Shown here: in pieces, positions 1-32,413 of the stretch
How positions within the stretch are numbered: position 1 is the first letter of the stretch
How the letters are laid out: each line of letters begins with the position of its first letter
Origin: Acutalibacteraceae bacterium
GTDB taxonomy: Bacteria; Bacillota; Clostridia; Oscillospirales; Acutalibacteraceae
Assembly (NCBI GenBank): GCA_051881555.1
Contig: JBJEQC010000236.1
Coordinates: 1 to 32,413 of the forward strand
Length of the DNA stretch: 32,413 bases
Direction: 5' to 3'
The notes under the pieces: generated by a model
Databases searched by the model: none
The model's input: the letters and a program-made list of their open reading frames with translations, nothing else
What the model was told of the DNA's origin: nothing
Position numbers and translations under genes: made by a program

Positions 1-71
1 CACGTCTTTAACAGTTTTAGGGGATTTTTCGACTGTACTTTTCTTGACATTTCCAAAGCTAATTGTATGGG

Positions 72-176
72 CTCCCTCCTGAGGGTGCGGGTTGCCGGTG
101 GCAACCTCTGAGCGCAAGCTCAGAAGCACCGACCGAGGCGGGAGCCGAGAAAGCTGGCGCATAGCGCCTGAGGGAG
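72..176 (+). repeat. 105-bp multi-hairpin dispersed element, copy 1 (CTCCCTC...GAGGGAG)
   Basis: Near-identical to 29849-29953. Contains hairpins GGTTGCC-ggt-GGCAACC, TCTGAGC-gcaa-GCTCAGA and GGCGC-ata-GCGCC. Similarity extends into a shared 3' tail (AAAACTCGTCAAAT). Confidence 0.9.
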
Positions 177-252
177 TAAAAAAACTCGTCAAATTCCAAT
201 TTTGTTATAAGCTAACGGATTAATCAGTGCGACAAAAGACACGCACGCATCA

Positions 253-833
253 GTAGGGAACGCCGTCCTCGGCGTTCCGAAAAGCAAAAATAAAGACTTG
301 GTTTATGCGGGACGGGCAACCCGTCCCCTACGGATACTACCTGAAAACGCATAATTTAACGATAAATCCGTAGGGTTCGGCGTCCCCGACGAACCAATTC
401 GCCATGGGCGAATAGTTGTTTTATATATATTTTTGAAAAACAATGTGTCCTTCAAAAATTCAAAACGGCGGGAGCAAGCCCCCGCCCTACCGTGAATACG
501 GCAAAACATATTATTTCCGCGTTTTGGACGATGTGGACATCGTCCAAAAAAGGATTTTTACATTATTCGCCTGTGGCGAATCGGAACGCTGAGGACAGCG
601 TTCCCTACGAGGACTTTGTGTTATTACCGGGCTTTTTCAGGCGGGCGAACGCAGTTCGCCCCTACCGTGTTGCCGATGGTTTTTTGCTGTTTTTCGGAAT
701 GGCTGAATTGTTCAGGTTTAATAATCGGTTCGGTAGGGAACGCCGTCCCCGGCGTTCCGAAATCAATAATCATTAATTTTCCGTACCTTACCAATCCTCA
801 GCCCTACGGGCAGCTCCTTTGCCAAAGGAGCCC
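253..833. repeat. REP mosaic array 1 (8 GTAG-type palindromes plus one CTGAGG-type double hairpin)
   Basis: A+ 253-279, B- 308-331, C+ 370-395, D- 466-490, E hybrid 522-549, A'- 582-608, F- 642-665, A+ 733-759. Accessory hairpin ATTCGCC-nnn-GGCGAAT at 397-413 and 565-581. Double hairpin GGGCTCCTTTGGCAAAGGAGCTGCCCGTAGGGCTGAGG on the - strand at 796-833. Confidence 0.92.
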
Positions 834-895
834 AAACAGATAACTTTCATTTTTTCCGAAAAAAGCATTAAGAAAGTGAAAGCTCTTTATTACTA

Positions 896-1531
896 CTATT
901 CAACCAAAGGAATAAGCTCAAACAAGTCATCGATAAGCGGCGCACCGCTTTGAAAAAGCCTTGTTCTGTTTTCGTGGCCGCTCGTCAAAAGCACGCAGTC
1001 CGCACCGAGCTCCTTTGACATTTCAAAATCATGTTCAAGATCGCCGACAACGAGAACTTTTTCTTTCTCGGCACCCGATTTTTCAAGATAGCCTGCGGCT
1101 CTTTCAATCTTTGAGCCTGCAAGAAAATCCTCGGAACCGAGAACGGCATTAAACATGCCGTCCAAGCCGTATTTTTTGACATTCCGAATAAGCTGAGCAT
1201 TATTTGATGACGAAACAATGACTTGATTTATTCCTTTTGAGCAAAAATATTTCACCGCTTCCTCTGCTCCGTCAGTCAGCGAGCATTCGCAGAGATGGCG
1301 CATATAACCGTCATTATATTGCTTGATAATCAAATTATAATCTTCTTTTTCAAGCTCAAAAACACGCTCATAGAATTTTTTGATGGGAACTCCTATACAT
1401 TCACGGTAAAAATCAAGGTCTATCGGCTCTTTGCCACGCTCGGCTAGCATATCGTTGACGCTTGAAAGCGAGGCTTGAACATCGTTGAGCAGAGTTCCGT
1501 TCCAATCCCAGATTATATGTGTATATTTCAT
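896..1531 (-). CDS. HAD-superfamily hydrolase (phosphoglycolate phosphatase-like)
   Basis: Motif I WDWNGTLLND, motif II SSS, motif IV VVGDLEHD; GGAG RBS upstream. Confidence 0.88.
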   Translation of the reverse strand: MKYTHIIWDWNGTLLNDVQASLSSVNDMLAERGKEPIDLDFYRECIGVPIKKFYERVFELEKEDYNLIIKQYNDGYMRHLCECSLTDGAEEAVKYFCSKGINQVIVSSSNNAQLIRNVKKYGLDGMFNAVLGSEDFLAGSKIERAAGYLEKSGAEKEKVLVVGDLEHDFEMSKELGADCVLLTSGHENRTRLFQSGAPLIDDLFELIPLVE

Positions 1532-1580
1532 TCATCGGCTCCTTGGATAATAAATAATGATTCAATATTTAAAAATAATA

Positions 1581-1609
1581 TTGATAAAAAGCGATATTGA
1601 GTGTATCAT
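1581..1609 (+). promoter_or_regulatory. Putative sigma-A promoter for the MGMT gene
   Basis: TTGATA-17 bp-TATCAT about 25 bp upstream of the GTG start. Confidence 0.45.
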
Positions 1610-1633
1610 AATTCCGAAAAGAAGGTGATAAGC

Positions 1634-1945
1634 GTGACAACATTTGAAAAAATATATGAAGTCGTAAGGCAGATACCCAAAGGCAAGGTCGCAACCTACG
1701 GGCTTGTTGCCGCTCTTGCGGGCAATCCTCGCTGGGCAAGAGTTGTCGGCTACGCCCTGCATGTCAACCCCGAGCCGGGCAAAATCCCGTGCCACAGGGT
1801 GGTTAACCGTCAGGGAATGGTCTCCTCCGCTTTCGCATTCGGCGGCGAAAACATGCAAAGACTTCTGCTGAGCGAAGAAGGAATCGAATTTCGCCCGGAC
1901 GGCTCAATTGACCTTTGCAAATTTATCTGGAAACCGGAGTTATAA
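1634..1945 (+). CDS. MGMT family / O6-alkylguanine DNA alkyltransferase (C-terminal domain only)
   Basis: IPKGKVATYG...ARVVG...IPCHRVVN with the active-site Cys. GTG start at 1634 after AAGGTG is preferred over the ORF-track start at 1601. Confidence 0.88.
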   Translation: MTTFEKIYEVVRQIPKGKVATYGLVAALAGNPRWARVVGYALHVNPEPGKIPCHRVVNRQGMVSSAFAFGGENMQRLLLSEEGIEFRPDGSIDLCKFIWKPEL

Positions 1946-3239
1946 CTCCGCTGTCGGATATCTTAACCCCTTGAGGCTCATAGCTTTCAACCCTGTCAAA
2001 CAGCGCTCTGCTGTTCTCGGGGTCGGATAAAAGCCTTGTCTCACAGCCCTGCTGTTTAAGCGGCATAATGGTGGTCTGAACATTCATTTTGCGGTCAAAA
2101 TTCAGAGTTATTACGCATGAATCAAGCGTTTTGCTGTTGAACCAGAAATTGCCCACGCTGTAAATAATCGGCGCACCTTTATAGAAATCCATGCCCTGCA
2201 GGCAATGAGTGTGACCGCCTATTACGGCGTCAACGCCTGCGTCGATATATTCCCTCGCCATGGTTTTCTGAGCGTCCTCAAGCACGGTTGAATTCTCCGT
2301 TCCCCAATGCACATAAGCGATAAGAAAATCGCATTGTTCATCGGCAACTTTGATTGCTTTTAAGAACCTTTCGCTCTCATAGGTGCCCATAACGCCCGCA
2401 TCATTGTTGGTCGCAACCGGGGTGAAATAGACCTTTTCCGCTCTGCTTGCGGCAACAACTCCTACCTTGATACCGTTGACAATGAAATAATATCCCTCAG
2501 CCGCTTCGCCGACATTCATGCCCGCCCCGACATAGGGCATACCGGCATTTTTCAGGTGATACATCGTGTCAACAAAGCCCTCCAAGCCGTAGTCATAGAC
2601 ATGGTTATTGGCAAGCGACACGATATCGGCGCCCAAATCCTTAAAAATTTTGATTCTGTCGGGATGAGCCTGAAAGGTCCATGTTTTCCCCTCTAAAGGT
2701 GCACCCCTCTCGCCGATTGAAAATTCATTGTTAATAAGAAAAATATCGCAGGCGTTGAGATAATCAACAACCGCCTTGTCAATGCAGTTGATAACGCCGC
2801 CTTTTTCATAGGAATGAACCATGGGAGCGTAATCGGGGTCAAAAAGAATATCGCCGACAAAGGCAAAGCTGAAAGTATCTTTGCCGTTATCTCCCCTGTT
2901 TTCAATGTTTTTTGAGTCAATTTTCCCGCTTATCATATCGCTGACGACATGATATGAATAACCGAGGGTTTCAAGCCATGAAAGCTCCGTGTAGCTCCCG
3001 TTTTCAACCTGTTCAAGGAGCGATTTAACCGCCTCATCGCCGAAATCTTTGAGAAATTCGGCAGAAACCGCAAGGCCGGAAGCCTCGGAAATCTTCGCAG
3101 ACGCTTCCGTATAATTCAACGCTTTGGCCTGAGCGGCTATTGCTTCACCGTAGCCGTCGGGCGTTTGAATTTTGCAGGAAGAAAGCAGACATAATATTAA
3201 TGTAATAATTATAGTATTGAAAAATATTTTTCTTTTCAT
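1923..3239 (-). CDS. CapA/PgsA-family metallophosphoesterase, putative lipoprotein
   Basis: FVGDILF, NNE, SLANNHVYDYG, HWGTE, GGHTH and YSVGNF motifs; N-terminal lipobox-like LLSSC. Confidence 0.88.
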   Translation of the reverse strand: MKRKIFFNTIIITLILCLLSSCKIQTPDGYGEAIAAQAKALNYTEASAKISEASGLAVSAEFLKDFGDEAVKSLLEQVENGSYTELSWLETLGYSYHVVSDMISGKIDSKNIENRGDNGKDTFSFAFVGDILFDPDYAPMVHSYEKGGVINCIDKAVVDYLNACDIFLINNEFSIGERGAPLEGKTWTFQAHPDRIKIFKDLGADIVSLANNHVYDYGLEGFVDTMYHLKNAGMPYVGAGMNVGEAAEGYYFIVNGIKVGVVAASRAEKVYFTPVATNNDAGVMGTYESERFLKAIKVADEQCDFLIAYVHWGTENSTVLEDAQKTMAREYIDAGVDAVIGGHTHCLQGMDFYKGAPIIYSVGNFWFNSKTLDSCVITLNFDRKMNVQTTIMPLKQQGCETRLLSDPENSRALFDRVESYEPQGVKISDSGVITPVSR

Positions 3240-3739
3240 TATTTACCCAACCTATCTTTTAACTCCGTTATTTCAATCAGCTCCGAGCTGACATTTTTCA
3301 TGTATTCAAGTGTTTCTCTGTCGTGAATGAGAACCCTCGCCGCCCTCTTAACAGCTCTCTCAAACGGTGCGGAAAGCCGCACTCTTTCGTCGGACAGCGG
3401 ACATTCGCCCGCTCTCGGATCACGGACAACCCTTATTCTGACCCTTCCGCCTCTTTCGGTTACCAACGGAAAAAGAGGAAAAAAGCGGCAGGCAAGCGGT
3501 CTTTCGCCTCTGCGGCACTCCCCGGAGCACAAAAGCATCGGATATCCGTGGTTAGCTTCGGTATTTTTGACCTCAAAACCCTGCTTGTCGGCAAACAGCT
3601 CGTCCTCGCTTGGGTAAAGCCACATGCCTTTACAGTCACCTTTACAGCACAATGCTCCGCAGATTTCTCCGCAGTTGACAGAGCCGAGCGGCGTTTTGTG
3701 AAAAAGTATCTTATAAGCCTCTTTTAACTGCCTTTTTAT
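3239..3739 (-). CDS. Cys-cluster protein (YkgJ/CxxCxxCC-like), likely ATA start
   Basis: The frame extends upstream of the ORF-track TTG (3652) to include TPLGSVNCGEICGALCCKG; RPLACRFFP and a further Cys follow. GAGGTG lies 8 nt before ATA at 3739, with an in-frame TAA just upstream. Confidence 0.7.
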   Translation of the reverse strand: MKRQLKEAYKILFHKTPLGSVNCGEICGALCCKGDCKGMWLYPSEDELFADKQGFEVKNTEANHGYPMLLCSGECRRGERPLACRFFPLFPLVTERGGRVRIRVVRDPRAGECPLSDERVRLSAPFERAVKRAARVLIHDRETLEYMKNVSSELIEITELKDRLGK

Positions 3740-4077
3740 AAAATTCTCACCTCTTTTTTATTGATATTGCTTCGTTTTTAACGATAATATTGTTAATTAT
3801 GCCAAAATGAATAATGGGTTTTATTTTTCAATATTGCAAATATAGTCTATATTTTTAGGAAGGATTTTTTTATTTTTAACTCTTTTCTTTTTTATGACTT
3901 TTCGTTCAATCTGTAAAGTCGAATAGCTTTACGCACTCAAATTGTTCCGATTCACGAAATTTTCTTAATTTTTCAAAATTCAACAGATTTTTTATTGTTA
4001 ATATTCTAATATATTTCATTAAAAATTTCAAGTTTTTTACAACTTTTAATAATTTACTTTATTTTGTATACCTTATA

Positions 4078-4086
4078 TGATATAAT
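4078..4086 (+). promoter_or_regulatory. Extended -10 (TGaTATAAT) upstream of malQ
   Basis: TGATATAAT 36 bp before the ATG in an AT-rich intergenic region; -35 match is weak. Confidence 0.45.
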
Positions 4087-4122
4087 AACCATATTCCCGC
4101 AAAGAAAGGTGTTTTCTGAATT

Positions 4123-5556
4123 ATGAAAAGAAAAAGCGGAATTCTGATGCCCGTTTCTTCGCTTTACGGCGATTATTCAATCGGCAATTTCGGCAAGAGC
4201 GCATTTGAATTCATTGATTTTATAGCCGATTGCGGCTTTTCGGTCTGGCAGGTGCTTCCGTTCACCGTCACCGATGAATATAATTCCCCCTACAAATCCT
4301 TTTCCGCTTTCGGCGGCAACCCTTATTTTGTTGACCCCGAAAAGCTTTTTGAGGACGGTCTGATTTCAGCGGAAGACCTTGAAAACTGTAAACAAAAAAC
4401 GCCTTTTGTTGCAGAATATGAAAGGCTCGGCAAGGAGCGTCTTCCCCTGCTGAGGAAAGCGTCTCTTAATTTTAAAAATACCGCTGAGGTTGATGATTTT
4501 ATTGAAAGTCATCCGAGAATTGAGGCTTTCTGCCGCTTTATGACCCTGCGTGAACAAAACGGCGGCAAGCGCTGGCAGGAATGGCAGTCCGACGAAATAA
4601 CGGATTTTGAAACGCTCAATATGTGGAAATTCATTCAATACGAATTTTTCACCCAATGGGCAGAAGTTAAACAATACGCCGAGTCAAAGGGCATAAGCAT
4701 AATCGGCGATATTCCCATTTATGTTTCGGACGACAGCTGTGATGTCTGGGAGAACCGTAGCCTGTTTGAACTGAACGAAAAAGGCTATCCCACAAGCGTT
4801 GCGGGCGTTCCGCCCGATTATTTCGCCGAGGACGGTCAGCTTTGGGGTAATCCCCTTTACGATTGGAACGAAATGAAGAAAGACGGCTACGGCTGGTGGC
4901 GTGAGCGCATGGATCACGCTCTTGAAATGTTTGACGGCGTTCGCATCGACCATTTCAGAGCCATTGAATCCTATTGGGCGGTTGATTCGGAGGAAACGAC
5001 AGCTAAAAACGGCGTCTGGCGAAAGGGACCGGGCATTGATTTCATTAATGCGATAAAGGAAAACCACGAGGACAAATTAATCATTGCCGAGGATCTCGGC
5101 GATATAACCGACGAGGTTCGTGCGCTTGTTGATGAGAGCGGGTTCCCCGGAATGAGAGTGTTCCAATTCGGCTTTCTTGACGACGGCGACAGCATTCACA
5201 TGCCGCATAATTATATCCGCAATTCCGTTGCCTACTCGGGCACTCACGATAACAACACTCTTTTCGGCTTCCTTTGGGAGAGTAGCGAGGATGTTCGCCG
5301 CAGGGCGCTTGAATACTGCGGATTCCCCGGCGGAGACTGGGGCGGAGCATGTCCGCTTTTCCTCAGAACGCTCTTTGAGAGCGTAAGCGACCTTGTTATT
5401 ATTCCGATTCAGGACTTTTTGATGTACGGCTCCGACACAAGAATCAACACTCCCGGCGTTTCGGGCGGAAACTGGAGCTACAGAGTAACCAAGGAACAGC
5501 TTCTTAATGCCGACAGAGAATTTTTCAAATCACTTAACAGAATTTACAAGAGGTAA
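4123..5556 (+). CDS. malQ: 4-alpha-glucanotransferase (amylomaltase, GH77)
   Basis: WQVLP, SPYKSFSAFGGNP, GDIPIYV, GVPPDYF, GQLWGNPLYDW, RIDHFR, AEDLG, GTHDN and INTPG motifs. Confidence 0.96.
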   Translation: MKRKSGILMPVSSLYGDYSIGNFGKSAFEFIDFIADCGFSVWQVLPFTVTDEYNSPYKSFSAFGGNPYFVDPEKLFEDGLISAEDLENCKQKTPFVAEYERLGKERLPLLRKASLNFKNTAEVDDFIESHPRIEAFCRFMTLREQNGGKRWQEWQSDEITDFETLNMWKFIQYEFFTQWAEVKQYAESKGISIIGDIPIYVSDDSCDVWENRSLFELNEKGYPTSVAGVPPDYFAEDGQLWGNPLYDWNEMKKDGYGWWRERMDHALEMFDGVRIDHFRAIESYWAVDSEETTAKNGVWRKGPGIDFINAIKENHEDKLIIAEDLGDITDEVRALVDESGFPGMRVFQFGFLDDGDSIHMPHNYIRNSVAYSGTHDNNTLFGFLWESSEDVRRRALEYCGFPGGDWGGACPLFLRTLFESVSDLVIIPIQDFLMYGSDTRINTPGVSGGNWSYRVTKEQLLNADREFFKSLNRIYKR

Positions 5557-5563
5557 AATATAA

Positions 5564-6832
5564 ATGGAATCAGCAAAAACATTTTTTGAATTCAGCGGTA
5601 AAATAGCCGAGGCGTCCGCCGCCGCCCTTGAAAAGGCAAAGGAAAAATTTGGGGAAATTGAAGAAATAACGGAGTATAACCAGCAAAAGGTGCTCAGGGC
5701 TTTTATTGACAGCAGAGTCAGCGAAGCGGATTTTGCAGGCTCAACGGGCTACGGCTACGGCGACTCGGGCAGAGAAAAGCTTGACAGAATTTATGCCGAC
5801 ATTTTCGGCGCAGAGGACGCAATAGTCCGCCACAGCTTCACCTGCGGCACTCACACCCTTGCGATTGCTCTTTTCGGGGTTCTGAGACCGGGCGACACGA
5901 TGCTCTGCGTTACGGGAACACCCTATGACACCATTCACAGCGTTATAGGCTTAAGCGACGAGGGCATGGGCTCGCTCAAGGATTTCGGGGTTAAATACGA
6001 ACAGACCGACCTCGGCAAAGACGGCAAGCCCGACATGGAGGCTATCGAAAAAGCTCTTGAATCAAAGCCGAAAATGGTTTATATTCAGCGTTCAAGGGGC
6101 TACAGCCTGCGCCCGAGCCTTTCGGTTGACGAAATCGGCGAAATTGCTTCGCTTGTTCATTCAAAATGCGATGCGATAGTAATGGTTGACAACTGCTACG
6201 GCGAGCTTGTTGAAAAAACCGAGCCTACTCAGGTCGGAGCGGATCTCATGGCAGGCTCTCTGATTAAAAATGCGGGCGGTTCAATTGCCCGAACGGGCGG
6301 CTACATAGCGGGCAGGCATGATTTGGTTGAGCTTTGCGCTTACAGAGCAACAACTCCCGGTCTCGGCAAGGAGGTCGGATGCACTCTCGGCGAAAACAGA
6401 AACATGTTCATGGGCATTTTTCATGCTCCCCATGTTGTCGGCGAAGCGTTGAAATCCGCCGTTTTTGCCGCATCTCTTTTTGAAAATCTCGGCTTTTCGG
6501 TCACTCCCGCAAGCGACGAAAGCCGTCACGATATAATTCAGGCTCTCTGCCTTGAAAATTCCGACAGACTAATTGAATTCTGCAAAGGCATTCAGAGCGG
6601 CGCACCCGTTGATTCGTTCGTTACTCCCGAGCCGTGGGATATGCCGGGCTATGACAGCAAGGTTATCATGGCGGCAGGGGCGTTCATTCTCGGCTCATCA
6701 ATCGAGCTTTCCGCAGACGCTCCCCTGCGTGAGCCGTTTGCGGTGTGGATGCAGGGCGGAATTAATTTCCATTCCGCAAAAACCGCAATCATGCTTGCCG
6801 CCGAGGGACTGAACAGGAAAGGACTGCTTTAA
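5564..6832 (+). CDS. Methionine gamma-lyase family / YnbB 'aluminium resistance' PLP protein
   Basis: GSTGYGYGD.GR, GTHTLA, IQRSRGYS.R, VDNCYGE, GSLIKNAGG and IELSADAP motifs. Confidence 0.9.
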   Translation: MESAKTFFEFSGKIAEASAAALEKAKEKFGEIEEITEYNQQKVLRAFIDSRVSEADFAGSTGYGYGDSGREKLDRIYADIFGAEDAIVRHSFTCGTHTLAIALFGVLRPGDTMLCVTGTPYDTIHSVIGLSDEGMGSLKDFGVKYEQTDLGKDGKPDMEAIEKALESKPKMVYIQRSRGYSLRPSLSVDEIGEIASLVHSKCDAIVMVDNCYGELVEKTEPTQVGADLMAGSLIKNAGGSIARTGGYIAGRHDLVELCAYRATTPGLGKEVGCTLGENRNMFMGIFHAPHVVGEALKSAVFAASLFENLGFSVTPASDESRHDIIQALCLENSDRLIEFCKGIQSGAPVDSFVTPEPWDMPGYDSKVIMAAGAFILGSSIELSADAPLREPFAVWMQGGINFHSAKTAIMLAAEGLNRKGLL

Positions 6833-6833
6833 T

Positions 6834-7517
6834 ATGGAATACAAAGGAATAAGCAGAGACGCACTTTTTCTCATGGCGGATAACCGTTTCAGGGATTCAA
6901 AGGCGTATTATGAAGAACATAAGGAACAGATTAAGGAATCAATGACCGTTCCGATGAGACAGCTTGCCGAAATAATCGGCTCTGAGCTTGCAGGCATTGA
7001 CCCGATGATGAACACCGTTCCTACCAAAATGGTTTCAAGGGTTCGCCGTGACACGAGATTCACCAAGGATAAGCACCTTTACCGTGAAAATATGTGGATA
7101 ATGTTCATGCGCCCGAAGCACGAATGGCGGTGCTACCCGTGCATGTGGTTTGAGGTTACGCCCGTCAATTATTCGCTTGGGGTCGGATTTTTCGGAACGG
7201 AACCCGGTCTTATGGAAACCTTCCGCAAGGCTTTGCGTGAAAATCCGAAAGAATTTTTGAAAGCGGCGGAAAAATGCAAAAAAGCCGGAGCAAGGCTTGA
7301 CGAGGCGCACTATAAACGCCCGTTTCCCGACTGCCCCGACGGTCTTGAAGAATATTATAACTGCAAGGAAATATATTTTATATCATTCTCGGAAAATCTT
7401 GACGACCTCTCGGATAACAGAATCGTTGAGATAATGCGCTCAACCTACAAGGCGTTTTCGCCGATGTATAAATTTTTGCTCGGCGTTTCGGACGAATATT
7501 TTTCAAAGGAGGAATGA
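6834..7517 (+). CDS. DUF2461-family protein
   Basis: SRVRRDTRFTKDKHLYRENMW resembles the RDxRFSKDKxPYK signature; 227 aa. Confidence 0.75.
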   Translation: MEYKGISRDALFLMADNRFRDSKAYYEEHKEQIKESMTVPMRQLAEIIGSELAGIDPMMNTVPTKMVSRVRRDTRFTKDKHLYRENMWIMFMRPKHEWRCYPCMWFEVTPVNYSLGVGFFGTEPGLMETFRKALRENPKEFLKAAEKCKKAGARLDEAHYKRPFPDCPDGLEEYYNCKEIYFISFSENLDDLSDNRIVEIMRSTYKAFSPMYKFLLGVSDEYFSKEE

Positions 7518-9052
7518 CGGTGGATTATTCAAAATTTAAAAGCGGCAGCGATATCAGGGGCTACGCTCTCGGCGACGAGTCGAACCCGCTCTATATGAGC
7601 GACGAAATGATTATGAGAGCCTCGGCGGCTTTTCTGAAATGGCTTGAATCAAGATGCGGAAAGACTTCTCCCCGCATCTCTGTCGGTCACGACAGCCGCC
7701 TTTCGGCAGAAAGAATCAAAAATGCGGTTATCAAGGCTCTGACCTCAAACGGCGCAGAGGTTGCTGACTGCGGGCTTTGCTCAACCCCTGCAATGTTTAT
7801 GACAACTGTTGACGCAGGCTGTGACGGAGCGGTTCAGATAACGGCAAGCCATCACCCGATGGACAGAAACGGGTTGAAATTTTTCACAAAAGACGGCGGA
7901 CTTGACGGCTCTGACATTGCCGATATCCTTGAAAACGCCGCAAAAATCGAAAATCCTGTCGGTGACAGAAGCGGAAAGTATTCAAAGCTTGATTTCATGG
8001 AGCGTTATTCCGAAATTCTCAGAAACATGATTATTGACGGCGTTAACAGCGACAACGAGCGTGAAAAGCCGCTTAAAGGCATGAAAATCGTTGTTGACGC
8101 AGGCAACGGAGTCGGCGGTTTTTATGCCTGCAAAGTTCTTGAACCGCTCGGAGCGGATATTACGGGCAGTCTTTATCTTGAACCTGACGGCAATTTTCCG
8201 CATCATGCCCCGAACCCTGAAAACGCCGAAGCAATGGCTTGCGTTTCACGGGCAACCGCTGAAGCAAATGCGGATTTCGGCGTTATCTTTGACACCGATG
8301 TTGACAGAGCCGCATGCGTCGGCAAGGGCGGATTTGAAATAAACCGCAACCGTCTTGTTGCTCTTGCTTCAAAAATTGCTCTCACCTCCTGCCCCGGCGG
8401 CACTATCGTCACCGACAGCGTAACCTCCGACGGTCTTGCCGAATTTATTAAGGCAAACGGCGGAACTCATCTCAGATTTAAAAGAGGTTACCGCAACGTT
8501 ATCAACAAACAGCTTGAGCTGACAAGAAGCGGCGTTAAATGCCCTCTTGCAATGGAGACCTCGGGTCATGCCGCCTTTGCCGATAATTATTTTCTTGACG
8601 ACGGCGCATATCTGATAACAAGGCTGATAATTGAAGCCGCCAACATGGTGAAAAAAGGCGAAACGCTCGAGCATCTTATCGCTGATTTGCGTGAACCGAA
8701 AGAAGAAAAGGAACTGAGATTCAAAATTCTTGACGAGAATTTCAGACCGCAGGGTGAGAAAATCATCTCTCTTTTTGAAGAAGAAGCGAAAAATCATGAG
8801 GGCTGGAACGCTTGCTCCGATAATTACGAGGGCATACGCATAAACGCCGATTCTTCCTGCGGAAACGGCTGGTTCCTGCTCCGCCTGAGCGTTCACGACC
8901 CGATTATCGTTCTCAACTCTGAAAGCGACGAAAAAGGCGGAATCTTTAAAATGTGTTCGGATATTCTCAATGTCATTTCCCGAGCGGATAACATTGAAAA
9001 AATCGATGTTTCATCTTTAAAAAATTATGTTGAAAAGGAGAAATCGGTATGA
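7514..9052 (+). CDS. Phosphomannomutase/phosphoglucomutase
   Basis: SGSDIRG, TASHHP (catalytic Ser), FDTDVDR (metal loop), ETSGH. Confidence 0.93.
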   Translation: MTVDYSKFKSGSDIRGYALGDESNPLYMSDEMIMRASAAFLKWLESRCGKTSPRISVGHDSRLSAERIKNAVIKALTSNGAEVADCGLCSTPAMFMTTVDAGCDGAVQITASHHPMDRNGLKFFTKDGGLDGSDIADILENAAKIENPVGDRSGKYSKLDFMERYSEILRNMIIDGVNSDNEREKPLKGMKIVVDAGNGVGGFYACKVLEPLGADITGSLYLEPDGNFPHHAPNPENAEAMACVSRATAEANADFGVIFDTDVDRAACVGKGGFEINRNRLVALASKIALTSCPGGTIVTDSVTSDGLAEFIKANGGTHLRFKRGYRNVINKQLELTRSGVKCPLAMETSGHAAFADNYFLDDGAYLITRLIIEAANMVKKGETLEHLIADLREPKEEKELRFKILDENFRPQGEKIISLFEEEAKNHEGWNACSDNYEGIRINADSSCGNGWFLLRLSVHDPIIVLNSESDEKGGIFKMCSDILNVISRADNIEKIDVSSLKNYVEKEKSV

Positions 9053-9942
9053 ATTCCATTATTTCGGCTGTTATGGCTGTTATTACTGCAATCATGTCAC
9101 TTTTCTACACTCCGTCGGAGCTGAAAAGCGTCAACCCCTCAGTTATTCCCGAGCCGTCAAAGACTCAGGATGTTACGGTTATGACATATAATGTCTATGT
9201 TGCAGGCTCAGGCGAGCATTCGCCCGAAAGCCGCACACCGCTTGTTATTGAAAACATCCGCAGATATATGCCCGATTCGTTCGGAATTGAAGAAGCCGAC
9301 GAGGGCTGGGTTGAGAGAATTGCCGAAGCCATGCCCGAATACGCCTATGTCGGCAAGGGCAGAAACTTCACGGGCGGCGGCGAAGCAAGCCCCGTATTTT
9401 ACAAAAAAGATAAATATGAGCTTGTTGATTCGGGCACCTTCTGGCTTTCAAAAACGCCCGAGAGACCCTCTCACGGCTGGGATGCCATGATGAACAGAGT
9501 TTGTTCCTATGCCGTTCTGAAAGACAAGGAAACAGGCTTTGTTTACGCTCATTTCAACGCTCATTTTGACCATATCGGAAAGATTGCACGCCTTGAATCC
9601 GTTTCGGTTGTTGCGGACATGATTTCAAAGATATGCCCCGGCATCCCCGTTGTATTCTCAGGCGACCTTAACGATGACGAGGGTTCGGACATGTATAACC
9701 GAATTCTTGAATGCGGAATGAGAGATACGAAATTCATTGCGGAAACCGCCGACAACTGCGGAACATATCACGGCTACAGCGAAGCGACCGAAAAGGTCAG
9801 AACAAAACCGATTGACTTCATTTTTGTTAACGCTTTTGCAACCAAGGTTGAAAGCTACACGGTTGACCGCACTCAGTTCAACGGAATGTATGCTTCTGAC
9901 CATCATCCCGTTATTGTTGAAATGACTCTGTTTAACGGATAA
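9049..9942 (+). CDS. Endonuclease/exonuclease/phosphatase (EEP) family protein, paralog 1
   Basis: MTYNV, GIEE, NAHFDH, SGDLN, IDFIF, SDHHPV; hydrophobic N-terminal leader. Confidence 0.9.
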   Translation: MNSIISAVMAVITAIMSLFYTPSELKSVNPSVIPEPSKTQDVTVMTYNVYVAGSGEHSPESRTPLVIENIRRYMPDSFGIEEADEGWVERIAEAMPEYAYVGKGRNFTGGGEASPVFYKKDKYELVDSGTFWLSKTPERPSHGWDAMMNRVCSYAVLKDKETGFVYAHFNAHFDHIGKIARLESVSVVADMISKICPGIPVVFSGDLNDDEGSDMYNRILECGMRDTKFIAETADNCGTYHGYSEATEKVRTKPIDFIFVNAFATKVESYTVDRTQFNGMYASDHHPVIVEMTLFNG

Positions 9943-9958
9943 AGGACGGTAAAATGCT

Positions 9959-10882
9959 ATGTATTCACTTTTATACAAGATTCTTTCGCCCTTAATTTCA
10001 TTAATTACGGCAATTTCAGCCGCATTTGCGCCTGCAACTTCGCTTCCGCTTGTTACCGTCAATCCAAACCCCATACCCGATGAAACAGTTTCTCAGAATA
10101 TTACCGTCATGACCTTCAATATCAAAAGCGGCGGTGATGACGAGCTTTCGCCCGAAAACCGAAAGCCTCTTGTTCGTGAAACGGTTATGAAATATACCGC
10201 CGATTCATTCGGAGTTCAGGAAGCGGACAAAGCATGGGTTGACCTGCTTGCCGACGCAATGCCCGAATATGCACATGTCGGCAAATTCAGGGATGACGGC
10301 GTTGAAACGGGAGAATCAAGCACGGTATTCTATCTCAAAGATAAATATGAGCTTGTCGATTCGGGAGACTTCTGGCTCTCCGAAACGCCCGATATCCCGT
10401 CAAAAGGCTGGGACGCACCCACTGAAAACAGAATCTGCACCTATGTTATTCTCAAAAACAAAGAAACAGGATTTACATATGCCCACTTCAACACCCACCT
10501 TGACAATGCGGGTGAGCAGGCACGGGCTGAATCCGTTCCGCTGATTGCAAGCAAAATTGCTCAGATTGCCCCCGATATTCCCGTTGTTCTGACGGGCGAC
10601 TTTAACTTCAACGAAACATCATATAACTACGCCAATATGCTCAGTTGCGGCATGAAAGACACAAAGTATCTTGCCGAAACCGCAGATTTCGGCCCGACTT
10701 ATCACGGATACAGAGCCGTTAACCTCGATATTCTTCCCATCGACTTTGTTTTTGTTAACGCCTATGTCAAGTCGGTCGATTACAGTAAAATCGATCGTTC
10801 AAAGGTAAACGGCATTTATCCGTCAGACCATTACCCCGTTATTGTTAACATGACTCTGTTTAATGCAGGAGGAGAAAAATGA
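9959..10882 (+). CDS. EEP family protein, paralog 2
   Basis: MTFNI, GVQE, NTHLD, TGDFN, IDFVF, SDHYPV; hydrophobic N-terminal leader. Confidence 0.9.
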   Translation: MYSLLYKILSPLISLITAISAAFAPATSLPLVTVNPNPIPDETVSQNITVMTFNIKSGGDDELSPENRKPLVRETVMKYTADSFGVQEADKAWVDLLADAMPEYAHVGKFRDDGVETGESSTVFYLKDKYELVDSGDFWLSETPDIPSKGWDAPTENRICTYVILKNKETGFTYAHFNTHLDNAGEQARAESVPLIASKIAQIAPDIPVVLTGDFNFNETSYNYANMLSCGMKDTKYLAETADFGPTYHGYRAVNLDILPIDFVFVNAYVKSVDYSKIDRSKVNGIYPSDHYPVIVNMTLFNAGGEK

Positions 10883-11640
10883 TGTTCAGAATTATGTCAT
10901 TCAATGTGCTTTGCTACGGCAGAGACGAGAGATTTTGGAAAAACCGCATCCCGCTTGCTTGCGAAATCATCCGCAAAAACGCTCCCGATTCATTCGGCGT
11001 TCAGGAAGCACACATCGGCTGGATGAACGCCCTGAAAGAAAATCTGCCCGAGTATGATTATGTCGGAGTCGGCAGAGACGACGGAAAAGAGGACGGAGAG
11101 TTCTCGGCGGTATTTTATAAGAAAGACCGTTTCACCGCAAGCGACAGCGGCAACTTCTGGATATCCGAAACGCCCGATATTCCCTCAAAAGGCTGGGACG
11201 CCGCCTGCATAAGAATCGCAACCTATGTTAAGCTGACCGATAAAGAAAGCGGAGAAGCCTATGTTCATTTCAACACTCATCTTGACCATGTCGGCGACAC
11301 AGCAAGAATTGAGGGCGTTAAGATGATAAAAGAAAAAGCCGCTTCGTTCGGCGGCGTTCCCGTTGTCTGCACGGGCGATTTCAATGTTACTCAAGGTTCG
11401 GAATGCTACAACACGATGATCAGCGGAAACATGGCGGATTCACGCTTTCTTGCTCCCGAAACCGACGACAGCCTGACCTATCACGGCTTCGACCCCGAAA
11501 ACGTAAAGCATATTATTGACTTTGTGTTTGTTGACAGAGACACGGTCAAGCCCTTGAAATTCAAGGTCATTGACGAAAAGGTTAACGGCGAATTCTATTC
11601 CGATCACTACGCCGTTTATGCCGACATTGAATTAAAATAA
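10879..11640 (+). CDS. EEP family protein, paralog 3 (no leader)
   Basis: MSFNV, GVQE, NTHLDH, TGDFN, IDFVF, SDHYAV. Confidence 0.9.
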   Translation: MMFRIMSFNVLCYGRDERFWKNRIPLACEIIRKNAPDSFGVQEAHIGWMNALKENLPEYDYVGVGRDDGKEDGEFSAVFYKKDRFTASDSGNFWISETPDIPSKGWDAACIRIATYVKLTDKESGEAYVHFNTHLDHVGDTARIEGVKMIKEKAASFGGVPVVCTGDFNVTQGSECYNTMISGNMADSRFLAPETDDSLTYHGFDPENVKHIIDFVFVDRDTVKPLKFKVIDEKVNGEFYSDHYAVYADIELK

Positions 11641-11655
11641 GTTTTTAAAATACTG

Positions 11656-11700
11656 AAAAAAGCTGCCCTCCGAAAGCTCGGAGAGCAGCTTTTTATTTTT
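11656..11700. terminator. Bidirectional intrinsic terminator
   Basis: AAAAAGCTGCcCTCCGA-aagc-TCGGAGaGCAGCTTTTT between convergent genes. Confidence 0.85.
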
Positions 11701-11712
11701 CGATTTGTTGAA

Positions 11713-11883
11713 TTATTCAGCCTTGGGAGCTTCAACAGGGCAGGTGCTTGCGCAAGCGCCGCACTCAATGCAGGTGTCTGCATCGATGACATACTTGCCG
11801 TCACCCTCTGAAATAGCTTCAACGGGGCACTCTGCTGCGCATGCGCCGCAGGAGATGCAATCGTCACTGATAACATATGCCAT
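11713..11883 (-). CDS. fdx: Clostridial 2[4Fe-4S] ferredoxin (56 aa; not in the ORF track)
   Basis: Manual translation MAYVISDDCISCGACAAECPVEAISEGDGKYVIDADTCIECGACASTCPVEAPKAE*, with two CxxCxxCxxxCP motifs; AAGGAGG RBS. Confidence 0.96.
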   Translation of the reverse strand: MAYVISDDCISCGACAAECPVEAISEGDGKYVIDADTCIECGACASTCPVEAPKAE

Positions 11884-11918
11884 TGGTGTTCATCCTCCTT
11901 AATATTTTTTCAAATCAC

Positions 11919-11946
11919 ATTGTAACACATATTACGGAAAATGCAA
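11919..11946 (-). promoter_or_regulatory. Putative sigma-A promoter of the ferredoxin gene
   Basis: TTGCAT-16 bp-TACAAT with an extended TG on the - strand. Confidence 0.55.
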
Positions 11947-11966
11947 GAGGTTTTTGCTGTAAAATA

Positions 11967-12830
11967 TCATTCTATATCCTTTAATGCCTCAATTTCGGCC
12001 TTTTCAACCTTGATTTTCGAGTCACGGACAAGCTTAACATCCTTTCGGTGGAAGGTTTTGGGCTGTGCATCGGGGTTATCGTGAAGCTGAACCCTGAGTT
12101 TGCCTGTCAGCAGGCTGAAATCAACAACCGTGCCTGCCCCCTCCTCCGTTTCAACGATTGCGCCGGGCTTGGGAGTGATTTTGAGCAGATGCTCATATGA
12201 ATCCTGCTCATATTTAAGACAGCACATAAGTCTGCCGCATACTCCGCTGATTTTTGAGGGATTGAGCGAAAGCCCCTGTTCCTTTGCCATTTTGATTGAT
12301 ACAGGCTGAAAATCGCCGAGGAAGCTGCCGCAGCAGAACGGTCTGCCGCACATACCGAGACCGCCGAGCATTTTCGATTCGTCACGAACGCCTATCTGGC
12401 GAAGCTCGATTCTTGTTTTGAACACGCCCGCAAGGTCTCTGACAAGTTCTCTGAAATCTATTCTGCCGTCAGCAGTAAAATAGAAAAGCAGTTTTCCGCC
12501 GTCAAAGGTATATTCGGCGTCAACAAGCTTCATTTCAAGCCCGTGAGCCTCGATTTTGCGGCGGCAAATCTCAAAAGCTTCCTTCTCTTTTTCCTTGTTC
12601 TCTTTTACCCTCTCAATATCGCTTTCATCTGCAATTCGGATAAGCTTTTTGAGGGGCTTAACGATTTCTTCGTCATCTATATTTCTGTTATCCATTGCAA
12701 CCTCTCCGCATTCAATGCCGCGAACGGTTTCAACGATAACCTTTTCGCCTTTTTTCAATATATGCCCGTCCGGGTCAAAATAGTAGACCTTGCCTACCTC
12801 TTTGAAACGAACGCCTATGACTTCTGCCAT
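11967..12830 (-). CDS. yaaT: Stage 0 sporulation protein YaaT/RicT (PSP1 family)
   Basis: FYFTADGRIDFRELVRDLA, CGRPFCC, KISGVCGRLMCCLKYE; canonical position after holB. Confidence 0.93.
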   Translation of the reverse strand: MAEVIGVRFKEVGKVYYFDPDGHILKKGEKVIVETVRGIECGEVAMDNRNIDDEEIVKPLKKLIRIADESDIERVKENKEKEKEAFEICRRKIEAHGLEMKLVDAEYTFDGGKLLFYFTADGRIDFRELVRDLAGVFKTRIELRQIGVRDESKMLGGLGMCGRPFCCGSFLGDFQPVSIKMAKEQGLSLNPSKISGVCGRLMCCLKYEQDSYEHLLKITPKPGAIVETEEGAGTVVDFSLLTGKLRVQLHDNPDAQPKTFHRKDVKLVRDSKIKVEKAEIEALKDIE

Positions 12831-12853
12831 ATTTTACCTCCGTCAGATTTATT

Positions 12854-13744
12854 TCAAGACACCGCTTTGCGCAGCTTTGTGCACACGGCGGTAACCATAA
12901 GATTCTGATTTGCATTAAGCCTTATCGCCTCCGAAAGGGAGTCGCAGGCTTCTATGAGCTGAATGAGCGAACGCCTGCTGAGCCTTGGCGCAAGCTGACC
13001 CGGCAGATCTCCGAATTCGCTTTCGCCCTCATCGGCTGAATATTTAATTCTCATTGCACACGCAAAAATTTCCTGAATCACGGGCAGCGCGGCGGCCAAA
13101 AGCTTCGGGTCTTTTTCAAACACGGCGGCGGCCTTGACAATTTCAATATCTTCGGCTGAAATCACCGATGCCGCAATACCTTTTGCCGCTTCAAGAACCT
13201 TTTCTCTCGCCTGCTCCGAGCCCTGAGTCTGCTGAGCTTCGCCGAGGCTGTAAACCGTTGAACGGGAAAGCACCGTCGGCAAAAAGCCCGATTTTGAAGA
13301 ACACAAAAGGATAAAATTCACATATGCGGGCGGTTCTTCGAGAATTTTCAAAATTGCGTTCTGACCCTCCGCGCCCATCGTGTGTGCATTTTCGAGGATA
13401 AAAACCTTTCTGTCCGCTTCATTGGGAACGATATAGGCTTTGCTGCGGATGTCACGCACCGTATCGACCTTGAAAGCCTTGGGCTTATCCTCAACGGAAT
13501 AAATCAGAACATCAGGATGTGAATCTGCGGCAACTTTTTTACAGCCTGAGCAAACGCCGCACGGAACCTCGCCCGCAGAGGTGCAAACCAGCGCCGCCGC
13601 TGTTTGTTCGGCAAGCTCCATGCGTTCCTCGGGCGTTGCGCCCTCAATTATCACGGCATGAGGGAATCTTTTCAGATTCAGCGCCGCAGAAATTGATTTT
13701 TCAATCGGCTTATTTAAATCAAAGCCACGGATTTTCATTGTCAA
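12854..13744 (-). CDS. holB: DNA polymerase III delta-prime subunit
   Basis: Zn motif C...PCGVCSGC, HPD, NAILKILEEPP, TVLSR; lies between darA and yaaT. Start may be the ATG at 13738. Confidence 0.88.
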   Translation of the reverse strand: MTMKIRGFDLNKPIEKSISAALNLKRFPHAVIIEGATPEERMELAEQTAAALVCTSAGEVPCGVCSGCKKVAADSHPDVLIYSVEDKPKAFKVDTVRDIRSKAYIVPNEADRKVFILENAHTMGAEGQNAILKILEEPPAYVNFILLCSSKSGFLPTVLSRSTVYSLGEAQQTQGSEQAREKVLEAAKGIAASVISAEDIEIVKAAAVFEKDPKLLAAALPVIQEIFACAMRIKYSADEGESEFGDLPGQLAPRLSRRSLIQLIEACDSLSEAIRLNANQNLMVTAVCTKLRKAVS

Positions 13745-13752
13745 ACACTGCC

Positions 13753-14076
13753 TTAAAGCTTTATAAATTTATCAACATCGAGCACGAAAACCGTTGCGCC
13801 GCCGACTGTAACTTCAACTGCCCTCGAAATGAAGCCCTCTGCCATGAATGAGGGTGAGGGAGAAACAAGCTGAGTGCGCTTGCGTGAAAACTCGTTGATG
13901 ACCGAGATAACCTCGTCAACCTTTTCCTCCTCGGTTCCTATGAGCAAGGTTGCGTTGCCGGCTCTGAGAAAGCCGCCTGAGGTTGAAAGCTTTGTGGCTC
14001 CGAACCCCTTTTCGGTAAGCCCGCTGAGAACGCTCGGGCAATCGTCATTGTTAATGATTGCAACGATAAGCTTCAT
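13753..14076 (-). CDS. darA: PII-like cyclic-di-AMP receptor (DarA/PstA/YaaQ)
   Basis: ATKLSTSGGFLRAGNATLLIG and VGGATVFV signature. Confidence 0.92.
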   Translation of the reverse strand: MKLIVAIINNDDCPSVLSGLTEKGFGATKLSTSGGFLRAGNATLLIGTEEEKVDEVISVINEFSRKRTQLVSPSPSFMAEGFISRAVEVTVGGATVFVLDVDKFIKL

Positions 14077-14090
14077 ATTACAAGCTCCTT

Positions 14091-14879
14091 TCAGGAATTA
14101 ATGTTCAAATTTCTTTCAATAACCTTTCTGCCCCGCCATTCGTAGGCTCTTCCCTCAAGCGAACAGCCGTGAGAGACACGGGCAACGGGTGAAGCAATGA
14201 ATTCTTCAATTTCCGTCTGAGCCGCAGATTCGTTCATCGGGCAGATATCCTGGCAGATATCACAGCCCCAGACGCAGCCGCATTCTCTCATAAGCCGTTC
14301 CTCGTCCTTTGTCAGTTCGCCCTTCTTCTGAGTTACGGCAGAAAGACATTTTTCTTTGCTGAATTCATTCCCGCCTATCGCCCCCGACGGGCAGACTGCG
14401 GAGCATTTGCCGCATCTGAGGCAGGATTTTTCGTTCGGCTCGGAATGCTCCGTTTCAAGGCTCGTCACTATCTCGCCGATAAAAACATATGAGCCGTATT
14501 TCTCGGTTATGAGTAAGGTATTTTCTCCCCTGACCCCAAGCCCCGCAAGGCATGCGGCTCTGACCTCGGGAACGGGAGAATTATCGGCAAACGCCGCAAA
14601 TTCTTCATCGGGATATTTTTCTTTCAGCTTTTCCGCCGCCGCTTCAAGGCGACTCATTGCAACCTTATGATAATCCGCAACAACGGCATATTTTGAAATG
14701 TTGCGGCCCCTGTATTCCGATTCGCCGAGAAGATAAGGGAAACAGGCAACGATAACCGAGCGTGAACTTTCGGGCAGACGGCTTTTCGCTCTGCATTCAA
14801 TCAGAGAACCGCTGATTTTCTCAAACGGGCATATACCCCATAGCGGAGATATGCCGTCCATAATTTCTTTAAGTTCCAA
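14091..14879 (-). CDS. queG: Epoxyqueuosine reductase QueG-like Fe-S protein
   Basis: DYH, DNSPVPE, AGLG, YGSYVFIGEI, CLRCGKCSAVCP, WGCDICQDICP. Confidence 0.8.
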   Translation of the reverse strand: MELKEIMDGISPLWGICPFEKISGSLIECRAKSRLPESSRSVIVACFPYLLGESEYRGRNISKYAVVADYHKVAMSRLEAAAEKLKEKYPDEEFAAFADNSPVPEVRAACLAGLGVRGENTLLITEKYGSYVFIGEIVTSLETEHSEPNEKSCLRCGKCSAVCPSGAIGGNEFSKEKCLSAVTQKKGELTKDEERLMRECGCVWGCDICQDICPMNESAAQTEIEEFIASPVARVSHGCSLEGRAYEWRGRKVIERNLNINS

Positions 14880-14883
14880 GCCC

Positions 14884-15828
14884 TCACCCCACAGTCTGAG
14901 CCAAGGCTATCATAACGGGCAAGGTGATTATTGAAATAAAGCTGACTACTGCCACGGTCTGAGAAGCAAGCCCCGTGTTCCGGTCATATTTTGCCGCAAA
15001 CATAACGGTGTTATTGGCTGTCGGTGCGCCTGCGGAAATCGTAAGAGCCGCAAGCAGCGAACCTTTTATGCCGACAAGGCGGAAGCCCGTCATCAGAACA
15101 AGCGGCAGAATTATCAGCTTAACAAGCGCAACACAGAAGATGCGCCAATCCTTGAAAACCGTTTTGAACTGCGTGTTTGCAATGTATGTTCCGAAAATCA
15201 GCATTGCAACGGGAGTGTTAAGGCTTGCGATATAATGAATCGGAGAAGAAATAATATTCGGAAGCTTCACCGAGAGCAGGAAAAGCGGCAGACCGACAAT
15301 GACGGAAAGCACGCCCGGATTAAGAATAAGCTGTTTTATTCCGAAAGTGACCTTTGCGCCCTCACGCCCTTTGTTCATAACATAAATTCCGTGGGTAAAG
15401 CTGAAAATCTGAAATGAAATTATGACCGCCGAGCAGTAGAACACACCCTCGCTTCCGAGAACTGCCTGAGCAAGCGGCAAAGCCATGTATCCGCAGTTGC
15501 CGTAGGCACATGCATATTTATAAATACATGATTTATCGGCATGACAGCTGTTAAAAACAAGCGAAGATATCGTTGCTGAAACGATATGAAGCACAAGGCC
15601 GCATGCCATCGCCGTGAAAAGACTTTTAGCGGTGTCCGGGGAATAATCAAGCGAAAAAAAGCTTTCGATTATAACTGCCGGAGTTATGATATAAAACAGC
15701 AGGTCAGTGCAGCTCTTTGCAACCTTTTCGGTATATATGCCCGTTTTGTCGGCGATTGCGCCGATGGCAACAAGGATATAAAGAATGGCAACCTGCTCGC
15801 CTGCAACAAGAACATTCTGAAAAAACAT
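14884..15828 (-). CDS. AEC (auxin efflux carrier) family transporter
   Basis: Multi-pass hydrophobic protein with GNCGYMALPL, NPG and APTA motifs. Confidence 0.85.
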   Translation of the reverse strand: MFFQNVLVAGEQVAILYILVAIGAIADKTGIYTEKVAKSCTDLLFYIITPAVIIESFFSLDYSPDTAKSLFTAMACGLVLHIVSATISSLVFNSCHADKSCIYKYACAYGNCGYMALPLAQAVLGSEGVFYCSAVIISFQIFSFTHGIYVMNKGREGAKVTFGIKQLILNPGVLSVIVGLPLFLLSVKLPNIISSPIHYIASLNTPVAMLIFGTYIANTQFKTVFKDWRIFCVALVKLIILPLVLMTGFRLVGIKGSLLAALTISAGAPTANNTVMFAAKYDRNTGLASQTVAVVSFISIITLPVMIALAQTVG

Positions 15829-15834
15829 CGGGTT

Positions 15835-16743
15835 TTATTCCTTTTCTTCCGCCGCAATTTCGGGAACGGCTTTGATTTTATCAACAACTCTTGTTGCGAC
15901 GGTCGCAATTATAAAGAGCGCAATTCCGAAATCGCAGTATTCAACCCTCGCATACTGCGAAAGAAGAAGCGAATTTCCGCTGACGGTTACGATAAACCTC
16001 GGAACGAAGCAGACAAGGCCGAGCAAAGCGGCGGGCAAGCCGTAGGCGGCTATCTTCCAATCAAGCCCTTTGCTGTTGACCCGTGAATTAATCTGAGCAA
16101 ACGCCATGAAGAAAAGAATCATAAACGCAATCATTATCATTTCGGTTGCAAGGTCGGAAACACGGATATAGCTTATCGTGTTGAGGAATTTTGAAATCAT
16201 TCTGAAAATGCACCAAACAACGGGAGCGAGAGAAATAAGGCGGAACTCCGAGCCGTTGGTTTTGCCCGAAAGGAGCGCAAAGCCGAGGGCAAACAGATAC
16301 ATTGCCGAAAGAATACCGAAAACTGCCTCGGCGCAGGGCACAAATGCAGGAGATTTTGAAGCTTCCGCCTCAGCCGTCTGAAAGACTGTCTGCGAATTCT
16401 CTTCAAGCAAATCCATAAAGTCAATTATTCTTCTTGCGCTTGACATGAGGATTCCCGCAGCAGAAGCCATGGCAAGAACTCCGCAGCCGGGGCGTTTGAC
16501 AACCTCAAGGGAATATTCAAGCTTTTTTCTTTTTGCAATGCCGAAAACAAGGAGTGCAATTACCGCCGCCGCAAGAACCGCAGTCAGCAGATAAACGCTC
16601 CAATCAACGGAGCTGTAAAAACCCGTTTCAGCCTCAATAACCGTAAAATACTGAGCCGTTCTGAGCGGCAGAGCAATAATTGCCGCAACGGCAAAAATAA
16701 TCAAACCAATACCGAACCCGTTTTTGACGGAAATGCTTTTCAT
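15835..16743 (-). CDS. Hypothetical integral membrane protein
   Basis: 302 aa with about 8 hydrophobic segments, tightly packed in the operon. Confidence 0.75.
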   Translation of the reverse strand: MKSISVKNGFGIGLIIFAVAAIIALPLRTAQYFTVIEAETGFYSSVDWSVYLLTAVLAAAVIALLVFGIAKRKKLEYSLEVVKRPGCGVLAMASAAGILMSSARRIIDFMDLLEENSQTVFQTAEAEASKSPAFVPCAEAVFGILSAMYLFALGFALLSGKTNGSEFRLISLAPVVWCIFRMISKFLNTISYIRVSDLATEMIMIAFMILFFMAFAQINSRVNSKGLDWKIAAYGLPAALLGLVCFVPRFIVTVSGNSLLLSQYARVEYCDFGIALFIIATVATRVVDKIKAVPEIAAEEKE

Positions 16744-16758
16744 TTTTCACAAACCTTC

Positions 16759-18123
16759 TTATCTTTCGTTAATCGGAACATATTTTTTGGCGGGGCTGCT
16801 GCTCTTATAAGCAGGTCTGATAATTCTTCCGCCGGTGATAAGCTCCTCGATTCTGTGAGCCGACCAGCCTGCGATTCTCGCAATCGTGAAAATCGGAGTG
16901 AAAAGATCGGGAGGAATGTTGAGCATTTTATAAATCAAGCCTGAATAAAGGTCAACATTGGCGCACATTGCCTTGTCATTTCCTTTTTCGGAAGCAAAAA
17001 TCTGAGGGGTGAGCGTTTCAACGAGCTCAAGCAGTCTGAACTCCTTCTCAAACTCCGTTCCTTGGGCAAACTGCGAGGCTTCTCTTTTGAGAATCCTTGC
17101 TCTCGGGTCTGAAAGAGTGTAAACCGCATGACCCATGCCGTAAACAAGCCCCGAACCGTCGCCTGCTTCCTTTCTGATTATCTTTCTCAGATAATCGGCA
17201 ACCTGACCCTCATCGTTGATATCCGTAACGCCTTCCTTGATGAAATCAACCATTTCGGAAACCTTGATGTTTGCGCCGCCGTGCTTCGGGCCTTTGAGAG
17301 CGCCGACTCCTGCAGCCATTGCGGCGTAGGTGTCGGTTCCGCTCGAGGTCAGAACCCTTGTTGCAAAGGTTGAATTGTTACCGCCGCCGTGCTCCGCATG
17401 AACCATAAGGCAGATATCAAGCAGCTTTGCCTCTCTGTCGGTGAAAGTTTTATCTGCTCTGAGCGAGCGGAGAACGGTCTGAGCCGTTCTGTGCTCGGGC
17501 TTCATCTGATGAATATACATGCTCTTGCGGTAATAGTGTCTGCGCTTAACCTGATAGGCATAAACGATAATCGTCGGAACCTGAGCTATAAGATGAATGC
17601 ACTGACGAAGCACATTCTCAATTGAAGTGTCATCAGGATTCTGATCGTAAGAATAAAGAGCGAGGATTGAGCGGGATATCTTGTTCATTATATTCGGCGA
17701 GGGAGCCTTCATAATCATATCCTCAATGAAATCGTCGGGCAGCTCACGGCAATAAGAAAGCAGGTTGCAGAAATCGTCAAGCTCTTCCTTGGTCGGCAGA
17801 GAGCCGAAAAGGAGAAGATAAGCGACTTCCTCAAAGCCGAATCTGTCCTCGGCGATGCAGGCATTGACGATATCCTCCATGTTGATGCCTCTGAACAGCA
17901 GGTGACCGTCTCTGGGGATTTTTTCTCCGTCGTCAATATAATATCCGTCAACCGTGCAAATGCCGGTGATACCCGCCATAACGCCCGTTCCGTCAGCGTT
18001 TCTCAGACCTCTTTTAACATTGAAGCGCTCAAAATCCGCAGGATCTATATAGTTATATTTAAGAATCTGCTCGCATAATTTTTTAATGTCTCTTTCCGGA
18101 ACATGTGATTCAATGGTGGACAT
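16759..18123 (-). CDS. gltA: Citrate synthase (citrate/2-methylcitrate synthase family)
   Basis: HAEHGGGNNSTF, GPKHGGAN, GMGHAVY..SDPRA, ANVDLYSG, ARIAGWSAH. Confidence 0.92.
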   Translation of the reverse strand: MSTIESHVPERDIKKLCEQILKYNYIDPADFERFNVKRGLRNADGTGVMAGITGICTVDGYYIDDGEKIPRDGHLLFRGINMEDIVNACIAEDRFGFEEVAYLLLFGSLPTKEELDDFCNLLSYCRELPDDFIEDMIMKAPSPNIMNKISRSILALYSYDQNPDDTSIENVLRQCIHLIAQVPTIIVYAYQVKRRHYYRKSMYIHQMKPEHRTAQTVLRSLRADKTFTDREAKLLDICLMVHAEHGGGNNSTFATRVLTSSGTDTYAAMAAGVGALKGPKHGGANIKVSEMVDFIKEGVTDINDEGQVADYLRKIIRKEAGDGSGLVYGMGHAVYTLSDPRARILKREASQFAQGTEFEKEFRLLELVETLTPQIFASEKGNDKAMCANVDLYSGLIYKMLNIPPDLFTPIFTIARIAGWSAHRIEELITGGRIIRPAYKSSSPAKKYVPINER

Positions 18124-18178
18124 ATTTTCCGCCTCCGTTCTGTTGTTATAATATCTCCATCATACAATATAATGAACT

Positions 18179-18208
18179 ATTATACACCACCTAATATATA
18201 AAAGTCAA
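18179..18208 (-). promoter_or_regulatory. Putative sigma-A promoter for the citrate synthase operon
   Basis: TTGACT-18 bp-TATAAT on the - strand. Confidence 0.6.
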
Positions 18209-18241
18209 GTAAACAATATTATACAAGAAAGGATAATAAAA

Positions 18242-19243
18242 ATGCGAACAAATCTGATTATCTGCATCATCATCGCTCTTTCAATGATTCTGTGCCCGAT
18301 TGCGGCTCTCGGAGGAGAAAAAAGCGGAGACAATCCGGAAAATTCTGCTGAGCTTTCAACACAAGCCGACGAGACCGCCGAATCGGCTGACAAGCCCGAA
18401 AAATATATTTCGGTTTTGTCGCAGTCATCGGGAAGCGTCTCAAAAATTAAAATGCGTGAATATATTATCGGCTCGGTTGCGGCTGAAATGTCGCCGCTTT
18501 ATCACACCGAAGCCCTGAAAGCTCAGGCGGTAGCAAGCTACACCTACGCCAAGAAAACCAAGGAGCAAAACGAAAAGCACAAGGATTCTTCGCTCGGAGA
18601 CGCAGACATAACCGACAGCCCCGCAATTCATCAGGGTTACATAAGCAAGAGCGACAGGAAGAAAAAATGGGGCGATAATTATGAAGAATACGAAAAAAAG
18701 ATTGAAGCGGCGGTTGATGAAGTTTTTGGCTGCTATGTAACATACAACGGCGAAACCGCTCTGACAGTCTATCATTCAATAAGCGCAGGCGCAACGCAAA
18801 GCGCAGAGACTCTTTGGGGAACGGATATTCCTTATCTTGTCAGCGTTGAAAGCCCCGGCGATAAGCTTTCGCCCGATTATCGGAGCGAAACCGATTTCAG
18901 CGAAACAGAATTCAAAAATCTGATTGAAAAATGCTCGGTAACTCTGACCGGGAACGCCGAGGAATGGGTCGGCGAAGCCAAAAAAGACGAAACGGGCTAT
19001 GTTTCGTCCCAGATGCTCGGTTCAACCTCCGTCAGCGGAGTTACCATAAGAGACGCGCTCGGGCTGAGAAGCCTTTGCTTTGACATTAAGTATTCAGACG
19101 GTAAATTTACGGTTGTCTGCCTCGGCTACGGCCACGGAATCGGCATGAGCCAATACGGAGCGGACTATATGGCAAGGCAGGGCAGCTCATGGCAGGAAAT
19201 CCTGATGCATTATTATCGGGGAGCCGATATTGTTAATGAATAA
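18242..19243 (+). CDS. spoIID: Stage II sporulation protein D (lytic transglycosylase)
   Basis: EYIIGSVAAEM...EALKAQAVASYTY, HQGY, PYLVSVES, GYGHGIGMSQYGA, IL.HYY. Confidence 0.9.
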   Translation: MRTNLIICIIIALSMILCPIAALGGEKSGDNPENSAELSTQADETAESADKPEKYISVLSQSSGSVSKIKMREYIIGSVAAEMSPLYHTEALKAQAVASYTYAKKTKEQNEKHKDSSLGDADITDSPAIHQGYISKSDRKKKWGDNYEEYEKKIEAAVDEVFGCYVTYNGETALTVYHSISAGATQSAETLWGTDIPYLVSVESPGDKLSPDYRSETDFSETEFKNLIEKCSVTLTGNAEEWVGEAKKDETGYVSSQMLGSTSVSGVTIRDALGLRSLCFDIKYSDGKFTVVCLGYGHGIGMSQYGADYMARQGSSWQEILMHYYRGADIVNE

Positions 19244-19308
19244 TTTTAACCGCCTTTCGGGAAAATAAATACAGAAAATTATATTTAAAAAGCGAAAGGA
19301 AAATTAAA

Positions 19309-20151
19309 ATGAAACAGGTCGTTATAACAGCCGACAGTGCGGCGGATTTGCCGAAAGAAACGGCAGAAAAATACGGCATTGAAATCATGCCGATGTATGT
19401 TATTTTCGGCGGTGAAGCAAAGAAAGACAGCGTTGAAATCTCGGCGCATGAAATTTTTGACTATGTTGAAAAAACGGGTGAAATTCCAAAGACCTCCGCC
19501 GTTTCCGTCGGCGAATACATCGACTTTTTCTCTAAATTCACGGAAAAAGGCCTTGCCGTCGTTCACCTATCGTTTTGTTCGTCCTTATCCTCGACCCACC
19601 GCAACGCAAAGCTTGCCGCCTCGGGGCTTGACGGCGTTTATGTTCTCGACACCCTCAGTCTCGGCGGCGGTATTTCTCTGCTCGCTCTCAAGGGCTGTGA
19701 AATGAGCAAAGCGGGGCTGAGCGCAGATGAAATATACTCCGAGCTTCGGTCGCTGATTCCGTCATGCAGAGTGAGTTATCTGCTTGACAGCATTGAATTT
19801 CTGCGCCGTTCGGGCAGATGCTCTGCGGCGGCGTCGTTCGGCGCAAATCTGCTCTCAATCAAGCCCTGTGCGGCAATGATTGACGGCAAAATCGAGGTCA
19901 TCAAAAAATACCGTGGAAAAGGGCAAGCCGTCCGTCTGCAATACACAGCCGAACAGCTTAATAAATTCAAAAATATTGATTTCAGTGCCGCTTTTGTATA
20001 TCACTCGGGCATTGCCGAAACCGAGCTTGACGCCGTTGAAGATATGCTGAAAAAAGCGGGATTCAGGCAGATTATTACAGCTTTTACGGGCTGTATGATA
20101 AGCCTTCACAGTGCAAAAGGCGCTTTGGGGATTCATTTCATTGCCGACTGA
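19309..20151 (+). CDS. DegV family fatty-acid-binding protein
   Basis: ITADSAADLP, PKTSA, SSLSST, L.RSGR, LSIKP, ISLH. Confidence 0.9.
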   Translation: MKQVVITADSAADLPKETAEKYGIEIMPMYVIFGGEAKKDSVEISAHEIFDYVEKTGEIPKTSAVSVGEYIDFFSKFTEKGLAVVHLSFCSSLSSTHRNAKLAASGLDGVYVLDTLSLGGGISLLALKGCEMSKAGLSADEIYSELRSLIPSCRVSYLLDSIEFLRRSGRCSAAASFGANLLSIKPCAAMIDGKIEVIKKYRGKGQAVRLQYTAEQLNKFKNIDFSAAFVYHSGIAETELDAVEDMLKKAGFRQIITAFTGCMISLHSAKGALGIHFIAD

Positions 20152-21061
20152 GGAAGTCAAGCGTTACTCCGCAAAGCTCCTCGGCTCGGTTTTCTATGCA
20201 TTGATGTCCGCCGCCCTCAACGGTATATGTCTCTGATTCGGGGAAAGCGGAATTCATCTGCTTTTTCATTGAAGAATTAAGGATTATATCGTCGCTTGCC
20301 TGACAAATCAGCACCGGGCAGGCGATTTTTTCCGTGTTCTCAAGGTCTGTGGGTCTGACATTATACATCATTTCGCACATTCCCGCTCCGAAGCCGTCAT
20401 ATTGAACGGGAGCGGCAACGCCCGAAACATCGTAGTTCATCGCAAAATTCCAATCCACCGTTGCGGCAAAAATAACCAATTTAACAACAAAATCAAGCCT
20501 TGTTCCATATTTGAAAAATGCGTTCATCATGGCTTTCATCGCTTTTGAAGTAACGATTTTCTCAGCCGCTTCGGGAAATTCGCTCTGCGGCGCAGGGCAA
20601 TAGAGAAGCAAAGCTTTCACGGGTATTTCTTCGGCGATATTGACCGCAACGCCGCCGCCCATTGAATGGCCTGCAATTATCCATTCCTCTGCGGGAGCAA
20701 TGCTTTTCATCAGTTCAATTATGAGCGTTTCTCGGTCAATAACCGTCATATCCTCGGTTTCTCTCGTGCTGTAGCCGAAATCCGGCAGGTCTGCAAGCAC
20801 GCATTCATAGCCGTTTTCCGAAAGGATAGCCGCCATATTGCGCCACGCATATGTTGAGCAGAGAAAGCCGTGGAGCATCATTATTCTGCCCTTTTGCTCG
20901 CCCCGCGCGGGAACGACACGATAATGAATATCATAGTCGCCGTATGTAAAATACTCGCTGTTTTCATAGGGTTTATAATTTGTGTCTGCGGCGCCGGCAA
21001 AACAGGTTAACGATGAAACAAGCAAAACCGCCGCACATAATATGCAGAGTAATTTTTTCAT
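20138..21061 (-). CDS. Secreted alpha/beta hydrolase
   Basis: MLHGF, DLPDFGYS, GHSMGG nucleophile, catalytic GGH. True start MKKLL at 21061 after GGAGGA, followed by a signal peptide. Confidence 0.87.
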   Translation of the reverse strand: MKKLLCILCAAVLLVSSLTCFAGAADTNYKPYENSEYFTYGDYDIHYRVVPARGEQKGRIMMLHGFLCSTYAWRNMAAILSENGYECVLADLPDFGYSTRETEDMTVIDRETLIIELMKSIAPAEEWIIAGHSMGGGVAVNIAEEIPVKALLLYCPAPQSEFPEAAEKIVTSKAMKAMMNAFFKYGTRLDFVVKLVIFAATVDWNFAMNYDVSGVAAPVQYDGFGAGMCEMMYNVRPTDLENTEKIACPVLICQASDDIILNSSMKKQMNSAFPESETYTVEGGGHQCIENRAEELCGVTLDFLSRQ

Positions 21062-21075
21062 ATTATCCTCCGAAA

Positions 21076-21354
21076 TCAGTTCTGAAAAATTGTATATACT
21101 ATCATAAGTATTGTTGCGACGATAGGGAAAACCGATAATATAAGGCATATTATCGGCATAAGCTTCTTTTTTCTTATTACCATATCAAGAATCGCAAATA
21201 ATGCTCCGTAAGGCATAACAAAGAATATACACAGGAGCGCAGGAATAACAAGCATTCCGCCAATCCCCGAAACAAGATATGTAAAAAGAATACACAGAAC
21301 GCTCAGCAAACTGAAAGGTATCTTTTGCAGGATATTTTTTAAACGCTCTTTCAT
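21076..21354 (-). CDS. Small hypothetical membrane protein
   Basis: 92 aa with 3 hydrophobic segments; AAAGGTGA RBS; tightly packed between its neighbours. Confidence 0.7.
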   Translation of the reverse strand: MKERLKNILQKIPFSLLSVLCILFTYLVSGIGGMLVIPALLCIFFVMPYGALFAILDMVIRKKKLMPIICLILSVFPIVATILMIVYTIFQN

Positions 21355-21360
21355 TCAATC

Positions 21361-22164
21361 TCACCTTTCAGCAGGTATTTTTGACTGAAATTTCTTTTTG
21401 CTTTTCCATTTATTTCCCGTGCGACGCTCCGTAGAATTATCGTTCCAAGTGCTCAGATTGGAAAGGCAGAGCTTTAAGAAGCAGTTTTTATAAATATCAA
21501 AGCACTCGGATGTGCCGTTAAACGAATAATTCTCAACAACAGGCTCGCCGCCCGAAAGAAAAATATCACGCATTTCAAAAGCATTAATCAAATCGGCGTT
21601 TTCGTCCGTAAACCAACAGCCGAACGACGGGTCAAAAGCACACCATTTATTAAGCTCGCTTATGTAAACATGAGTAATGAAATGACAGCCGCTTTTAAAT
21701 TCCGATGAAATCATGCATACGGGATAAGCTTTAATACCGACAGCTGTCAGGCAATCCGCAAAAACTATCGCTTTTAACCTGCAGCATATTGCTTTTTTGA
21801 ACGGTTTGCCGAAAGAATATTGCAAAATTTTCAGGCTGTCATCGGAAATATTTTTACTCTGCGCTCCGCTGTAAAAAGTGTTTTCGGTCAGCCAATTCAT
21901 CACATTAACCGCTCTTTCAAAATCGGTCTTTCCTGCGGCAACATCATTCAATTTATATTTTTCGGCAAGCATTTTGTGCATTTCAGTTTCAGCGCACATG
22001 GCTTCAAGGCTTGTTTCGCTAAGCTCTGAGTTGTTCAAACCTCTGTCTTTAGCTTCAAGCGGTTCATCTTTTAATAATTTATCCGCATCTAAACTTTTTA
22101 CGGATTCCAGATAGTTTTCCCAATGCGACAGCTTCACACAGTTTATCAGTTGCTTGATGTTCAT
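21361..22164 (-). CDS. Transglutaminase-like (papain-fold) protein
   Basis: Putative Cys-His-Asp triad: ICCR...GCHFITHVY...WCAFDPSF. Start at ATG 22164 after GGGAGA; the ORF-track extension to 22203 runs into a duplicated RAYT fragment. Confidence 0.75.
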   Translation of the reverse strand: MNIKQLINCVKLSHWENYLESVKSLDADKLLKDEPLEAKDRGLNNSELSETSLEAMCAETEMHKMLAEKYKLNDVAAGKTDFERAVNVMNWLTENTFYSGAQSKNISDDSLKILQYSFGKPFKKAICCRLKAIVFADCLTAVGIKAYPVCMISSEFKSGCHFITHVYISELNKWCAFDPSFGCWFTDENADLINAFEMRDIFLSGGEPVVENYSFNGTSECFDIYKNCFLKLCLSNLSTWNDNSTERRTGNKWKSKKKFQSKIPAER

Positions 22165-22180
22165 GGTGTTTCTCCCGTTA

Positions 22181-22241
22181 TAAAGGCTGTTTGTTTTCTT
22201 CAATATGTATTTCAGCGGATTTTCGTCGATGTATTGCCAGG
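22181..22241. repeat. 61-bp direct duplicate of the RAYT gene 3' end (22738-22798)
   Basis: TAAAGGCTGTTTGTTTTCTTCAAT(a/g)TGTATTTCAGCGGATTTTCGTCGATGTATTGCCAGG; 60/61 identical. Confidence 0.95.
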
Positions 22242-22732
22242 GCGGGGGCTTGCTCCCGCCGTTTATGATATACTCAAAATGTTGATATATATGGCTCTTC
22301 GGTAGGGAACGCCGTCCTCGGCGTTCCGTTGAATTTGATTCATTTTCACGGACAGCCGCAAGGGCTGTCCCTACGATTTGTTTTCAATTTGTAGCGGACG
22401 ATGCCCACATCGTCCAAAATGCAGAGTGTACGAATTTTGCAGGACACGGTAGGGCGGGGGCTTGCTCCCGCCGTTTTGAATTTTCGAAATATAGAAATTA
22501 TTCACCTGCGGCGAATCGGTTCGTCGGGGACGCCGAACCCTACGGATTTTTCGTGAATTTGTGCGTTTTCAGGCGGTCGACCGTAGGGGACGGGTTGCCC
22601 GTCCCGCATAAACCAAGCCGTTGTTTTTATGTTTTCCCGGAACGCTGAGGACAGCGTTCCCTACGAAAAATTGTTATATATCAACAATTCTGCGTAAATT
22701 AACGGCGGGCGACCACGCAGGGTCGCCCCTAC
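22239..22732. repeat. REP mosaic array 2 (9 GTAG-type palindromes) directly downstream of RAYT
   Basis: D+ truncated 22239-22261, A+ 22302-22328, G- 22349-22374, E+ 22391-22415, D+ 22449-22473, C- 22517-22543, B+ 22583-22606, A'- 22638-22664, H- 22706-22732. Confidence 0.93.
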
Positions 22733-22736
22733 AGTA

Positions 22737-23243
22737 TTAAAGGCTGTTTGTTTTCTTCAATGTGTATTTCAGCGGATTTTCGTCGATGTATTGCCAGGCT
22801 TCCTCATAGTCTTGATCACATCGGATAATATGCTCATAATATCCTCTTTGCCAAACATGTTTATCAAATGGCTCAAATCTTCCGGCCTTGACATTGCGGA
22901 TATAATCGTTTGTCGTCATCGTCTTGAACCATCCGATTATTTCCGGTAGGGGCGACCCCGTGTGGTCGCCCGATTCATCGCTGTAAAGTGAAACCAGCAG
23001 ATGGATATGATCCGGCATAACAACATATTTATCTATTTGAAGATTAGAATATTTCTTTTCCAACAAAAGCACCCATTTTTCAATCATTTTATCCGGGTCA
23101 TTCGGGCGACCACACAGGGTCGCCCCTACGGTTTCGCCGAATAATTTTGCACGGTTATGAGTGCAAATTGTTACATAATATATGTTGTTCTGAGAATAGT
23201 CATAATCTTTCAGCCTGATATTCTTTCTTTTCGGCAAATTCAT
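22737..23243 (-). CDS. rayT: REP-associated tyrosine transposase (RAYT/TnpA-REP, HUH Y1 family)
   Basis: RLKDYDYS...YYVTICTHNR..LFG, HUH motif VMPDHIH, WQRGYYEHIIR, catalytic YIDENP. Flanked by GTAG REPs; no tnpB and no IS ends seen. Confidence 0.92.
   Translation of the reverse strand: MNLPKRKNIRLKDYDYSQNNIYYVTICTHNRAKLFGETVGATLCGRPNDPDKMIEKWVLLLEKKYSNLQIDKYVVMPDHIHLLVSLYSDESGDHTGSPLPEIIGWFKTMTTNDYIRNVKAGRFEPFDKHVWQRGYYEHIIRCDQDYEEAWQYIDENPLKYTLKKTNSL
22946..22972 (+). repeat. REP family H inside the RAYT CDS
   Basis: GTAGGGGCGACCCCGTGTGGTCGCCCG; encodes SGDHTGSPL on the - strand. Confidence 0.92.
23103..23129 (-). repeat. REP family H inside the RAYT CDS
   Basis: GTAGGGGCGACCCTGTGTGGTCGCCCG on the - strand; encodes VGATLCGRP. 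Confidence 0.92.
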
Positions 23244-23683
23244 TATGCTCTGCCGGTTGAGCCGAAGCCGCCCTCTCCCCTCTCTGTTTCGTCGAGCGAA
23301 TCCGCTTCAACGGGAGAAATGAGCGAAACGGGCATAATAACAAGCTGTGCAATGCGTTCGTCGGGATTAATTGTATAAGGCTCTTTGAGCTGATTTATTA
23401 CGCCGACGCAGATTTCGCCTCTGTAGTCGCTGTCGATAACGCCGACGCCGTTGAGCAGACCGATGCCGTGCTTTATCGCAAGCCCGCTTCTCGCAAACAC
23501 AAACGCCGCAAGCTCTGCGCTCGGCAGTTCAATGGCGATACCCGTCGGAATAACCGCCTTTTCGCCGCCGCTGAGAGTGATTGGTTCGTCAATGCAGGCA
23601 TAAAGATCCATGCCTGCGCTGCCGGGGGTCGCTCTGAACGGTATCTTTGCATTTTCCTTTAATTTTTTTATCTTAAATTCCAT
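23243..23683 (-). CDS. dut: dUTP diphosphatase (trimeric dUTPase)
   Basis: GSAGMDL, ARSGLA, GVIDSDYRGE, RIAQL, RGEGGFGSTG; start MEFKIKK at 23683. Confidence 0.96.
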   Translation of the reverse strand: MEFKIKKLKENAKIPFRATPGSAGMDLYACIDEPITLSGGEKAVIPTGIAIELPSAELAAFVFARSGLAIKHGIGLLNGVGVIDSDYRGEICVGVINQLKEPYTINPDERIAQLVIMPVSLISPVEADSLDETERGEGGFGSTGRA

Positions 23684-23687
23684 ATTT

Positions 23688-24434
23688 TCAGTGCGTAAAG
23701 CTCTCCTCTTTGTATTTATCTTCGGGGGTAACGGGCTTGTGCATGCAGGGAATCGGTTCAACGGGAGGAGTGAGCGGAGCCGCCCAGCGAACCGCATTTA
23801 TAATTATTCTCTGAACATATTCGTTATGGAAGGTCGGATTGCTTTCGTGACCCGGCTGGAAATAGAAAATCTTGCCGAGGCCTCTCTGCCAACAGCAGCC
23901 CGAGCGGAAAACCTCGCCTCCCGAGAACCAGCCGATAAAAACAAGCTCATCGGGAGCGGGAATATCAAAATTCTCGCCGTACATTTCTTCAACGGGCAGG
24001 CTGAAATGAGCAGGGATTCCCTGAGCGATGGGGTGAGCGGGATTAACGCACCAGAGTCTCTCTCTGTCGCCGTCACGCCAGCGGAGATTGCAGGTCGTGC
24101 CCATAAGCTTTTTGAATATCTTTGAATGATGACCCGAATGAAGAACAATCAGCCCCATGCCCGCAAGCACACGGCTATGTATCTTTTCAACTATCTTGTC
24201 GGGCACTTTTTCATGAGCCATATGACCCCACCAGATGAGAACATCCGTTGAATCAAGGACCTCATCTGAAAGCCCGCATTTACGCTGAGCAAGAGTTGCC
24301 GTGCGAACACGCATATCCTCCTGGGTTGAAAGAAAATTTTTGATGCAGCCGTGAATACCCGCAGGATATACTCCCGCAACCTCGTTGCTTGTTTTTTCGT
24401 GAACGCCTTCGTTCCAAACGGTAACATTTATCAT
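23688..24434 (-). CDS. thuA: ThuA (trehalose utilisation) family protein
   Basis: [45 protein letters not shown]. Confidence 0.88.
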
Positions 24435-24450
24435 AATTTTTCCTCCTTGA

Positions 24451-25512
24451 TTATCTGAGTTTCTTTAGTATTTCCTGCGAAGCCGCAACAATTTTTGCCG
24501 CCGCAGGCTTAACAATCAAATCCATTTCGCCCATAAATTCAACATAGTCTCCGCCGAAACGGTGCTTGAATCGGTAAAGGCCGAAAAGCGGGTTGCTCTC
24601 ATCGATAACGCCCGCAACGCCTCTGAAATCATAAATCCGACAGCCGCTTTCGATTGCCCATTTTATCATTTCCCATTGAAGCAGATAATTCGGCATAACC
24701 TTTCTGTTGGAGTTTGACGATGCGCCGTAGAAATACCACACCTTGTCGCCCCACAGAACGGAAATTGCGCCCGCAATCGGCTCTCCCTCATAATAAGCCA
24801 TATAGAGCCTTGCCCTGTCGCCGAAGCAGTCAAGAATTTTTGCAAAATACTTTGCCGAACGCAGTTCAAAGCCGTCTCTTTCGCAGGTTTCTTTCATCAG
24901 CGAATAAAAGACATCAGCTTTTTCGCTCCCGTGAATTTTAATTTCAACGCCGTTTTTGATTGCAATTCTTATCTTTCGGCGGTGGTCAGAATGAAACGAC
25001 GCAAAAATCTCGTCCTCGCTCCTGCCGTTAATATGAATTCTGATAACACAGCGGCATTGAAAATCCTCAAAATTGACAGTCGCACCTTTCAGCTTAAAGC
25101 CCTCTGCAACCGCCATTGCCCTGTATTCGTCATTATCGGCGGGAACATCTTTATCAATTTTCAGCTCATAGGCGTTATACTTTTTGCCCTCAGCCTTTGC
25201 GGCTTCAATCAGAGCCGAAAAGGTTTCTTTATCGTCAAAATCGCAGACGGGGCCTCTCGGGGCATACATCATGTGATAAGGCAGCTTCGATATTCTGCGG
25301 AGCAGCACCGCAAGAGTGCCCGTGATTTCTCCACAGTCATTTCTGCAAATAACGCCGAACCATTTCCAATCGTCCTTGACCCTGCCCCAGAGAGAGGTCT
25401 GGAGAAAATGGCCGTTCGGATGGGTTTCGCTGAATGCGTCAAGCTCGGCGGCGTTATTTATATCAACTATCTCAGTTTTCAAGCTTATATCCTCGCAGTC
25501 ATATTTAATCAC
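24451..25512 (-). CDS. FemABX/MurM-family peptidoglycan aminoacyltransferase
   Basis: [47 protein letters not shown]. Confidence 0.9.
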
Positions 25513-25517
25513 AATAT

Positions 25518-25546
25518 ATTATACCCTAAGACAGCCCCGATTGCAA
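25518..25546 (-). promoter_or_regulatory. Sigma-A promoter immediately before the femX GTG
   Basis: TTGCAA-17 bp-TATAAT, then only 5 nt to the GTG start. Confidence 0.6.
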
Positions 25547-25554
25547 TAGCTCAA

Positions 25555-25707
25555 TCACATATTATCTTCTATGCTTTGAGCCGCTTTTCTGAGCTGTTCG
25601 ACAGAGGTTATCTCGACCCCTGATTCGATAATTGCGTTTTTGACCGCAAGCGGAAGCTTGTCAAATTCATCTCTGATTTCTTTGTTTTCGCTGAAAAATT
25701 TTGCCAT
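25555..25707 (-). CDS. Small hypothetical protein (50 aa)
   Basis: MAKFFSENKEIRDEFDKLPLAVKNAIIESGVEITSVEQLRKAAQSIEDNM; GAGGTG RBS. Confidence 0.7.
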   Translation of the reverse strand: MAKFFSENKEIRDEFDKLPLAVKNAIIESGVEITSVEQLRKAAQSIEDNM

Positions 25708-25878
25708 GAATCTCACCTCACTTTGAATTATTTTGTGCACAAAAAAGTAAAAAAGCTAAAAATCTTTATATTTACTCTTGCTTTTTTTCGCAATAAAAGC
25801 GATAATATAAAAAAGCTTACGGAAGCCTCATACGCTCACCGATCAAAAAATTCAGCATGTGAAAGGATTGATGTTTTT

Positions 25879-26595
25879 TTGGAAGCAATACTTAATTTTG
25901 ACCTTTCGGTATTTCAGTTTGTTGCAAACCATGTCTGGGCAGACTGGCTCAACCCGATTATGCAGTTTATTACTACGCTTGGCGACGGCTGGTTTTTCCC
26001 TCTCCTTGCAGTGATTCTTCTTATCCCCAAGAAAACACGCAAAGTCGGTCTTGCGATGCTTTTCGGCCTCGGCATAATGCTTGTTATTAACAACTACATT
26101 CTCAAGCCCCTTATCGCTCGCCCCAGACCCTATTTCTTCTTCGATCTGGCAATGATAGATAAGGAAATGATACCGAACGAATATAACGGATTGACCGAAA
26201 TACATAAAAATTATGAAATCCTTGTTGAAAAATGCAAAGAAAATCTTGCCGCATATCCTGAGCTTGCTCAAAAATGGCTTGCGACCTATGAATTCCCGTA
26301 TATTGAGGAAATTCACAGAAGCTTCTCTTTCCCCTCGGGTCACACATCGTCAAGCTTTGCAGCTGCCATGGCGGCAACTCTCGCATCAAAAAAATGGAAA
26401 GTCAGCGTACCCGCATTTATTCTTGCCGCAATTATCGGTTTCTCAAGAATTTATGTTCATGTTCATTTCTGCACGGATGTGCTTGCAGGCGCAGCTGTCG
26501 GCATAATCTACGGCATCATCGGCTATTTCATTGCTAAATATGTCTTGGGGCTTATTGAAAAAGCAATCGCCAAAAAAGCCGCAAAGAAAGCATAA
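25879..26595 (+). CDS. PAP2-family membrane phosphatase (undecaprenyl-PP phosphatase-like)
   Basis: KPLIARPRP, SFPSGH, SRIYVHVHFCTDVLAG. TTG start at 25879 after AAAGGA; candidate promoter TTGCTT-17-GATAAT at 25778-25806. Confidence 0.87.
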   Translation: MEAILNFDLSVFQFVANHVWADWLNPIMQFITTLGDGWFFPLLAVILLIPKKTRKVGLAMLFGLGIMLVINNYILKPLIARPRPYFFFDLAMIDKEMIPNEYNGLTEIHKNYEILVEKCKENLAAYPELAQKWLATYEFPYIEEIHRSFSFPSGHTSSSFAAAMAATLASKKWKVSVPAFILAAIIGFSRIYVHVHFCTDVLAGAAVGIIYGIIGYFIAKYVLGLIEKAIAKKAAKKA

Positions 26596-26615
26596 AAAAG
26601 AATAAGAAATCAGCA

Positions 26616-26656
26616 AATCCGCACACGGTTCAATGCCGTGTGCGGATTGATTTTTA
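26616..26656 (+). terminator. Intrinsic terminator after the PAP2 gene
   Basis: AATCCGCACACGG-loop-CCGTGTGCGGATT followed by a T-rich tract. Confidence 0.8.
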
Positions 26657-26676
26657 TTATTGAATGGCTTTATTTG

Positions 26677-27458
26677 CCTTGTCCTTGAGGATAAGGTATC
26701 TCGTAGTGACGGATGAGGTGCGGAACGCCGGCGTTTCTTTTTGTTTGATGTGTTTTCACGGACAGCCGCAAGGCTACGGTTTGTTTTTCAATTTGTAGGG
26801 GACGATGCCCACATCGTCCCAAGGAAAAACATTTCATTATTCGCCTGTGGCGAATCGGAACGCTGAGGACAGCGTTCCCTACCGAAAAAGCCATAAATTT
26901 CAATGATTCTGCGTGAACAAAAAAACGACGGGAGCAAGCCCCCGCCCTACCCGTTCAGGAAACATTTTGCGGAGCAATTACAATCGGTCATAGGCGGAGC
27001 CTATCCATAATTTGCGAAGCAAACATCACTTTTGCGAAACACGGGCGACCACGCAGGGTCGCCCCTACCGGAATGTGCCGCAGGCACACTTCATTTCTTC
27101 ATTTTTTCAAGCGGGCGAACACAGTTCGCCCCTACCGTGTTGCCAATGATTTCTGCTATTTTCACGGAACAGCCGGATTATTCAGATTTAATAACAGGTT
27201 AGGTAGGGAACGCCGTCCTCGGCGTTCCGTGGGATTTGATATGTTTTCACGGACAACCGCAAGGGTTGTCCCTACGATTTTTTATTGAATTGATAATTTG
27301 TAGCGGACGATGCCCACATCATCCAAATGTAGAAATAATAAATTTTGCTGTATTCAAGGTAGGGCGGGGGCTTGCTCCCGCCGTTTTGAATTTATTATAA
27401 TATTTACCCAAATTATTCGCCTGTGGCGAATCGGAACGCTGAGGACAGCGTTCCCTAC
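26677..27458. repeat. REP mosaic array 3 (11 GTAG-type palindromes plus other hairpins)
   Basis: GGATGAGG-type element 26677-26718; G- (internally deleted) 26759-26777, E+ 26795-26820, A'- 26856-26882, D- 26926-26950, H- 27042-27068, F- 27112-27135, A+ 27203-27229, G'- 27250-27275, E+ 27300-27324, D+ 27359-27383, A'- 27432-27458. Confidence 0.92.
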
Positions 27459-27459
27459 G

Positions 27460-27497
27460 AAAAAGCCGCCCGCAGGGATTAACCCGGCGGGCGGTTA
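27460..27497 (-). terminator. Intrinsic terminator for the surface-protein gene
   Basis: AACCGCCCGC...GCGGGCGGCTTTTT on the - strand. Confidence 0.75.
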
Positions 27498-27506
27498 TGC
27501 AATTCA

Positions 27507-27600
27507 AATCATTTTTATTTCCGAAACAATCAATTATTTATTTCCGAAATAAACAAATTATTATATTCCGGAAACAATTGAATTATTTTATTGCCGAAGC
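27507..27600. repeat. Four degenerate ~23-25 bp tandem units overlapping the gene's stop codon
   Basis: Approximate unit AATYAATTATTTWTTYCCGAAAC; the last copy is the coding end (ASAIK*). Confidence 0.65.
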
Positions 27601-29676
27601 GATGCTGTTGAACACTCCGACAAACCATTTGCCGATTGAAACGGGAGCTTCAGTCAGCCAGATTTTGCAGCTGTTAACGAAAGCCTTGAGCCATCTGCCG
27701 ATTGAGCAGAAGATGCATGTGCATTCCGTTTCTTCGGGTCCTCCGATGGTTGCGGGATCGTCTGAGCCGCAGTTTACGCATCTTCCGTCCTTGTAGCTGT
27801 GACCCGTTGCGGGAACCTCGCTGTCAACATAGCTGTCGCCGCAGTTTGCGCAGGTGTGGGTTGTGTAACCCGATTCGGTGCAGGTCGGAGGAGTAACAAC
27901 GCTGTCATAATCGTGACCGCTTGCGGTAATAACCGTATCTTCAAGTGTTATTTCGGTTGTCGCTTTTTCATCTTCAAAGATTCTGTTGCAGACGGCGCAG
28001 GTGTAGTATTCGATATTGCCGTCCTCGGTGCAGGTTGCTTCTTTGCGGTCGGTTTTATCAAGGCTGTGACCGTTTGCGGTAATAACCACATCTTCAGCGG
28101 TTAATTCGGTTGTCCCCTCTTCATCTGCAAAGAGCTTGTCGCAGACGGAGCATTTCCAATGTGCAATATTTCCGTCCTCGGTGCAGGTCGGTTCGTTGCG
28201 TTCAACCTTTTCAAGGCTGTGGCTTGTGGAAATAACCACATCCTCAAGTGTTAATTCGGTTGTTGCTTCTTCATCTGCAAAGAGCTTGTCGCAGACGGAG
28301 CATTTCCAATGTGCAATATTTCCGTCCTCGGTGCAAGTTGCTTCTTTGCGTTCGACATATTCAAGGCTGTGGCTTGCGGGAATAACCACATCTTCAGCGG
28401 TTAATTCGGTTTCCCCTTCTTCATCTGCAAAGAGCTTTTTGCAGACATTGCATTGGTAATGAGCAATATTTCCGTCCTCGGTGCAGGTCGGTTCTTTTGC
28501 TTCAACAGCCTTGATTGAGTGCGAATAGCACAAAATTCTGCCGTAATTAATTACCTCGCCGATGATTTTGTTATCTGTGTCACTGCTGATAATCAGAGTT
28601 CCGTCTTCGCCGACGGTTATTGTCTCGTTTGCATTGTTTTTCTGGAAACGGTTTATTGTTACCGTGCCGCCGTTAATCTCAATGGGAGCAGTTGCCGCAT
28701 AATCGGGATCTCCCGAGCCGACACCCGTTGCGCCCGAGCCGAGAGCGTTGCCGTTGCGTTTGTTGCTTCCGTTGATATCGCAACCGCCGGTTGCATTAAC
28801 CGTGCCGCCGTTGATGATGATGCTGTCGCTCGAACCGCCGGGGACTTTGTTGTATTTTCCGCCGCCTCCGCCGATTCCGGCTCCGCCGCCGCCCCAATAG
28901 CCTTTGTTGTCGCCGCCGACGGCATTTATAACGCCGCCGTTAACCGTTACTTTTCCCGACGCTTCGGCATTTGAACTACTACCGTTTGCCCAAGCTCCGT
29001 CGCCGCCGATTCCGGCTCCGCCGCCTGCCCATGCATTAGCTGCACTTATATTATGTCCGTTAGCTCCGTAAGCGTTCAATATGCCGTCGCTGCCGTTGAT
29101 GATAAGCTCCGCTCCGGCAGGAACGCCGATAGCCGCTCTGCCGCTTCCGCAGCGCAGACGGGTATCGTTCTCAAAAGTATCGGAATCGTAATAACCCTCG
29201 GCAGAAGCCAGAGTGTTAACGCTGCCGTCAACAAGATAAACGGTTACCTTGTAAGGACCGTTGATGTTGAACGGATTGGGCTTGCTGTAATCGCCCGTGT
29301 TGCTCGGAGAGGGAACAAGAATGTTCACGCCGTCGAGGTAAATAGTGCAGTTGCAGTTGACGGTTATCGTGTTTGAGGTTACACTGCCTGAGGCTGAATA
29401 ATAGGGGGAATCCGGAATGAAATAGGGTTCCTCGTCCGGCAAAGGCGCTTCCATCGTAGTTTCCCAAACCACGCTGCTCGACTCTTCGACTATGGTGCTC
29501 GACTCTTTGATGTCCGACTGATAAATGCGGTAAGTTCCTTCGGCGTCAATCGTAACAAAGCCTGCGTTCAGATTGTATTCCGCATCATAATCAACCGCCA
29601 GAACGGTTACCGGCAGAATGCTCAGAAGCATAAATAACGCCGGGATAAGATAATAAAGTTTCTTTGAAATTTTCAT
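27583..29676 (-). CDS. Secreted/surface protein: Gly-rich GAGIGG beta-helix-like region plus Cys/His repeats
   Basis: Signal peptide MKISKK...VLA after GGAGG; repeated GGAGIGG and ITINGG.V.A.G motifs; four PTCTEDGN..CxxC repeats plus a PTCTESGY repeat. Confidence 0.85.
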   Translation of the reverse strand: MKISKKLYYLIPALFMLLSILPVTVLAVDYDAEYNLNAGFVTIDAEGTYRIYQSDIKESSTIVEESSSVVWETTMEAPLPDEEPYFIPDSPYYSASGSVTSNTITVNCNCTIYLDGVNILVPSPSNTGDYSKPNPFNINGPYKVTVYLVDGSVNTLASAEGYYDSDTFENDTRLRCGSGRAAIGVPAGAELIINGSDGILNAYGANGHNISAANAWAGGGAGIGGDGAWANGSSSNAEASGKVTVNGGVINAVGGDNKGYWGGGGAGIGGGGGKYNKVPGGSSDSIIINGGTVNATGGCDINGSNKRNGNALGSGATGVGSGDPDYAATAPIEINGGTVTINRFQKNNANETITVGEDGTLIISSDTDNKIIGEVINYGRILCYSHSIKAVEAKEPTCTEDGNIAHYQCNVCKKLFADEEGETELTAEDVVIPASHSLEYVERKEATCTEDGNIAHWKCSVCDKLFADEEATTELTLEDVVISTSHSLEKVERNEPTCTEDGNIAHWKCSVCDKLFADEEGTTELTAEDVVITANGHSLDKTDRKEATCTEDGNIEYYTCAVCNRIFEDEKATTEITLEDTVITASGHDYDSVVTPPTCTESGYTTHTCANCGDSYVDSEVPATGHSYKDGRCVNCGSDDPATIGGPEETECTCIFCSIGRWLKAFVNSCKIWLTEAPVSIGKWFVGVFNSIASAIK
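27920..28522 (-). repeat. Intragenic tandem repeat, 4 x ~150 bp (50 aa)
   Basis: CCGTCCTCGGTGCA recurs at 28019, 28172, 28322 and 28472 (period 153, 150, 150). Confidence 0.92.
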
Positions 29677-29706
29677 CACTGTGCCTCCTGTATTCAAGAT
29701 AAAAAA

Positions 29707-29735
29707 ATTGTACCATATACTGTAAAAAAATGCAA
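29707..29735 (-). promoter_or_regulatory. Putative sigma-A promoter of the surface-protein gene
   Basis: TTGCAT-17 bp-TACAAT with an extended TG. Confidence 0.6.
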
Positions 29736-29848
29736 TATTTTTATCGAGATTTATAATTTTTAACATTTCATTTTTTAGTTGCGGAAAGGTTTAACAGGAG
29801 GAGAAAAAAAGAAGTTTCATTGCTCCGCAAAATGGTTGTATTTTTAGC

Positions 29849-29953
29849 CTCCCTCCTGAGGGTTCGGGTTGCCGGTGGCAACCTCTGAGCGTATGCTCAG
29901 AAGCACCGACCGAGGCGGCAGCCGAGAAAGCTGAGCCATAGGCTCTGAGGGAG
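29849..29953 (+). repeat. 105-bp multi-hairpin dispersed element, copy 2
   Basis: Same length and architecture as 72-176, with compensatory stem substitutions. Confidence 0.9.
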
Positions 29954-29999
29954 TAAAAACTCGTCAAATCCCGTTTTATTGAATGATTATCTCATATCA

Positions 30000-30046
30000 A
30001 AAAGACAAGGCTTGTATCGGATAACCCGACACAAGCCTGAATTTTT
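30000..30046 (-). terminator. Intrinsic terminator after the ABC operon
   Basis: AGGCTTGTGTCGG-loop-CCGATACAAGCCT-TGTCTTTTT on the - strand. Confidence 0.7.
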
Positions 30047-30073
30047 TATTGTGAAATTTGAAATTTGGTGGAT

Positions 30074-31057
30074 TTATCTTTCTTCTCTGAAGTAGGTCAG
30101 ACCAAGACTCTGCGGCGGCTGATGCTCTTTCTTGTTTCTTGCGCTGATGAAAATCAGAACAAGAATCGTAACAAGATAAGGAAGCATTTTAATCAGCTCT
30201 TTTGCGCTTGACGAAAGCCCGGGAATATAAACGCAGATAATGTAAAGACCGCCGAAAATAAATGAACTGAAAATTGCCGATTTCGGCTTCCAGAGAGCGA
30301 ATATTACAATTGCTATTGCAAGCCAGCCTCTGTCGCCGAAGCCGTTATTTGTCCATGCTCCCGCAGTGTAATCCATTACGAAGTAAAGACCGCCGAGACC
30401 TGCAATCATGCCGCCGATAACGGTTGAAAGATATTTGTATCTTGTAACATTTATGCCTGCGGCGTCAGCCGTTGCGGGGTTTTCGCCTATAGCTCTGAGG
30501 TTAAGGCCGACTCTTGTCTTGTTAAGAATATATGATGTTATGATTGCAATTATGATTGCCAGATATGCAAGAAAACCGAATGAAAGGAATGTTTCGCCGA
30601 AAAGTCCGAGCTTTGAGGCAAATGGGAGAGAAGCTTTATATGCTCTGCCTGTTGCGAGAAGCGAAATCGAGCCTGTTTCATTGAAAAGCTTAAGCAAAGA
30701 GCCGCCGAAGAAGTTACCGATACCAACGCCGAATGTTGTCAGCGCAAGGCCCGTAACATTCTGATTTGCTTTAAGCGTCTGGGTAAGAAATGCGTAGATG
30801 AGAGACATAAGCGCCGAGCCTATCAATGACGCACAAAGCGAAATTATAATGCAGAGTATCGGGTTGGTTGTTTCAACGCTGTGCTCATAGATATAACCGC
30901 CGATAATGCCTGAAATACCGCCGACATACATAATTCCCGGAATACCGAGATTGAGGTTGCCTGATTTCTCAGTGATTATCTCACCAACCGAGCCGTAAAG
31001 AAGAGGGATGCCTTGAATAATCGCAGCCGTAATAAATGAAGCTATTGTTGCAATCAT
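30074..31057 (-). CDS. ABC transporter permease (nucleoside/simple-sugar type)
   Basis: EKSGNLNLGIPG, GLNLRAIGENP.TADAAGINV, GWLAIAIV, MLPYLVT, PPQSLG. Confidence 0.9.
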   Translation of the reverse strand: MIATIASFITAAIIQGIPLLYGSVGEIITEKSGNLNLGIPGIMYVGGISGIIGGYIYEHSVETTNPILCIIISLCASLIGSALMSLIYAFLTQTLKANQNVTGLALTTFGVGIGNFFGGSLLKLFNETGSISLLATGRAYKASLPFASKLGLFGETFLSFGFLAYLAIIIAIITSYILNKTRVGLNLRAIGENPATADAAGINVTRYKYLSTVIGGMIAGLGGLYFVMDYTAGAWTNNGFGDRGWLAIAIVIFALWKPKSAIFSSFIFGGLYIICVYIPGLSSSAKELIKMLPYLVTILVLIFISARNKKEHQPPQSLGLTYFREER

Positions 31058-31059
31058 TA

Positions 31060-32175
31060 TTATTTATCCTCCTTTTTTGACTTTGTGGTTTTAATCTGAT
31101 AATTGAGGAAGAACTCACTGCCGATAATAAAGAATATTATTATGCCCGTAAGGATATCGGCGATGCTTGTGTTAAGGTTGAAGTTGGTTGCAATTTCACC
31201 CGCTCCTCTTTGAAGAAACGCAATCAGGAACGATGTGACAACCATTACTATCGGATTGAATTTTGCAAGCCAAGAAACCATGATTGCCGTGAAGCCGTTT
31301 CCGCCTGCAAGATCTTTTGAAATGGTGTGGTTAGTGCCTGCAACAAGAAGAAATCCCGCAAGGCCGCAAAGAGCGCCGGAGAGAATCATTGTGCGGATGA
31401 TTACCTTCTTGACATTAATGCCGATATATTTTGCCGTGTTTTCGCTCTCGCCGACAACGCTGATTTCATAGCCGTGTTTGCTGTATTTGAGATAAATGAA
31501 CATACAAACCGTTAGAACGGCAACGACAAGAATATTTACAAGGTATTTCTGACCGAACAGCTCGGGAATCCAGCCTGCACGGGTTGATGAATTAACAAGA
31601 CCCATAACGCTTGAACCGCTGGGAACCCAAACCATGATTGCAAAGGAAACAAGCTGAATGGCAATGTAGTTCATCATCAGAGTGAACAGGCTTTCGTTTG
31701 TGTTCCATTTTGCTTTGAATACCGCAGGAATAAGACCCCATACGATACCGCCGACGAGCGATGCAACAAGCATTGCCGCAATGAGAAGAAAATTCGGAAT
31801 TCTGTCTCCGACTTCAAACATCAGCACCATGCTGCAAAGAGCGCCGATAAGAACCTGACCTTCTGCGCCGAGATTCCAGAATTTCATTTTGAATGCAGGC
31901 GTTACGGCAAGAGAAATACACAGCAGCATCGCAAGGCTCTGAAGCAAATTCCAGAACTTCCTTTTTGAGCCGAAGCTGCCTTTAATCAACGCTCCGAAAA
32001 CATCAAGAGGATTCTGATCGGTCAGCAAAACGATAATCAATGAGCAGACAAGGAGAGAGAATAATATTGCAATTCCTCGGATAAGCCATGATTTCCAAGT
32101 CGGCAAAGCGTCCTTTGAACGCTTTACGATGTGAAAGAGGGGCTCACGGACTTTTGAATTTGAATCACTCATCAT
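31060..32175 (-). CDS. ABC transporter permease (nucleoside/simple-sugar type)
   Basis: WNLGAEGQ, NESLFTLMMNYIA, GYEISVVGES..TAKYIGI, GFTAIMVSWLA. Confidence 0.9.
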   Translation of the reverse strand: MMSDSNSKVREPLFHIVKRSKDALPTWKSWLIRGIAILFSLLVCSLIIVLLTDQNPLDVFGALIKGSFGSKRKFWNLLQSLAMLLCISLAVTPAFKMKFWNLGAEGQVLIGALCSMVLMFEVGDRIPNFLLIAAMLVASLVGGIVWGLIPAVFKAKWNTNESLFTLMMNYIAIQLVSFAIMVWVPSGSSVMGLVNSSTRAGWIPELFGQKYLVNILVVAVLTVCMFIYLKYSKHGYEISVVGESENTAKYIGINVKKVIIRTMILSGALCGLAGFLLVAGTNHTISKDLAGGNGFTAIMVSWLAKFNPIVMVVTSFLIAFLQRGAGEIATNFNLNTSIADILTGIIIFFIIGSEFFLNYQIKTTKSKKEDK

Positions 32176-32413
32176 TGCGTCCTCCTTCCGCTTTTTTGGT
32201 CATCAACAGACCGATTTCTTCTTTGGTCGCTGTTCTTGCGTCAACAATACCCGATACCGAGCCTGAGCTCATAACAACAATTTTATCGCACAGCTCAATC
32301 AATACGTCAAGGTCTTCACCGACAAAAATGACGGCAACGCCCTTTTCTTTTTGCTCATTGAGAAGATTATAAATCAGATAAGACGAGTTTATGTCAAGAC
32401 CTCTGACGGGATA
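32165..32413 (-). CDS. ABC transporter ATP-binding protein, 3' end only (not in the ORF track)
   Basis: Manual translation YPVRGLDINSSYLIYNLLNEQKEKGVAVIFVGEDLDVLIELCDKIVVMSSG...GGRNDE*, the C-terminus typical of the second NBD of sugar/nucleoside ABC ATPases. Confidence 0.88.
   Translation of the reverse strand, partial: YPVRGLDINSSYLIYNLLNEQKEKGVAVIFVGEDLDVLIELCDKIVVMSSGSVSGIVDARTATKEEIGLLMTKKAEGGRNDE

Follow-up and report, generated by a model that had tools for sequence, protein, structure and literature searches.

We analysed a 32,413-nucleotide stretch of Acutalibacteraceae DNA (the window), in which a copy of the 3' end of a REP-associated tyrosine transposase gene (RAYT, also TnpA-REP) is fused to a truncated REP. 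Allele comparison indicates that this junction is likely the scar of a deletion of about 142 bp, running from the foot of an inverted REP to the CT before the catalytic motif, inside the remnant of a second, 'D-type' RAYT. We lean slightly towards RAYT catalysis, in some form, as its origin. The specific account in which a RAYT made the deletion by cutting and rejoining at two C/T sites (the slash marks the cut) is our leading explanation, which we hold at somewhat below even confidence.

The intact RAYT gene (22737..23243, minus strand) encodes a Y1_Tnp protein of 168 residues. It is an 'E-REP' allele, holding in frame one REP of type E with GTAG first on the coding strand (23104..23129, minus strand) and, between its HUH and Tyr motifs, an inverted REP of the same type (22946..22971, plus strand). 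The protein scores above the cut-off of Pfam PF01797 (Y1_Tnp), reaches 78.6 bits against a cut-off of 80 for NCBIfam NF047646 (REP-associated tyrosine transposase) and 31.1 bits against 55 for an IS200 model, and has E. coli TnpA-REP (4ER8) as its sole PDB match. Residues H79, H81 and Y152 of the HUH and Tyr motifs are invariant in alignment A1. The genome to which the window belongs (G000) encodes four RAYTs (contigs C236, C237, C36 and C192), and the three paralogues, at 33–42% identity, are low-copy, divergent and not IS-like. The intragenic REPs of the four match array families E, G, J and A, a differing family for each gene; for families D, F, H, I and K no cognate RAYT gene was found in the G000 assembly, and no D-type RAYT was found in this 94.85% complete genome. 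Most of 34 relatives inspected (the 30 best RAYT loci of the genus, locus L008 and the three paralogues) carry an in-frame REP and inverted REP, an arrangement that the available text of PMC6006769 describes as unique to subclass 2.4. Set against the motifs of that subclass, NH[IFV]H, WQ and YIxNNP, the window protein has WQ, and its DHIH and YIDENP are each one residue off. On sequence grounds, the system is best placed among the REPtrons of subclass 2.4 (Bertels group 4).

A mosaic array of nine REPs (E, A, H, I, D, F, G, A, D; 22239..22732, strand unassigned) begins 4 nt past the RAYT stop codon, where GTAG is intact, and is piecewise 94–96% identical to orthologous arrays in genomes G136 and G153. 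The initial annotation had described this array as bracketed by a 61-bp direct repeat of the RAYT tail, which we confirm: 22181-22241 and 22738-22798 are identical at 60 of 61 bases. The first copy (22738..22798, minus strand) is the 3' end of the intact gene and starts at CC/T just before the catalytic Tyr motif; no further copy of the tail at the 61-bp length was found in G000. Across the 52 of 90 REP clusters in G000 with both flanks readable, the longest bracketing match is 61 bp here, 46 bp at one other locus and at most 17 bp elsewhere. Shuffled flank pairs gave 8–12 bp in 139 of 150 cases, and the 61-bp match is beyond chance. The terminal D REP (22239..22262, plus strand) is missing the two initial bases of its GTAG foot, and the breakpoint is ambiguous by 3 bp because CCT at 22239-22241 (the junction, read on the minus strand) is common to the REP and the downstream tail copy; both details were already correct in the initial annotation. 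The downstream copy, with the adjoining ribosome-binding region (22165..22241, minus strand), retains that ancestral region and a 15-nt stop-to-start spacing, which the gene's own end does not, and its spacing and sequence are those of an array-free allele in genome G071. Its stop codon has been lost in the window only, being kept in G136 and in sequencing runs X3, X5 and X20. The loss (22180-22182) creates a reading frame of 340 codons that extends from the array into the following transglutaminase-like gene, and is likely neutral.

The junction is genuine. Misassembly had to be considered, with G000 in 261 contigs that often break at REP arrays, as had a very recent event confined to one strain. 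A Logan contig of run X3 covers 21703-22326, differing at 36 positions and with 3 gaps over 625 nt, the tail-to-REP join recurs in contigs of X20 and X5, so that three studies are represented (P3, P14 and P4), and genome G136, whose flanking genes are 93–95% identical, has the same join. The intact RAYT followed by the first REP of the array was seen in contigs of X2, X19 and X3. This support consists of assembled contigs rather than raw or long reads, and run X4, with no contig on the junction, carries no weight either way. As these sequences carry strain-level differences, either misassembly or a very recent strain-specific event is scarcely credible.

The event had also been called recent, which is refuted: the junction is old, common to strains about 94% identical (G136, X3, X5 and X20). 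The near-perfect match of the two tails does not date it, because the tail is almost invariant in single-copy alleles; in species whose flanking genes are 83–85% identical, a 58-nt tail core differs from the window gene at 0–2 positions. Concerted evolution of the two tail copies is not needed, as single-copy alleles of distant species are equally conserved. Two junction alleles exist, one in the window and in one X5 contig, the other, one base shorter, in G136, X3, X20 and another X5 contig.

Alignment of the locus in related genomes revealed several alternative states. The dUTPase gene (23246..23683, minus strand) is a fixed anchor upstream of the RAYT; the start of the RAYT overlaps the dUTPase stop (23243-23246), and the other RAYT paralogues of the genus directly precede conserved housekeeping-like genes, a placement as expected for domesticated, co-transcribed RAYT genes. 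The native downstream neighbour is the transglutaminase-like gene (21361..22164, minus strand; Pfam PF01841), which directly follows the RAYT in L022, L051, G071 and G135. Between these genes the slot behind dUTPase is variable, and five states were found: an intact E-REP RAYT directly before the transglutaminase-like gene (L051, and G071 for the 3' part only); an intact D-REP RAYT sharing that head and tail (G135 and G072, with a more distant one in G031); an E-type 5' end followed by array, D REP and D-type coding DNA (G153); an E-type 5' end, array, junction, tail and transglutaminase-like gene without any repeat (G136); and the window, with intact E gene, array, junction and second tail copy. 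The E and D alleles, each holding its REPs in frame, are 47% identical overall and near-identical from the residues before the catalytic Tyr onward.

These alleles suggest exchange of the RAYT core. E and D cores alternate at the dUTPase locus (L307:1267-1788, L308:1255-1776, L051:2052-2555 and L008) in genomes whose flanks are about 95% identical, and the breakpoints lie close to the start and shortly ahead of the Tyr motif. The core of the window RAYT is 91.5% identical to that of L051 and the flanks only 84%, and a core closer to L051 than its surroundings suggests that it too was exchanged.

Beyond the terminal D REP of G153, whose array is orthologous to that of the window (94–95% identity in pieces), the DNA is 87% identical to D alleles over 117 nt and has no match in E alleles. 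The 5' RAYT remnant retains 95% protein identity in G153 and 87.5% in G136, where the start codon is lost. We infer from this series that the terminal D REP of the window (22239-22262) originated as the intragenic inverted REP of a D-type RAYT allele that formerly stood here. The downstream copy is then most simply the tail of the D-type remnant, because G153 would show the undeleted parent and G136 the junction without the repeat. The D REP and this tail would have been brought together by the deletion, whose size was measured on D alleles. The duplication of the RAYT's own gene proposed in the initial annotation is disfavoured on the same two alleles. Either the intact E gene stood upstream throughout, its body being lost in G136 and G153 between two direct E REPs, or it came back at a later stage.

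For the origin of this deletion we propose the following steps. A lineage would have come to hold E-type sequence, followed by the array and then by the 3' remnant of a D-type gene, with the shared D REP linking array and remnant. On the coding strand, a RAYT that had bound a GTAG-first REP might then nick at the foot of the inverted REP, at the C/T inside CTAC, and at the C/T before the Tyr motif, whereupon the 3'-OH of the first cut would attack the phosphotyrosine of the second and the intervening single strand would be dropped, a step resembling the excision proposed for E. coli BIMEs.

The E. coli enzyme, which the initial annotation had cutting 3' of CT, in fact cleaves between C and T according to PMC3333891 and PMC8266576; the former places one site class, iREP II, inside the CTAC of the inverted REP and reports iREP-to-linker recombination in vitro. 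In the window allele, the donor break falls on the predicted iREP II C/T, with GTAG-first REPs on the same strand. The junction is therefore, by analogy, a good candidate for a C/T-to-C/T join, the cutting preference of the window enzyme being carried over from E. coli. An E-type acceptor, CC/T, reproduces the window junction exactly. In the two intact D alleles that have this tail the acceptor is C-T-T, and a clean join there would leave one T too many. The fit would require a D remnant with the clade's CC/T variant, which none of the 132 genomes searched shows. The shorter junction allele, off by one base, matches no clean join, and if it were ancestral there would be no C/T-to-C/T join. In G153, another deletion lacks CT and shows ordinary microhomology of about 5 bp, the E-side join of the array keeps its REP foot, and the segment between the two cut sites has no special fold (z -0.96). 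The literature consulted, as far as its text was available, held no biochemistry of a subclass 2.4 RAYT.

Breaks elsewhere in REP arrays were compared in a census of 1,328 inverted REPs from G000 and from loci of 15 other genomes; automatic homology mapping of array edges was too ragged for breakpoint calls. The whole foot is retained in 124 of the 212 REPs with unique flanks. The last seven REP positions gave 56 rows, from which 46 were dropped as single substitutions, palindrome-arm exchanges, indels or false cores; this curation was by hand and not blind, and removed seven of the 12 rows at the C/T position. Among the ten breaks to non-array DNA that were kept, five come directly after C-T (the window, L227, L323, L331 and L332), and the other five lie at other positions (two, one, one and one). 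Leaving out the window case, four of nine are at C/T, for which a binomial calculation by hand gives 0.03 at p = 1/7 and 0.09 at p = 0.2. Acceptors could be checked for two of the five C/T cases, and both read CC/T.

Locus L227 (G135, contig C7) is an independent parallel to the window junction: a 53-bp repeat (1443-1495 and 2377-2429) brackets an array of nine feet, and the second of its copies runs into an inverted REP at a CCT common to both, with the acceptor CC/T also present in the single copy of G072. Beyond this fusion follow another REP-arm-like CCT join, to a foreign gene fragment rich in AT, and after that one more truncated REP; the foreign DNA has distant matches only, away from the joint. 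L323 (2001-3118; G135, contig C67) and L331 and L332 (G136) have REP arrays fused at the foot C/T to AT-rich DNA, possibly by gene capture. In L323 a helix-turn-helix-like gene lies between two truncated REPs, beside a 137-bp, 99% identical duplication of array DNA. The parents of these three foreign-DNA junctions were not found, L331 and L332 being compared within the collected sequences only. Outside the window on its own contig (C236), a 119-bp repeat of 91.6% identity, stop codon included (38260-38378 and 38654-38772), flanks a REP array. It is the end of a serine dehydratase alpha-like gene, so named from reading the protein and without a family call; the array starts 6 nt past the stop, and there is no CT at the far junction. 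On a bias of other junctions towards CT, raised as a check in the initial annotation, the four of nine curated breaks speak for it, and the serine dehydratase repeat and the second G153 deletion against it.

The same deletion could have arisen by an ordinary route, replication slippage or end-joining at 1–3 bp of microhomology beside a hairpin, with the CT coincidental. Short microhomology is usual at deletion joints, and the neighbouring deletion in G153 is of that kind. Two junction alleles exist, the deleted stretch holds 10–11 CT dinucleotides, so that landing on one is not rare, and most array edges retain their foot. This route accounts for the junction nearly as well as a RAYT join, and to us it has a serious chance of being right while staying short of probable. 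What speaks against it is that the donor break lies exactly at the predicted iREP II site, that four of the nine other curated breaks share this position, and that both checkable acceptors read CC/T. A third account invokes an old strand transfer, in which a RAYT joined the 3' end of the inverted REP to the C/T of the upstream E gene, copying tail and array, and later recombination of the new tail copy with the remnant's own tail removed the second array and the D-type DNA. The CC/T of the E gene predicts the window junction letter for letter, L227 resembles such a duplication without any need for a remnant, and a rolling amplification model for E. coli is in print (PMC3333891, Figure 7B legend). 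Strand transfer nevertheless needs two or more events where one deletion suffices, the junction occurs in G136 without intact gene or repeat, and G153 offers a parent for the simple deletion; we regard it as improbable.

A long target-site duplication from staggered cuts in both strands was rejected. The E-side REP foot is intact in the window and in X3, the four bases before the E-side REP differ between strains, and the repeat is missing from G136; in G153 the terminal D REP is followed by D-type DNA. Seven pairs of filled and empty array sites gave overlaps or gaps of -5 to 151 bp and no long repeat, with edges too diverged to call. Tail duplications like that of the window were not seen elsewhere among the 30 best genus RAYT loci, L008 and the three paralogues, nor did 125 D-REP loci of GTDB genomes (80 with full flanks) hold a clear bracketing non-REP repeat fused to a REP. 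Viral contigs scanned for the RAYT tail gave 0 hits, and metagenome contigs gave one, an array-free allele.

Returning to RAYT cleavage and rejoining, what survives of the proposal in the initial annotation is a candidate footprint, based on the iREP II site, the parallel in G135 and a modest pile-up of breaks; its recency does not, and the involvement of the RAYT's own gene is disfavoured. A broader reading would be that subclass 2.4 RAYTs cut and rejoin at the C/T of inverted-REP feet in living cells, leaving in these gut bacteria a readable fossil record of deletions (here), array-bracketing duplications (L227) and foreign-gene fusions (L323, L331 and L332), and that this system also exchanges RAYT cores within one fixed operon slot, every core bringing its own family of in-frame REPs. 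We offer this tentatively, and think it doubtful as a whole.

Among described systems, the subclass 2.4 REPtrons, as far as PMC6006769 could be consulted, resemble that of the window in their Y1 HUH protein with WQ and Tyr-x-x-x-NP, in long GTAG-footed REPs in frame between the HUH and Tyr motifs, and in several divergent copies per genome (four in G000). The window RAYT differs in having DHIH and YIDENP instead of the printed consensus, and its system in alternative alleles that swap REP families at one locus and in mosaic arrays of many families. E. coli TnpA-REP and its BIMEs (group 2; PMC3333891, PMC8266576 and PDB 4ER8) share the GTAG foot and the position of the junction on an iREP II C/T, and excision, amplification and capture of flanking DNA, including tnpA-REP pieces, are proposed or noted there. 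The E. coli system nonetheless belongs to another subclass and has REPs that flank the gene instead of lying inside it, and C/T specificity is a property of the E. coli enzyme that would extend to the window by analogy. Pseudomonas REPINs, in the parts of PMC3116915 available, show deletions that end asymmetrically within a REP and are interpreted as possible intermediates of RAYT action, and tandem clusters that include flanking DNA; those deletions are rare reads that lose a REP doublet, whereas the window has an old, fixed scar in which coding DNA on the 3' side of an inverted REP is gone. In IS200/IS605 excision (IS608), nicking one strand twice and rejoining its flanks would yield such a deletion, but the window has no IS ends, no tnpB nearby and no near-identical copies, and its RAYT keeps a conserved operon position.

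In the sources as available, the spread of REP and BIME repeats is described as unresolved (PMC8266576 and PMC3116915), RAYT cutting and rejoining has been established with purified group 2 and group 3 proteins, footprints of REP-doublet excision have been reported from reads (PMC3116915), and RAYT action in cells is treated as open (10.1101/2021.07.10.451892, 10.1101/2024.07.17.603846 and PMC3733652). The kind of structure described here is not new, because pieces of tnpA-REP genes captured in BIME regions have been noted (PMC3333891, Supplementary Figure S7). No paper on fixed C/T junctions or on RAYT-core swapping at one locus was found in a search that most subscription journals lay outside. 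If our leading explanation is true, the junction would be a rare trace left inside cells by a family of enzymes known largely from in vitro work. Natural junctions at the predicted C/T site, together with the parent alleles of sister genomes, supply precisely defined substrates on which a subclass 2.4 enzyme could be tested for the first time. If microhomology made it, the junction is an ordinary pseudogene scar, and the allele swapping remains of interest.

RAYT matches occur in 67 of 132 genomes of the genus and A-type REPs in 14 of the 132, with 31–113 copies in four relatives and 24 in G072. D REPs are found mostly in genomes of gut Clostridia, and pig-gut runs contain the RAYT locus, which makes a clostridial lineage of the gut the likely host. 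G000 has 384 REP-core hits in its 90 clusters, some palindromes being counted on both strands. Many REPs are chimeric, combining a forward and an inverted arm, which suggests template switching or crossover inside the hairpin. At L035 (G017, contig C8), a 38-bp copy of the RAYT's own intragenic REP and flanks lies just upstream of the gene. The window itself holds two more mosaic REP arrays (257-758 and 26730-27460), the second with intact feet at its D REPs.

Follow-up and report, generated by a model that had tools for sequence, protein, structure and literature searches.

An inverted pair of likely cognate REPs carried in frame within a clostridial RAYT gene

The RAYT (tnpA-REP) gene P0001 of an Acutalibacteraceae bacterium contains, in frame, two mutually inverted hairpins that belong to the REP family on which its enzyme likely acts and that are conserved as DNA. 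Comparison with related genes supports the view that this pair is likely an embedded BIME and that the enzyme processes its own locus. P0001 lies in a stretch of 32,413 nucleotides (GenBank assembly GCA_051881555.1, contig JBJEQC010000236.1), analysed as a whole and hereafter called the window. In-frame REPs within tnpA-REP genes were already described in 2018 (PMC6006769); the RAYT-REP pair reported here extends that feature and makes the reason for the linkage between enzyme and REP testable.

The RAYT gene and its internal REPs

P0001 encodes a Y1/HUH transposase of the RAYT type. The HUH motif is H79-I80-H81 and the putative catalytic residue is Y152; H79, H81 and Y152 do not vary across the 45 rows of an alignment of its relatives. 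The match to Y1_Tnp (PF01797) reaches 36 bits, above the cut-off of 23, and the IS200 model gives only 31 bits. With NF047646, the NCBIfam RAYT model, the score is 78.6 bits (E 4e-22) for a curated cut-off of 80; since three relatives also reach just 61–77 bits, this model appears to under-score the clade. An AlphaFold model built from the 45-row alignment (mean pLDDT 88) matches 4ER8 (Foldseek E 6e-7) and IS200/605 TnpA folds. The nearest named relatives of P0001 are found in Clostridia. RAYTs have a patchy distribution, being present in 64 of the 132 genomes of the genus, and this genome holds four RAYT paralogs whose identity to P0001 is 33–42 %.

The start codon of P0001 overlaps the stop codon of dut (TAATG). 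No sigma-70-like site was found upstream of the gene on its strand in a promoter scan that is uninformative, with a total of 6 sites against 3.6 expected by chance. One RNA run yielded a single 223-nt contig on the gene at a depth of about 4, from a type of library that can also hold DNA.

Table 1. Features of the P0001 locus and related elements in the window
Feature	Position	Strand	Basis or remark
Relic of RAYT 3' end	22172..22241	(-)	93 % over 70 nt to 22729-22798
Mixed-family REP array, about nine units, several families including H	22240..22732	.	Repeat search
Flanking H copy, first array unit, 4 bp past the P0001 stop codon	22706..22732	(-)	Repeat match
RAYT / tnpA-REP gene (P0001), 168 aa	22737..23243	(-)	ORF, profile matches, alignment
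Internal REP2, family H, template strand (iREP on sense strand)	22946..22972	(+)	Codons 91-99, SGDHTGSPL; predicted loop after HUH strand
Core between REP1 and REP2, 130 bp	22973..23102	(-)	Encodes VMPDHIH; HUH codons 23001-23009
Internal REP1, family H, sense strand	23103..23129	(-)	Codons 39-47, VGATLCGRP; predicted beta1-alphaA loop
dut (dUTPase)	23243..23680	(-)	Upstream anchor of RAYT locus
Fourth H copy, in a separate mixed array	27042..27068	(-)	Repeat match

REP1 and REP2 are GTAG-footed hairpins of 27 nt, mutually inverted, 130 bp apart and identical at 26 of the 27 positions (Table 1). A sequence-only reading of the window had described this in-frame inverted pair around a spacer encoding VMPDHIH, and its description is exact; the two further H copies that it had placed just after the stop codon and in another array are present as well. 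It had also raised the possibility that the REP-coded segments are surface loops. The AlphaFold model puts both of them in loops, the REP1 peptide between the first strand and helix A, the REP2 peptide between the HUH strand and the next helix.

The pair is not due to chance: H has 35 copies genome-wide (at most 5 mismatches). The three other RAYT paralogs in this genome also bear an inverted pair at the same two loops, each from a different family. The presence of REPs inside the RAYT gene is common to the whole clade and not peculiar to P0001. Most extragenic H copies of the genome share the conserved flanks of a longer repeated element, and a related element stands after the REP1 break in L314 and L316, two broken orthologs of the window gene.

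Family H, as had been proposed from the window alone, is likely the cognate REP family of P0001. In a tree of 123 clostridial proteins from which the REP-coded residues had been removed, REP family tracks RAYT clade, and each clade has its own REP family at both loops. Similarly, a different abundant family is found inside each of the four paralogs of this genome, three of which have no flanking REP. Only the internal copies can be called family-specific, because the array adjoining P0001 mixes several families. The exact H pattern occurs in 13 of the 132 genus genomes, including all those with an H-type gene, whether intact (4/4) or broken (2/2); in the remaining 7, which are incomplete assemblies, no H-type gene was found. 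The internal REP would thus label each enzyme with its likely target and provide dozens of enzyme-hairpin pairs for specificity studies. In addition, four abundant REP families (33–42 copies each) have no matching RAYT in this assembly, and RAYTs of relatives carry inside them at least three of these four orphaned REP types.

In-frame REPs have been presented as a unique mark of TnpA-Y1 subclass 2.4 (RAYT group 4), generally located between HUH and Y and deemed peripheral (Quentin, Siguier, Chandler, Fichant 2018, PMC6006769). P0001 resembles this subclass in having in-frame REPs, one of them inserted between HUH and Y (residues 91–99) in the loop after the HUH strand, and in its WQ and YIxxNP motifs; next to the published NH[IFV]H, WQ and YIxNNP, the motifs of P0001 (DHIH, WQ and YIDENP) are close, not exact. 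Its REPs are likewise of the long GTAG-GGG kind with a stem starting with three G-C pairs, H being near-identical to types given in Table S1 of the same paper, and the double-foot REPs that arise by central deletion of an inverted dimer have counterparts here in L104 and L377. Two features differ. The accessible description of subclass 2.4 lists no beta1-alphaA insert, whereas P0001 has one REP before HUH; this split layout, with one REP before and one after HUH, is restricted to Bacillota in 15 of 15 named records. Moreover, the distance from HUH to Y has a median of about 88 in subclass 2.4 but is 73 in P0001. Its median is 66 in split-doublet genes and 93 in genes with both REPs after HUH, and as P0001 nests with the latter (FastTree support 98, REP-coded residues removed), the short distance looks like a consequence of the layout. 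A literature search, with subscription journals outside its scope, found no report of the split layout, of one REP per strand as a rule, of core-deleted alleles or of locus replacement; Figure S10 of PMC6006769 may show upstream inserts.

Conservation of hairpin DNA and of one REP per strand

Within the clade it is the DNA of the REPs and not the encoded peptide that is conserved, and the sequence-only reading had likewise made the palindrome rather than the peptide the thing that homologs should keep. In 18 within-clade gene pairs, which were chosen by the author, fourfold degenerate third positions are identical at 171 of 181 sites inside REPs versus 206 of 454 outside. A comparison of P0001 with 14 H-family genes gives 162/174 inside and 78/255 outside. 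In addition, the reading frame of the REP varies among 115 split doublets (107/8 at site 1, 83/31/1 at site 2) and the peptides coded at one and the same site are unrelated to each other. REP1 and REP2 have a similarity of 0.937 within the same gene versus 0.596 between genes (94 distinct pairs, independently detected). Across 96 distinct pairs, the stem differences between the two comprise 29 paired and 11 one-sided changes, a count in which detection favours intact stems; this indicates that the hairpins are maintained one by one and not as a long duplex. Conservation at synonymous sites extends to genes with no outside REP copy in the assembly, and in G093 the internal pair represents the sole two exact copies of its family in the assembly.

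The second regularity concerns orientation. The counts cover non-identical, intact genes flanked on either side by 250 bp or more (264 intact genes came from L001–L306) and exclude broken genes, duplicates and loci with short flanks; REP partners in genus loci were sought by gapped matching in the gene ± 350 bp. The cognate REP was found in both orientations, in the gene or within 350 bp, in 108 of 109 genus loci and in 32 of 34 new loci from other genera of the order, giving 151/154 for the pooled intact clostridial loci; these locus counts include kin and are not independent. When a gene has a single internal orientation, the missing one lies in the flank in 36 of 37 cases (pooled), and in the genus the nearest flanking copy is the missing one in 29/29. 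The flanking substitute can be upstream or downstream of the gene, at no set place but within about 200 bp of it. Where both orientations are internal, a flanking copy is mostly absent (91/103 pooled, 64/70 in the genus). Exceptions are L345, with three internal copies of one orientation, and L358, where none was found; L274 was scored as an automatic miss, but inspection by eye revealed a degenerate copy downstream. Layout can also be odd in other ways, with a reversed pair after HUH in L327 and an extra internal copy in L336.

To correct for kinship an independent-pairs test was applied. On well-supported branches it had just 3 and 4 pairs, which go the predicted way (1.8 against 0.0 and 3.8 against 0.0) but with which 0.05 is unreachable; on all branches 14 and 15 pairs were obtained, and the cross-controls were flat. 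The one-per-strand rule is weaker outside Clostridia. Both orientations were present in 53/67 and 40/54 loci of cross-phylum sets, and the nearest flanking copy was complementary in only 10/16 metagenome loci, figures that partly reflect detection misses.

Could such pairs merely be a habit of these repeats? For family H, 3 of 18 non-edge copies are in same-family inverted pairs, which is as many as the RAYT locus holds, and none of these 18 forms an H/H doublet away from that locus. For other families of the genome the same count gives 0/24, 0/24, 1/24, 1/23, 2/34 and 6/30, and one abundant family has same-family inverted partners for 30 of 58 copies. Since such pairs are rare in seven of eight families, one REP per strand is not a general habit of the repeats. 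The pair can shift between gene and flank, but loss of the copy on either strand is very rare, which makes the linkage look like something required in cis rather than inherited from an ancestor by default. We consider it very probable that there is selection in cis for a cognate REP on each of the two strands, and the clade can be regarded as a natural experiment on RAYT-REP linkage.

Deleted cores, replaced genes and mixed arrays

A tblastn screen gave 48 partial or irregular loci, 23 of which were read by eye. The HUH core was lost in 11 loci, which hold RAYT genes of the clade other than P0001, through nine junction types. Both ends of the deletion fall in the REPs or within about 25 nt of them in L303/L304/L310 (a shared junction), L305, L309, L315, L317, L371, L377 and L104. 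In L312 the distance is up to about 40 nt. A double-foot REP remains in L377 and L104. Furthermore, L313 shows a collapse between REP1 and its flanking partner, and in L314 and L316 the break lies within REP1. Assembly error is unlikely, as one junction is common to three genomes and has drifted further. Excision of the core, which the sequence-only reading had envisaged, is therefore borne out by alleles in relatives whose junctions end at the REPs. However, most junctions have short microhomology or reflect stem collapse rather than two C|T ends, and replication slippage can account for them without enzyme action. The pair thus often ends in the loss of the active-site codons, yet relatives keep one hairpin per strand.

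Inversion of the core, envisaged along with excision, has found no backing: there is no inverted core in the 48 loci, and no core-inverting or core-skipping joint among the joints listed for four runs. The latter is a weak test and no proof of absence, since these were contigs only, which drop rare variants, of strains near the window with a word share of up to 0.21. Exchange of a REP-bounded core, also part of that proposal, is not supported either: in swaps between RAYT types the crossovers are located near the 5' and 3' ends of the coding sequence, which are conserved. On these breakpoint positions, cassette exchange between REPs is rejected.

At fixed loci one RAYT can take the place of another, and the crossovers lie in the conserved ends of the gene, not at the REPs. 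Clustering of flanks revealed several syntenic loci with RAYTs of different clades in different species. At the dut locus, H-type genes alternate between species with RAYTs of another REP family. The last 66 nt of P0001 are 98 % identical to L283, an other-family RAYT at this locus that has the same transglutaminase-like gene downstream. At a second locus, L085 and L090 differ in REP family, yet the 298 nt that start at their Y-DHIIR codons show 96 % identity. Breakpoints of the chimeras lie near the Y-DHIIR and WQYIDENP codons or at the 5' end, far from the REPs. A C|T at the crossover is compatible with the data at the dut locus and not evident at the second locus.

The region downstream of P0001 contains a relic of the RAYT 3' end (Table 1). 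A C|T (22240/22239) marks its junction with a truncated REP of another family, which meets it with its CTAC foot; the matching C|T in P0001 is at 22797/22796. Relic and gene end form a direct duplication around the mixed REP array, and the reading frame of the relic continues into the transglutaminase-like ORF downstream. L314 has a comparable relic after its array. At the relic junction an iREP C|T is joined to a linker-type C|T, which matches the iREP-to-linker joining by the E. coli enzyme in vitro (PMC3333891), here as a single event.

The arrays at 253-760, 22240-22732 and 26795-27458 share blocks of order and of spacer sequence, which suggests that multi-family REP cassettes are copied as units. 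Most REPs in the genome have an inverted neighbour of another family.

Why the pair might be kept

In E. coli the functional unit is the BIME, in which each strand presents a REP for binding together with an iREP or linker site for cleavage (PMC3333891); C|T cleavage and an inactive iREP are described for the same system (PMC8266576). The E. coli REPtron (TnpA-REP, PDB 4ER8; Ton-Hoang 2012, PMC3333891; Corneloup 2021, PMC8266576) and P0001 have in common the Y1/HUH fold, the GTAG foot, an inverted pair providing REP plus iREP per strand, and a C|T junction at the iREP foot. In contrast, E. coli BIMEs flank a gene that resides at one locus, whereas here the pair is intragenic, the number of paralogs per genome ranges from none to several, their families differ, and the occupant of a locus can change. 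With the REPINs of Pseudomonas and their group 3 RAYTs (Bertels and Rainey 2011, PMC3116915, PMC3337134), P0001 shares an inverted doublet as conserved unit, one REP family per RAYT, and excision that leaves a short or double-foot palindrome. The P0001 doublet, two inverted REPs and a spacer, should be able to fold back according to the predicted fold. However, REPINs are extragenic and numerous, whereas same-family doublets are here largely in RAYT genes, with other copies in mixed-family arrays; the P0001 pair is intragenic with a single-copy spacer and is not a member of a REPIN population. It likely works like a BIME and excises like a REPIN.

An IS200/IS605 element would have near-identical copies with subterminal hairpin ends, but the paralogs are no closer than stated above and most genes with two internal REPs lack a flanking copy. 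RAYTs are recognized by linked GTAG-footed REPs repeated through the genome, as is the case for H, whose family tracks the clade. Intragenic REPs or RPEs are also known from unrelated genes, where palindromes are translated in frame in tolerant regions (Di Nocera 2013, PMC3733652); those are sporadic and in host genes, whereas the ones described here are fixed, paired and in the enzyme's own gene.

By analogy with E. coli biochemistry, the pair probably makes the locus a substrate that the enzyme binds and nicks on either strand: on each single strand, binding would take place at a REP and cleavage at an iREP or at a linker C|T. Nicking and strand transfer might then occasionally release gene-sized single strands, which could recombine into resident RAYT loci via the conserved coding ends, and only genes keeping the pair would persist. 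The two loops would merely be where the fold tolerates inserts, and core loss would be the cost, incurred through slippage across the 27-bp stem or through the enzyme itself. Capture of tnpA-REP through BIME processing at a distance has been proposed (PMC3333891). In view of the patchy distribution (64/132), the large number of broken alleles and the turnover of RAYTs at fixed loci, we tentatively favour propagation as the reason for selection of the pair, while granting that it may well not be. Against it, clades tied to one locus seem to have been passed on vertically for a long time, a pattern more in keeping with steady selection at host level than with rare movement; crossovers in conserved codons need homologous recombination only; most deletion junctions lack two C|T ends; the C|T relic is a single event; and group 4 RAYTs are treated as non-duplicating (10.1101/2021.07.10.451892). 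A bolder formulation is that clostridial subclass-2.4 RAYT genes are autonomous self-substrate elements that, by means of the embedded cognate BIME, copy out their own gene and displace other RAYTs from fixed loci of the chromosome, the pair being also a fuse that deletes the HUH core. This we regard as doubtful. If true, it is the element that would be under selection to maintain RAYT-REP linkage, at odds with the picture of domesticated, immobile group 4 RAYTs.

A possible alternative to propagation, though one we think improbable on balance, is autoregulation at the DNA level. The enzyme would bind the extruded hairpins, one per strand, in or beside its own gene and throttle transcription, or nick the locus when over-expressed, and the host would select the pair since an unthrottled nuclease is costly. 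Such control explains steady purifying selection in vertically inherited clades, which it fits better than propagation does, and it agrees with the free REP position within about 200 bp of the gene and with G093, where the family's only exact copies are the internal pair. A brake inside the gene would also be useful given the overlap with dut and the lack of a sigma-70-like site in the upstream scan. However, the need for both strands is then not obvious, and RAYT replacement at fixed loci is left unexplained.

The requirement for one copy per orientation would follow naturally if control took place at the RNA level, with REP1 and iREP2 pairing in the mRNA. The resulting 27-bp stem would reduce translation or be cleaved by a double-strand RNase, and an inverted partner anywhere in the transcript would suffice. 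Folding with DNA parameters predicts the long stem as the minimum-energy structure for each of the two strands (-52 and -49 kcal/mol). Nevertheless, paired differences, which leave the hairpins intact and break the long duplex, outnumber the one-sided ones, with the detection bias noted above, and flanking partners would enclose very different portions of the transcript. We therefore hold this explanation to be unlikely.

Alternatively, REPs might land near the enzyme gene, survive only in loops and be homogenised by conversion from the genomic pool, as neutral tolerated insertions. Template switching in palindromes can yield paired changes without selection. Prediction places both sites in loops, one or both inserts are missing from many genes that look intact, and the inserts were judged peripheral and of little impact (PMC6006769). 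But neutrality predicts neither one copy per orientation nor the complementary flanking copy (36/37), synonymous sites are conserved even where the assembly offers no outside copy, and the pair is costly, as seen from the core deletions. This makes neutrality quite unlikely. It is very unlikely that the REP-bounded core is a cassette inverting as a switch or exchanged between paralogs: the core is excised at REPs in nature and a few genes have two related but different REP variants, but inverted cores are missing from the 48 loci and chimera breakpoints are far from the REPs. Finally, functional REP-coded peptides, for instance in hairpin recognition, are hardly credible: they co-vary with REP family by construction and frame 0 dominates at site 1, but frames differ, peptides at the same site are unrelated, synonymous sites are conserved, many genes lack the inserts and published models put the loops far from DNA (PMC6006769).

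Two well-populated RAYT loci adjoin genes of the dUTPase superfamily, dut in the present case and a dCTP deaminase gene at the other (L268:1758-2294), where the RAYT is upstream of the gene in some species and downstream in others. Elsewhere in the window, positions 9049-11640 encode three tandem Exo_endo_phos (PF03372) paralogs. A 727-aa protein (27583-29766) has Gly-rich repeats and four 150-nt Cys-rich tandem repeats, and its Pfam matches are just weak and zinc-finger-like.
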